Shown: one piece after another, positions 1-54,064 of the stretch
Numbering within the stretch: position 1 is the stretch's first letter
How the letters are laid out: each line of letters starts with the position of its first letter
DNA from: Candidatus Lustribacter sp.
GTDB taxonomy: Bacteria; Vulcanimicrobiota; Vulcanimicrobiia; Vulcanimicrobiales; Vulcanimicrobiaceae
Length of the DNA stretch: 54,064 nt
Assembly (NCBI GenBank): GCA_036008105.1
Contig: DASYOE010000392.1
Span: 1 to 54,064 of the forward strand
Reading direction: 5' to 3'
The notes under the pieces: generated by a model
The model's input: only the letters and a program-made list of their open reading frames with translations
Told to the model about the DNA's origin: nothing
Databases searched by the model: none
Program-made: the position numbers and the translations under genes

Positions 1-751
1 CGCCGGCGATCGTGAAGGCGAGAAACAACAGGCCGGTCGTGGTGCGCGCGTCGGCGACGTGCAGCGATTCGCGCACGAAGAAAAACAAGAAGCCGAACAG
101 CGTGTAGAAACCGACGTTGATCGCCGCGCGTGAAACGAGGATCGTCGCCATCGGCGCCGTGACGCGGAGCGCAGCCGGCCGCAGCGAGGCCCAGGGCAGC
201 GTGCGCAAGTGAACGAGCGCGATCGCGCTCCCCGCGAGGAGGGCGACGACCAGCGCCGCGCCGGCCGTTGGCCCGTGCAGCGTCGCGGCGACCAGCAAAC
301 CGGTCACGCTGCCCGCGAACGACGACACGCTCATCCACGCCGACGCCCGGCCGCGGCGCTCGTCGTCGATCGCATCGGAGATTGCGGCTTGATAGGGACC
401 GCCGGCGACGTTCATGCCGATTTGCAGCGCGACGAACGCGGCGACGAGCGCACCCAGGCCCGCTGCGGCGAAGAACGCCACGAGCGCCGCCGCCGCGATC
501 ACCACGCCCCAGACGTAGAATTCGCGCCGGTGACCGATGCGAACCATCCGCCGGTCGGAGGCAAACCCCGCCGCCAGCTGCACCGCTGCAGCCACCAGCG
601 CACCACCGGATGCGATCCACGCATACGCGCGCACGTCGTCGCCCGGCGCGAGTTCCGCCACGCGGCTTTGAAGGAAGACCCCGAGAATCGCGCTCCACAC
701 CGCTTGGTTGCCGAACCACAGCGCGCTGATGCGGGCCGGGCTCGCGATCAC
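1..751 (-). CDS. MFS-type transporter, partial (3' end runs off the window)
   Basis: It is absent from the ORF track because it has no stop inside the window. Reverse-strand reading from GTG (751-749, a GTGA overlap with the stop of the 748-1479 gene) is uninterrupted and gives a multi-helix hydrophobic protein: 'VIASPARISALWFGNQAVWSAILGVFL...LQIGMNVAGGPYQAAISDAIDDERRGRASAWMSVSSFAG...'. The D-x4-RRGRA loop between helices is MFS-like. Confidence 0.5.
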   Translation of the reverse strand, partial: MIASPARISALWFGNQAVWSAILGVFLQSRVAELAPGDDVRAYAWIASGGALVAAAVQLAAGFASDRRMVRIGHRREFYVWGVVIAAAALVAFFAAAGLGALVAAFVALQIGMNVAGGPYQAAISDAIDDERRGRASAWMSVSSFAGSVTGLLVAATLHGPTAGAALVVALLAGSAIALVHLRTLPWASLRPAALRVTAPMATILVSRAAINVGFYTLFGFLFFFVRESLHVADARTTTGLLFLAFTIAG

Positions 752-1479
752 CGGCGCCCGCACGCGTAGCGATAGTCGGCCAGCGTATCGACGTCGTAGC
801 ACAGTCCCGGTGCCGCCGCGCGAATTGCCCCGGAGCGCACGCCCAGCACGCGCTCGGCCCGGCGCTCGATGTCGGCAATCCGCAAACGTCGCACGAGGAA
901 ACGCAGCAAGAGTGCGCCACCCAGCAAACGGGCCATGCCGACCGCGCTCTTGCGCGCGCGGAAGAATTCGCCGGCGACCGCACGTACCGGCACGCGAGCG
1001 CGGCTACCGATGAAGAACACGCTTCCGTTGGCGACGCGCTCCCCGCCCAGCGTTGTGATGTGCGGCGGCGCGCCGGGGTAGGCCGCCTCGTACGCCGTCG
1101 CCGCGGCGAGCGGCAGGCTGAGATCGAAGCCGGCGGCGGCAGCGAGGAACGCGCGCAGTTCGGCGCCGCGGGCGAACGGCAGATCGCTCGTCGCAAAGAG
1201 CAAGTCGTCGCCGGCCGGCCACGCGTCCAAGGCGCGTGCGACGTTCACCGCCCCGTCGTCGTCGGCCGCGACGACGCGCACCCCGCCGTCCACGCGGCGC
1301 CGGATCTCGGCATCGCCGACGACCGCGACGTCCGCAATGCCGGCGTCCGCGATCGCCCCGAGCATGACGTCGAGCAGCGTGCCGCCGCCGAACGGCGCGA
1401 GCGCCTTCAGCCGCGTGCCGATCGCGGCGGCGAACGTCTCGTCGACGCGGCCGCCCGCGGTCACCACCGCACGTAACAT
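748..1479 (-). CDS. MobA-like NTP-transferase (nucleotidyltransferase) family protein, substrate unknown
   Basis: 243-aa ORF. The N-terminal 'AVVTAGGRVDETF...LKALAPFGGGTLLD' resembles the glycine-rich nucleotide-binding loop of GT-A nucleotidyltransferases. It is divergent from carB. Confidence 0.55.
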   Translation of the reverse strand: MLRAVVTAGGRVDETFAAAIGTRLKALAPFGGGTLLDVMLGAIADAGIADVAVVGDAEIRRRVDGGVRVVAADDDGAVNVARALDAWPAGDDLLFATSDLPFARGAELRAFLAAAAGFDLSLPLAAATAYEAAYPGAPPHITTLGGERVANGSVFFIGSRARVPVRAVAGEFFRARKSAVGMARLLGGALLLRFLVRRLRIADIERRAERVLGVRSGAIRAAAPGLCYDVDTLADYRYACGRR

Positions 1480-1555
1480 ACGCGCGCGCCGTTCGGGGGA
1501 GGCAAGGCGAGCGCCTCGGCGGGGAACGGTGATTCGTCCGCCAATCTAGGCTGGA

Positions 1556-4770
<3,215 letters not shown>

Positions 4771-4771
<1 letters not shown>

Positions 4772-5526
4772 TGGAAGCAGCGGAGGCCGCCGCCGAACCC
4801 TACGCGTTCGTGCTCGGCGGCAACGCGAACACGCTTGCGTTCACCTCGAGCCTCGTGCCCGAGAACCGGCAGATCACCGCGTGGCTCGTGCCGCTCGCTT
4901 GGACGCCGATCGGCGTGGTGCTGGGCGAGAATTGGCAGCGGGTGAACGTCGCGGCCGATAACCTCGCCGCCTGGGGTGACACGACGTTTGCGCCCGACGA
5001 CGAGCGGGCGTTCGTCTCGTCGGTACGGGATCTCGAAATGCTCGCGCGCATCGGCTGGAGCGCACCGGTACCCGCCGAACTGACCGAGGCCACGCTGGTC
5101 AATCCCGACGACCTGCCGGAAGATTTGCTCGAAGCGTTTGCGCATCCGGCCGAAACGCTGGTGCAGTGCGCGATCTGCCGGCGCACCTGCGTGCGCGACG
5201 ATTTCGTCTGGAACGAGCGCCGGCTGTGCGCGTGGGATTACCACGCGACCGTGTTCGGCAAACGCGGTCCGTGGCACGCCGAGCCGTACGAAGAGCGCCA
5301 CTTCGAAACGTTGCCGACCTGCAAGTACGTTGCGCACCCGTTGCTGGAAGACGTCGGCGTCGATGCGATCATGGCGCTGGACGGGATCGATACCGCGCTG
5401 GCGCGGCACATCATCAACGAGGTGATCGCGGCCGATCCGACGCGCGCGCACCTCGCCGTGCAAACCGTCGGCGGCTTCACGGTCTTGCGCGAACGCAACA
5501 CGACGGGGGTCGATCCTGACCCCTGA
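4771..5526 (+). CDS. hypothetical protein with a Cys cluster (CxxC...C...C)
   Basis: 251-aa ORF with natural-looking composition. Its ATG overlaps the carB stop (TAATG). It contains 'QCAICRRTCVRDDFVWNERRLCAWDYH'. I recognise no family. The opposite-strand ORF 4768-5763 is Arg-rich junk. Confidence 0.6.
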
Positions 5527-5575
5527 ACCAGGTCGCGGGGCGGCGATCGGCGGCCTGCGGACGCTCTTCCTGATC

Positions 5576-6922
5576 TTGTTTGCGGTGCTGGCGGTGCGCC
5601 AACTGCAAATCGCCCTGGTCGATGCGCCGCGCCTCGACGCCGACACGCGCAACCCGCGCCGCAGCGACATCGCCGCCGGTCGCGGAACCATCGTCGCACG
5701 CGACGGTACGCCGCTGGCGATCACGCGTGACGGACGACGCGTATACCCGCTGGGCAGCATCACCGCCCACGCGATCGGTTACGCCTCGACGCGCTACGGC
5801 ACCGCCGGGCTCGAGGATGCCTTCGATCGCGTGCTCGCGCCGCAAACCGCCGACGCCGGTCCGTGGGCGGAATTCCAAAGCCTGCTCAGCGGACGCCGGG
5901 CGGCGCAAGGTGCGGAAGTCGTCACCACGCTCGACCTCGACGTGCAGCGCGCCCTCGCCGGCGCACTGGGAGCGCGTGCGCGCGCGGCCGGCATCGTGAT
6001 GGATCCGCGCAGCGGCGCGGTCATCGCGCTGGCCGCGACGCCTTCGTTCGATCCGAACACGCTCGACCGTAACTGGAAGACGCTGGTGGCCGACACCGCG
6101 TCGCCGCTACTCGACCGCAGCACGTCGGGACTGTATCCGCCCGGCTCGACGTTCAAAATCGTCACCGCCGGCGACGCGTTGGAGGCCGGCCTCGTCACGC
6201 CCGCGACGGTCTTCGTCGACACCGGCGGTCTGCAAGTCGGCAACTTCGTCGTGCACAACGATCAAAACGAGGTCACCGGGACGCAAACGCTCACCGGCGC
6301 GTTCGCGCTTTCGAGCAACGTCGACTTCGCCGGCATCGCGCTGAAGATCGGACCGGAGCGCTGGTTCGACGACGCGACGCGGTGGGGGCTCGGAGCGCCG
6401 GTGAACTTCGATTTGCCGGTCGCGCGCGACCGCTTGCCGCCGCGTGACGAGGTTACCCCGTCGGTGCTGGCCCAACTCGGTTTCGGTCAAGCCTCACTGC
6501 TGGTCACGCCGATGCGGATGGCGCTCGTGGCCGCCACGATCGCCGACGGCGGGCGCACCCCGCGGCCGTACCTCGTGCGCAGCATCGCCGGCGCCGATAC
6601 GACGCTAGCCACGGCGTCCGAACAACTCGCCGCGCCGCTGAGCCCGGACGTCGCCAACGAGGTGCGCGACCTGATGATCGCGGTCGTGCAGCACGGAACC
6701 GGGACCTCGGCCGCCTTGCCCGGCGTCACCGTTGCGGGCAAAACCGGCACCGCGACCAACCCGCACGGGCCGGCGCATTCGTGGTTCGTCGCGTTCGCCC
6801 CGGCGCAAGCGCCGCGCGTCGTGGTCGCCGTGATCGTGGAAAACGCCGGGTACGGAGCGGCCATCGCGGCGCCCATCGTGCGGGCGGTCCTACGGGTCGC
6901 GCTTGCTCGAACGCGAACGTAA
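5576..6922 (+). CDS. penicillin-binding protein 2 / PbpA-type D,D-transpeptidase
   Basis: SxxK 'GSTFK', SxN 'SSN' and KTG 'GKTGTA' motifs are in the correct order. 5576 (TTG) is the first canonical start, but the membrane anchor continues upstream in frame ('LTPEPGRGAAIGGLRTLFLILF'). The true start is therefore probably near 5516 (CTG). Confidence 0.9.
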   Translation: MFAVLAVRQLQIALVDAPRLDADTRNPRRSDIAAGRGTIVARDGTPLAITRDGRRVYPLGSITAHAIGYASTRYGTAGLEDAFDRVLAPQTADAGPWAEFQSLLSGRRAAQGAEVVTTLDLDVQRALAGALGARARAAGIVMDPRSGAVIALAATPSFDPNTLDRNWKTLVADTASPLLDRSTSGLYPPGSTFKIVTAGDALEAGLVTPATVFVDTGGLQVGNFVVHNDQNEVTGTQTLTGAFALSSNVDFAGIALKIGPERWFDDATRWGLGAPVNFDLPVARDRLPPRDEVTPSVLAQLGFGQASLLVTPMRMALVAATIADGGRTPRPYLVRSIAGADTTLATASEQLAAPLSPDVANEVRDLMIAVVQHGTGTSAALPGVTVAGKTGTATNPHGPAHSWFVAFAPAQAPRVVVAVIVENAGYGAAIAAPIVRAVLRVALARTRT

Positions 6923-6928
6923 CGAACG

Positions 6929-9010
6929 TTGGAACTCGAACACGTCTTCAACGGCCGCTACCGCGTCGATTCCCGCTTGGGGACCGGCGGGATGGCGATC
7001 GTGTACTGCGGGACCGATCTGTTGCTGCGCCGCCGCGTTGCGATCAAAGTGCTGCGCGATCAGTTCTCGGCCGACGACGATTTCATCAAGCGGTTTTCGT
7101 ACGAAGCACAAGCCGCCGCCCGGCTCTCGCACCCCAACGTCGTCAACGTCTACGATTTCGGTCACGAGGGCGACGCGTACTTCATCGTGATGGAACTGGT
7201 CGAGGGTGAAACCTTGGCCGCGATGTTGCGCGGCGAACGGCGCATTCCGGAATCGGTCGCAATCGACTACGCAACGCAGATCGCGGCCGGGCTCGCGTTC
7301 GCGCACCGCCAAGGGTTGCTCCACCGCGACGTCAAGCCGGCCAACATCCTGGTCACCGGCGACGACGTCGTCAAACTCGGCGATTTCGGCATCGCGCGGG
7401 CGGTCGCGGAGAACGCGATCGGCGTGACGCAGCCCGGGATGGTGATGGGCAGCGTCGCCTACGTGTCGCCCGAGCAGGCGCAGGGCCGCGAGCTCGACGC
7501 GCGTTCCGACTTGTATTCGCTGGGCGTCGTGCTCTACCAAATGGTGACCGGGCGACTGCCGTTCAACGGCGAGACACCGGTCGCGGTCGCGCTCAAGCAC
7601 GTGTCCGAAGCCGCACCGGCGCTCGATCCCGCGCGTGACGGCGTCAGCCCGGCGCTGGCGTCGATCGTCGCGACGTTGCTGCAGAAGAATCCGGACGATC
7701 GTTTCGCATCGGCCACGGAACTGAGCAGCGCACTACGCGAAGCGCGCGAACAACCGGCGGTAACGCTCGGCACCGCCGGGCGGGGGAGCGGCGACGCGCC
7801 GACCTCGCGCTTCCGCGCCGTCACGCCGCCGCCCGCACCGCCGCCGCGGCAGTCGGCCGCGCCCGACCGTCCGCCGAGCAACGGCGTCGCCGCGTTCGAC
7901 GAGCCGATGCCGCCGGCGTTCGACCGGCGCTGGATCCCGTTCTTCGCGCTGATGCTGATCGTGGCCGGCGTCGTCGGGTACCTCGGCGCGCGCGCGCTCG
8001 GACCGCGCAAAGACATTCCGGTCGCGAACTTCGTCAACAACAGTTCGATGCAGGCGCAGCAGTCGCTGGTCGGCGACGGGCTGCGGCCCGACGTGCGGAC
8101 CGAGGCGAGCGAAACGGTCCCGCTCGATCGCGTGATCCGCCAGGATCCGCCGGTGGGTTCGATGACGTCGCGCGGTGCGACCGTGGTGCTGTTCGTTTCG
8201 AGCGGACCGCCGCTGGTACCGATTCCCGACGTCAAGGGCTTCACCGCGGCCGACGCGCAGCACATGCTGGCCGGTACGAAGTTCAAGACGAAGATCGAAG
8301 GCCGCTTCGACGCCACGGCGGCCAAAGACACCGTGCTCGACGTGAGCCCGGCCGCCGGGACGAGCGCCGCCGAAGGCAGCACGATCACGCTGACCGTCTC
8401 GCAAGGCCGCCAGCCGGTGCGCGTGCCGCAACTGGTCGGCGCGGCGGTCGACGCTGCGCGCGCGCAACTCGCGCCGCTCGGACTCAAGCTCAACGTCGAT
8501 CAGCAGACCCCGAGCGACTTGATCCCCAGCGGCACGATCATCTCGCAGGCGCAAACCGGCGGCAGCTCGGTGGATCCCGGTTCGACGATCGGCGTCACGG
8601 TCAGCACCGGACCCGTGCTCGTTTCGGTTCCGGACGTCGGCGCGAAGTCGATGGCGGATGCGGTCGCCACGCTGCAAGCGGCCGGCTTCAACGCGCGCAT
8701 TCAATACATCGTCGACGCCACCAACGCCGGCGGCAACGTTGCGAGCCAGGATCCGGCCGCCAACGCCACCGCGCCGCGCCGCTCCGCGGTGACGATCAGC
8801 GTTTCCGTTCCCGGCACGGTTCCGGACGTGACGAACATGACGCTCGATGCGGCCAAAACGGCGATCGTCGCCGGCGGCTACACCGTGGGCAACGTCGCGG
8901 TGACGCAAGACGGTCCGACCGGGAAGGTCGCGCGCACCGAACCGGAAGCGAACGCCGCGCTACGGCCCGGCGAAGCGGTGACGATCTACTATCACGGCGT
9001 GGCACCGTAA
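6929..9010 (+). CDS. pknB: Ser/Thr protein kinase with five extracellular PASTA repeats (PknB-like)
   Basis: Hanks kinase motifs 'VAIKVL', 'HRDVKPANIL', 'DFGIA' and 'SPEQA'. These are followed by a Pro-rich linker, one TM helix ('WIPFFALMLIVAGVVGYLGA') and five ~65-aa PASTA-like repeats. Confidence 0.93.
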   Translation: MELEHVFNGRYRVDSRLGTGGMAIVYCGTDLLLRRRVAIKVLRDQFSADDDFIKRFSYEAQAAARLSHPNVVNVYDFGHEGDAYFIVMELVEGETLAAMLRGERRIPESVAIDYATQIAAGLAFAHRQGLLHRDVKPANILVTGDDVVKLGDFGIARAVAENAIGVTQPGMVMGSVAYVSPEQAQGRELDARSDLYSLGVVLYQMVTGRLPFNGETPVAVALKHVSEAAPALDPARDGVSPALASIVATLLQKNPDDRFASATELSSALREAREQPAVTLGTAGRGSGDAPTSRFRAVTPPPAPPPRQSAAPDRPPSNGVAAFDEPMPPAFDRRWIPFFALMLIVAGVVGYLGARALGPRKDIPVANFVNNSSMQAQQSLVGDGLRPDVRTEASETVPLDRVIRQDPPVGSMTSRGATVVLFVSSGPPLVPIPDVKGFTAADAQHMLAGTKFKTKIEGRFDATAAKDTVLDVSPAAGTSAAEGSTITLTVSQGRQPVRVPQLVGAAVDAARAQLAPLGLKLNVDQQTPSDLIPSGTIISQAQTGGSSVDPGSTIGVTVSTGPVLVSVPDVGAKSMADAVATLQAAGFNARIQYIVDATNAGGNVASQDPAANATAPRRSAVTISVSVPGTVPDVTNMTLDAAKTAIVAGGYTVGNVAVTQDGPTGKVARTEPEANAALRPGEAVTIYYHGVAP

Positions 9011-9519
9011 TGCGCGTCCTGGGCGTGGATCCGGGACTGCGCACGACCGGGTACGGCGTCGTCGATGCCGAGGGCGGCCGTTACCGGCTCGTTGAAGGCG
9101 GGGTGCTGCGCCCCAAGACCACGCTCACGCTCGACGCGCGGCTGGCGCAACTGCACGCGGCCATGCTCGAGGTCGTGCGCGCGACGCAGCCCGATTGCAT
9201 GGTCGTGGAAGAGCTGTGGTCCGCGCCGAAACATCCGCCCACCGCCGTCCTCATGGGTCACGCGCGCGGCGTGATCGCGCTGGCCGCCGGCTTGTGCGAC
9301 GTGACGTTCGAAGAACTCTCGCACGTGACGGTGAAACGCGCGCTGACCGGCAACGGTGCGGCGCGCAAAGAGCAAGTCAAAGCGATGGTGTGCGTGCATC
9401 TCGGGCTGACCGTCCCGCCCGAGCCGGACGACGTCTCGGATGCGCTCGCACTGGCCCTCGTGTTCGCAATGCGCGGCCGCGACGTGGTGGCAATAGCGCG
9501 CGCTGCGGCCGGGCGCTAG
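9010..9519 (+). CDS. ruvC: crossover junction endodeoxyribonuclease RuvC
   Basis: 'MRVLGVDPGLRTTGYGVVD', with the catalytic acidic residues in the conserved context. TAATG overlap with pknB. Confidence 0.93.
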   Translation: MRVLGVDPGLRTTGYGVVDAEGGRYRLVEGGVLRPKTTLTLDARLAQLHAAMLEVVRATQPDCMVVEELWSAPKHPPTAVLMGHARGVIALAAGLCDVTFEELSHVTVKRALTGNGAARKEQVKAMVCVHLGLTVPPEPDDVSDALALALVFAMRGRDVVAIARAAAGR

Positions 9520-9522
9520 CCC

Positions 9523-10155
9523 ATGTTTTCGCGGATCACGGGGACGCTGCTCGAGCGCGACGGTGACGTCGTGCGCGTCGACGTCGGCGGGCTGACGTAC
9601 GACATCACCCTGCCGCCGAGCGTGGCGGGAAAGATCGAAAGCGCATCCGGTGCGCCGGTCGCGCTCGAAGTGTACGCGCAGCTCCAGATCGACGGGAACG
9701 CCGGCCGGTACGTCTTTTTCGGCTTCACCAACACCGTGGAGCGCGAGTTCTTCGAGGCGCTGATCTCGGTCGCAGGCGTCGGCCCGAAGGCCGCGTCGCG
9801 CGCGTTTTCCGCCCCGATGGGCCGCATCGCGCGTGCCATCGACGCCGGCGACCACGTCTTCTTGAAGACCCTGCCCGGCATCGGTCAGCAGAAGGCGCGC
9901 GACATCGTGGCGAAGCTCCAGGGTAAAGTGGGCCGCTTCTTGTTGATCCAAGACGCCCCGGTTCGACCCGAACCCCCGGCGATGCCCGATTTCGCCGCCG
10001 AAGCGCTGGCGGTGCTGCTGCAACTCGCCTATCGTCGGCCCGAAGCCGAAGCGATGATCAACGAAACGCTCGTCGCCGCACCGCAGCTGCGTGATGCCGA
10101 AGCGCTGCTCGCGGAGATCTATCGGCAGCGCAATAAGACGGGCTCCGCCTCGTGA
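9523..10155 (+). CDS. ruvA: Holliday junction DNA helicase RuvA
   Basis: 'MFSRITGTLLE...VRVDVGGLTYDI' OB fold, 'LISVAGVGPKAA' and 'LPGIGQQKARDIV' HhH motifs, and a C-terminal domain III. Confidence 0.93.
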   Translation: MFSRITGTLLERDGDVVRVDVGGLTYDITLPPSVAGKIESASGAPVALEVYAQLQIDGNAGRYVFFGFTNTVEREFFEALISVAGVGPKAASRAFSAPMGRIARAIDAGDHVFLKTLPGIGQQKARDIVAKLQGKVGRFLLIQDAPVRPEPPAMPDFAAEALAVLLQLAYRRPEAEAMINETLVAAPQLRDAEALLAEIYRQRNKTGSAS

Positions 10156-11222
10156 GCTCCGGCGACGTGCGGAAGAAGATCGTCGGGCCGAGCGATACGG
10201 AACCGCGGGCGATCGCCGCCGACGCGTCGCTCGAAGATGCGGTGTACGGCGCGACGCTGCGGCCACGGACGTTCGAAGATTACGTCGGGCAACAGCAGAT
10301 CGTCGACAACCTGCGCATCGCGATCGATGCATCGAAGCGTCGCGGCGAACCGCTCGAGCATGTGTTGTTTTCGGGACCCCCGGGCCTCGGCAAGACGACG
10401 CTGGCGAACCTCATTGCCAAAGAACTGGGCGGAACGCTGCACGGTTCGTCCGGCCCGACGCTCGAGAAGCCGAAGGATCTGGTCGGCATTCTCACCGCGC
10501 TCGACGCGGGCGACGTGCTGTTCATCGACGAGATCCACCGGCTCGGCGCGGTGGTCGAAGAGTACCTCTATCCGGCGATGGAAGACTTCCAGATCGATTT
10601 CGTCGTCGACCGCGGAGCGTACGCGAAGACCCTGAAGCTGCCGCTCAAGCGCTTCACGCTGGTCGGCGCCACGACCCGCGCCGGCATGCTCTCGGCACCG
10701 TTGCGCGATCGCTTCGGGCTCATGTATCACCTGGACTATTACGAGCCGGCCGAATTGCAGCACATCATCGAGCGCAGTGCCCGGGTGCTCGAGGTGCGCG
10801 TCGAAGAGGCCGGCGCGGCGACGATTGCGGCGCGCAGCCGTGGCACACCGCGCATCGCGAACCGGCTGTTGCGGCGCGTGCGCGACTTTGCCGAAGTTCG
10901 CGCCGACGGCGTGGTCACCGGAGCGGTCGCCGACGAAGCGTTGCGGCGCGAAGGGGTCGACGAACGCGGGCTCGATCGGCTCGATCGTGCGTACTTGCGC
11001 ACGATCGCCGAAGGCTACGGCGGCGGCCCCGTCGGCATCAACGCGATCGCCGCCACGTTGACCGAAGATCTCGAAACGCTCGAAGACGTCGTCGAACCGT
11101 ACCTCTTGAAGATCGGCTTCGTGCAGCGCACGGCCAACGGCCGCAAAACGACGGCCGCGGCGTTCGCGCACCTCGGCCTCGTCGCCCCGAGCGGAACCGA
11201 TCAGCCGGGGCTCTTCACGTGA
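10152..11222 (+). CDS. ruvB: Holliday junction DNA helicase RuvB
   Basis: 'LRPRTFEDYVGQQ', Walker A 'GPPGLGKTTLA', 'LFIDEIHRL' and 'GATTRAGMLSAPLRDRFG'. 4-nt overlap with ruvA. Confidence 0.97.
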   Translation: MSSGDVRKKIVGPSDTEPRAIAADASLEDAVYGATLRPRTFEDYVGQQQIVDNLRIAIDASKRRGEPLEHVLFSGPPGLGKTTLANLIAKELGGTLHGSSGPTLEKPKDLVGILTALDAGDVLFIDEIHRLGAVVEEYLYPAMEDFQIDFVVDRGAYAKTLKLPLKRFTLVGATTRAGMLSAPLRDRFGLMYHLDYYEPAELQHIIERSARVLEVRVEEAGAATIAARSRGTPRIANRLLRRVRDFAEVRADGVVTGAVADEALRREGVDERGLDRLDRAYLRTIAEGYGGGPVGINAIAATLTEDLETLEDVVEPYLLKIGFVQRTANGRKTTAAAFAHLGLVAPSGTDQPGLFT

Positions 11223-12169
11223 TCGAGCGCGCGCTGTTTCTCAAGGGTTTACTCGTCGCAACCGGCGGCCTGGATATTTGGGATCCGCCCGATCAAGAGT
11301 TGCCGCCCTCGGCGCCGACGCCGGCGCCCGTGCCCGCGCCGCGCGCGCCGGGCGGTAACACCATCGTGCGCGTTCAGCTCGCCGACGGCTCGATCGCCGC
11401 GCTCGATGTCGAGAAGTATCTCTACGGTGTCGTGCCGCTCGAGTCGCCGCCCAGTTGGCCCGCCGCCGCGCTGCAAGCGCAGGCGATCGTCGCGCGCACG
11501 TTCGCGCTGCAGAAGCGCACCCTCTCGCGCGCCTTCGACGTGACCGCGACCGACAGCGACCAGCGCTATGGCGGCCCGGCGGCCGAGCATCCGGCCTCGA
11601 GCGCCGCGGTCGATGCGACGCGCGGTCAAACTCTCGCCTACCTCGGTGGCCCGGCAAGCGTCTTTTACAGCGCGTGCTGCGGCGGGCACAGCGCCGACGC
11701 CGACGTGTTGTGGGGTCACGCCGGTCTGCCGTACTTGCGCGGCGTCGACGATCCGTATTGCACCGCATCGCCCGACTACCGCTGGGAGCGTTCCCTCCCG
11801 CTCGACCGCGCCCGTGCCGCGCTCGCCGATAAGCTGGGCGGCGCACCGCAGGTGGCGCAACTTGCGGACCTGGATGACTCCGGCCGGCCGCAAACCGTCA
11901 CCTTTCGCAGCGATGCAGGAATGGTGCTCGCGTTGAGCGTGAGCGAAGTTCGCCGCCGTTTCGGTCCCGATACCGTCCGCAGCCTGTGGATACGTGAGAT
12001 CGACTTCGATCGCACGCAGGCCGTACCGCTCGTCGTCATCGAAGGCTCAGGCCGTGGGCACGGTGTCGGACTCTGTCAGTGGGGCGCGCGAGGAATGGCT
12101 CTTAATGGAGCCGCCGCGGCGGATATTCTGGCCCACTTTTTCCCGGGCACCGCGGTGACCGGTGGCTGA
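11219..12169 (+). CDS. SpoIID/LytB-domain protein (peptidoglycan-remodelling lytic transglycosylase family)
   Basis: This is the 3' third of the 692-aa ORF 10091-12169, in the same frame. GTG at 11219 overlaps the ruvB stop (GTGA). It has a hydrophobic N-terminus, then 'ALQAQAIVARTFAL', 'FYSACCGGHSADADVLWG' and 'GRGHGVGLCQWGARGMA'. Confidence 0.85.
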   Translation: MIERALFLKGLLVATGGLDIWDPPDQELPPSAPTPAPVPAPRAPGGNTIVRVQLADGSIAALDVEKYLYGVVPLESPPSWPAAALQAQAIVARTFALQKRTLSRAFDVTATDSDQRYGGPAAEHPASSAAVDATRGQTLAYLGGPASVFYSACCGGHSADADVLWGHAGLPYLRGVDDPYCTASPDYRWERSLPLDRARAALADKLGGAPQVAQLADLDDSGRPQTVTFRSDAGMVLALSVSEVRRRFGPDTVRSLWIREIDFDRTQAVPLVVIEGSGRGHGVGLCQWGARGMALNGAAAADILAHFFPGTAVTGG

Positions 12170-12530
12170 TCAGGAAAAACGTAAGGCAGCCGGGGCCCTT
12201 CGTCTACGGAAATACATCCCCGTCAGCGTCGAAGAGAAACTGACCTTCACGCTCTTTCGTGCCTCGATCGCCGACATTTCGGCGACCGGCGCGCGCTTGA
12301 TCGTGAGCGAGTTTCTCTCGAAGGGCACGCGCTGGATCATCACGATGAAAGAGACGCCGCACTTGGCGATCAAGGGTGAAGTGCGCTGGGTGAAGATGGA
12401 TCAGAATCCGAAGCCGGGCGCCAATCCCCAGTTCCAAGTCGGGATGCAGTTTCTCGAAATGAGCCCGGACGACACGAAGCGCCTTTCGACGTATTTGGAA
12501 TTCGAAAAGGCCCGGTCCGAGCACATATAG
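12162..12530 (+). CDS. PilZ-domain protein (putative c-di-GMP receptor)
   Basis: 122 aa. The DxSxxG motif is present as 'DISATG', followed by the beta-barrel pattern 'ARLIV...GTRWIITM...IKGEVRWV...QVGMQF'. The upstream RxxxR motif is only approximate ('RLRKY'). 8-nt overlap with the SpoIID-domain gene. Confidence 0.7.
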   Translation: MADQEKRKAAGALRLRKYIPVSVEEKLTFTLFRASIADISATGARLIVSEFLSKGTRWIITMKETPHLAIKGEVRWVKMDQNPKPGANPQFQVGMQFLEMSPDDTKRLSTYLEFEKARSEHI

Positions 12531-12622
12531 ACCTCGACGACGCGGCCGCCTACGCCTACGACCTCCCCGAGGACCGGATCGCCCGGACGCCGGCCGAGCG
12601 GCGCGAGGACGCGAAGCTGCTG

Positions 12623-13609
12623 GTGTCCGAGCCGGACGGCGAACTCCGCGACCTGACCTTCGCCGCCTTCCCCTCGCTGCTGCGGCCGGGCGACGTGCTC
12701 GTGTTGAACGAGACGCGGGTCATCCCGGCCCGCCTGCGCTTTGCCCGGGCCGGCGCCGGCGCGGGCGAACTATTGCTGCTTCGGCCGGCCGACCGCGCCG
12801 AGTTCGCGTTCGAAGCCCGGACCTGGTTTGCGCTCGCGCGGCCGGCGCGGCGGTTGCCGGCCGGAACCCGGCTGGAGATCGGCGGGGCCGGCGTGACGAT
12901 CGAGGGGGTCACGCCCGACGGGCAGCGGATCGTCCGGTTCGATGAGGACGTCGACCTGGCCGGGCTGCTCGCGCGCGCGGGCGAGTTGCCCCTGCCGCCG
13001 TACGTCGGACCCGGCGACGCGGCGCGCGCGGCCCGCTACCAGACGGTCTTCGCCCGCGTACCGGGCAGCGTCGCCGCCCCCACCGCCTCGTTGCATTTCA
13101 CCGAACCCGTCCTGGCCGCGATCGCGGCGCGCGGGATCGAGATCGTCCGCTTGACGCTCGACGTCGGCATCGGGACGTTCCGGCCGATGCGGCCCGGGCC
13201 CGTCGCCGCGCATCATATGCACGCCGAGCGCTACGCGATCGGGACGGAGGCCGCCGCAGCCGTCAACCGCGCCCGCGCCGGGGGCCGCCGGGTGGTCGCG
13301 GCCGGGACGACGGTCGTCCGGGCCTTGGAAGGGGCGGCCCTCGCCGGCGGCCCCGTTCCGGCCGGGGCCGGCGAAACCGACCTGTTCATCACACCGGGCT
13401 TCCGGTTCCGGGTCGTCGACGCGCTGCTGACGAACTTCCACCTCCCGCAGTCTACCTTGCTCGTGCTGGTGACCGCGTTTCTCGGTTACGAACGGACGCG
13501 CGCCGCCTATGACGCCGCGGTTACTCGAAATTACCGATTCTTTTCGTTCGGCGATGCCATGTTCGCCGAACGCGGCGACGGAAGGCCGAAGGAAGGCGAC
13601 CATGGGTGA
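12623..13609 (+). CDS. queA: S-adenosylmethionine:tRNA ribosyltransferase-isomerase
   Basis: 'VLVLNETRVIPARL', 'LPLPPYV', 'YQTVFA...GSVAAPTASLHF', 'AAGTTVVRALE', 'LLTNFHLPQSTLLVLV' and 'YRFFSFGDAMF'. 12623 (GTG) is only the first canonical start. The conserved N-terminal block 'DLDDAAAYAYDLPEDRIARTPAERREDAKLLV' is in frame upstream, back to about 12527. Confidence 0.93.
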   Translation: MSEPDGELRDLTFAAFPSLLRPGDVLVLNETRVIPARLRFARAGAGAGELLLLRPADRAEFAFEARTWFALARPARRLPAGTRLEIGGAGVTIEGVTPDGQRIVRFDEDVDLAGLLARAGELPLPPYVGPGDAARAARYQTVFARVPGSVAAPTASLHFTEPVLAAIAARGIEIVRLTLDVGIGTFRPMRPGPVAAHHMHAERYAIGTEAAAAVNRARAGGRRVVAAGTTVVRALEGAALAGGPVPAGAGETDLFITPGFRFRVVDALLTNFHLPQSTLLVLVTAFLGYERTRAAYDAAVTRNYRFFSFGDAMFAERGDGRPKEGDHG

Positions 13610-13952
13610 CACCCCGATTTTGGAGATTTCGCGCCTCGAGGAGATCTTCGAGGACGATACGGCCGGCATCGCCGATTTGCTGGAAGCGGCGATGGGAACC
13701 GGGGCCAACAACCAGGCGACGTTACGGGACGCACTGGCGCGCCACGAGCTCGATGCGGTGATGAAAGCGGCCCACGCGATCAAGGGCAGCACGGCCAATA
13801 TCGGGGGCAACGAGGTCGCCGAGGTGGCGGCACGGATCGAAAATGCGGCGCGCGCGCAGACGTGGGACGGAATCGAGCCCGCCGCAATCGAACTCGACGA
13901 GGCTTACGAGCGGCTACGGGCGGCCGTGCGCGCCTATCGAGCGGGACTGTGA
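13602..13952 (+). CDS. stand-alone Hpt (histidine phosphotransfer) domain protein
   Basis: ATG at 13602 lies in the frame of ORF 13509-13952 and is preceded by GAAGGAAGG. It overlaps the queA stop by 8 nt. The HxxKG phosphorylation motif is 'AAHAIKGSTANIGG' within a four-helix-like sequence. Confidence 0.8.
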   Translation: MGDTPILEISRLEEIFEDDTAGIADLLEAAMGTGANNQATLRDALARHELDAVMKAAHAIKGSTANIGGNEVAEVAARIENAARAQTWDGIEPAAIELDEAYERLRAAVRAYRAGL

Positions 13953-15025
13953 ACTCAAACACCAGCACCACCCCTAACAAAGTACTCGTCGTCGACGATG
14001 TCGAGACCAACCTGACGGTTTTCGCCAAGGTCGTTTCGCAAATTCCCGAGACCGAAGCCGTGTGCTTCACCTCGGCGGTGAAAGCGCTCGAATGGGCCGG
14101 TCAGAACGAGTGCGTGCTGATCATCGTGGATCAGAGCATGCCCGAATTGAGCGGCATCGAGTTCATCTCACAAGTTCGCTCGCGCGGCAACAGCTACACG
14201 CCGATCGTCATGATCACCGGACACAGCGAGAAAGAGCTGCAACGCGAAGCGCTCAAACTCGGCGCGTCGGCCTTCTTGGGCAAACCGGTCGATCCGGTCG
14301 CGTTCGTCAGCTTAGCCCGCAATCTGATCCAGCTGCGCGGCGCGCGGCTCGAGACGATGGCCAAGGCCGGGGCCGCGCACGCCGACCAGCAGTCCGCGGT
14401 CGAAGCGTTGTTCGCGCAGGAGCGCGCGACGATCGACTCGTTCGCCAAGGCCATCGATCTGCGCGATCCACGCACCGGCGATCACTGCCGCCGCGTCGCG
14501 ATGTTCTCCGAAGCGATCGCCAGCAAGATGGGACTCTCGATGATCGAGATCACGCAGCTCGCTCAAGCCGCGCGCATCCACGACATCGGCAAGCTCTCGA
14601 TGCCCGATCGCATCCTCAACAAGACGTCGCGGCTGCTGGGCGACGAACGCGACGCCGCCAAGAAGCACGTGACCGACGGAACCGCGATGCTGTCGGTGTT
14701 CACGACGCCGCTCTTGCACGCGGCAGCCGAAATCGTGCACTCGCATCACGAGCGCTTCGACGGCACCGGGTACCCGGCGAAGTTGGCCGGGCCGGCGATC
14801 CCGCTGTTCGCGCGCATCGTCGCGGTAGCCGACACGTTCTCCGCCTTGACCTCGCGCCGCCCGTGGCGCGAAGCGGCGTCGGTCAGCATCGCGGTCGAAC
14901 AAATCGAGAAGGAATCGGGCTTCGGCTTCGAGCCCAAGATCGTCGGCGCGTTTCGCGACGTGATGCCGCAACTGCTCGATATCCGGGCCGAAGTACCGGA
15001 CCTCGTTCCGGCCGTTACCCGCTAG
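13949..15025 (+). CDS. response regulator with HD-GYP domain (RpfG-type c-di-GMP phosphodiesterase)
   Basis: GTG at 13949 (GTGA overlap with the Hpt stop) lies in the frame of ORF 13862-15025. REC domain: 'KVLVVDDVETN', 'LIIVDQSMPELSG' and 'FLGKPV'. HD-GYP domain: 'HCRRVA', 'ARIHDIGK' and 'HHERFDGTGYP'. Confidence 0.9.
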   Translation: MNSNTSTTPNKVLVVDDVETNLTVFAKVVSQIPETEAVCFTSAVKALEWAGQNECVLIIVDQSMPELSGIEFISQVRSRGNSYTPIVMITGHSEKELQREALKLGASAFLGKPVDPVAFVSLARNLIQLRGARLETMAKAGAAHADQQSAVEALFAQERATIDSFAKAIDLRDPRTGDHCRRVAMFSEAIASKMGLSMIEITQLAQAARIHDIGKLSMPDRILNKTSRLLGDERDAAKKHVTDGTAMLSVFTTPLLHAAAEIVHSHHERFDGTGYPAKLAGPAIPLFARIVAVADTFSALTSRRPWREAASVSIAVEQIEKESGFGFEPKIVGAFRDVMPQLLDIRAEVPDLVPAVTR

Positions 15026-16577
15026 CGACGTTCTCGGGCCGGCCGACGCGCGAGCGCGCGTTGGTATACCACACCATGCCCGGCGCGGCATCGCGCTGTT
15101 TGCGCACGTACTTGCGCTCGGTGTAGTCGACCTCGACGCGCGGGGCATTGCGCGCGCGGCTGTGCAGCGCGGCGAAGTCGGCCGCGCAATCGAGATCGGC
15201 CGGGTCCGGTTCGCCGCCGGGCGGCGGCTGCAGCACGACGTGCGATCCGGGAATGCCGCGCGCGTGAAACCACAGATCGTCGGGACGCGCGATGCGAAAG
15301 GTCAGCTCGACGTTCTCGCGCGGGGAACGGCCGACGAAGATGCGCGCGCCCGACGGCCGCTCGATGCGTAACGGCGCGCGCGTCGCCCGCGTCGGTGACG
15401 CTTGCCCCGGCGGCGCTCTGCGCCCGTCGATGCGATCGAGTTCGGCGCCGACCTCGGCCAGCGTCGTCGCATCGCCGCGTTCGTTTTCGAACGCCAGCTC
15501 TTCGAGCGACGCGCGCTTCGCTTGCAGCGCCGCGATCCGGCGCTCGAAGTGCGGCAGCGCCGCGGTGGCTTTGCGGTAGCGCGCAAAGTAGCTCGCCGCA
15601 TTGCCCTTCGCATCGAGTTCGGGATCGAGCGCGATGTCGAGCGGCGTCTCGCCGGGCGTGCGGAAGCTCGTCGCAGCGGCCGGGATCTCGTTGCCGTACG
15701 TGTAGAGCGCATCGCCCGCCGCGCGCAACTGGTCGCGGCCGGCGGCATCGTCACGCCGCGCACCGACCGCTTCGATTTCGTCCGCGACGTCGCGCAACCG
15801 CTTCTCGATGCGCGCGCGCAGCGCGGCCCGGCGCCGCTCGCCGGCATCGCTCGCGCGCCGGCCGGCGCTGGTCGCGCGCGCCTCGGCGAAGAGCGGCAGC
15901 AAGGCCGGCTCGGTGCTGCACGCGAGCCCGGCGTACGCGGCCAGCGGCACCACGTGCGCCGCGACCAGCTTGCCGGCCTCGCGGTACGCGTACACCGGGC
16001 CATCGCCGTCGGCCGCGGCGGTCGCGTCGGCCAACTGGGCGGCGGCGATGAGTTTCGGCGCGCGCGGTCCCCCGTCGGGCAACGGCGGCGGACGGTACGG
16101 TCCGCCCACGCCGACGCTGCGGGTCTCGTTTTCGGCCGGTGAAAACTGCTTGGCGGCAGCGATCACCGCGCCGTCGCGCAGCAGCAAGAGGTTGCCGAAG
16201 CGGGGAATCAGTTCCGCGACGAGCTTCACGCCGGTCGTCACCCCAAAACGCGAGGTCGTGCCGAAGTCCAACACGAGGACGCGGTCGCCGGGACGGCTGC
16301 GCACCTCACCGAGCCGCAAGCCGCGCAGCGTCACCGCCAGTGAGCGCGCCCACCCGGGGGCGGCGCCGATCGACAGCTCGGTTTGCTCCAGCGTGACGAG
16401 CGGCGGCGACCCGAAGATGTCGATCGCGAGCACGGTTTCCGGCCGTCCACCCCGGCCGCCGATACGAACGCCGAACCGCCCGTCGTCGAGCAGCCCGGCG
16501 TCGGTAACCCGCCCGCCGCGCAGTTCGCGTTCGAGTTCGTGCGCCGCGCGCCGAACGAGGATCCAATCAGTGACCAA
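15015..16577 (-). CDS. rqcH: NFACT-family protein (RqcH / FbpA-like ribosome quality control factor)
   Basis: 520 aa. It has an NFACT-N-like N-terminus, a long Arg/Ala-rich coiled-coil middle and a C-terminal NFACT-R/DUF814 block 'IFVGRSPRENVELTFRIARPDDLWFHARGIPGSHVVL'. TTG start. Confidence 0.78.
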   Translation of the reverse strand: MVTDWILVRRAAHELERELRGGRVTDAGLLDDGRFGVRIGGRGGRPETVLAIDIFGSPPLVTLEQTELSIGAAPGWARSLAVTLRGLRLGEVRSRPGDRVLVLDFGTTSRFGVTTGVKLVAELIPRFGNLLLLRDGAVIAAAKQFSPAENETRSVGVGGPYRPPPLPDGGPRAPKLIAAAQLADATAAADGDGPVYAYREAGKLVAAHVVPLAAYAGLACSTEPALLPLFAEARATSAGRRASDAGERRRAALRARIEKRLRDVADEIEAVGARRDDAAGRDQLRAAGDALYTYGNEIPAAATSFRTPGETPLDIALDPELDAKGNAASYFARYRKATAALPHFERRIAALQAKRASLEELAFENERGDATTLAEVGAELDRIDGRRAPPGQASPTRATRAPLRIERPSGARIFVGRSPRENVELTFRIARPDDLWFHARGIPGSHVVLQPPPGGEPDPADLDCAADFAALHSRARNAPRVEVDYTERKYVRKQRDAAPGMVWYTNARSRVGRPENVASG

Positions 16578-16788
16578 GTTTAAAGGCGCTCCGCCCTAGG
16601 CTGCGCGCCCCCCACTTCGTGGGGCCCCCGGTCCGAGCTCGCAAGTTGCATTATTGCAGGGCTCGATGCGGCTGCGCTCGCTCCATCACCGGGATCGCCG
16701 TTCACAGAGGGCTCCGCGCGTTCCCCTCAGAATCGGAGTTGGTTGCTTACGGGCGAGGAGGAGTAGCGTTCTAACCGGGCCGGGGCTG

Positions 16789-17388
16789 TTGTTCGTCGTG
16801 TCCGGGCCCTCCGGGGCCGGCAAGGACACGCTCGTTGAAGGGCTGCGGCAGCGTCACGATCGCCTGAAATACTCGGTGTCCGCCACCACCCGGACGCCCC
16901 GTCCGGGCGAGCGGGAAGGCATCGAATACTTCTTCGTAACGCGCGAGGAGTTCGAAACGCGGTTGGCCGCGGGCGGCTTCATCGAGCACCGGTCCTACAA
17001 CGACCACCTCTACGGGACGCCGCGATCGTTCATCAACGAAGCGTTGTTGGACGGCTACGACGTGATCATGAAACCCGAAGTGAACGGTGCGATCGCGATC
17101 AAGGAACGGTTCCCCGAAGCGGTCTTGATCTTCATCGTACCGGACCGCTTCTCGCTCTTGCAAACGCGCCTGGAGGCACGCCGGACGGAAACCAACGACG
17201 TCATCGCGCGGCGGCTGGCCATCGCCCACGAAGAACTCCGCTACGTCCGCCTATTCGACTACCTGCTCGTCAACGAGGAAGCCCACCCCGACACCGCGGT
17301 CGAGGACCTCGAAGCCATCGTCCGCGCCGAGCGCATGCGCATCTACCGTTACCCCGACACCCGGATCAAGGAAATCGAAGAGAATTAA
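16789..17388 (+). CDS. gmk: guanylate kinase
   Basis: 'LLFVVSGPSGAGKDTL', 'SVSATTRTPRPGEREGIEYFF' and 'FIEHRSYNDHLYGT'. The ORF is open back to 16654, but that extension is Arg-rich and unlike Gmk. The exact start is uncertain (TTG 16789 or CTG 16786; an SD-like GAGGAGGAG sits at about 16755-16763). Confidence 0.88.
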   Translation: MFVVSGPSGAGKDTLVEGLRQRHDRLKYSVSATTRTPRPGEREGIEYFFVTREEFETRLAAGGFIEHRSYNDHLYGTPRSFINEALLDGYDVIMKPEVNGAIAIKERFPEAVLIFIVPDRFSLLQTRLEARRTETNDVIARRLAIAHEELRYVRLFDYLLVNEEAHPDTAVEDLEAIVRAERMRIYRYPDTRIKEIEEN

Positions 17389-17390
17389 TT

Positions 17391-17609
17391 ATGAGTGACT
17401 CAGTATTCGGCGACCTCGACGGCCTGCTTTCGCATGTCGACTCGAAATTCTCCCTCGTCAACGTCGTGACGAAGCGTGCCAAGCAACTCAACAACGGGGC
17501 CCCGCCGCTGACCGACCGGGTCAACGCCAACAAGCCCGTCTCGACGGCCTTCAGCGAAGTGCGCGAAGGACGGATCCCCTACAAGCGGACCCGCGAGGGA
17601 ATCAAGTAA
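17391..17609 (+). CDS. rpoZ: DNA-directed RNA polymerase subunit omega
   Basis: 72 aa with 'KFSLVNVVTKRAKQLNNG'. It sits in the conserved position immediately after gmk. Confidence 0.85.
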   Translation: MSDSVFGDLDGLLSHVDSKFSLVNVVTKRAKQLNNGAPPLTDRVNANKPVSTAFSEVREGRIPYKRTREGIK

Positions 17610-17640
17610 CCCCGCAGCAGCCTTACGCCTTGTAGTACAC

Positions 17641-19475
<1,835 letters not shown>

Positions 19476-19479
<4 letters not shown>

Positions 19480-20204
19480 CATCTAGAGCCGACGGGCGCG
19501 CGCCGGACCAGTTGCGGCCGGTGAAGATCGAGACCGGGTTCATGCCCAACGCCGAAGGCAGCGTGCTGATCAGCGTCGGCGAGACCCGCGTCATCTGCGC
19601 GGCGTCGTATGAAGAGCGCGTCCCGCCGTGGCTGCGCGGTCGCGGCACGGGTTGGGTGACGGCGGAGTACAGCATGCTGCCCCGCGCGACGGTCGAACGC
19701 ACGCAGCGCGAAGCGAGCCGCGGGAAGATCGGCGGGCGCACGCACGAGATCCAGCGGCTGATCGGGCGCGCGTTGCGCGCGACCGTCGACATGGCGAAGC
19801 TCGGCGAGCGCATGATCACGATCGACTGCGACGTGATCGGGGCCGACGGCGGAACGCGCACGGCCTCGATTACCGGCGCCTGGGTCGCGCTCGCGGTGGC
19901 GCTGCGCAAATACTTCGATCCGGCCGATGCCAAGACGTGGCCGCTGACGGGGCAAATCGCCGCCGTGTCGGTCGGGATCGTCGGCGGCACGCCGGTGCTC
20001 GACCTGCCGTACGTCGAAGACAGTACGGCCGAGGTCGATATGAACGTCGCGATGACCGCCGCCGGCGGCTTCGTCGAAATCCAAGGCACGGCCGAAGGCG
20101 CGCCGTTCGATCGCGCGCAGCTCGATGCGCTGTTGGCGCTGGCCGATGGGGGAATCCGTCAGTTGTTCGAGGCGCAGCTCGCCGCCCTCACCTCCCGTGT
20201 CTGA
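19476..20204 (+). CDS. rph: ribonuclease PH
   Basis: GTG at 19476 (GTGA overlap with the glmS stop) lies in the frame of ORF 19338-20204. Motifs: '[13 protein letters not shown]', '[19 protein letters not shown]', '[14 protein letters not shown]' and '[19 protein letters not shown]'. Confidence 0.95.
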
Positions 20205-20529
20205 GGCCGCACTGCGCACGCTGGCCGAACGGGTTGCGGCGTTTCACATCACCGACCGCGCGATGCTGCGCGCGCAGCGCACTTTCGAGGCCGCGTTACG
20301 TGCGGGCGAACCCACGCCGGCCGAGCGCGACGCGTACCTGGCCGCCGCGCGCAACTATTTTTCCGGATTCGAGCGCGATGCGCGGGCCGCGCTTGCCGGC
20401 GTCGACCGGGACCTGGACGCGCTCTATCAGCGCCAGTACAATCTCGCCGCCGAGCGTGGCGTCGCTCACAAACGGCTCGAAGCGGTGCAGGGCGTCCTTG
20501 CATCGCTCGCGGAACTCGCAGCTTCATGA
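20197..20529 (+). CDS. hypothetical all-helical protein upstream of mlaE
   Basis: GTG at 20197 lies in the frame of ORF 20125-20529. It overlaps the rph stop by 8 nt, and its own stop overlaps the mlaE ATG (ATGA). The ~110-aa product is Ala/Arg/Glu-rich and helical-looking, has no TM segment and does not look like a STAS domain. I recognise no family. Confidence 0.5.
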
Positions 20530-21299
20530 GTGTGCTCGAAGACCTGGGGCGCGAAACGACCGGGTTCTTCTCGTACGCGGGCGGTGCCGCACTGCTGCTG
20601 GCCGATTGCGCGCGCTTCATCGGCAAGCTGCGCATTCGCGTCAACGAAACCATCGAACAGGCCTACAACCTAGGCGTTCAGTCGTGGGGCATCGTGCTTT
20701 TGACCTCGCTGTGCACCGGCATGGTGTTCGCGCTCGAATCCGCGAACCAGGCCGTGGCCTACGGGGTCGGCAACCTGGTCGGCGGCGCGGTCGCGTTCAC
20801 CATGGCCCGCGAGCTGGGTCCGATGCTTTCGGCGGTGGTCGTCGCGGGACGTTCGGGCGCCGCGATCTCGGCCGAACTCGGTTCGATGGTCGTCACCGAG
20901 CAAATCGAAGCCTTGCAGTCGCTCGGGCTTTCGCCGACCCGCATGCTGGTGGTGCCGCGGCTGGTGGCGCTGGTCGTCATGCTGCCGATCTTGACCGTGT
21001 TCGCCGACATCGTCAGCATCATCGGCGGCGCCTACATCGCCAACGTGTTCGCCCACGTCAGCAACGAATCGTTCATCAATTCGGCGCGCGCGTCGGTGCC
21101 GTTCATCGACGTTTGCAAGGGGCTCTTGAAGTCGGTCGTGTTCGCGGTGATCATCGCGATCGTGGGCTCGTACAGCGGGCTCCAGACCCGCGGCGGCGCC
21201 GCCGGCGTGGGGAAGGCGACGACGTCGGCCGTCGTCATCGCGATCATCCTGATCTTCATTTTCAACTTCGCGCTGTCGTACATCCTATTTCCGCAATGA
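20526..21299 (+). CDS. mlaE: MlaE-family ABC transporter permease
   Basis: 257-aa polytopic protein with 'ALESANQAVAYG', 'ARELGPMLSAVVVAGRSGAAISAELGSMVVTEQIEAL' and 'LVVPRLVALVVMLPILT'. These are typical of MlaE/YrbE. Confidence 0.9.
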   Translation: MSVLEDLGRETTGFFSYAGGAALLLADCARFIGKLRIRVNETIEQAYNLGVQSWGIVLLTSLCTGMVFALESANQAVAYGVGNLVGGAVAFTMARELGPMLSAVVVAGRSGAAISAELGSMVVTEQIEALQSLGLSPTRMLVVPRLVALVVMLPILTVFADIVSIIGGAYIANVFAHVSNESFINSARASVPFIDVCKGLLKSVVFAVIIAIVGSYSGLQTRGGAAGVGKATTSAVVIAIILIFIFNFALSYILFPQ

Positions 21300-22069
21300 C
21301 GCAAACGCTGCCGTCGACGAAGATCTATGCGCGGCTCGAGAACGTCGGCGTGCGGTACGGGCCGAAAGTCGTCATGCAGAACCTCTCGCTCGATATCGTC
21401 GAGGGCGCGATCACCTGCATCATCGGCCTTTCGGGCGCCGGCAAGTCGACGATCTTGCGTTTGCTCAACGGCTTGCGCCGGCCCGACGAGGGACGCGTGC
21501 TGGTCGGGGATCAGGATATTTCGACCTTGCACGAGCGCGAACTGATCGTGATCCGCGAGAAGATCGGCTTTTCGTTTCAATTTGCGGCGCTGTTCGACTC
21601 GCTCTCGATCTTCGACAACGTCGCCCTGCCGTTGCGCGAGCGGACGGCCATGTCCGAGCTCGAGATCAAGTCGCACGTTGAGGAGACGCTCGACAGCGTC
21701 GGCTTGGCGACGGTCGGCGAGCGTTTTCCGGCCGAGCTGTCGGGCGGCATGGTCAAGCGGGCCGGCTTTGCGCGGGCCGTGATCGCCAACCCGCACGCCG
21801 TGCTCTACGACGAACCCACCACTGGGCTCGATCCGATCATCACCCACGTGCTGACCGACCTCATCATCCGCCTGCGCGCCCGCCTCAACGGGACCGCGGT
21901 CGTCGTCTCGCACGATCTGGAGAGCATTTACCAAATGGCCGACTACGTGGCCATGCTCTTCGAAGGTGCGATCATCGCCTACGGCACAGTCGATGAGATC
22001 AAGGCCTCGCTCAACCCGATCGTGCAGCAATTTATCCAAGGAAGCGAAGTGGGACCGATTCCGATATGA
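21296..22069 (+). CDS. mlaF: MlaF-family ABC transporter ATP-binding protein
   Basis: ATG at 21296 lies in the frame of ORF 19628-22069. Walker A 'GLSGAGKSTILR', signature 'LSGGMVKRAGFARA' and Walker B 'VLYDEPTTGLD'. Confidence 0.93.
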   Translation: MTQTLPSTKIYARLENVGVRYGPKVVMQNLSLDIVEGAITCIIGLSGAGKSTILRLLNGLRRPDEGRVLVGDQDISTLHERELIVIREKIGFSFQFAALFDSLSIFDNVALPLRERTAMSELEIKSHVEETLDSVGLATVGERFPAELSGGMVKRAGFARAVIANPHAVLYDEPTTGLDPIITHVLTDLIIRLRARLNGTAVVVSHDLESIYQMADYVAMLFEGAIIAYGTVDEIKASLNPIVQQFIQGSEVGPIPI

Positions 22070-23658
22070 ATAAACAAGCGATCGTCGGCCTCTTTACGCT
22101 CCTGGGGCTGGTCGCGCTCTTTGCCGTCTTTCTTATCATCGCCAACGTCGGCACCGGCGGGCGCTACCAAACGGCCGTGCACTTCAAGTCCGCCGCCGGC
22201 TTGCACAAGGGCGCGCTGGTGTACGAAAGCGGCGTCATCGTCGGCATCGTCGATCAAACGAAGCTCCTGCCCGAAGATTTCACCGTCGACGTGATCATGG
22301 CGATCAACAACGCCGTCGACATCCCGCGCGACTCGCGGTTCTTGATCGCGGCGCCGCTGACCGGCGACGCAACGGTCGAAATCGTCCCGCCGCCGCCGTC
22401 GCCGCGCCCGGTGGGCCTGGTCGGCCCGACCCCGGTGCCGCAGACCGTCGCGCTGCTGCCGCGCGAGGTTCTGCCGATCGAGCAGCAGCCGCAAGGCACG
22501 AATCCGGCGACGCTCGGCGACCTGCTTGAAGAAGGTCAGGGCGAAGTGCACCGCCTCGACCGCATGCTCTCCCAACTCGAAGACAGCGAGCCGCGGCTGC
22601 TCTCATCGCTGCAGTCGGCGATCGATCACGCGAACGTCTTGACGTCGGAAGGTAGCAAACGGCTCTTTCGCTTGACCGACCGCTTCGAAACGCTGACGTC
22701 GACGCTGCAACTCGCGCTGGACGCGGGCAGCAAGAACATCGTTCAGATGACCGCGACGCTCAACGCGACCACGCAGAAGAACAGCGCCAACGTCGACACG
22801 ATTTTCTCGATGCTGAGCCGCTCATCGGTGGCGCTGAACCAAACCGTCGATCAGGTGCGCGACCTGGCCTCGAACCCGGAGATCCACCAGAATTTGCTCG
22901 ATACGACGAAGGGTCTCGCGCAAACCGCGACGACCATCGGCGCGATCACCCAAGACCTGCGCAAGGTCACGAGCGACCCGCAAACCCAAGCCCAACTGCG
23001 CGATACGATCGCCAACACCGACGCGGCGACGCAAAAGCTCAACTCCTTACTGCACAGCTTCGGCGGAACGAGCAGCGTCTACGGCGTCGACGCCGGCGCG
23101 ACGCCCGCCCCGGCGACGGGCCCCGCCGGCACCGGTGGACCACGCGCGGCCGTGCCGAGCGAGTCGAGCGGCACGACCACCGGCAGCTTCCAGAGCCGCA
23201 TCGGAGCCGTCGCCCACAACTTGCTGGCGATTCAGATCCGCTTGAGCTACCTCGACGGCTACAATCCGAACTCGATCGGCCAGCCGCTGCTGGCCACGAG
23301 CAACCGCGGTCCGCAAAGCGACTTCAACGCGGTCCTCTTGCCGAACGGCCGCACCTCGTTTCTGATCGGCGCGAACGACATCGGAACGCCGCAAACCAGT
23401 TGGAACGTGGCGATGAAGCAGACCCTCGCGCCGCACCTTCAGGTCGGTGGCGGCGTGCTCTACAACAACCTCGGTGCGATGGTGCAGTATAACCCCGGCT
23501 TGCTCGGATTCGAAGCGCGCATCTACGATCCGAATTTCCCGACGCTCGACGCCTACGGCAACCTGAACGTTGCGCGCGGCGTGCAGCTCTTCGGCGGCGA
23601 GCGCGACATCCTCCACAACGGCCGGCGTACGGTGTTCGGTCTCCAGCTGCAGTTTTGA
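22066..23658 (+). CDS. mlaD: long MlaD/MCE-domain protein with helical stalk and C-terminal beta-barrel-like domain
   Basis: 530 aa with an N-terminal TM helix and an MCE domain ('YQTAVHFKSAAGLHKGALVYESGVIVGIVD...DIPRDSRFLIAAPLTGDATVEI'). These are followed by a Pro-rich linker, a ~180-aa helical region and a Gly/Thr/Pro linker. The last ~155 aa have an alternating pattern and end in '...RRTVFGLQLQF' (terminal Phe, as in OM barrels). Confidence 0.85.
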   Translation: MNKQAIVGLFTLLGLVALFAVFLIIANVGTGGRYQTAVHFKSAAGLHKGALVYESGVIVGIVDQTKLLPEDFTVDVIMAINNAVDIPRDSRFLIAAPLTGDATVEIVPPPPSPRPVGLVGPTPVPQTVALLPREVLPIEQQPQGTNPATLGDLLEEGQGEVHRLDRMLSQLEDSEPRLLSSLQSAIDHANVLTSEGSKRLFRLTDRFETLTSTLQLALDAGSKNIVQMTATLNATTQKNSANVDTIFSMLSRSSVALNQTVDQVRDLASNPEIHQNLLDTTKGLAQTATTIGAITQDLRKVTSDPQTQAQLRDTIANTDAATQKLNSLLHSFGGTSSVYGVDAGATPAPATGPAGTGGPRAAVPSESSGTTTGSFQSRIGAVAHNLLAIQIRLSYLDGYNPNSIGQPLLATSNRGPQSDFNAVLLPNGRTSFLIGANDIGTPQTSWNVAMKQTLAPHLQVGGGVLYNNLGAMVQYNPGLLGFEARIYDPNFPTLDAYGNLNVARGVQLFGGERDILHNGRRTVFGLQLQF

Positions 23659-24350
23659 TCCCGCTCGGTGACAACCGGCGGCTGCCGATCGTCCCCTACG
23701 TCGTCTACCTGCTGATCGCGCTCAACCTCTACGTCTTCGTGCAAGAACTGCGCGCCGACGACATCGACCGGTTCATCGACCTCTTCGCGACGATTCCGTA
23801 CGACATCACGCACGGCATCGTGTTGCCGCCGCCGAGCCCGCCGCTGCCCGTGCTGACGATCTTTACCGCGATGTTTCTGCACGCGAGCATCCTGCACGTC
23901 GGCTTCAACATGCTCTTCCTGTTCGTGTTCGGCCCCGTAATCGAATACGTGTGCGGCCACCTGCGGTTTACCGTGCTCTACCTGTCGTGCGGGGTCGCCG
24001 GCGGGCTCTTGCAGATCGCGATCGCGCCGAACAGCCACGTTCCCGAACTCGGCGCCTCGGGTGCCATTGCCGGAATCCTCGGCGCGTACATCGTCACCTA
24101 CCCGGCCGCGCGGATCAACACGATCGTCCCGATCGGCTGTTTTCCGCTGTTCCTCCGGCTGCCGGCGGTCATCGTCATCGGCATCTGGGCGGCGATCCAG
24201 TTTGCGAATGGTTTCGGCTCGCTCTCGTCGCGACTGGGGACCGAGAGCGACGCCACCGCCTACTTCGTTCACATCGGCGGCTTCAGCTTCGGCGTACTGG
24301 CGATCGGACTGTTCCGGCGCCGCGACGCGGGAACGCGCGCCGGACGCTGA
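23655..24350 (+). CDS. rhomboid-family intramembrane serine protease
   Basis: Six-TM pattern with 'FLHASILHVGFNMLFLFVFG' (the H..N motif), catalytic 'GASGAIAGILGAY' and 'HIGGFSFG'. The TTG start overlaps the mlaD stop. Confidence 0.88.
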   Translation: MIPLGDNRRLPIVPYVVYLLIALNLYVFVQELRADDIDRFIDLFATIPYDITHGIVLPPPSPPLPVLTIFTAMFLHASILHVGFNMLFLFVFGPVIEYVCGHLRFTVLYLSCGVAGGLLQIAIAPNSHVPELGASGAIAGILGAYIVTYPAARINTIVPIGCFPLFLRLPAVIVIGIWAAIQFANGFGSLSSRLGTESDATAYFVHIGGFSFGVLAIGLFRRRDAGTRAGR

Positions 24351-24357
24351 GTAATAC

Positions 24358-25275
24358 GTGAGCATGCGCATCGGTATCATCGGCGCCGGCGCGCTGGGGA
24401 CGCTCTTCGGTTACCGGCTCGCGCGCAGCAACGACGTGTCGATGCTCGAACGCCGCCCCGACGTCGTGAGCGCGGTGCGCGAACACGGGCTGCGCAGCGT
24501 CGACGGTAACGAACGCCGCGCGGTCACGATTTCCTCGTCGGCTCGCGACCTCTTCACGTCCAACGTCCTGTTCGTGTTCGTGCGCGCCACCGACACCATG
24601 CGGGTGCTGCGGCCGTTCGTGAACGAGCTCGACCCGTCGTGCGTGATCGTCTCGCTGCAAAACGGGATCCAGAACGAAGACGCGGTGAAAGCGGCGCTCG
24701 GGAGCAACGTGGCGCTGGTGCTGGGTGCCACGACGGAATCGGCCCTCACGCTGGCGCCCGGCAGCGCCGCGCCGGTCGGCACCGGCACGACGATCGTCGG
24801 CCCGGGCGGCGCCACGCCCGAGGTCTGCGCGCGGATCGCGCGGCTGTTGACCGATGCCGGCATGGCGGCATCGGTGGCTTACGATATCCGTCCGCACCTG
24901 TGGGGAAAACTCGTCGCCAACGCCGCGATCAATCCGGTCGCCGCGCTGCTCGACCGCCCCAATGGGATCATCCTCGAGGATACGAATGCGGGCGAGCTCG
25001 CGCGGTCGCTCGCGCAAGAGGCAGCGACCGTCGCGGGCGCGATGCGCATCGCGCTGCCGTTCACCGACCCCTGGAGCTACGTGCGCTCGATCGCCGAGCA
25101 GACCGCGGACCTGCGCAATTCCATGCTGGCCGATTTGACCGGGGGCGCGCAGACGGAAAACGATCACATCAACGGCGCGGTGGTGGCCGCCGGACGGCGC
25201 GCCGCCGTACCGACGCCTTACAACGACACCATCTTCCGTCTGATCCGGGCACGTGAAGCGGTAGCCCAAAAATAA
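24358..25275 (+). CDS. panE: 2-dehydropantoate 2-reductase (ApbA/PanE family)
   Basis: 'MRIGIIGAGALGTLFGYRLA' Rossmann N-terminus, 'LQNGI', 'WGKLVANAAINPVAALL' and 'SMLADL..G..TE.D.ING'. The start could instead be the ATG at 24364. Confidence 0.82.
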   Translation: MSMRIGIIGAGALGTLFGYRLARSNDVSMLERRPDVVSAVREHGLRSVDGNERRAVTISSSARDLFTSNVLFVFVRATDTMRVLRPFVNELDPSCVIVSLQNGIQNEDAVKAALGSNVALVLGATTESALTLAPGSAAPVGTGTTIVGPGGATPEVCARIARLLTDAGMAASVAYDIRPHLWGKLVANAAINPVAALLDRPNGIILEDTNAGELARSLAQEAATVAGAMRIALPFTDPWSYVRSIAEQTADLRNSMLADLTGGAQTENDHINGAVVAAGRRAAVPTPYNDTIFRLIRAREAVAQK

Positions 25276-25396
25276 CCGGAAAAACGAGAAGGCCGCAGGC
25301 GTATATTTTCGCGAAAACACTTCCAATAGCTGGTGTTTTTCACGTATGATTGGCGCGATCCGGCTAAGTTAGCCGATTCGCTAGCGAAAGGAATCC

Positions 25397-25801
25397 ATGA
25401 CGAAATCGGAACTGGTGCGAGTACTCGCCGAAGACTTCGAACTGCCGCGGCGGCAAGTGAACGACCTGGTCGAGGGGCTCCTCGAAAAGATCACCGAAGT
25501 CCTTAAGTCCGGCGACAAGGTCGCACTCACGCCCTTCGGGCAGTTCAGAATCCGCGACCGGGCGGCGCGCATGGCGCGCAATCCCCAGACGGGTGAACCG
25601 GTCCACGTGCCGGCCAAGCGCGTACTGCGTTTCACCGCCGGACGCACCCTCAAAGAAGCCGTCGGCGCACCCAAGCGCGGCGGTGCGAAAAAGACGGCCA
25701 AGAAGTCGGCGGCAAAGAAATCCACCGCCAAAAAGGCCCCCGCCAAGAAGGCCGTCGCCAAGAAGGCGCCGGCAAAGAAAAAGACCGCGAAGAAGCGCTA
25801 G
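25397..25801 (+). CDS. hup: HU-family DNA-binding protein with Lys/Ala-rich C-terminal tail
   Basis: The HU fold is 'MTKSELVRVLA...GDKVALTPFGQFRIRDRAARMARNPQTGEPVHVPAKRVLRFTAG'. A 40-aa tail follows: 'GAKKTAKKSAAKKSTAKKAPAKKAVAKKAPAKKKTAKKR'. Confidence 0.92.
   Translation: MTKSELVRVLAEDFELPRRQVNDLVEGLLEKITEVLKSGDKVALTPFGQFRIRDRAARMARNPQTGEPVHVPAKRVLRFTAGRTLKEAVGAPKRGGAKKTAKKSAAKKSTAKKAPAKKAVAKKAPAKKKTAKKR
25682..25798 (+). repeat. degenerate in-frame AKK-type tetrapeptide repeat (HU tail)
   Basis: This is a run of (A/P/S/T)(A)KK units encoded by reiterated gc(n)aagaag / gcaaagaaa codon blocks. Confidence 0.6.
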
Positions 25802-25810
25802 GCTTCTGGT

Positions 25811-27313
25811 TTACGAACGCTTCTGCGCGCGGGCGGCGTAGAAGCGTTCGATAAAGTCGAGCGGTCCGGTGCGCCAGCCCGTTCCCTCGGCAAAGCCGTC
25901 GCCGAAGGCGAGATAGTTGTCGCGACCGGCATCGAACGGCGCCCAGTGCGGCACGCCCGGTCCGTTCGGATCGCCGCTCGCGGCAAAATTGACCCACGCC
26001 GCCATCAACGCGTCCGAAACTGCCCGGTCGCGCGCATCAAAGTCCCCGTTCCCGAAGACGTACACGATGTCGTCGGTGTGGACCGGCGGTTTCGACGTGT
26101 GGTTCCCTTCGTGGCTGAAGACGTAGCGATAGGTCTTGGGCTGATGCTTGCTGATTTCGCGCGCCAGGCTCCGCGCGCCGTAGCTGAACTGGGCGTCACC
26201 GAAGGCGGCCTCGACCGCTCGCACGACGTCCCCGTCGGCGGCGGCACCGTAGTGCTTCCACGCTTCGTCGACCATGTCGCCGTAGTTGTCCTCGACGTAG
26301 GGGCGCAGTTTGTCGACCGTCGTCACCGGGATGTTTTTGCTGAACCAGCCGCCCTCGTTCGCGGCACCGCCGACGATCGCCGGAACGTGCGCGAAGCTGC
26401 CGGAGCGGAAGGCATCGACCTCGTCGAGGTCGATCGCGTAACCGTCGATGATGGGCCGCAGCGGGCGCGGAATCGTGAGGCCGCGCACCGCCGGATTGAT
26501 CTTGGCGTTCAGCGGAAGAAGATCGGCGGCCGGGGTCGCGCGCATCACCGCCAAGTCGTTACCGGCCACGAGACCCGCCGTTTCGGCGTCTTTCAAGGGC
26601 GAGAGCGGCCGGAACGAGCCGGGGCTCTGCAAGATGACCTGATCGAACGTGCCGCGCGCCAGCGGCGAAATGAGCAGCGATGCGACGACCGCGCCGCCGG
26701 CCGATTCGCCGAACGCGGTCACGCGTTTGGGATCGCCGCCGAAGGCCGCTATATTTTCACGAATCCAGCGTAGCGCCGCGATCGCATCCATGAAGCCGTA
26801 GTTGCCGGAGGCGTGCTGCGGCGACTCGGCCGTCAGCGCCGGGTGCGCGAGAAAACCGAACACGCCGACGCGGTAGTTCACGCTGACCAGCACCGCGCCG
26901 AGCCGCGCGAAGCGTTCGCCGTCGGTGCGCTCCTTCGCGCCCGAATCCGCGATGAACCCGCCCCCGTCGAACCACACCAGCACCGGCGCACCGCCGTCCG
27001 GTACCGTCGCCGGCGCCCACACGTTCAGCGTCAGGCAATCCTCGGACATGCCGGGCGCGCGCGAGCCGCGCGAAGCGGGCTCGCCGGCTTGCATCGGGTC
27101 GAGCCCGAAGCGCGAGCCGTCGTGGACACCACTCCAGGGAGCGACCGGCTGCGGCGGCCGCCAGCGCAGCGGGCCGACCGGCGGCGCGGCGTAGGGAATC
27201 CCGCGGAACACCCGCACGTCGGTGCCGGTGCCGGAGATGTCACCGGAAGAAGTGTGTACGACGGACTGCACGTTCATAGCCATAGCCAGGCCCCACTTCG
27301 ACCCGGAGCGCAT
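25811..27313 (-). CDS. type-B carboxylesterase/lipase family protein
   Basis: 'FRGIPYAAPPVGPLRWRPP', 'SEDCLTLNVW', the nucleophile elbow 'FGESAGGAV' and 'VHTDDIVYVFG'. The start may instead be one of the internal Met codons (M11/M13). Confidence 0.9.
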   Translation of the reverse strand: MRSGSKWGLAMAMNVQSVVHTSSGDISGTGTDVRVFRGIPYAAPPVGPLRWRPPQPVAPWSGVHDGSRFGLDPMQAGEPASRGSRAPGMSEDCLTLNVWAPATVPDGGAPVLVWFDGGGFIADSGAKERTDGERFARLGAVLVSVNYRVGVFGFLAHPALTAESPQHASGNYGFMDAIAALRWIRENIAAFGGDPKRVTAFGESAGGAVVASLLISPLARGTFDQVILQSPGSFRPLSPLKDAETAGLVAGNDLAVMRATPAADLLPLNAKINPAVRGLTIPRPLRPIIDGYAIDLDEVDAFRSGSFAHVPAIVGGAANEGGWFSKNIPVTTVDKLRPYVEDNYGDMVDEAWKHYGAAADGDVVRAVEAAFGDAQFSYGARSLAREISKHQPKTYRYVFSHEGNHTSKPPVHTDDIVYVFGNGDFDARDRAVSDALMAAWVNFAASGDPNGPGVPHWAPFDAGRDNYLAFGDGFAEGTGWRTGPLDFIERFYAARAQKRS

Positions 27314-27322
27314 CAGGCCCGC

Positions 27323-27727
27323 ATGAGTTTGCTCAAGCGGATCACGAGCCCGGCGGTCGCGGAACCGCCGCCCGAATCGTTCTCACAGTGCCTGGTCGCG
27401 GGCGATTTGATCTTCATTTCGGGCCAGATCGCGCGCGGCGGCGACGGCCGCATCGAGGGCGACGGCACGATGCTCTCGCAAGCCACCATCGCGCTCGGCA
27501 AGATCAAGGCGTTGCTCGAAGCCGCCGGCGCCACGATGGACGACGTCGCGAAACTGAACGTGTTTACCACCGACGTCACGCAGCGCGCCGAGATCGGCGC
27601 GGCCCGCAAGAAATTCTTCACCGGCGATTTCCCGACGTCGACGTTGGTCGGGGTAGCGGCACTGGTCGAGCCCGGCTTACTCGTCGAAATCGAGGCGACG
27701 GCCGTCCATCCCCGTGCGGGGCGCTAG
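27323..27727 (+). CDS. RidA/YjgF-family reactive-intermediate deaminase
   Basis: ATG at 27323 lies in the frame of ORF 26813-27727. Motifs: 'AGDLIFISGQIA', 'DVAKLNVFTTD' and 'PTSTLVGVAALVEPGLLVEIEATA'. Confidence 0.87.
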   Translation: MSLLKRITSPAVAEPPPESFSQCLVAGDLIFISGQIARGGDGRIEGDGTMLSQATIALGKIKALLEAAGATMDDVAKLNVFTTDVTQRAEIGAARKKFFTGDFPTSTLVGVAALVEPGLLVEIEATAVHPRAGR

Positions 27728-28245
27728 GTCAGCGGCGCTCCGGTCGCGTCGATCAGCACGAACGCGATCTTGCACGGCGCCTCGCTGCGGTTGACCCAGG
27801 CGTGGTTCGTGCCCTGCTGGATCAGGAAGTCGCCGGCTTTCAAGTGCACTTCGGAATCGTCGAGCAGCATGTCGATTTCGCCCTCCAGCACGATCGCGTA
27901 GTCGACGCTCTCGGTCGCGTGCATGTGCGGATGGCGCGGCGGACGGCGGCCGCGCGAATCGGGCGCGATGCCCATCTCTCGCAGCACGGCGGCGTTGTCG
28001 GCCGTATATCCCGGCGGTTCGGGCGGGAACTCGACGATGCGCAAGATTGTGTTTCCGGGCAGTGGTCCGGTGGGAATCTTCACCGCGCCCCGGTCGTCCT
28101 TGGCGTAGGTGGCCGGCATCGAACCGGTCGTCCACATCAGGGTCGAACGCGTGCCGCTCGAGCGCGTGCCGACGTTCGGACATTCTTCGTCGGAGAGCAC
28201 GATCGCGCGGCCGTCCGGCGCGTGGGTGGTGACGACGCGCCTCAT
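27724..28245 (-). CDS. cupin-domain protein (metal-binding cupin_2 type)
   Basis: Met77 of ORF 27724-28473 is the start, and it overlaps the upstream gene's stop (ATGA). Cupin motif 1 is 'HPHMHATESVDYAIVLEG'. Motif 2 is 'GDFLIQQGTNHAWVN'. Confidence 0.75.
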   Translation of the reverse strand: MRRVVTTHAPDGRAIVLSDEECPNVGTRSSGTRSTLMWTTGSMPATYAKDDRGAVKIPTGPLPGNTILRIVEFPPEPPGYTADNAAVLREMGIAPDSRGRRPPRHPHMHATESVDYAIVLEGEIDMLLDDSEVHLKAGDFLIQQGTNHAWVNRSEAPCKIAFVLIDATGAPLT

Positions 28246-29228
28246 GCGCCGGCCCGCTCGCGCTCGACGAACGAACGCAGCGCCGCCCGCAGCGCGGGAT
28301 CGACGCCCATGTAGGCACGCGGATCGGTACCCTCGTGCACGGCCCGGTGCGGCTTCTCGCCGTCTTGTGTCGGCGGCGGCGACCGCTGGATCAGATAGCG
28401 GTCGTTTTGGTGGAAGATGTCGAAGCGCATCTGGGTGAGCGGGATGACGTCGGCCGTATATTCCAGGATCCAAATGCGGTCCACGCGGTCGCGGAACATC
28501 AGGTAGCGCAACGTCCCGAAGCGCAGCTCGCGCTCGTGCAGACAGTGCAGCCCGAGCACCTCGCCGTCGAGATAGCGGTAGCCGTCCTGGGCCATCGTCC
28601 GGTCGCGACGTTCCTCATCGCTGACCTCGCCGGCCGCGAGGCGCAGCTGATAGTCGCCCCGCTCGACGTCGATCTCGGCGACCGCTTTGGCCAGTTCCGC
28701 GAGCCGCGGATCGGCTTCGAGTTCTTTCTTCCCCTCCTCGGTTTTGTAGTACTTGCGCACGTCGAGTTCGTGCACGACCAGTGCCGTCTCGATCTTGTCC
28801 ATGTGCTTCTGCAAGTCGCGTGAGGTCGCCCGGACCTTCATCATCGCTTCGCGCTTGGCGTTAGCCGCCTCGACGGCTTGTTTGTAGAATTTCTCCGCCG
28901 CGCCCATCGACATGAGGTTGTCGAAAAACAGCGTCGGAGGCCGGACGATTCCGCTGGCGGTGCGCTGCTTGGGCACGATGCGCGCGTATTTGGAGCGGGT
29001 CGAGTGGGCGTGGCGTTCGAGCGCGGCCAGAACCGCCTCCGAGGCGCGCTTATTCGCCTCGAAGCGGAGCCGCTGAAACTCGTGCTCCTCGCGCATCTTG
29101 CGCAGGGCGCCGGCGATCGCGGCGATCAGAAGCGTCTTCGCGACCGCATGATATTGCTTGCGGACTTCGTTATCCGCAGCAAAGTCCGGGACGACATACG
29201 GTGGCTCGTCACGCGAAATCAGGCCCAC
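28242..29228 (-). CDS. hypothetical protein (charged helical centre plus C-terminal beta-looking domain)
   Basis: 328-aa ORF with a GTG start and host-like GC3-rich codon usage. It is translationally coupled to the cupin gene. I recognise no family. The alternative-frame ORFs in this region are low-complexity. Confidence 0.6.
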   Translation of the reverse strand: MGLISRDEPPYVVPDFAADNEVRKQYHAVAKTLLIAAIAGALRKMREEHEFQRLRFEANKRASEAVLAALERHAHSTRSKYARIVPKQRTASGIVRPPTLFFDNLMSMGAAEKFYKQAVEAANAKREAMMKVRATSRDLQKHMDKIETALVVHELDVRKYYKTEEGKKELEADPRLAELAKAVAEIDVERGDYQLRLAAGEVSDEERRDRTMAQDGYRYLDGEVLGLHCLHERELRFGTLRYLMFRDRVDRIWILEYTADVIPLTQMRFDIFHQNDRYLIQRSPPPTQDGEKPHRAVHEGTDPRAYMGVDPALRAALRSFVERERAGA

Positions 29229-29320
29229 TCATGCATCCTTCTCGATGGAGCGCCGCGAAGGCTTCTTCTTTGGCCGCCAGGCCAAATGCAAAGCAGCGAG
29301 CGAAGCGAGCGTCCCAAGCA

Positions 29321-29542
29321 GTGCCCGAAGACGACGATGACGTCATTCGCGAGATAGCGGACGAGATTCACCGGTACATCCAGGCCTTCCCCAACAGCTA
29401 CGCCTCCCGGGCGCTGGCCGGCCTCGTCAATCGGGAGGTTGCGGGAGAGGCGATCGACGACGACGAGCGGGAACTCGTCCTGATGACCCTCGTGCGCGAA
29501 GCCAAGGCCCAGGCCCGGCAACGGCGCTTCGGCCGCGAGTGA
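29321..29542 (+). CDS. small acidic hypothetical protein, first gene of the psuK operon
   Basis: GTG at 29321 (or ATG at 29231) lies in ORF 29201-29542. The product is 'VPEDDDDVIREIADEIHRYIQAFPNSYASRALAGLVNREVAGEAIDDDERELVLMTLVREAKAQARQRRFGRE'. Its stop overlaps the psuK GTG (GTGA). Confidence 0.4.
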   Translation: MPEDDDDVIREIADEIHRYIQAFPNSYASRALAGLVNREVAGEAIDDDERELVLMTLVREAKAQARQRRFGRE

Positions 29543-30459
29543 GCCGGCCGGAAGCGGGGGCGCGGAACCGGGTCGTCTGCGTTGGGAACGCCGCGCTCGA
29601 CCGCAGTTTCGTGCTGGCCGGGCCCGCCCGTCTGGGGACGTCCAATCCGGCCGAGGTCCGGTCGGGATTCGGCGGCGTCGCGCGCAACGTGGCCGAGAAC
29701 CTCGCCCGGCTGGGCATTCCGGTGGCGCTCGTCACGCAGGTCGGTGAGGATGCCGGCGGCCGCGCGCTTCGCGACGACTGCGCGGCGCTCGGAATCGACG
29801 TGCGCGGCGTGCTCCGCTCGCCCGTGCATCCGACCGCCGAATACGTCGCGATCGTCGACGCGCTGGGCGAGCTCGTTATCGGAGCCGCCGCAACGGCGGC
29901 GATCGACGCCTTGAGCGTGGCCCAACTCGGGGCGGCGTTCGATGAAGACGGGCGAACGGCGTGGACGTTCGCCGACTGTACGCTGCCCGCGCCGGTGCTC
30001 GCTGCATTGGTGGAGGACCGGCGTGCCGGCGGTCCGCCGCTGGCGATCGATGCCGTGTCCACGGCCCGAGCGGAGCGGCTGCCGCGCGATCTGGCCGGAC
30101 TCGATCTGTTGTTTCTCAACGAGGACGAGGCCCGGACGCTGACCGGGAACGAGTCCGGCAGTATCGTCGACGTGGCACGAGCGGTGCGCGAGCGGGGCGC
30201 CGCTTCGGTCGTGCTCACGCGTGGCGGCAGCGGTATCGTGCTCGCTACCGTGGCGGGAACGAGCGAAATCGCGGTGCCGCCGGCGACCCCGGTCGACGTC
30301 AGCGGGGCGGGTGACGCGCTGATCGCCGGCACGCTGTTCGGCCTCATGTCCGGGGCGGGGCTGTCCAATGCGGTGCGAACCGGTTCGCGCGTGGCCAAGT
30401 TGACGCTCGAGTCGCCCACGACGGTATCGCGCGCGCTCACGCCGGCGGCGATCGCCTGA
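29539..30459 (+). CDS. psuK: PfkB-family carbohydrate kinase, probable pseudouridine kinase
   Basis: PfkB motifs 'GGVARNVAENLARLG' and 'VDVSGAGDALIAG'. The function is inferred from its position directly upstream of psuG, as in E. coli yeiC-yeiN. Confidence 0.72.
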   Translation: MSRPEAGARNRVVCVGNAALDRSFVLAGPARLGTSNPAEVRSGFGGVARNVAENLARLGIPVALVTQVGEDAGGRALRDDCAALGIDVRGVLRSPVHPTAEYVAIVDALGELVIGAAATAAIDALSVAQLGAAFDEDGRTAWTFADCTLPAPVLAALVEDRRAGGPPLAIDAVSTARAERLPRDLAGLDLLFLNEDEARTLTGNESGSIVDVARAVRERGAASVVLTRGGSGIVLATVAGTSEIAVPPATPVDVSGAGDALIAGTLFGLMSGAGLSNAVRTGSRVAKLTLESPTTVSRALTPAAIA

Positions 30460-31427
30460 TGGCCGAGTCCGGCGTTCCGCTCGACATCGCGCCGCGCATC
30501 GCGGCCGCATTGGCCCGCGGTCAGGCCGTCGTCGCGCTGGAGACGACGATCGTCACGCACGGCATGCCCTACCCGCAGAACGTCGAGACGGCGCTCGAGG
30601 TCGAAGCGCTGGTGCGCGCGAGCGGCGCCGAACCGGCCACCATTGCGATTTCCGGCGGTGCCGTCCGGATCGGGCTCGAGCCCGACGACATCCGCCGTTT
30701 GGCCGCAACGCCCAACGTGCGCAAGGTCAGCCGCGCGGATCTGCCGTTTGCGGTCGCCACCGGGGCCGCGGGCGCAACGACGGTCGCGGGAACGATGATC
30801 GCCGCGGCACTGGCCGGTATCGGCGTGTTCGCGACCGGCGGCATCGGCGGGGTCCATCGCGGCGCCGAGAATACGTTGGACGTCTCGGCCGACCTCGACG
30901 AACTCGCGCGCACCCCGGTCGCGGTGGTGTGCGCCGGAGCGAAGGCGCTGTTGGACCTGCCCAAGACGCTGGAGGTGCTCGAGACGCGCGGCGTGCCGGT
31001 GATCTGTTACCGCAGCGACGACTTTCCGGCGTTCTGGAGCCGCAGCAGCGGACTGCGCGCGCCGCTGCGCCTCGATACCGCGGCGGACATCGCCGCCGCC
31101 ATCCGCGTGCAGCGCGCGCTCGGCTACGGCAGCGGAACGCTGATCGCAAACCCGGTCGATGCGGCCGATGAAATTCCAGCCGGTGAGATCGCCGCGCACA
31201 TCGACGCGGCCGTCGCGGCCGCGCAACTGACCGGTATCAAAGGCAAGGACGTCACACCGTTTCTCCTCGACCGGCTGTTGGATCTGACCGGGGGCCGCAG
31301 TTTGACGACCAACATCGCCTTGATTAAGAACAACGCGCGGCTTGCGAGCGCGATTGCGGTCGAGCTTGCGGCAGCGGGAGGCTTCGGGCACTTCCAACGA
31401 AACCCGGCACCCCATGGACGCGCCTGA
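30459..31427 (+). CDS. psuG: pseudouridine-5'-phosphate glycosidase
   Basis: '[18 protein letters not shown]', '[28 protein letters not shown]', 'DVSADLDEL' and '[26 protein letters not shown]' (IndA/PsuG family). Confidence 0.93.
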
Positions 31428-33045
31428 CAATCACTCCGCGTGGGTCGCGCTCGAAGCGCACTACGCCACGATCCGCACGACGCACATGCGCGAGCTCTTC
31501 GCGCAGGATGCCGGGCGCGGCGAGCGGCTCAACGCCGAAGGCGCCGGCATTTTCCTCGATTACTCGAAGAACCGGATCACCGACGAAACGCTGAAGCTGC
31601 TGCTGAACCTGGCTGAGGCCTCGAACCTCCGCGGGCGCATCGAGGCGATGTTCTCCGGTGAGAAGATCAACGTTTCGGAGAATCGGGCCGTGCTGCACGT
31701 CGCGCTGCGCGCCCCGAAGGGCACGACGATTCTCGTCGACGGGAAGAACGTCGTCCCCGAAGTGCACGACGTCCTCGACAAGATGAGCGCGTTCGCCGAC
31801 CGGGTGCGCAGCGGCGCGTGGAAGGGCCACACCGGCAAACGAATCCGCAACGTGGTCAACGTGGGCATCGGCGGTTCCGATCTGGGCCCGGTGATGGCCT
31901 ACGAGGCGCTGCGCGCGTACAGCGATCGCGGCATGACGTTCCGCTTCGTCTCGAACGTCGACGGCACCGACTTCGCCGAGGCGGTGATCGATCTGGACGC
32001 GGCCGAGACGCTGTTCGTCATCTCATCGAAAACGTTCACGACGCTCGAGACGATGACCAACGCGCAAACGGCGCGCGCGTGGCTGTTGAGCAAACTCAAG
32101 AGCGACGCGACGGCGATTGCGAAGCACTTCGTCGCCGTCTCGACCAACGCGCCCGAAGTCGAAAAGTTCGGCATCGACACCGCCAACATGTTCGGTTTCT
32201 GGGATTGGGTCGGCGGCCGCTATTCGATGGACTCGGCGATCGGGCTGTCCACGATGCTGGCGGTCGGCCCCGCGCACTTCCGGCAGATGCTGCTCGGATT
32301 CCACGAGATGGACGAGCACTTTCGCACCACCCCGTTCGCGGCCAACCTGCCGGTGCTGATGGCGCTGCTCGCGATCTGGTACAACGATTTCTTCGGCGCG
32401 CAGACGGTCGGCATCATGCCCTACGAACAGTACCTCAAGCGCTTCCCGGCCTATTTGCAGCAGCTCACGATGGAAAGCAACGGCAAACACGTCCAGCTCG
32501 ACGGCAAGCCCGTCGAGCACGACACCGGCCCGATCTACTGGGGCGAGCCCGGCACCAACGGGCAGCATTCGTTCTACCAGCTGATCCATCAAGGGACGCG
32601 CTTGATTCCGTTGGACTTCATCGCGTTCGTCAAGACGCTCAACCCGCTCGGCGCGCATCACGATATCCTCATCGCCAACGTGATCGCGCAGGGCGAGGCC
32701 CTGGCGTTCGGCAAGACGCCCGAGCAAGTAAAGGCCGAAGGCACGCCGGACTGGCTCGTGCCGCACCGGGTCTTCGAAGGCAACCGGCCCTCGAACACGC
32801 TGATGCTGGACGAACTCACGCCGGCCGCGCTCGGCAAGCTGGTCGCGCTGTACGAACACGCCGTCTTCGTGCAGGGCGTGATTTGGAACATCGATTCGTT
32901 CGACCAGTGGGGCGTCGAACTCGGGAAAGCGCTCGCGCAGAAGATCATTCCGGAACTCGACGCCACGCAGGGCGAGATGGGCGCGAAGCTCGCGCACGAC
33001 AGTTCCACCAACGCCCTCATCAGCCGCTACCGCACGCAAAAGTAA
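31414..33045 (+). CDS. pgi: glucose-6-phosphate isomerase
   Basis: ATG at 31414 lies in the frame of ORF 31342-33045 and overlaps the psuG 3' end by 14 nt. Motifs: '[12 protein letters not shown]', '[20 protein letters not shown]', '[12 protein letters not shown]', '[11 protein letters not shown]' and '[18 protein letters not shown]'. Confidence 0.95.
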
Positions 33046-33054
33046 GGAGAACGA

Positions 33055-34074
33055 ATGCAACTCGGGATGATCGGCCTCGGCCGCATGGGCGCCAATATGG
33101 TGCGGCGCCTGATGCGCGGCGGACACACGTGCGTGGTCTACGACCGCAGCGCCGACGCGGTGGCGGAACTGGGCAAGGAAGGCGCGACCGGTTCGAGCGC
33201 GCTTAAAGATTTCGTGGCCAAGCTCGAGAAGCCGCGCTCGATCTGGTTGATGGTTCCGGCCGGCGTGACCGATGCGAGCATCAACGATCTCGTGCCGCTG
33301 CTCGAGAAGGGCGACTGCATCATCGACGGCGGCAACTCGTACTACATCGACGACATCCGCCACGCGAAGGAGCTGAGCGCCAAGGGCATCGACTACGTCG
33401 ACGTCGGTACGTCGGGCGGCGTGTGGGGGCTCGAACGCGGCTACTGCATGATGATCGGCGGACCCGATGCGGCGGTGAAACGGCTCGACCCGATCTTCAA
33501 CACGCTCGCGCCCGGTATGGGCGACGTCGCTCGCACGCCGGGCCGGCCGGCGAACAAAGGCACGGCCGAGCGCGGCTATCTGCACTGCGGTCCGAGCGGC
33601 GCCGGTCACTTCGTGAAGATGGTGCACAACGGCATCGAGTACGGCATGATGGCGGCGTACGCCGAAGGTCTGGGCGTCCTGAAATCGGCGAACATCGGCA
33701 AGAAAGCGGGCGCGGAACACGACGCGGAAACGACGCCGCTTCGCGATCCCGAGAACTACCAGTACGATCTCGACCTCGGCGAGATCACCGAAGTATGGCG
33801 GCGCGGCAGCGTCGTCGCGTCGTGGCTGCTCGACCTTACCGCGCAGGCCTTCGTCACCGACGCCAACCTCTCGAAGTTTGCCGGCCGCGTGTCGGACTCG
33901 GGCGAAGGCCGCTGGACGATCAAAGCCGCGATCGACGAAGCGGTGCCCGCGCCGGTGCTGACGGCGTCGCTCTACGCGCGCTTCAGCTCGCGCGGCGAAG
34001 CCGACTTCCAGAACAAAGTGCTCTCGGCGATGCGCTTCGGCTTCGGGGGACACTTGGAAACGCCGAAAAGTTGA
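33055..34074 (+). CDS. gnd: 6-phosphogluconate dehydrogenase, short (decarboxylating, Gnd-like) form
   Basis: '[19 protein letters not shown]', 'IDGGNSYY', '[19 protein letters not shown]', '[24 protein letters not shown]' and '[14 protein letters not shown]'. Confidence 0.88.
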
Positions 34075-35249
34075 TGCGGCGCATCCTCGCGTCACTCGCC
34101 GCGGCGCTGCTGCTGGCGAGCGCGTCGCCGCGCGCGATCGGCGCGCCCGACCCGTACGAGATCTACGCGGTGCTGCCGGTCACGGGCGGTGCCGCGTTCC
34201 TGGGCAAAGCGGAAGCCGTGGCGCTTCAGGTGTTCGCGGACGATTTCAACCGCACCGGCGGGATAAAGGGTCAGCCGCTGCACGTGACCGTGCTCGACGA
34301 TCAAACGAACCCGCAAGTGGCGGTTCAGTTGACGAATCAAGCGCTCGAGAAGCACCCGGCCATCGTCATGGACGGCGGCCCGGCCGCGACGTGCCGCGCG
34401 ACCGCGGCGCTGATCGCCAACGGCCCGTTGCAGTACTGCCTGACGCCGTCGATCCATCCGGCAACCGGCAGCTTTCAGTTTTCCGCGCTCTACTCATCCG
34501 ACGACATCCTGGCGGTATCGATGAACTATCTGCGCGCGCGCGGCTTCAAGAAGATCGCCGTGCTGAACGGCACCGATGCGACCGGACAAGATGCCGACAC
34601 GATCTTGCAAGCGCTGATCAAGCAGCCCGCCTACGCGAATGCCGGCATGTCGTTCGTCGCGTACGAACACTTCGGCCTCACCGACATCAGCGTCGACGCG
34701 CAACTTTCGCGGATTAAAGCGGCGGGAGCGCAAGCCTTCATCGCGTTCACGACCGGCACGGCAACCGGCACCGTTTTGCACGGGATGCAGAACATCGGGC
34801 TCGATATTCCGATCGTCAGCTCGCCCGGGAACATGTCCTACGCGCAGATGGAGTCGTACAAGTCGGTCGTGCCCAAGGAGCTGCTCTTCGCCGGTCCGCC
34901 GGCGCTGGTGCCCGATCAGCTGACCGATCGCGGCGTGCGCGATGCGGTCGCGCGCTTCACGGCGGCCTTCAAAGCGGCCAACGGTCAACGCCCCGACTTG
35001 CTCGCGGCGGTAGCGTGGGATCCGATCAGTTTGATGGCCGGAATCCTCGCCAAGCGCGGCGCCGGTGCGACGCCCGAACAGCTGCGCGCCGACATTGCCG
35101 GAACGAAAGATTGGGCCGGCACGCTCGGGCGCTACAACTTCGTCACGACGCCGCAGCGCGGCATCTCGGCCAATTGGGTCATCATGGAACGCTGGGATGC
35201 GGACAAAGACGCCTGGGTCGCGGTGAGCAAACCGGGCGGCGGCGTTTAG
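34074..35249 (+). CDS. ABC transporter substrate-binding protein, Leu/Ile/Val-binding (type I PBP) family
   Basis: ATG at 34074 lies in the frame of ORF 33423-35249 and shares 1 nt with the gnd stop. It has a signal peptide '[24 protein letters not shown]', then 'YAVLPVTGGAAFLGKAE...FNRTGGIKGQPLHVTVLDDQTNP'. Confidence 0.82.
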   Translation: MRRILASLAAALLLASASPRAIGAPDPYEIYAVLPVTGGAAFLGKAEAVALQVFADDFNRTGGIKGQPLHVTVLDDQTNPQVAVQLTNQALEKHPAIVMDGGPAATCRATAALIANGPLQYCLTPSIHPATGSFQFSALYSSDDILAVSMNYLRARGFKKIAVLNGTDATGQDADTILQALIKQPAYANAGMSFVAYEHFGLTDISVDAQLSRIKAAGAQAFIAFTTGTATGTVLHGMQNIGLDIPIVSSPGNMSYAQMESYKSVVPKELLFAGPPALVPDQLTDRGVRDAVARFTAAFKAANGQRPDLLAAVAWDPISLMAGILAKRGAGATPEQLRADIAGTKDWAGTLGRYNFVTTPQRGISANWVIMERWDADKDAWVAVSKPGGGV

Positions 35250-36226
35250 GCGTCCGCGATCGCGTCTTCGAACTCGTCCTTGTCGCGCGGGTGCGCGGCG
35301 TCGAAGGCCTTCTTGAGATGCGCGATCGACTGATCGATATAGATCTGCGTCGTCGCGATATTGGCGTGGCCGAGCAGACGCTGAAGCGATGACACGTCGC
35401 CACCGCCTTCGATGAAGTGGGTGGCGAACGAGTGGCGCAGGGCGTGCGTCGTCGCGCGATCGATGCCGCTCTTCGCGGCGTAATCCTTGACGATCTGCCA
35501 CACCTGGCGCAAGCCGAGCCGCGCGTTGCGGTTGCTGAGGAAGAAGGCCCGGTCGTTCGAGGCCGGCCGCACGTGTTTGTACTGTTGCATCGCCACGACC
35601 GACGCTTCGGTCAAGGGCACCATGCGGCGCTTGTTGCCCTTGCCGGTGACGACCGCGACCCGCGCGCCGAAGTCGACGTCGTCGAGGTTCAGGCCGGCGA
35701 GTTCCGCGCGCCGGATGCCGCTGCCGTAGAGCAGTTCGATGATCGCGCGGTCGCGCGGCGCCAAGCTCACGCCGCCCGGCCGTTCGACGCGCGTCTTGAT
35801 CATCGAGGCGACTTCCGGCATGCGCAACACCTTCGGCTTGCGCTGCTCGGCCTTCGGCAGTTCGACGTCGAGCGCGGGCTGGTCGGTGCGGATGCCCTCG
35901 CGCCGGAGAAACGTGTAGAACGTGCGCAGTGTGCTCAGGTTGCGACGCACGGCGACCACCTTGTAGCGCCGGACCGTCATCAGGAAGAGCACGTACTTGC
36001 GAATGTCGCTCGCCGACGCGTCGCGGAGCTTCGGAAAGACCCGTCCTTCGCCGTCGCCGGCAAGGTAGCGGCCGAAGTGCTCGAGGTCCCGCGCGTAGGC
36101 TTCCATCGTGCGGCTCGACCGGTTCTTGCGCAGCAGATCCGCGACGAAGTCCGAGATCAGCGGATCTTCGGGCAGATAGAACTGGTCGCCGCCGGTTGCC
36201 CAAGCAGTCCTGGCCGCAGCTTTCAT
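35246..36226 (-). CDS. tyrosine site-specific recombinase, XerC/XerD type
   Basis: The N-terminal core-binding domain contains 'TMEAYARDLEHFGRYL'. Catalytic region: 'GSGIRRAELAGLNLDDVD', 'VTGKGNKRRMVPL', 'HALRHSFATHFIEGGGDVSSLQRLLGHANIATTQIY'. Confidence 0.9.
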   Translation of the reverse strand: MKAAARTAWATGGDQFYLPEDPLISDFVADLLRKNRSSRTMEAYARDLEHFGRYLAGDGEGRVFPKLRDASASDIRKYVLFLMTVRRYKVVAVRRNLSTLRTFYTFLRREGIRTDQPALDVELPKAEQRKPKVLRMPEVASMIKTRVERPGGVSLAPRDRAIIELLYGSGIRRAELAGLNLDDVDFGARVAVVTGKGNKRRMVPLTEASVVAMQQYKHVRPASNDRAFFLSNRNARLGLRQVWQIVKDYAAKSGIDRATTHALRHSFATHFIEGGGDVSSLQRLLGHANIATTQIYIDQSIAHLKKAFDAAHPRDKDEFEDAIADA

Positions 36227-36245
36227 ATCAGGATTCTACACTATT

Positions 36246-37892
36246 TCATGCTATTATGGGCGGTTTCGCCCCGATCGCGCCGGCCAGAACCTCGACCGCA
36301 TCGGCCGCCGTGTCGCCGCGCCACGCGATGTGGTGGTCCGGGCGCACGAGCACTGCGGGCGCACCGTAGAGCTCGCGCACCTGCGGATCGTCCGAACGCA
36401 CGACGGTCAGCGGAAGATGAAGACGCTCCGCCGCGGCTCCCCATACGTCAGGTGGTGACGGCTCGAGCAACAGCAGGGTGAAGTCGCGGCCGAAGCGGTC
36501 GAGCAGCGAGCCGGTACCCGCGCGAACGTGCGGCGCGCGGGCACCGGGATATCCCGACGGCACGTAGCGGTTCGGCACATCGGGCGGCGGCGCTCCGGTT
36601 TCGCCGGCCACGATCGGGCTCGTGTAACGCACGCCCAATTGCAAGCCGGGAATGTTGAACTCGCTCGCAACGTGCGCGGCCAACGCCGCGCCCAGTTGCA
36701 CGCGCGCGGCATCGGCTTCCGCACCGTTCTGCTCGACCAGCGGCGTCACCGGAATGTGCCCGATGCTGTCGGCCATACTGCCCGCGAACGTCGTGTTGCG
36801 CAGCGCGATCGGGCGGCGCTCGGCCTCATAGGTATCGAGCAGCGATTCGGGCGCCCAGCCCTGCACGACGGCCGCGAGTTTCCAGCCCAGATTGACCGCG
36901 TCGTCGATGCTCGTGTTGTAGCCCATCCCGCCGGTCGGCGTGAAGAGATGCGCCGCATCGCCGGCGACGAGCAGCCGGCCGCCGCGAAACGCATCGGCGA
37001 CCAAGGCGTAGCCCGCGTGCCACGGGGTCTTCGCGATCAGGTCGTAATCGAACGGCGCACCGACGGCCGCCGCGAGCACCGCGCGTTCGTCGATGTCCTC
37101 GGGGGTTTGCGTTTCGGACATCTGAATCATCAGCACGAACGTGTCGACGCCGTCGATGCTGCACAGGAGCGCGCGCTGCTCGGGGTTCACCGCCCAGTAT
37201 TGCCACGCACGGCCTTTGCCGAGCACGTCGCACAGTTCGGACGAACGGAAATAGAGCGACAGCATCTGCCCGCCCATGAACTCTCGCTTAGCGTTGCCCT
37301 GTCCGCTGTATGCGGTTCCCATCGCGCGGCGCACGAGGCTGCGCGGGCCGTCGCAGCCGATCGCGTAGGCGGCGACGAGTTCCGTCGTCGCGCCGGTCCG
37401 CACGTCTTGCGCTTCAACCTGCACGTCCTCGCCCCGGTCGTGCACGGCGACGACGCGTTGACCGAAGCACATCCGCACGCTCGGGTAGCGTTCGGCCTGC
37501 GCCTTGAGAATCGGTTCGATGTACATTTGCTGAACGCGGTGCGGCAACTCCGGCGTCGGCCACGCTTCCTCACGGTAGTCGCCGAACACGACCTGCGCGG
37601 CCGCTTGGCTCGATGAGGGAATGCGAAAGCGCGTCAGCTCGTGTTTCGCCAAGCGCGTCGTGTAGATGATGTCCTGCGGATGATCGGGCGGCAGCCCGAG
37701 CGCGCGCACTTGATCGGCGAAGCCGCGCCGCCGGTAGTGTTCCATCGTTCGCGACGACGTGGCGTTCGCTTTCGGCAGCTGCGGCGGGCTGGTGTTTTCA
37801 TCGAACACCACGCACTCGACGCCGCGCACGCCCAGTTCGATCGCGAGCATCAGCCCGGCCGGTCCGCCGCCGACGATCGCAACGCCGTTCAA
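36246..37892 (-). CDS. FAD-dependent aromatic-ring monooxygenase (PheA/TfdB-like)
   Basis: 'VAIVGGGPAGLMLAIELGVRGVECVVFDE' (GxGxxG), 'GCDGPRSLVRR' and 'LVAGDAAHLFTPTGGMGYNTSIDDAVNLGWKL'. It also has the C-terminal thioredoxin-like extension typical of the phenol-hydroxylase group. Confidence 0.88.
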   Translation of the reverse strand: MNGVAIVGGGPAGLMLAIELGVRGVECVVFDENTSPPQLPKANATSSRTMEHYRRRGFADQVRALGLPPDHPQDIIYTTRLAKHELTRFRIPSSSQAAAQVVFGDYREEAWPTPELPHRVQQMYIEPILKAQAERYPSVRMCFGQRVVAVHDRGEDVQVEAQDVRTGATTELVAAYAIGCDGPRSLVRRAMGTAYSGQGNAKREFMGGQMLSLYFRSSELCDVLGKGRAWQYWAVNPEQRALLCSIDGVDTFVLMIQMSETQTPEDIDERAVLAAAVGAPFDYDLIAKTPWHAGYALVADAFRGGRLLVAGDAAHLFTPTGGMGYNTSIDDAVNLGWKLAAVVQGWAPESLLDTYEAERRPIALRNTTFAGSMADSIGHIPVTPLVEQNGAEADAARVQLGAALAAHVASEFNIPGLQLGVRYTSPIVAGETGAPPPDVPNRYVPSGYPGARAPHVRAGTGSLLDRFGRDFTLLLLEPSPPDVWGAAAERLHLPLTVVRSDDPQVRELYGAPAVLVRPDHHIAWRGDTAADAVEVLAGAIGAKPPIIA

Positions 37893-38380
37893 CCGTCGCT
37901 CGTTTCCGCGCCGGCTTCGATGGCGGTGCGCAGCGCGAGCAAGTCCGCTCGCAAGCGCACGTAATTCTTCGCTCCGACGATCTGCTCGAAATCGGCCTCG
38001 ATGCGTTCCGCCGCGCGGCGGGTTACCGTCATGAGGCGCCGTCCGCGCGCGGTGAAGCGCACGATCTTCGCGCGCTTGTCGGACGCGTCGGTCTCGAGTT
38101 CAACCAGGCCGAGTTGCCGGCAGTCCTCGACCAGTTGGCCCATCGCACCCTTCGTGACGCCGGCGCGCTCGGCCATGACGACGATGCGGGTGCCGCCGCG
38201 GTAGTCGATGTGCCGTAAGGCGTTGAGGTGAACCGCACGTACGTCCTTGAAGCCGGCCGCATGATAGCCCGCCAGCATCTGCGACTCGAACGCGAAAAAC
38301 GCGAAATGAAGTAACCGGCCGAGGTTGTTGTGACGCCACGCGTGCGCGGCGTCCGGCCCGAGCCCCTCGAACTCAGACAT
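37889..38380 (-). CDS. MarR-family transcriptional regulator
   Basis: 163 aa with a winged-HTH region: 'VMAERAGVTKGAMGQLVEDCRQLGLVELETDASDKRAKIVRFTARG'. 4-nt overlap with the monooxygenase gene. Confidence 0.88.
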   Translation of the reverse strand: MSEFEGLGPDAAHAWRHNNLGRLLHFAFFAFESQMLAGYHAAGFKDVRAVHLNALRHIDYRGGTRIVVMAERAGVTKGAMGQLVEDCRQLGLVELETDASDKRAKIVRFTARGRRLMTVTRRAAERIEADFEQIVGAKNYVRLRADLLALRTAIEAGAETSDG

Positions 38381-38395
38381 CGTTGCTCCTCGACA

Positions 38396-38411
38396 ATAGT
38401 ATAACTACTAT
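38396..38411. promoter_or_regulatory. operator-like palindrome ATAGTA-TAAC-TACTAT upstream of marR
   Basis: This perfect 6-bp inverted repeat with a 4-bp spacer lies in an AT-rich patch about 15-30 nt upstream of the marR start codon (38380). The position fits MarR autoregulation. Coordinates are +/-1. Confidence 0.45.
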
Positions 38412-38446
38412 ACCAATCTATCGGGCCCGGTCAAGGGCGCGGCGCC

Positions 38447-39055
38447 TTACTTCGTCGCGATCAGGTCGATCAGCGCGGAGGGCCCGCCGTGGCCTTCACC
38501 CTCTTGGATCTCGGCATCGTATTCGGTGATCTCCACCCGGCTGAAATCGCCGAAGCCGGCTTCGAGGTGCTCGCGCGTGTAGAGGCGCTCGAGATCGGCC
38601 GGACCGCCGGTGCCGAACTCCAGTTGGCGCGGCGGATAACCCTCGAGCAGAAGAAGCCCGCCGGGCTTGAGGGCGCGCCGGATACCGGCGAATTGCCGCA
38701 TGCGTTCGAGGGGCTGAGCGAAGATCGCGACGATTACGTCGAACTCGTCGGCCGGCCATTCCCAGGTCGAAATGTCGACCTGCAGCGTCGTGATCGTCAC
38801 GCCGCGCGAGGCCGCCAGCGCGCGGGCCTTGGTCTGGGCCCGAGCGGAGAAATCCATCGACACGACGTCGAGGCCTTGCTCGGCGAGCCACACGCCGTTG
38901 CGCCCTTCGCCATCGGCGATCGAGAGCGCGCGGCCGTGTTTTGGAAGCCGGTCTTTCTGTCGCGACAGAAAGGCGTTGGGCGCGGTGCCGAACAGGTAGC
39001 TCTCGGGAGCGTACCGCCCTTCCCAGCGCTCGAATTCGGCTTGGTTCGCGACCAT
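38447..39055 (-). CDS. class I SAM-dependent methyltransferase
   Basis: Met108 of ORF 38447-39376 is the start (TGATG junction with the FAH gene stop). Motif I is 'ALSIADGEGRNGVWLAEQG'. 'LKPGGLLLLEGY' follows. Confidence 0.8.
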   Translation of the reverse strand: MVANQAEFERWEGRYAPESYLFGTAPNAFLSRQKDRLPKHGRALSIADGEGRNGVWLAEQGLDVVSMDFSARAQTKARALAASRGVTITTLQVDISTWEWPADEFDVIVAIFAQPLERMRQFAGIRRALKPGGLLLLEGYPPRQLEFGTGGPADLERLYTREHLEAGFGDFSRVEITEYDAEIQEGEGHGGPSALIDLIATK

Positions 39056-40017
39056 CAGCGTTTCGCTACGATGTTCGCGGCGAGCGTGCCGATCTGCGGC
39101 GAGCGGTGCTCGACGTGGTCGCCGGGTTTCAGAAAACGCTCGGGCGCCGCGACACCTTCGGGCGAGCGCGGGCTCGAATCCGCCGCCGTTCCGGCCGCCG
39201 TCCCGCCCGAGATCATGTCGCCTGGATAGAACGTGAGGTCGGCCGAGAGATACTCGAGATAGTCCGCGAACGACATGATCATATCGCGCGTGTTGTAGGC
39301 TTGGCGGCGATCGCCGTTGACGAACGTTTCGACATCGACGTTGCTCGGGTCGATGTTCTCGCCCGCGACGATGCACGGCCCGACCGAATACGAGCCGTCG
39401 AAGTTCTTCGCCATCGCGTACTTGAAGTGCGCGTTGCCCTCGTTCTGGTCGCGAATGCTCCAGTCGCCGAACAACGTGACGCCCCAGACGTACGGCTTGA
39501 TGTCGCCCTTGAAGTCTTTGACGGTTTTGCCGAGGACGATCGCGAGTTCGCCCTCGTAGTCGAGGCGGTGCGTGCGCGCCGGATAGATGATGTCGCCGCC
39601 GAGCGGCGCCGCATCGCGACCGACCTTCCAGAAGCCCCAGATGCCGCGTTCGCGCAAGCGCTCGGTGATCGTCTTGATGTCGGCACCGGCGAACGCGGCG
39701 TTGCCCGTCCGCGCGGCCATCGCCGCGGTGTGGTCGGCGAAGTTACCGCCGGCGCATGCGATGCGCGCTCCCGGGACCTGCGGCGGATGCAGCACGGTGC
39801 CGGCCGCCGGCACGCCGCTGCTCGCCGCCGCGACCAATCCCGCCGCTTTGGTGAGCGCGGCGTCGCCGCCCTCGATGAAACTCTTCAGATCGGCCGCCAC
39901 CGGAGCGAGATCGACGATAAAATCGTTCTTCAGCGCGCCTACGCGCTTGTCGGGTCCATAAACGACAATTTTCACAAAACGCCGCGTTCGAAGGGGTTCT
40001 CCCAGCCCCTGCTCCAA
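39055..40017 (-). CDS. fumarylacetoacetate hydrolase (FAH) family protein
   Basis: 'DYEGELAIVLGK', 'GVTLFGDWSIRD', 'AKNFDGSYSVGPCIV' and 'FYPGDMISGGT'. The start is more likely the GTG at about 39975 ('VKIVVYGPDKR'), because the TTG at 40017 leaves only 32 nt before the divergent gene. Confidence 0.86.
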   Translation of the reverse strand: MEQGLGEPLRTRRFVKIVVYGPDKRVGALKNDFIVDLAPVAADLKSFIEGGDAALTKAAGLVAAASSGVPAAGTVLHPPQVPGARIACAGGNFADHTAAMAARTGNAAFAGADIKTITERLRERGIWGFWKVGRDAAPLGGDIIYPARTHRLDYEGELAIVLGKTVKDFKGDIKPYVWGVTLFGDWSIRDQNEGNAHFKYAMAKNFDGSYSVGPCIVAGENIDPSNVDVETFVNGDRRQAYNTRDMIMSFADYLEYLSADLTFYPGDMISGGTAAGTAADSSPRSPEGVAAPERFLKPGDHVEHRSPQIGTLAANIVAKR

Positions 40018-40049
40018 CGTAATCCGCCATCCTTAGCGGAGGAGGCTCG

Positions 40050-40982
40050 ATGAAGCGTTATCTGATCGTTCTCATGGCCTTGGCGCTCGCGTTGATCGCG
40101 GCGCCGGCGACCTCGCAAACGAAGGACAAGATCACGGTTGCGTTTCCGCCCGTCGATCCGGGCGCCGAAGTACTCTACGCCTACGACATGGGGTTCTTCG
40201 ATAAGGCGGGCCTCGACGTCACGTTGGACCCCTTGGGGAACGGCGGCGCCATCACGGCCGGCGTGCTCGGCGGCTCGATCGACATCGGCATCGCCAACGT
40301 AATCTCGATCGAGACCGCGCATACCAAAGGGCTGCCGCTGTCGATCGTTGCGGCGGGCGCAGCCAACGTCCGCAGCGCGCCGTCGAACGTGTTGATCGTC
40401 GCGAAGAACTCACCGCTGCAGAAGGCCAGCGACCTCAACGGAAAGATCGTCGCCACAACCCCGCTGCACGGAATCGGCGACTTGCTGATCTCGGCCTGGA
40501 TGGACAAGAACGGCGGCGATTCCACGACCGTGAAATATATCGAGGTACCGTTCCCGCAAGCCGCGGGCGTCGTGACGCAGGGCCGGGCCGACGCGTCGCT
40601 GAGCGTCGAACCGTTCATCACGCAATCGAAAGCCGACACGCGCGTCATGGCCGACCCGTTTGCCGTGCTCGGCGACAACTACCTCATCACCGCGTTCTTC
40701 GCGGCGTCGGCATGGGCACAAGCGCACCCGACGATCGTCGCCCGCTTTGCGGCGGTAATGCGCGAAACGGCGGATTGGGCCAACAAGAACCAAGCCAAGT
40801 CGGCCGAGATCCTGGCCAAGTATGGGAAGCTCGATCCGGACATGGTGAAGCAGACGATTCGCGCCCGCTATGCGACGACGCTCACGCCGGCCGAACTGCA
40901 ACCAACGATCGACACGGCCGCTCATTACAAGTATATCGACAACGGCTTTCCGGCCCAAGAACTGATTTTTCAAACCAAATAG
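40050..40982 (+). CDS. NMT1/THI5-like (NitT/TauT-family) ABC substrate-binding protein, paralog 1
   Basis: Sec-type signal peptide '[24 protein letters not shown]'. It shares blocks with the three paralogs: '[22 protein letters not shown]', 'HTKGLPL', 'DLNGK' and '[20 protein letters not shown]'. Confidence 0.8.
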
Positions 40983-40995
40983 AAGAAGTGACGAA

Positions 40996-41511
40996 ATGAA
41001 CGCACCGACCGAACGCGCCGTCCTCGCCGGCGGCTGTTTCTGGGGCATGCAAGATCTGATCCGCCGCCAGCCGGGGGTTATTTCCACCCGCGTCGGCTAC
41101 TCGGGCGGCGACGTGAAGAACGCAACCTATCGCAACCACGGCACGCACGCCGAGGCGATCGAGATCGTCTTCGATCCGAACGTCATCAGCTATCGGAAGC
41201 TGCTCGAATTTTTCTTCCAGATCCACGACCCGTCGACGCTCAACCGTCAGGGCAACGATCGCGGCACGAGCTACCGTTCGGGCATCTACTACACGAGCCC
41301 CGAGCAAAAGAGAATCGCCGAGGAGACGATCGCCGACGTCAACGCCTCCGGCCTCTGGCCGGGTAAGGTCGTCACCGAGCTGGCGCCGGCGGGCGACTTC
41401 TGGGAGGCTGAGCCCGAGCATCAGGACTACCTCGAGCACTACCCCAACGGCTACACGTGCCATTTCATCCGGCCCGATTGGAAGCTGCCGGTACGGGCCG
41501 AAGCCCGCTGA
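40996..41511 (+). CDS. msrA: peptide-methionine (S)-S-oxide reductase
   Basis: '[13 protein letters not shown]', '[28 protein letters not shown]', '[17 protein letters not shown]' and 'EHQDYLE'. Confidence 0.95.
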
Positions 41512-41524
41512 GCGTCCCCGGCCG

Positions 41525-42013
41525 GTGACCCCCGTCAACATCGAGCCCGTACCCGCCCCGACCGACGAACTGCGCGCGCTGATCTTCGAACTCGACTCCG
41601 AACTCGCCGTCGCCTACACCACCGAACAGATGCACGGGCTCACCCTGAACTCGCTGTTCGCCGGGCACATCCAGATGTTCATCGCGCGCATCGACGGCGC
41701 GCCGGTCGGCTGCGGCGGGCTCGCGCTATTCGACGGCTACGCCGAGGTCAAGCGCATGTTCGTGCGCCCGGCCGGCCGCGGCAGCGGCGTCGCGCAAGCG
41801 CTGCTCGCCCACATCGAAGACGCGGCGCGGACCGCCGGCGTTCCGTGGCTGCGGCTCGAGACCGGCATCCGTCAGCCAGCCGCGATCCGGCTCTACGAGA
41901 GCGCGGGCTTTCACCCGTGTGCGGCCTTCGGCGCCTACACGACGATGGCGCCCGCGGCGATCAAATTGAGCCTGTTTTACGAGAAATCACTGCGTGATCC
42001 GGGGGCCGGATAA
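41525..42013 (+). CDS. GNAT-family N-acetyltransferase
   Basis: Acetyl-CoA binding motif A: 'VKRMFVRPAGRGSGVAQALLAHIEDAARTAG'. 'LETGIRQPAAIRLYESAGF' follows. Confidence 0.85.
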   Translation: MTPVNIEPVPAPTDELRALIFELDSELAVAYTTEQMHGLTLNSLFAGHIQMFIARIDGAPVGCGGLALFDGYAEVKRMFVRPAGRGSGVAQALLAHIEDAARTAGVPWLRLETGIRQPAAIRLYESAGFHPCAAFGAYTTMAPAAIKLSLFYEKSLRDPGAG

Positions 42014-42064
42014 CCCGCCCGCCCCTTCTATTTATATCACATAATGTTGATTTCATGATATTGT

Positions 42065-42092
42065 TACCGGGCAATACTAGTACTTCCCGGTA
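42065..42092. promoter_or_regulatory. 28-bp near-perfect palindrome (operator-like) in AT-rich promoter region
   Basis: TACCGGG-CAA-TACTAGTA-CTT-CCCGGTA, with 12 of 14 base pairs self-complementary. It lies in the most AT-rich gap of the window and ends 40 nt upstream of the ATG at 42132. Confidence 0.5.
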
Positions 42093-42131
42093 TGCAGGTC
42101 GGCGGCACTGAGTCCGGCGGAGAGCGCAGGC

Positions 42132-42575
42132 ATGCGCAACTTTGGCGGGCTCTTGGCCGCCCTGATCGTTCTTCTCGCCGGCACGTTGCCGGCGCGGGCC
42201 ACCGGGGTGGTTCACATCCAGCAGAAAGACGGGTCGGTCAAAACGTATGCCGGCGTCAACATCGCGCTGGATCCAAGCAGCATGCGGCTCACCACGAGCG
42301 ACGGGGTCGGCACGCTGTACATCGGCAAAGCGGCCTGCACGGCGATCGGGCAATTGTTGAAATGCGAGCCCTACGATGCAACCTACATCGCGCACGACGT
42401 CTCGACGCACATCGAGCTCATCGACGGTACGGCCTGGCTGAATCCGTCGAAGAAAACGCAATCGATTCCGGGCTCCAACCGCAAGCTCGCGCCGCTCGGG
42501 GTGACCATGACGATGCGCAGTAAGGCCGGGACGACCGTGACCCTTTCCGGCACGGCCGATGTGGTGGGCAAATGA
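42132..42575 (+). CDS. secreted hypothetical protein
   Basis: 147 aa. It has a signal peptide 'MRNFGGLLAALIVLLAGTLPARA', a beta-looking mature part and two Cys ('KAACTAIGQLLKCEP'). Its stop overlaps the next start (ATGA). I recognise no family. Confidence 0.6.
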   Translation: MRNFGGLLAALIVLLAGTLPARATGVVHIQQKDGSVKTYAGVNIALDPSSMRLTTSDGVGTLYIGKAACTAIGQLLKCEPYDATYIAHDVSTHIELIDGTAWLNPSKKTQSIPGSNRKLAPLGVTMTMRSKAGTTVTLSGTADVVGK

Positions 42576-44182
42576 GCACGCAACGAGCGGCGGCGGCCGT
42601 CTTGGTCTTTTTCCTCGCGCTCGCACCATCGGGCGGGTTCGCCCGCGGTTTCGGTGGCGGTGGCGGTGGCGGTTTCAGCGGCGGTGGTGGCGGCTTCCGC
42701 GGGGGCGCCGGCGGAGGCGGTGGGTTCGACTTCCGCGGTGACGGGGCGCCGGGCGGCGCGAGCCGCTCCGTGCCGCAGGGCGACTTCAGCCACTCGAGTA
42801 CCGGTCCGGCCGGCACGTCGCGCACCACGACCGGGAACGTCTCCAACGGGGGCTACACCCGAACGACGACGGCGACGAACGGCGCTGCGACGCGCCAGTC
42901 CACCGGCACCTACAACGCGAACGGCAATTACCAGCACAACAGCACCGGCTCTACTGCGAACGCGTACCACAGCAGCGCCACGAGCGGTAACGTCTACAGC
43001 GGAAACTACAACCACAGCGCAACGGGTAACAACCCCTACGGTTCTTACAACACCTCCGGCAGCGGCAACACCCACTCGAATACGTACTACGGTACCGGCA
43101 ACGCGACCAATCAGTACGGCACTACCTACCACACGGCCACATCCTACAACAACGGCTACGTCTACCACGGCGCCGCGGTAAGCAACCCGATGTACTACGG
43201 CTATCCCGCTTGGGGCTGGAACGCCGGGGTCGCGTGGTATCCGGCACCGATCTACTACGGGGGCGCCTTCTGGGGCGCGTACGCCGTCGGTGCCGCGACC
43301 GCGATCGCGTTCGGATCCGTCGTTGCAGCGAACAACGCGACGATCACGTCGTACCAAGTCGAACCGCAGAGCCCCGGCGCGAAGCTCCTGACGAGCTACA
43401 AACTCACGCAGACCCAATGCGGCGCGCCGAATCTCGTCGTCATCTATGGTCCGAACGACAGCGTCATCTGTGCCCAGCCGAATCAACTCGTGACTGCCGG
43501 CAACTATAGCGTCGACCCTACGACGTTGACGATCGTCTCCGAGAAAGCGGCAGCGGCGGCGCCGGATGCGGTTCCGCCGGCGCCGCTGGCCGGTTCCGGC
43601 TCACCGCTTGTCGCGATGGCGGCCGGGGAAACCCGCAACTATCGCGTCACCTCGCAGACCGCCTCACGCGACGGCAACACATCATCGAACCACTACGTGC
43701 GCATTACGCGTATTGCACCCGGACAGTTTTCGGTCGCCATCGATGGGGCTCCGGGCGTCGACGTCAGCGTTGGTCCGGGCGGAAACGAAAGCGCGTTGCC
43801 GCAAGCAACCAAAACGGCGCTCGCGCCCTTCTTCCAGATCGGCTTGCTGATGCACGCCGCACCGCAACCGGTCGCGTCGAACAGCGCATGGGGAGCGACG
43901 ATTCCGGTCGTGGTGAAGCCGGACACGGATATGGTTCCGGTCAGCGTCAGCGTGAGTCAGTTCGGACCCACCGGCGGGGCGGTCACGGCTGCCGGTCAGA
44001 CCTCGGTTGACGTCTCACCCGGAGTGCGAACGATTCCGGCCACCATCAGCGTCAACGCGAAGCTCTTCTTCAACCAGAATCACGAGCTGACGCAAGGCAG
44101 CGGCTCGGTCACCGTCGACGCGCACTTGCGCCTCGACCGCACCGACCGCACCACCAACAACTGGACGGTGTCGCCGGCCTAA
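42572..44182 (+). CDS. exported hypothetical protein with Gly-run and N/S/T/Y/H-rich low-complexity domain
   Basis: 536 aa. Domain order: hydrophobic N-terminus; Gly/Phe/Arg run (aa 21-62); polar pseudo-repeats (aa 63-205); Tyr/Trp-rich stretch; one hydrophobic segment (aa 231-253); ~280-aa C-terminal domain. The opposite-strand Pro-rich ORFs are mirror artefacts of the GGN codons. Confidence 0.65.
   Translation: MSTQRAAAAVLVFFLALAPSGGFARGFGGGGGGGFSGGGGGFRGGAGGGGGFDFRGDGAPGGASRSVPQGDFSHSSTGPAGTSRTTTGNVSNGGYTRTTTATNGAATRQSTGTYNANGNYQHNSTGSTANAYHSSATSGNVYSGNYNHSATGNNPYGSYNTSGSGNTHSNTYYGTGNATNQYGTTYHTATSYNNGYVYHGAAVSNPMYYGYPAWGWNAGVAWYPAPIYYGGAFWGAYAVGAATAIAFGSVVAANNATITSYQVEPQSPGAKLLTSYKLTQTQCGAPNLVVIYGPNDSVICAQPNQLVTAGNYSVDPTTLTIVSEKAAAAAPDAVPPAPLAGSGSPLVAMAAGETRNYRVTSQTASRDGNTSSNHYVRITRIAPGQFSVAIDGAPGVDVSVGPGGNESALPQATKTALAPFFQIGLLMHAAPQPVASNSAWGATIPVVVKPDTDMVPVSVSVSQFGPTGGAVTAAGQTSVDVSPGVRTIPATISVNAKLFFNQNHELTQGSGSVTVDAHLRLDRTDRTTNNWTVSPA
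42632..43186 (+). repeat. in-frame low-complexity / degenerate repeat region (GGN run, then ~14-codon polar pseudo-repeats)
   Basis: The DNA run ggtggcggtggcggtggcggtttcagcggcggtggtggcggcttc... encodes GFGGGGGGGFSGGGGGFRGG. Units such as STGTYNANGNYQHN / STGSTANAYHSSAT / SGNVYSGNYNHSAT follow. Confidence 0.6.
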
Positions 44183-44205
44183 CCGGCGATCACCCGGCCT
44201 CGGGC

Positions 44206-44661
44206 TTATGCCGTCGCGGGTTCGACGCGCCGCTTCATGAGCTTCATCAGGAGCGCGTCGAGCGAGTATAGCCCGGGTCCGCACAACAGCAGAATCAATG
44301 CGCCGGCCAGCAAGTGCGCCTCGACTTCGTACGTCCGGCCTTGCCCGACGTACGGCAGCCCGTGGCCCATCTTGACGATGAACACGACGACAAACATATC
44401 GCAGGCGAGCAGAAACGAAAAGAGCGGCGTCAGCAGCCCCAAGATGAGGCACCAGCCGCCGATGTTCTCCGCAAAGCATATGATCAGTTGCAGGATCCCG
44501 GGCACGCCCGGCAGCGGTCCGTTGGGGCCGTCCCAGGACATGGGGTGGGCCATTTTCGGCGCGCCGTGCGCGATGAAGCTCGCGCCCACCACGATGCGCA
44601 AAATGACCATGGCCAACGACACGCGCGGCGACAACGCCGGGAATAGCGCGTTAAGGTTCAT
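44206..44661 (-). CDS. DoxX-family membrane protein
   Basis: Met159 of ORF 44206-45135 is the start, preceded by GAGGAGGTG. The product has four hydrophobic helices: 'LAMVILRIVVGASFIAHGAPKM' ... 'NIGGWCLILGLLTPLFSFLLACDMFVVVFIV'. Confidence 0.8.
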   Translation of the reverse strand: MNLNALFPALSPRVSLAMVILRIVVGASFIAHGAPKMAHPMSWDGPNGPLPGVPGILQLIICFAENIGGWCLILGLLTPLFSFLLACDMFVVVFIVKMGHGLPYVGQGRTYEVEAHLLAGALILLLCGPGLYSLDALLMKLMKRRVEPATA

Positions 44662-44712
44662 GGGCACCTCCTCACCAGCGGCGCTTCCGCGATCTTCAGC
44701 TAATATCAGTTT

Positions 44713-45330
44713 ATGACCGCAGCCTTTTGGGACGAACGCTACCGCTCCAGCACGTCGGTCTGGAGCGGTGACCCGAACCCGCAACTGGTGACCGAGGTGT
44801 CCGGCCTCGGGCCCGGCTACGCCCTCGACGTCGGCAGCGGCGAGGGCGCCGATGCGATGTGGCTGGCCGAGCGCGGCTGGCGCGTGCTGGCCGTCGACAT
44901 TTCGACCGTGGCCCTCGAGCGCAGCGCCGCACTCGCCGCAAAGGCCGCTCCCGGCGTGCCCGCGCGCATCGAGTGGAAGCAAGCCGACATCCTGACCTGG
45001 AGCCCCGAACCGGGCGCCTTCGATCTCGTGTCGGCGCAGTTCATGCAGCTGCCGGCCGAAGACCGCGACCCCTTCTTCCGCCGGCTTGCCGCGGCCGTCG
45101 CTCCGCACGGCACGCTGCTCGTCGTCGGCCACCATCCCTCGGATCTCGAAACGACGGCGCGCCGTCCGCGCGGCGCGGGCGTGCTCTACCCGCCGGAGGC
45201 GATCGCGTCACTGCTCCATGCCGGTCAGTGGGAAATCGTCGCGTCCGAGGCACGCCCGCGCAGTGCCGTGGACCCGGAGGGCCGAACGGTGACCGTCCAC
45301 GACACGGTCGTGCGCGCGCTGCGGCGCTAG
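44713..45330 (+). CDS. class I SAM-dependent methyltransferase
   Basis: 'FWDERY', motif I 'ALDVGSGEGADAMWLAERGWRVLAVDIS' and 'LAAAVAPHGTLLVVGH'. Confidence 0.85.
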   Translation: MTAAFWDERYRSSTSVWSGDPNPQLVTEVSGLGPGYALDVGSGEGADAMWLAERGWRVLAVDISTVALERSAALAAKAAPGVPARIEWKQADILTWSPEPGAFDLVSAQFMQLPAEDRDPFFRRLAAAVAPHGTLLVVGHHPSDLETTARRPRGAGVLYPPEAIASLLHAGQWEIVASEARPRSAVDPEGRTVTVHDTVVRALRR

Positions 45331-45341
45331 GAGAGTAACGG

Positions 45342-46313
45342 ATGCACCGACCCACCCGAAGCCGGTTTCTGGCGGCCACCGCCGGAACGGCAGCCGCGTT
45401 GTCGAGCGCGCGAACCGCATTCGCGCAGACCGCACCTACGTCAGCGACCGTGCGCGTGTTGATCGCGCCGAGCGACGGCGTCACCGCCGTCGTTTACGCC
45501 AAACACGCGGGACTTTTCGAAAAAGCGGGCCTGGACGTCGAGTTGCAAACGCAGAGCAACGGCGCGGCGGTGGCGGCCGGCGTTGCTTCGGGTAACTTCG
45601 ATATCGGCAACAGCAGCGTGACGTCGATCCTGCTCGCGCACGAGAAGGGTCTGCCGTTCGTGCTGATCGCTCCGGCCGGGATCTACAACAACGTCAAAGA
45701 TCCGTTTTCCGGCGCGATCGCGCTGAAAGATTCGACGATTCGTTTGGACGCCGACGCGAACGGTCAAGTACTCGGCGTCGTTTCGCTCAACGGTCTCGGA
45801 CAGGAGTCGTTCTGCGCGTGGGTCGACGCGCACGGCGGTGACTGGACCTCGGTGAAATTCGTCGAGCTGCCCTACGCCGCGAGCGGCGAAGCGCTCAAAC
45901 AACACCGCGTCGTCGCGGCGGAGAGCGTCACCCCGGCGCTCACCAACTTCCTCGATTCCGGTGAGTACCGCTTCATCCCGGTGTACGGTGCGATCGCGCC
46001 GGCCTTTCTGATGTCGACGTGGTTTACGACGCGCGATTTCTCGGCGAAAAACCCCGACGTCGTCCGGCGGTTCTCGCGCGTCGTCGCCGAAGCGGCGACC
46101 TATGCCAACGCGCACCACGCGGAGACCGCGCCGCTCATGGCCGACTTCACGAAGATCCCGCTGTCGAACATGCAGCACATGGCGCGCGCGATCGGCGGGG
46201 TGACGCTCAGCCCGACGCTCATCCAACCGGCGATCGCCGCCGCTGCAAAGTACGGTACCCTCAAGAAGCCCTTTCCCGCCCAAGAATTGATCGATGCCAA
46301 TGCCGTCGTTTGA
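45342..46313 (+). CDS. NMT1/THI5-like ABC substrate-binding protein, paralog 2
   Basis: It has a Tat-like N-terminus, '[28 protein letters not shown]'. Shared blocks: '[22 protein letters not shown]', 'HEKGLPF' and '[20 protein letters not shown]'. Confidence 0.8.
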
Positions 46314-47292
46314 ACAACGTCAACTTGGAGCGGCCGGACCGCAAACCTCGGCGATGGGTCTCGGCTGCTGGGGCATGTCCGGCTCCTACGGTGCGAGCGA
46401 CGACGCGGAAGCGTTACGCACGATCGATCGCGCGCTCGAACTCGGCATCACGTTCCTCGACACCGCCGACGTGTACGGCGAGGGGCACAACGAGGAGTTC
46501 GTGGGGCGCGCGCTGCAGGGCCGGCGCGACCGCGTCACGCTCGCAACCAAATTCGGCCGCACCTTCGGCACGGCCGGCGCGCGCGGCGTCAACGGCCGGC
46601 CCGAGTACGTTCGCGCGGCGTGCGACGCATCGCTGAAACGCCTGGGCATCGACACGATCGATCTGTACTACCAGCATCGCGTCGACCCGAACGTTCCGAT
46701 CGAGGAAACCGTCGGCGCGATGGCCGAGCTGAAGGCCGCCGGAAAGATCCGCTATCTCGGCCTCTCCGAGGCGAGCGCCGACAACGTGCGGCGCGCTGCC
46801 GCCGTTCACCCGATCGCGGCGCTGCAAAGTGAGTATTCGCTCTTCAGCCGCGACGTCGAGGATAACGGCGTGTTGCCCACGATTCGCGAACTCGGCATCG
46901 CGCTGGTGCCGTACAGCCCGCTTGGGCGCGGCATGCTCACCGCGACGGTGCGGACCAACGACGGTTTCGGGAAGGGTGATCCGCGTTCGCACAACCCGCG
47001 CTTCGCCGGCGACAACTTCGCTCGCAACGTCGCGGTCGTCGATCAGTTGAGCGCGCTGGCGGCCGAACTCAAACTGACGAGCGCGCAACTCGCGCTCGCG
47101 TGGCTCTATGCGCAAGGCAACGACATCGTGCCGATTCCGGGCACCAAACGGGTGAAGAATCTCGAGGAAAATGCCGTCGCGGCCGGCCATCGGCTGGGCC
47201 TGCGCGACATCGCGCGCATCGGGGCGATCGCGCCCAAGGGCGTCGCGGCGGGCGCGCGGAGTCAAGACCCGATTACGCTCCGCCCGGTGTGA
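46294..47292 (+). CDS. aldo/keto reductase
   Basis: '[13 protein letters not shown]', '[21 protein letters not shown]', 'ATKFG', '[11 protein letters not shown]', '[11 protein letters not shown]' and '[14 protein letters not shown]'. It overlaps the SBP 3' end, so the start may be the second ATG (46300). Confidence 0.92.
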
Positions 47293-47393
47293 AAGAATCT
47301 TCCGGGTGGAACCGTTGCCCGAACGGCCGAGTATAATACTATACGGGTCCTAAGGGCATTCTGTTATAGAATGGTACGGGGAGAGCCATCGTC

Positions 47394-47876
47394 GTGAACG
47401 TTACTCTAGCGGCCGGGATTTTTTTGCTGGCCGTCGTGCTGCTCGGAATCGGCATTGAAGTCTATCGGCTGCGCAGCCGTAAGCACCGGCGCCGCAAGGT
47501 CGCGCAGGCCCCGCCGCGCCGCCTGCCGCAGCTCGAGCGCCGCATGGCCGATGCCTTCAGCGGACCACGCGCGGTCTATGGCGACCTCTTCGCGGAGTTC
47601 TCCGTCTGGCGTCACGCCGAGACGACGCGCATGGACGTCGCGACCCGCGACCCCTGGCTCACGCTGAACGCGTTCACCCAATCGCTGATCCTGCGGCACC
47701 TGTGGCGGTCGCTGTCGAACTTCGCGCGCAACACGGTGCTGGTGCACGTCGACCCCGGCACCCCGCGCGCGATCGTGTGGTCGGCGGTATCGACGGAGAA
47801 CTTCAACGACGGCGGCAAGCTCGAACCGTGGGCTCCCGCCAAAGGACGCGTGGGAACGCTCATTTCCGGGCCCTAA
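47394..47876 (+). CDS. hypothetical membrane-anchored protein
   Basis: 160 aa with a GTG start after GGGGAGAG. One N-terminal TM helix ('LAAGIFLLAVVLLGIGIEVY') is followed by a strongly basic stretch (RLRSRKHRRRK) and a ~110-aa domain of unknown family. Confidence 0.5.
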   Translation: MNVTLAAGIFLLAVVLLGIGIEVYRLRSRKHRRRKVAQAPPRRLPQLERRMADAFSGPRAVYGDLFAEFSVWRHAETTRMDVATRDPWLTLNAFTQSLILRHLWRSLSNFARNTVLVHVDPGTPRAIVWSAVSTENFNDGGKLEPWAPAKGRVGTLISGP

Positions 47877-47885
47877 ACGCCCCCG

Positions 47886-49205
47886 ATGGGCTTCTTCTCC
47901 CCGCCGGACGGCCCGCGATTCGCGCTACGACGGCTACGTGCTCCCGCGTGCCTGGTGCCCGCGGACCTAGGCACCGGTGAGGAACTGGTCCTGGTCGACG
48001 TCCTATTCGAGAACGGCCGCATCGGCGCGGTTGAGGCAGCCGGGACGCTGCCGCCCGAGCTCGGGCCCGACCTCGATGAATCGATCGTGCTGCCCGGGCT
48101 GATCGACTGCCACGCCCACCTCGACAAGGGCCACATCTGGCCGCGCGCTCCCAACCCGACCGGAGAGTTTCCGAGCGCCATCGGGGCCACCGCGCTCGAC
48201 CGCAGCACGCGGTGGACGGCCGACGACGTGCGCCGGCGCATGGAGTTCGGGTTGGCGACCGCCTGTGCGCATGGGGTGGTCGCGATCCGTACCCACCTCG
48301 ATTCGCAAGGTCCGCAGGCGGCCGTTTCCTGGCCCGTTTTTTGCCGGCTCCGCGACGAGTGGTCCGGCCGCATCGCGCTCCAAGCGACGTCAAACGTGCC
48401 GATCGACGTGTTCCTCACCGATGAGGGGCGTGAGTTGGCCGACGTCGTCGCGGAGTCCGGCGGTCAACTCGGTTGCGTGACGCGCTTTCGCGCGCTGCCG
48501 AACGTGCCGCTGCCGCCCGAATTCGATGTCGCGATGACCAACCTGTTCGCGTTGGCGCGCGAGCGGCAGCTGGACGTCGACCTGCACGTCGACGAAACCG
48601 GCGATCCCGGCGCGCGCAGTTTGATTCGCGTCGCGCAACTGGCTCGCGCGCACGGCTTCCCCGGCGACATCCTATGCGGTCATTGCAGTTCACTCGCCAT
48701 GCAAGATGCGGCGAGCATCGCTGCCACGCTCGATGCCTGCGCGACAGCCGGCATCGACGCCGTAAGCCTGCCGACGGTCAATTTGTATTTGCAGGATCGC
48801 GCGGACAACGTGACCCCGCGCTGGCGCGGCGTGACCGTCCTCCATGAAATGAAAGCGCGCGGCATGCGCGTCGCCGTGGGCGGCGATAACTGCCGCGATC
48901 CCTTCTACGCGTACGGCGACCACGACATGCTCGACACGTTCACGGCGGCGGTGAAGATCCTCCATCTCGATCATCCGCTCGGGGATTGGATCGCCACCGC
49001 AACCGCGACTCCGGCCGCCATTATGGGGCTCGCGGGCAACGGCCGGCTGGAAGCGGGAGCCGCCGCCGATCTGCTGGTGCTGCGCGCGCGCACGTATTCG
49101 GAAATGCTGGCCCGCCATCAAGCCGACCGCGTCGTGCTGCGCAATGGCCGGGCCATCGACACGACCCTGCCGGACTACCGCCGGCTCGACGATCTAATGG
49201 TATAG
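47886..49205 (+). CDS. amidohydrolase-superfamily protein, cytosine-deaminase-like
   Basis: 'LPGLIDCHAHLDKGHIW' (HxH metal site), 'DLHVDETGD', 'CGHCSSL' and 'VAVGGDNCRDPFYAYGDHDML'. These are typical of CodA-like deaminases. The substrate cannot be assigned. Confidence 0.83.
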   Translation: MGFFSPPDGPRFALRRLRAPACLVPADLGTGEELVLVDVLFENGRIGAVEAAGTLPPELGPDLDESIVLPGLIDCHAHLDKGHIWPRAPNPTGEFPSAIGATALDRSTRWTADDVRRRMEFGLATACAHGVVAIRTHLDSQGPQAAVSWPVFCRLRDEWSGRIALQATSNVPIDVFLTDEGRELADVVAESGGQLGCVTRFRALPNVPLPPEFDVAMTNLFALARERQLDVDLHVDETGDPGARSLIRVAQLARAHGFPGDILCGHCSSLAMQDAASIAATLDACATAGIDAVSLPTVNLYLQDRADNVTPRWRGVTVLHEMKARGMRVAVGGDNCRDPFYAYGDHDMLDTFTAAVKILHLDHPLGDWIATATATPAAIMGLAGNGRLEAGAAADLLVLRARTYSEMLARHQADRVVLRNGRAIDTTLPDYRRLDDLMV

Positions 49206-49213
49206 TGCGAAGG

Positions 49214-50158
49214 ATGAAACGCTCGCAAGCCATCGCGCTGACCGGCGCCGCCGCACTGCTGCCCCGGCTCGCGGCGGCGCAGGATGCGCAAAAACTGCGC
49301 GTCGGCTTTTCGCCGGCCGGTGAATCCTTGGCCCACGGCGCCTTCGCCGAGGAGGGCGGCTTCTTCACGAAGGCCGGCATCGCCGCCGAGATGATCGCCG
49401 TGCCCAACGGCGGCGCGATGACCGCGGGTATCGTGTCGGGCGCGATCGACGTCGGCCCGAGCAACGTCGCCTCCATGGCGGCCGCGTACGCGCACGGTCT
49501 GCGGCTGAATCTGTTCGCACCGAGCGTGATCATCTCGTCGAGCGCTCCCCCAACGACGATCTTGGCCGTACGCAGCGACTCGCCGATCCGTAGCGCGAGG
49601 GATTTCGCCGGCAAGACCATCGCCTGCAACACCCTGCGCGATTTGCAGCAGGCGGCCGTGATGACGTGGCTGGACAAGAACGGGGGCGATTCGAAGTCGG
49701 TCGCGTTCCTCGAACTGCCGAACCCCGATCAACTCGGCGCGCTGGCGGCCAAACGCATCGACGCGGCGTGTTTGGTCGAACCGTTCATCTCATCGGTCAG
49801 CAGCGACACGCGGTTCGTGGGCCGTCCGTACGACAGCCTCGGCAAGCAGATCATGACGTTCGGCTGGATCGCGAACAAGGCGTGGTACGACGCGAACCCG
49901 GCGCTGGTGAAAACTCTCGTCGGCGCGTTGCGCGACGCGGCGCGCTGGGCCAACCGCAATCCCGCCGCGACCGCGGCGATCATCTCGAAGTACTCGAAGG
50001 TGCCGGTCGCCGCGATCATGACCCAGAACCGGCAGCAGTTCGCCGACGGGAAACTCGACCCGCGGCTGATCCAGCCGATCATCGACGCCGCCGCGCACTA
50101 CGGCTTCTTACCGCAAGCCTTCGCCGCAACCGACTTGTTCGCGCCGAACCTCGCCTGA
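49214..50158 (+). CDS. NMT1/THI5-like ABC substrate-binding protein, paralog 3
   Basis: Met77 of ORF 48986-50158 is the start. It has a signal peptide 'MKRSQAIALTGAAALLPRLAAAQ'. Shared blocks: 'PNGGAMTAGIVSGAIDVGPSNV', 'DSPIRSARDFAGK' and 'WLDKNGGDSKSVAFLELPNP'. Confidence 0.8.
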   Translation: MKRSQAIALTGAAALLPRLAAAQDAQKLRVGFSPAGESLAHGAFAEEGGFFTKAGIAAEMIAVPNGGAMTAGIVSGAIDVGPSNVASMAAAYAHGLRLNLFAPSVIISSSAPPTTILAVRSDSPIRSARDFAGKTIACNTLRDLQQAAVMTWLDKNGGDSKSVAFLELPNPDQLGALAAKRIDAACLVEPFISSVSSDTRFVGRPYDSLGKQIMTFGWIANKAWYDANPALVKTLVGALRDAARWANRNPAATAAIISKYSKVPVAAIMTQNRQQFADGKLDPRLIQPIIDAAAHYGFLPQAFAATDLFAPNLA

Positions 50159-50166
50159 ACGAGCGG

Positions 50167-50706
50167 GTGTCCCGGCCGGCTTCGCTCCTCGATCTGCTGA
50201 TCGTTTTCGGCCGCATCTCCGCGACCGCGTTCGGCGGCTCGTCGATTCCGATGATGCGACGGGCCGTCGTGCACGAACGCGAGTGGCTCACGGAGCACGA
50301 ATTTCTCGAAATCTACTCGCTGGCCCAGGTCTGCCCGGGCGGCGTGCCGATCACGATCGCGATTTTGGTGGGAAAGCGTCTGGCCGGCGTGCCCGGCTTT
50401 TTCGTCGCGCTCGTCGCCGAAACGCTGCCGGGGTTCGTCGTCTTGCTGATTCTGGCGATCCTGTCGCTGGATCCGCACATGACGGTATTGCGCGCCGCGC
50501 TGCGCGGTGCGTCCGCCGCCGCGCTCGGCGCGATGGTTGCCAACACGATTCAGATGACGTGGCCGTTTCGCACCAAGCTGGTCGACGTGGCCGTGATCGT
50601 CCTCGTCGCCGCCGCGGTCATCGTCTTCCACCTGACCTTATGGTACGTCTTGCTGCTCTTCTTGCCGCTCACGTTCTTCATGCTGCGCGCGGTCCGAGCC
50701 GTCTAG
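50167..50706 (+). CDS. chromate transporter (CHR) family protein, short-chain half 1
   Basis: GTG at codon 168 of ORF 49666-50706. Motifs: 'LLIVFGRISATAFGGSSIPMMRRAVVHEREWLTEHEFLEIYSLAQVCPGG'. Confidence 0.78.
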   Translation: MSRPASLLDLLIVFGRISATAFGGSSIPMMRRAVVHEREWLTEHEFLEIYSLAQVCPGGVPITIAILVGKRLAGVPGFFVALVAETLPGFVVLLILAILSLDPHMTVLRAALRGASAAALGAMVANTIQMTWPFRTKLVDVAVIVLVAAAVIVFHLTLWYVLLLFLPLTFFMLRAVRAV

Positions 50707-50707
50707 C

Positions 50708-51220
50708 GTGCTGCGCCTCGTCCTCGTGTTCGCGGTGCTGTCCGCACTGGGCTTCGGCGGCGGCAACGCCGTGTTTCCCCAAATGTACGTCGACTCGGTC
50801 GAGGTCTATCATTGGGTGACCGCGCCGCAATTCGCGGCCGACTTTGCGCTCGCGCGCCTCTCACCCGGGCCGGCGACGGGGATCAGCGCGCTGATCGGCC
50901 TCGCCGTCGGCGGGCTTCCCGGCGCGGCGCTGGCGGCGATCGCGATGTTCGTTCCGGCCGCGCTGATCGTCCTCGCGCTCAGTGCGCTGTACGACCGGTT
51001 CAGAGAACACCCGTGGCGGGCGCTCTTTCAGCGCGTGATGATTCCGATCGTCCTCGGGTTGAGTTGGGTCGGCGTCTTGCTGCTGGCGCGCGGCGCGCTG
51101 GGCGGGTGGCAAACGTGGGTCATCGGCCTGGCGGCAACCGGGCTGATGCTGTGGACGCGCATCAACGCGTCCTTGATCATCGTTGCGGCCGGAGCCCTCG
51201 GCGCGCTGATCCTGCGTTAG
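50708..51220 (+). CDS. chromate transporter (CHR) family protein, short-chain half 2
   Basis: 'LVFAVLSALGFGGGNAVFPQMYVDSVEVYHWVTAPQFAADFALARLSPGP'. It forms an adjacent pair with the preceding half, as in two-gene short-chain CHR systems. Confidence 0.8.
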   Translation: MLRLVLVFAVLSALGFGGGNAVFPQMYVDSVEVYHWVTAPQFAADFALARLSPGPATGISALIGLAVGGLPGAALAAIAMFVPAALIVLALSALYDRFREHPWRALFQRVMIPIVLGLSWVGVLLLARGALGGWQTWVIGLAATGLMLWTRINASLIIVAAGALGALILR

Positions 51221-52371
51221 ACGACCGCGCTGAACGCCCTGACCGTGTGCGACTTGAATTCGAGGATCGTGTTCTTCGCGGGATCGCGCAACACGTTCAT
51301 CGGTTCGCCGCCGCGTTCGACGATGGCTATTTGTTCGTCGAGCAGTTTCCGCAGCATGACGACACCGGTGTCCGACACGGCGAGGTGCTCCGCGCTCCGG
51401 TCGACGATCGCGCCTTGCGTTTCCCACGCCATGCGATCCTGGCTGTCGAAGTTGGTCAACGCGTACTCGCCGTTCGCGTCGACGTCGTCGGCGAGAATTT
51501 CGACCGGAATCCGGGCCGGCTGCGGCTCCGCTTGGCCGGTTTCGTTCGGCGTGAACCACGCGACGAAGATGCGCGTGCTCGTGTCGTTGACGGGCGTGCG
51601 GAAGTGCTGGGTCTCGGAGAGGCCGACCGGGATGCGCAGGATGTTCGGGAAAATCAGCGGCGGGCGGACTTCTTCTTCGAGTTCGCCGTTGCCGACGTCG
51701 TAGAAGCAGCGCTTCTCGATGCCCCACTCGCAGAGTTTGAAGTCATACGACGCGATCGGCCGGTGAAAATAGCGGGCACCCGGACTGTCGAGTCCTTTTT
51801 GCAGCATCGTGTGGCCGTGCAAATAGTAGGTGTGCACGGTGTCGGCGGTGTTTTCTTGCGCTTGCAGCCAGTTGCAGCGCAGCGTCGGACGCATCTGCCA
51901 CTTCCGCACGCCGTCGGTGCGGACGAGCACGTCCCACCGCGGCAAGAGCGGTGCCGGCAGCGGTCCCATGTAGACGAACAACATCCCGCCGAGTTCTTGC
52001 ACCGGGTACGCGCGCTGCCGCACGCGATCTTTGTACGTGCTGCCGGTGGGTTCGAACGGCTGCTCGAGCACGCTGCCGTCGGGCGCGAACTTCCAGCCGT
52101 GATACGCACAGCGAATCGCGTTGCCTTCGATGAAGCCGTAGTAGAGCGAACAGCCGCGATGCGTGCAGCGCTCGGCGACGCAGCCGAACGTTCCGTCCTC
52201 ACCCCGATACGCGACGAGGTCTTCGGAGAGCAGCGTCAAGCGCTTCCTCGGGTTCTCGCGCGTAAAGTCCGCCGCCGGCCAGAGCGCTTGCCAGTAACGG
52301 CGGAGCAGCTGGCCGCCGGGGGTATCCGGTCCGACCCCCGTCAAACGGGCGTTTTTCTCGGCAGTTAGCAT
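51217..52371 (-). CDS. Rieske [2Fe-2S] non-heme-iron oxygenase, alpha subunit-like
   Basis: The Rieske motif is 'CTHRGCSLYYG...IRCAYHGWKF' (CxH...CxxH). The catalytic domain has 'NWLQAQENTADTVHTYYLHGH'. No reductase or ferredoxin gene is present in the window. Confidence 0.9.
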   Translation of the reverse strand: MLTAEKNARLTGVGPDTPGGQLLRRYWQALWPAADFTRENPRKRLTLLSEDLVAYRGEDGTFGCVAERCTHRGCSLYYGFIEGNAIRCAYHGWKFAPDGSVLEQPFEPTGSTYKDRVRQRAYPVQELGGMLFVYMGPLPAPLLPRWDVLVRTDGVRKWQMRPTLRCNWLQAQENTADTVHTYYLHGHTMLQKGLDSPGARYFHRPIASYDFKLCEWGIEKRCFYDVGNGELEEEVRPPLIFPNILRIPVGLSETQHFRTPVNDTSTRIFVAWFTPNETGQAEPQPARIPVEILADDVDANGEYALTNFDSQDRMAWETQGAIVDRSAEHLAVSDTGVVMLRKLLDEQIAIVERGGEPMNVLRDPAKNTILEFKSHTVRAFSAVV

Positions 52372-52432
52372 CCTAACATTTTAGTCGATGCCCCTGGAGG
52401 TGTCAATTTGAGGCGTACGAACGGGACCGTTC

Positions 52433-53599
52433 ATGACGCAGACGCAGCAACAACCGCGCCAGGGCCGTGCGCAAACCCAAACGGCGTATCAGAAATGGAT
52501 GGAAGCGCAAGCGATTCCGATTCACGGCGGCTACATCGCCTACGACGCGCGCAACGTCGAACGCAAGCCGTGGAAGCTGACCGGCACGCCGGGCGCCTTC
52601 ATCGATCTGATCGGGATGGAAGGCTTTACCGGGATGCACGTGGTCGAGATCCCGCCCGGCGGCGCGACCAAACCGCAAAAACACCTCTACCAACAGCTGA
52701 TCTGCATCCTCGAGGGCCACGGCACGACCGAGGTCTGGCGCGAAGACGATCCCCAGCGCAAGATGACGTTTGAGTGGGGACCGTTCAGCCTCTTTTCGCC
52801 ACCCCTCAACACCTCATACCAGCTCTATAATGTCGGCAGCACGCCGGTCATCTACTTAGCCGTGAACGACGCGCCGATGATGATCGATCTCATCCACGAC
52901 ATCGATTTCATCTTTGACAACCCGTACGTGTTCAAGGAACGCTACGATCCCAACGACGCCGAATTCTTCACCCGCGACGAGCGTTACATGCAAGGCAATT
53001 CCGGCATGGTGTGGCGCACGAACTTCATCGACAACGTGCAGGAAGCGCTGGTCGACGCCCAAGAGGCGAAGGGCGCCGGCGTCAAGATCACGGTGTTCGA
53101 CATGGCGCAGAACTCGCTCGCCGGCCACCTCACCGAGTGGCCCGTCGGGCGCTATCACAAGTCGCACCACCATGCGGGCGGTGCCATTCTGCTGATCGCG
53201 CGCTCCGTCGGCTACAGCACGATGTGGCCGCTCGAGCTCGGCACGCGCCCCTACAAGAACAACTTCGAAGACCAGATCGTCACCGTCGACTGGGGCCCGT
53301 ACTCGGTCTTCAGCCCGCCCACGAAGTGGTTTCACCAGCATTTCAACACCGGTACGGAAACGGCGCGTCAGCTGGCCTTCCGTCCCGGCGGCAGTTCGGA
53401 GAACCCCACCGGTTTCCGCCGCTCGGGCAACCGGTACGTTCCCGGTAAGGGGCAGGGCGTCTACGTGAGCTACCGTGACGGCGGCGCGCTGATCGAGTAC
53501 GAAGACGAGGATCCGTTCATCAAACCCGACTTCGAGCGCCGCCTGAAAGCGGTCGGCATCGAGTCCAAAATGCCGGACTGGAAATACAACGCCGACTAG
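52433..53599 (+). CDS. bicupin protein (gentisate-dioxygenase-like fold), function unknown
   Basis: 388 aa with two cupin-like halves ('MHVVEIPPGGATKPQKHLYQQLICILEGHG' and 'TEWPVGRYHKSHHHAGGAILLIARSVG'). It is divergent from the Rieske oxygenase gene. Confidence 0.68.
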   Translation: MTQTQQQPRQGRAQTQTAYQKWMEAQAIPIHGGYIAYDARNVERKPWKLTGTPGAFIDLIGMEGFTGMHVVEIPPGGATKPQKHLYQQLICILEGHGTTEVWREDDPQRKMTFEWGPFSLFSPPLNTSYQLYNVGSTPVIYLAVNDAPMMIDLIHDIDFIFDNPYVFKERYDPNDAEFFTRDERYMQGNSGMVWRTNFIDNVQEALVDAQEAKGAGVKITVFDMAQNSLAGHLTEWPVGRYHKSHHHAGGAILLIARSVGYSTMWPLELGTRPYKNNFEDQIVTVDWGPYSVFSPPTKWFHQHFNTGTETARQLAFRPGGSSENPTGFRRSGNRYVPGKGQGVYVSYRDGGALIEYEDEDPFIKPDFERRLKAVGIESKMPDWKYNAD

Positions 53600-53600
53600 A

Positions 53601-54064
53601 GCCGCAACGCTGGCCGCGGCCGCGGCGTTCGCCGTCGCGCCACGTGCCCTGCGCGCGCAGGGGTTGACGCCGCTGCGCGTCGTCGGTTCGCCGGACGAGG
53701 ATATCATCGGCGCGCTCTGGGGCGCGCAGAGCGGCATCTTCCGGAAGTACGGCCTCGACGTCAGCGTACAAAAGCTCAACAGCGGCGCCGCGGTCTCGGC
53801 CGGCGTCATCGGCGGTTCGATCGACATCGGCAAATCGAACGGCTTCGGGCTCGTGCTGGCGCACGCGAAGGGGATCCCGTTCTTGCTCAGGCGCCGGCGT
53901 CGAACTACTCGACCGAGTTCCCGAGCGGCGAGCTCGTGGTGGCGAAGGATTCGCCGATTCGCAGCGCGCGCGACCTCAACGGCAAGACGCTGGCGGTCCC
54001 CGCCATCGGCGATCTTTTCAGCATCGTCGACTCGGGCTGGATCGACCAGAACGGCGGCGATTCG
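53601..54064 (+). pseudogene. NMT1/THI5-like substrate-binding protein, paralog 4; apparently frameshifted, lacking a canonical start, and truncated by the window end
   Basis: Frame 0 reads 'RAATLAAAAAFAVAPRALRAQGLTPLRVVGSPDEDIIGALWGAQSGIFRKYGLDVSVQKLNSGAAVSAGVIGGSIDIGKSNGFGLVLAHAKGIPFLL'. Homology then continues in the +2 frame from about 53891: 'APASNYSTEFPSGELVVAKDSPIRSARDLNGKTLAVPAIGDLFSIVDSGWIDQNGGDS'. No ATG/GTG/TTG precedes the signal-peptide-like part. Confidence 0.5.

Follow-up and report, generated by a model that had tools for sequence, protein, structure and literature searches.

The window, a stretch of 54,064 nucleotides, contains a strictly conserved, translationally coupled module of two genes, and their products represent a pair of previously undescribed protein families. 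The novelty is one of distance from described families. Both ORFs lie on the + strand, at 42132-42575 (147 aa) and 42572-44182 (536 aa), and the stop codon of the first overlaps the start codon of the second (ATGA). A sequence-only reading of this DNA had reported these coordinates, the overlap, the compositions and the Cys pairs, all of which were confirmed on the sequence. The parts of the two genes are as follows (a slash within a motif marks the cleavage site).

42132 to 42575, + strand: partner gene, encoding a 147-aa, all-beta protein (predicted to be exported) with a signal peptide of about 23 residues ending A-R-A/TG and the invariant Cys pair C69/C78
42572 to 42643, + strand: signal peptide of the large protein, residues 1-24, with R5 in the n-region, a hydrophobic core and the cleavage-type sequence G-F-A/RG
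42644 to 42757, + strand: Gly run with spaced F/R, residues 25-62; true low complexity, variable in length and predicted to be disordered
42719 to 42742, + strand: GGFDFRGD, residues 50-57, an instance of the motif GGF(D/N)(F/L)xx(D/E) that is conserved family-wide
42779 to 43186, + strand: polar N/S/T/Y/H/G domain, residues 70-205, predicted to be a hairpin-repeat array of 11 antiparallel-type beta-strands joined by turns of 2-5 residues, several of them N-G
43187 to 43267, + strand: Trp/Tyr/Pro/Gly motif, residues 206-232, NPxY..WGWNxGxxWxPxPxY(W/Y)GG
43268 to 43333, + strand: Ala/Gly-rich hydrophobic segment, residues 233-254, TM-like here and not across the family
43334 to 43540, + strand: small alpha/beta domain, residues 255-323, holding the invariant pair C283/C300 and closing the family core on its C-terminal side
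43541 to 44182, + strand: clade-specific add-on, residues 324-536 plus stop, an Ala/Pro linker followed by a beta-rich domain, with a partly confident model

The partner gene was found directly upstream of the large gene, on the same strand, in all 75 related loci with enough upstream DNA. These included the low-GC (38-44%) freshwater loci. The 4-nt overlap (ATGA or GTGA) was present in 61 of the 75, so that the gene pair claimed from the sequence alone is real, coupled and conserved. The stretch read as low-complexity and the gene pairing both occur in relatives, contrary to what would have refuted the earlier reading. The module was present in at least 366 metagenomic loci, and clustering of the profile matches at 50% identity gave 179 clusters, each with one representative. 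The pair is distributed over Eremiobacterota and one low-GC freshwater lineage. It is syntenic among near relatives. Flanking genes vary from locus to locus, the 147-aa partner being the sole constant neighbour of the large gene, and no recurring mobile-element context was seen around the loci. No conserved neighbour, domain or ligand-binding signature indicated a specific role.

Upstream of the partner gene, four features were located.

42026 to 42085, + strand: AT-rich intergenic stretch, 28% GC, the probable promoter region of the operon
42065 to 42092, no strand assigned: 28-bp palindrome with the halves TACCGGGCAATACT and AGTACTTCCCGGTA, 12 of 14 positions paired
42078 to 42099, + strand: 22-nt block T[AG]GTA..GC....T....AGGT, found conserved 5' of the operon in the closest relatives and overlapping the right palindrome arm
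42119 to 42124, + strand: Shine-Dalgarno-like GGAGAG, read from the sequence, 7 nt 5' of the ATG of the small gene

The 118-bp gap had been described as the most AT-rich part of the window. As a whole it has 53% GC and is not the window minimum; the description fits its 5' part, 42026-42085, which is the lowest-GC 60-bp stretch in the 54 kb (the runner-up has 38%). The palindrome and its 12 pairs were reproduced, and its distance to the ATG was corrected from 40 to 39 nt. The window contains three palindromes of equal quality, against 0.5 expected in locally shuffled sequence, indicating that the palindrome is real but only modestly above chance. When the upstream regions of the window and the three nearest loci (L008, L010 and L011) were aligned to define the 22-nt block, the right arm alone fell within the conserved block and the left arm was not conserved. 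The dyad is therefore not kept in orthologous promoters, and the proposal that a dimeric regulator binds it has no comparative support. More distant loci have a different upstream motif. The motif found in other clades, TTYGGGATA, was not enriched in the window. Folding of the palindrome region as an RNA hairpin was no better than that of shuffled sequence (z -0.63), and scans found neither a sigma-70 consensus on the + strand nor a terminator in the gap.

Both products showed the features of Sec signal peptides in a hydropathy heuristic, namely a positive n-region, a hydrophobic core (N-terminal KD19 of 1.7-2.0) and conserved small residues at -3/-1, in agreement with the signal peptide of the small protein and the hydrophobic N-terminus of the large one noted earlier. 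G-F-A24/R-G is nearly invariant in the large protein, as the alignment of A24 indicated, and A21-x-A23/T24-G25 of the partner is invariant. Each protein has one invariant Cys pair (C283/C300 and C69/C78 in the large and the small protein, respectively). From these features we infer that both proteins are exported and disulfide-bonded. The one member of the phylum in culture has an envelope of the typical Gram-negative kind (PMC9758169; see also PMC6664022). Two other export types were considered and ruled out: lipoprotein export, as the cleavage site has no Cys, and Tat export, as there is no RR motif.

Neither protein, nor any of 52 relatives, matched an entry of Pfam, NCBIfam, PADLOC or PHROGs. 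Sequence and profile searches of the PDB returned no match below E 0.48. Matches to fractalkine and IL8-like proteins (E 0.8 and 0.15, respectively) were at chance level. Foldseek searches with the model of the large protein against PDB and BFVD gave no match at E 1e-3 or better and no beta-solenoid match, and the partner model had no match in the PDB at the same threshold. The profile, PDB and Foldseek searches thus upheld the earlier statement that the large protein matches no recognised family, as neither product corresponds to a curated family or a solved structure. Small envelope proteins of the glycine-zipper or YXWGXW type were also tried, and 52 members gave no Gly-zipper or WXXGXW Pfam match at E up to 1.

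The part that defines the family is a C-terminal module of about 125 aa, which we call the foot. It consists of the Trp-rich motif WGWNxGxxW...YWGGGFWG, the hydrophobic segment and the 70-aa Cys-pair domain. Most of the 179 representatives match profile positions 177-303 only, which correspond to the foot, and the regions N-terminal to it belong to different sequence classes in different lineages. The sequence-only reading had treated this module as secondary, and the profile matches place it at the core of the family. Its identity across lineages of 38-72% GC is 43-75%. The Trp-rich motif and the Cys-pair domain are the two best-conserved segments (72% and 75% identity, respectively). The motif is conserved in the 179 representatives; W216, N217, W222, Y228, G231, F233, W234 and G235 are invariant, and the FWG that completes YWGGGFWG forms residues 233-235, at the start of the hydrophobic segment. 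The Cys-pair domain (residues 255-323) was modeled with a pLDDT of 83-96, and a profile built from the low-GC lineage matched it at E 1e-39. The Trp-rich motif is 72% identical and yet has a pLDDT below 30 in the monomer model, suggesting that the foot may depend on a partner. One locus (L014) has an additional copy of the C-terminal module further downstream that lacks a start codon.

Two further parts of the large protein differ in how widely they occur. GGF(D/N)(F/L)xx(D/E), with G50, G51, F52 and D53 nearly invariant, was also found in distant lineages and is present in three copies in L014 and P0149. The 213-aa add-on at residues 324-536 was found only in P0001-P0003 and L008. A search with this region alone returned only an identical 128-aa fragment and missed the add-on carriers P0001-P0003, probably owing to a word-index limit. 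The region behind the hydrophobic segment had been read as a single beta-looking domain of about 280 aa with one Cys pair. The Cys pair was correct, and the region divides into the 70-aa Cys-pair domain and the 213-aa add-on. In other members, C-terminal add-ons weakly resemble the periplasmic families DUF6515 (E 0.0013) and Metal_resist (E 0.16).

The AlphaFold model of the partner had a pLDDT of 85 and contained 11 strands. Almost all of its top Foldseek matches were LolA, LolB or LolA-like proteins, at values that are not significant (E 0.01-0.06, TM 0.30 or less). The partner gave no LolA, LolB or LppX-type profile match in Pfam or NCBIfam, and a profile search of the PDB gave nothing below E 1.5. 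LolA/LolB-type half-barrels, whose fold is an unclosed barrel of 11 beta-strands, are periplasmic carriers that hold hydrophobic groups. The partner resembles this superfamily in being small, predicted to be exported and all-beta with 11 predicted strands, and shielding the hydrophobic segment of a co-expressed protein would be an analogous role. It differs from the superfamily in having no helical lid, and neither its predicted, conserved disulfide nor its PYDAT motif is a LolA feature. Profile-profile comparison indicated that partner and foot are unrelated (probability 2%).

We tentatively favor, at somewhat less than even odds, a reading in which both proteins are exported by Sec, contain disulfides and together form a structural unit of the diderm envelope, encoded by a self-contained operon, with a foot, a spacer and a binding partner as its components. 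The large protein would begin with a basic, Gly-rich tail bearing GGF(D/N)(F/L)xx(D/E). The tail would be followed by a spacer whose class depends on the lineage: Pro-rich rods, N/G/R repeats or, in the clade of the window, a folded array of hairpins with 11 strands. The foot would come last, with its Trp-rich motif, Ala/Gly-rich hydrophobic segment and 70-aa Cys-pair domain, and the protein of the window would bear the 213-aa domain as an extra at its C terminus. The small all-beta partner, whose translation is coupled to that of the large protein, most likely attaches to the foot and shields the Trp-rich motif and the hydrophobic segment. The module would have a structural and not an enzymatic role, as a periplasmic or cell-surface tether or scaffold, which is suggested by the architecture alone.

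TonB with its Pro-rich rod, TolA and Lpp are periplasm-spanning tethers with sequence-variable spacers. The large protein is like them in combining a conserved terminal module with a spacer that varies in length and class, and the spacers of P0198, P0164 and L061 carry (K/R)P-type Pro-rich repeats. The likeness is architectural only, with neither homology nor a Pfam match to TonB_C or any other family.

The Tyr/Trp/Pro stretch (206-232) and the hydrophobic segment behind it (233-254) were as first described. This arrangement raises an unlikely alternative, a type I membrane protein with a cleaved signal peptide. The Gly run and the beta-array would be periplasmic, residues 233-254 would cross the inner membrane, the Trp-rich motif would sit at the membrane interface, the Cys-pair domain and add-on would be cytoplasmic, and the partner would serve a signalling device as its periplasmic ligand or co-receptor. 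The 22-residue Ala/Gly-rich segment, preceded immediately by Trp/Tyr-rich sequence, does resemble a TM helix behind a membrane-proximal region. The KD19 of the segment is 1.5-1.6 in the window protein (maximum 1.59, close enough to the TM threshold for a type I anchor to be conceivable in this clade), and AlphaFold placed a short helix at 240-247. Hydrophobicity is not conserved across the family, however. Among 150 distinct relatives the median KD19 was 1.46; 39 reached 1.6 or more, but 20 fell below 1.0 and 38 had charged residues (D/E/K/R) in the segment, which in some relatives has shrunk to about 20 polar residues or is absent. No K/R cluster follows it either (0.24 K/R in the next 15 residues in these relatives). 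The domain that follows the segment carries an invariant Cys pair, a feature of exported domains, and the C-terminal add-ons of other members weakly resemble periplasmic families, both of which argue against a cytoplasmic location. Judged by hydropathy, the segment is not a conserved membrane span.

A widely distributed envelope system, modeled on the layout of the vertebrate proteins PrP and Shadoo, seems improbable to us. The large protein has its parts in the same order as PrP and Shadoo: behind the signal peptide come a basic RGG/Gly-rich region, a Gly/Trp-rich motif, a hydrophobic segment rich in Ala and Gly and finally a small one-disulfide domain (the disulfide being predicted in the large protein). 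In this reading the partner would act as a dedicated chaperone, a small beta-barrel that keeps hold of the Trp-rich and Ala/Gly-rich insertion segment until the target layer is reached; once there, the segment would either insert into a membrane leaflet or oligomerise. The periplasm or cell surface of Eremiobacterota and of the low-GC freshwater lineage would be shaped by a hydrated layer, possibly of gel-like or cross-beta character, built from the polar array or the low-complexity spacer, and the array of the window's clade would be a folded beta-domain recently derived from a low-complexity repeat. The likeness is one of layout only, as there is no sequence or fold similarity and the organism and compartment differ. 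In addition, the window protein lacks a GPI anchor, and no obligate partner gene accompanies PrP.

The spacer itself had been read as an amyloid- or prion-like low-complexity domain. Residues 63-205 contain 18% T, 15% S, 15% G, 15% N, 10% Y, 10% A, 5% H, 3% V and 1% D, with no L, I, E, K or M. Across 116 homologues, residues 70-205 showed 100% occupancy, 58% identity to the window residue, many invariant positions and no indels. AlphaFold modeled them as 11 regular strands with a pLDDT of 87-96; the underlying alignment had depth only in a single subfamily (about 60% identity), and the beta-array is a predicted fold. Both faces of all 11 strands are polar. The degenerate repeats that had been noted are present, with a measured period of 13 (z 3.8) and 26 (z 4.4) rather than about 14 residues. 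The apparent low-complexity stretch is thus, according to the model, a conserved and folded beta-sheet domain, and a prion-like or disordered LCR was not upheld for it. Only the Gly run is truly low in complexity. Residues 21-62 are 62% Gly, and the run at 25-62 had an alignment occupancy of 57% and a pLDDT below 50; it alone showed the indel-rich, disordered character of a prion-like LCR. It also holds the only substantial DNA tandem repeats of the large gene, the other arrays (42860-42892 and 44134-44152) being short and low-scoring.

The equivalent region in other lineages consists of Pro-rich rods (P0198, P0164, L061 and L082) or N/G/R repeats. At this position L033 carries tandem repeats of NGNTYNN(A)H that are near-perfect, and in some lineages the tandem repeats are N-rich and alternate as N-V-N. 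The folded 11-stranded array of the window's clade probably arose from low-complexity repeats.

These repeats bear on the amyloid or prion-like reading, in which the polar repeats would assemble outside the cell into a gel or cross-beta fibres, with the small protein as chaperone or nucleator. We regard it as quite improbable. It would account for the N/S/T/G/Y-rich composition, the 13/26-residue repeats, the predicted all-beta structure, the N-V-N alternation elsewhere and the co-expression of a small, predicted exported protein. The large protein is like curli CsgA/CsgB in its predicted export, its richness in Gly/Asn/Ser/Tyr and its short imperfect repeats, predicted to form strand-turn-strand units, and small accessory proteins are a further likeness. 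However, positional conservation without indels and a confident monomeric strand-turn-strand model fit a globular fold, and N plus Q amount to just 18% of the polar region. No Curlin repeat or other Pfam match was found at E up to 1 in the window protein and 42 members. No csgDEFG-like genes accompany the window pair, and no CsgB, CsgG/CsgE/CsgF-like or Fap genes lie beside the loci, where neighbours are unrelated and variable. The best-conserved part of the family is the foot and not the repeats. Pro-rich rods, which cannot form amyloid, hold the same position in P0198, P0164, L061 and L082, which is hard to reconcile with an amyloid function of the whole family.

Among known folds, the predicted array is closest in layout to beta-hairpin arrays such as MORN repeats, the ApoB100 beta-belt and the single-layer sheet of OspA; it shares their strand-turn-strand units, with a hairpin period of 26 residues. 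The ApoB100 beta-belt (prob 0.99, rmsd 5.5 A over 147 columns) and viral MORN-repeat proteins gave the best local superpositions, both with E above 1e-3. The array has no sequence or Pfam match to MORN, and the ApoB belt is amphipathic whereas the array is polar on both strand faces. An integral outer-membrane beta-barrel was ruled out, as both strand faces are polar with no L or I and 3% V, and Foldseek barrel matches had E 0.1 or worse.

A secreted toxin or bacteriocin with a Gly-rich, translocation-type N-terminus and the small protein as its immunity or export partner is very unlikely: the compact two-gene layout, the disordered Gly-rich N-terminus, the variable C-terminal add-ons and the downstream copy in L014, which recalls orphan toxin cassettes, would suit it, but the C-terminal module is conserved rather than polymorphic, the partner has its own signal peptide and is encoded upstream, there was no PADLOC, PHROG or toxin-family match, and the pair is syntenic in near relatives with no recurring mobile-element context.

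Eremiobacterota, of which a single species has been cultured, are abundant in acid soils, peat and cold deserts. To our knowledge, almost nothing is known of their envelope proteins. The module is an obvious starting point for the definition of two new protein families and, possibly, of a new envelope component. The clade of the window is also a test case for a folded beta-hairpin domain arising from a low-complexity repeat, as sister lineages still bear near-perfect tandem repeats or unrelated spacers at the position of the array.

The two ORFs that the sequence-only reading had called were found at their positions on the + strand, with the ATGA overlap it described. Features of the locus are listed below.

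Features of the gene pair and its upstream region
42065-42092, 28-bp palindrome with 12 of 14 pairs complementary
42132-42575, + strand, partner gene (ORF), 147 aa
42572-44182, + strand, large gene (ORF), 536 aa, ATGA overlap with the partner gene
Residues 206-232 of the large protein, Tyr/Trp/Pro stretch, from composition
Residues 233-254 of the large protein, hydrophobic segment, from composition

A word-index search returned 15 homologues of the partner, and a partner profile found a copy in every related locus with room for one. The partner gene was immediately 5' of the large gene on the same strand in 75 of 91 loci; the remaining 16 all have <710 nt of sequence 5' of the C-terminal module. 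The partner stop and the large-gene start overlapped as ATGA or GTGA in 61 of these 75 loci, and the rest had gaps of 0-22 nt. Both N-termini had Sec-type features, with small residues conserved at -3 and -1. In the phylum's sole cultured member, the envelope consists of an inner membrane, thin peptidoglycan, and an outer membrane with LPS (PMC9758169); genes for BamA and LPS synthesis are present in genomes of the phylum (PMC6664022). Because the envelope is diderm, export reaches the periplasm at least. We conclude with high confidence that the two exported proteins form a new module whose genes are strictly paired and translationally coupled. Of everything in the window, it had rightly been picked as the best candidate for an envelope system not yet described.

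The pair is single-copy in the window and has ordinary flanking genes: upstream, one for a GNAT acetyltransferase; downstream, a DoxX gene in convergent orientation. Its neighbourhood was conserved among the nearest relatives only. In the related locus L008, the upstream order is MarR, methyltransferase, FAA hydrolase, NMT1-type binding protein, MsrA, and GNAT; L010 has this order minus the NMT1-type gene. ORF sizes at 37889-42013 of the window match the L008/L010 order, and Pfam confirmed only GNAT among them. Between GNAT and the pair, L008 has four additional genes (LVIVD-repeat, TetR, UDP-glycosyltransferase, and RNase T2) and L010 has one, indicating that the intergenic site 5' of the pair is a variable spot. 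In two distant loci (L003:4213-5547 and L005:4207-5424), the end of a Flavodoxin_2/FMN_red-domain gene with a long C-terminal extension overlaps the partner start, and the pair may be co-transcribed with this redox gene. Fusions were also seen. In the database protein P0177, no spacer is present and the partner runs straight into the hydrophobic segment and Cys-pair domain, and in P0018 both reading frames are fused via a frameshift; these may be assembly or annotation artefacts.

Neither protein matched Pfam, NCBIfam, PADLOC, or PHROGs, and scans of 42 close and 20 distant relatives gave no family match. PDB sequence and profile searches with both proteins gave a best E of 0.48. The partner model (pLDDT 85, pTM 0.73) had 11 beta-strands after a disordered signal peptide. 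Foldseek found no significant match for it; almost all top matches were LolA/LolB-type half-barrels (E 0.01-0.06, TM <= 0.30). The large-protein model, built on a 117-sequence alignment, had no significant Foldseek match in PDB or BFVD. The Cys-pair domain (residues 255-323; 43334-43540) gave recurrent, non-significant chemokine-like matches (Pfam IL8, E 0.15 in 2 of 42 members; PDB fractalkine chains, E 0.8), which we took as chance. Neither sequence nor fold placed the pair in a described family or system, and it is in this sense distant from known kinds.

Homologues of the large protein numbered 119 at 90% clustering, and all organism-named ones were Eremiobacterota (Cybelea, Aquilonibacter, Baltobacteraceae, or Vulcanimicrobiaceae). 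A typical homologue has ~300 aa and corresponds to the first 60% of the window protein: signal peptide, Gly run, polar low-complexity stretch, aromatic stretch, and hydrophobic segment, stopping shortly past the Cys pair. The polar stretch is therefore conserved, and residues 324-536 are an add-on, common only to P0001-P0003 and a 512-aa protein of L008. Other members had different add-ons, one weakly DUF6515-like (E 0.0013) and another helical and weakly similar to Metal_resist (E 0.16). A word-index search with residues 324-536 missed P0001-P0003 despite ~70% identity in that domain, and word-index negatives for short or divergent domains call for caution.

A profile search of 1.84 billion representatives gave 179 clusters at E <= 1e-3, most aligning to profile positions 177-303 only. 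These positions hold the Trp-rich motif, the hydrophobic segment, and the Cys-pair domain, together called the foot here; the polar stretch had been mistaken for the core. Low-GC loci from freshwater metagenomes (38-44% GC) also carried family members, and a profile from them alone recovered the window protein at E 1e-39. The N-termini of distant members shared a signal peptide, an RGGGG-type run, and the motif GGF(D/N)(F/L)xx(D/E), followed by lineage-dependent sequence, Pro-rich rods in some and N/G/R tandem repeats in others. The comparison thus points, with high confidence, to a module in which the C-terminal foot and the N-terminal motif are conserved and the spacer varies by lineage. In the window this motif lies at 42719-42742 (residues 50-57), 3' of the Gly run, and it is kept family-wide, the low-GC lineage included. 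L014 and P0149 have three copies of it, a pattern as for a repeated binding or processing site. Directly 3' of the full gene in L014, a 118-aa stop-to-stop segment (3300-3653) is a second Trp-rich/hydrophobic/Cys-pair module (E 4e-42) that lacks both a start codon and a signal peptide, perhaps a tandem copy in decay or a silent cassette.

The hydrophobic segment of the window protein is close to the TM threshold, as a type I membrane protein would have it, but this property was not conserved. Among 150 distinct members, the median KD19 was 1.46, with 20 below 1.0, and 38 had charged residues inside the segment. In some, just ~20 polar residues separated FWG from the Cys domain. The 15 residues after the segment held only 0.24 K/R, and the Cys pair C-terminal to it was invariant. 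These features favour full export of the large protein, and a membrane-spanning topology is unlikely.

A recount agreed with the composition described earlier for the large protein. Gly makes up 62% of residues 21-62; residues 63-205 are rich in T/S/G/N/Y/A/H and have no L, I, E, K, or M; the aromatic stretch, the hydrophobic segment, and a single Cys pair (C283/C300) follow. Residues 63-205 repeat with periods of 13 (z 3.8) and 26 (z 4.4) residues, and substantial tandem repeats at the DNA level were found in the Gly run only. This composition had led to a prion-like assignment, which did not hold. In the model, residues 70-205 (pLDDT 87-96) form an array of 11 strands of 7-10 residues, most 9-10, linked via 2-5-residue turns, several of them N-G. 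Across 116 homologues, their alignment occupancy was 100% and identity to the window residue 58%; the Gly run, disordered in the model, had 57% and 34%. A functional amyloid is accordingly improbable. The best local superpositions of the model were antiparallel sheets and barrels (e.g., the ApoB100 beta-belt, barrel-assembly intermediates, and MORN-repeat proteins), with no beta-solenoid among them in PDB or BFVD. A membrane barrel was excluded for the array because its strands are polar on both faces. L033 has near-perfect NGNTYNN(A)H tandem repeats at the equivalent position, suggesting that the array arose out of such repeats. This widespread, strictly coupled pair would show a route from a low-complexity repeat to a predicted folded domain.

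The Trp-rich stretch was modeled at pLDDT <30, yet its 72% identity places it among the best-conserved parts. It is followed by a short helix (residues 240-247), the alpha/beta Cys-pair domain (249-323, pLDDT 83-96), and the add-on with partial confidence. We propose that the partner attaches to the foot and shields the Trp-rich and hydrophobic segments there; the spacer would fix a distance or make a hydrated layer. Judging by its architecture, the module would have a structural role, as a periplasmic or surface tether or scaffold. This mechanism as a whole is proposed tentatively, as a real possibility. A toxin-immunity pair is very improbable, and a sizeable minority share is left for explanations outside those considered.

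The palindrome at 42065-42092 was present with the 12 of 14 pairs reported. Two others of this quality lie at 12741-12768 and 24849-24876, making three in the window versus 0.5 in locally shuffled sequence. The 118-bp gap had been described as the AT-rich extreme of the window; this is true of its 5' part (42026-42085, 28% GC, the lowest 60-bp stretch), but the whole gap has 53% GC. RNA folding of the palindrome region was no better than that of shuffled sequence. In the three nearest loci, conservation was limited to a 22-nt block (42078-42099) comprising the right arm and the bases next to it on the 3' side. The left arm was not conserved, and the proposed dimeric regulator on the 28-mer gained no comparative support. 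A dedicated control element for the pair is plausible. In other Eremiobacterota clades, TTTT(T/C)GGGATA(C/G) lies 5' of the partner gene, followed ~21 nt on by TA(C/G)A(C/G)TA, with 7-9 nt left between its end and the partner ATG (L056, L070, L091, L038, L085, L042, L059, L052, L001, and L067). The window's clade lacks this motif, and the window showed no enrichment of it. The spacing to the ATG resembles the geometry of a leaderless transcript. In L056, L070, L091, and L085, an inverted copy of the first element (TATCCCAAAA) lies 7-16 nt upstream.
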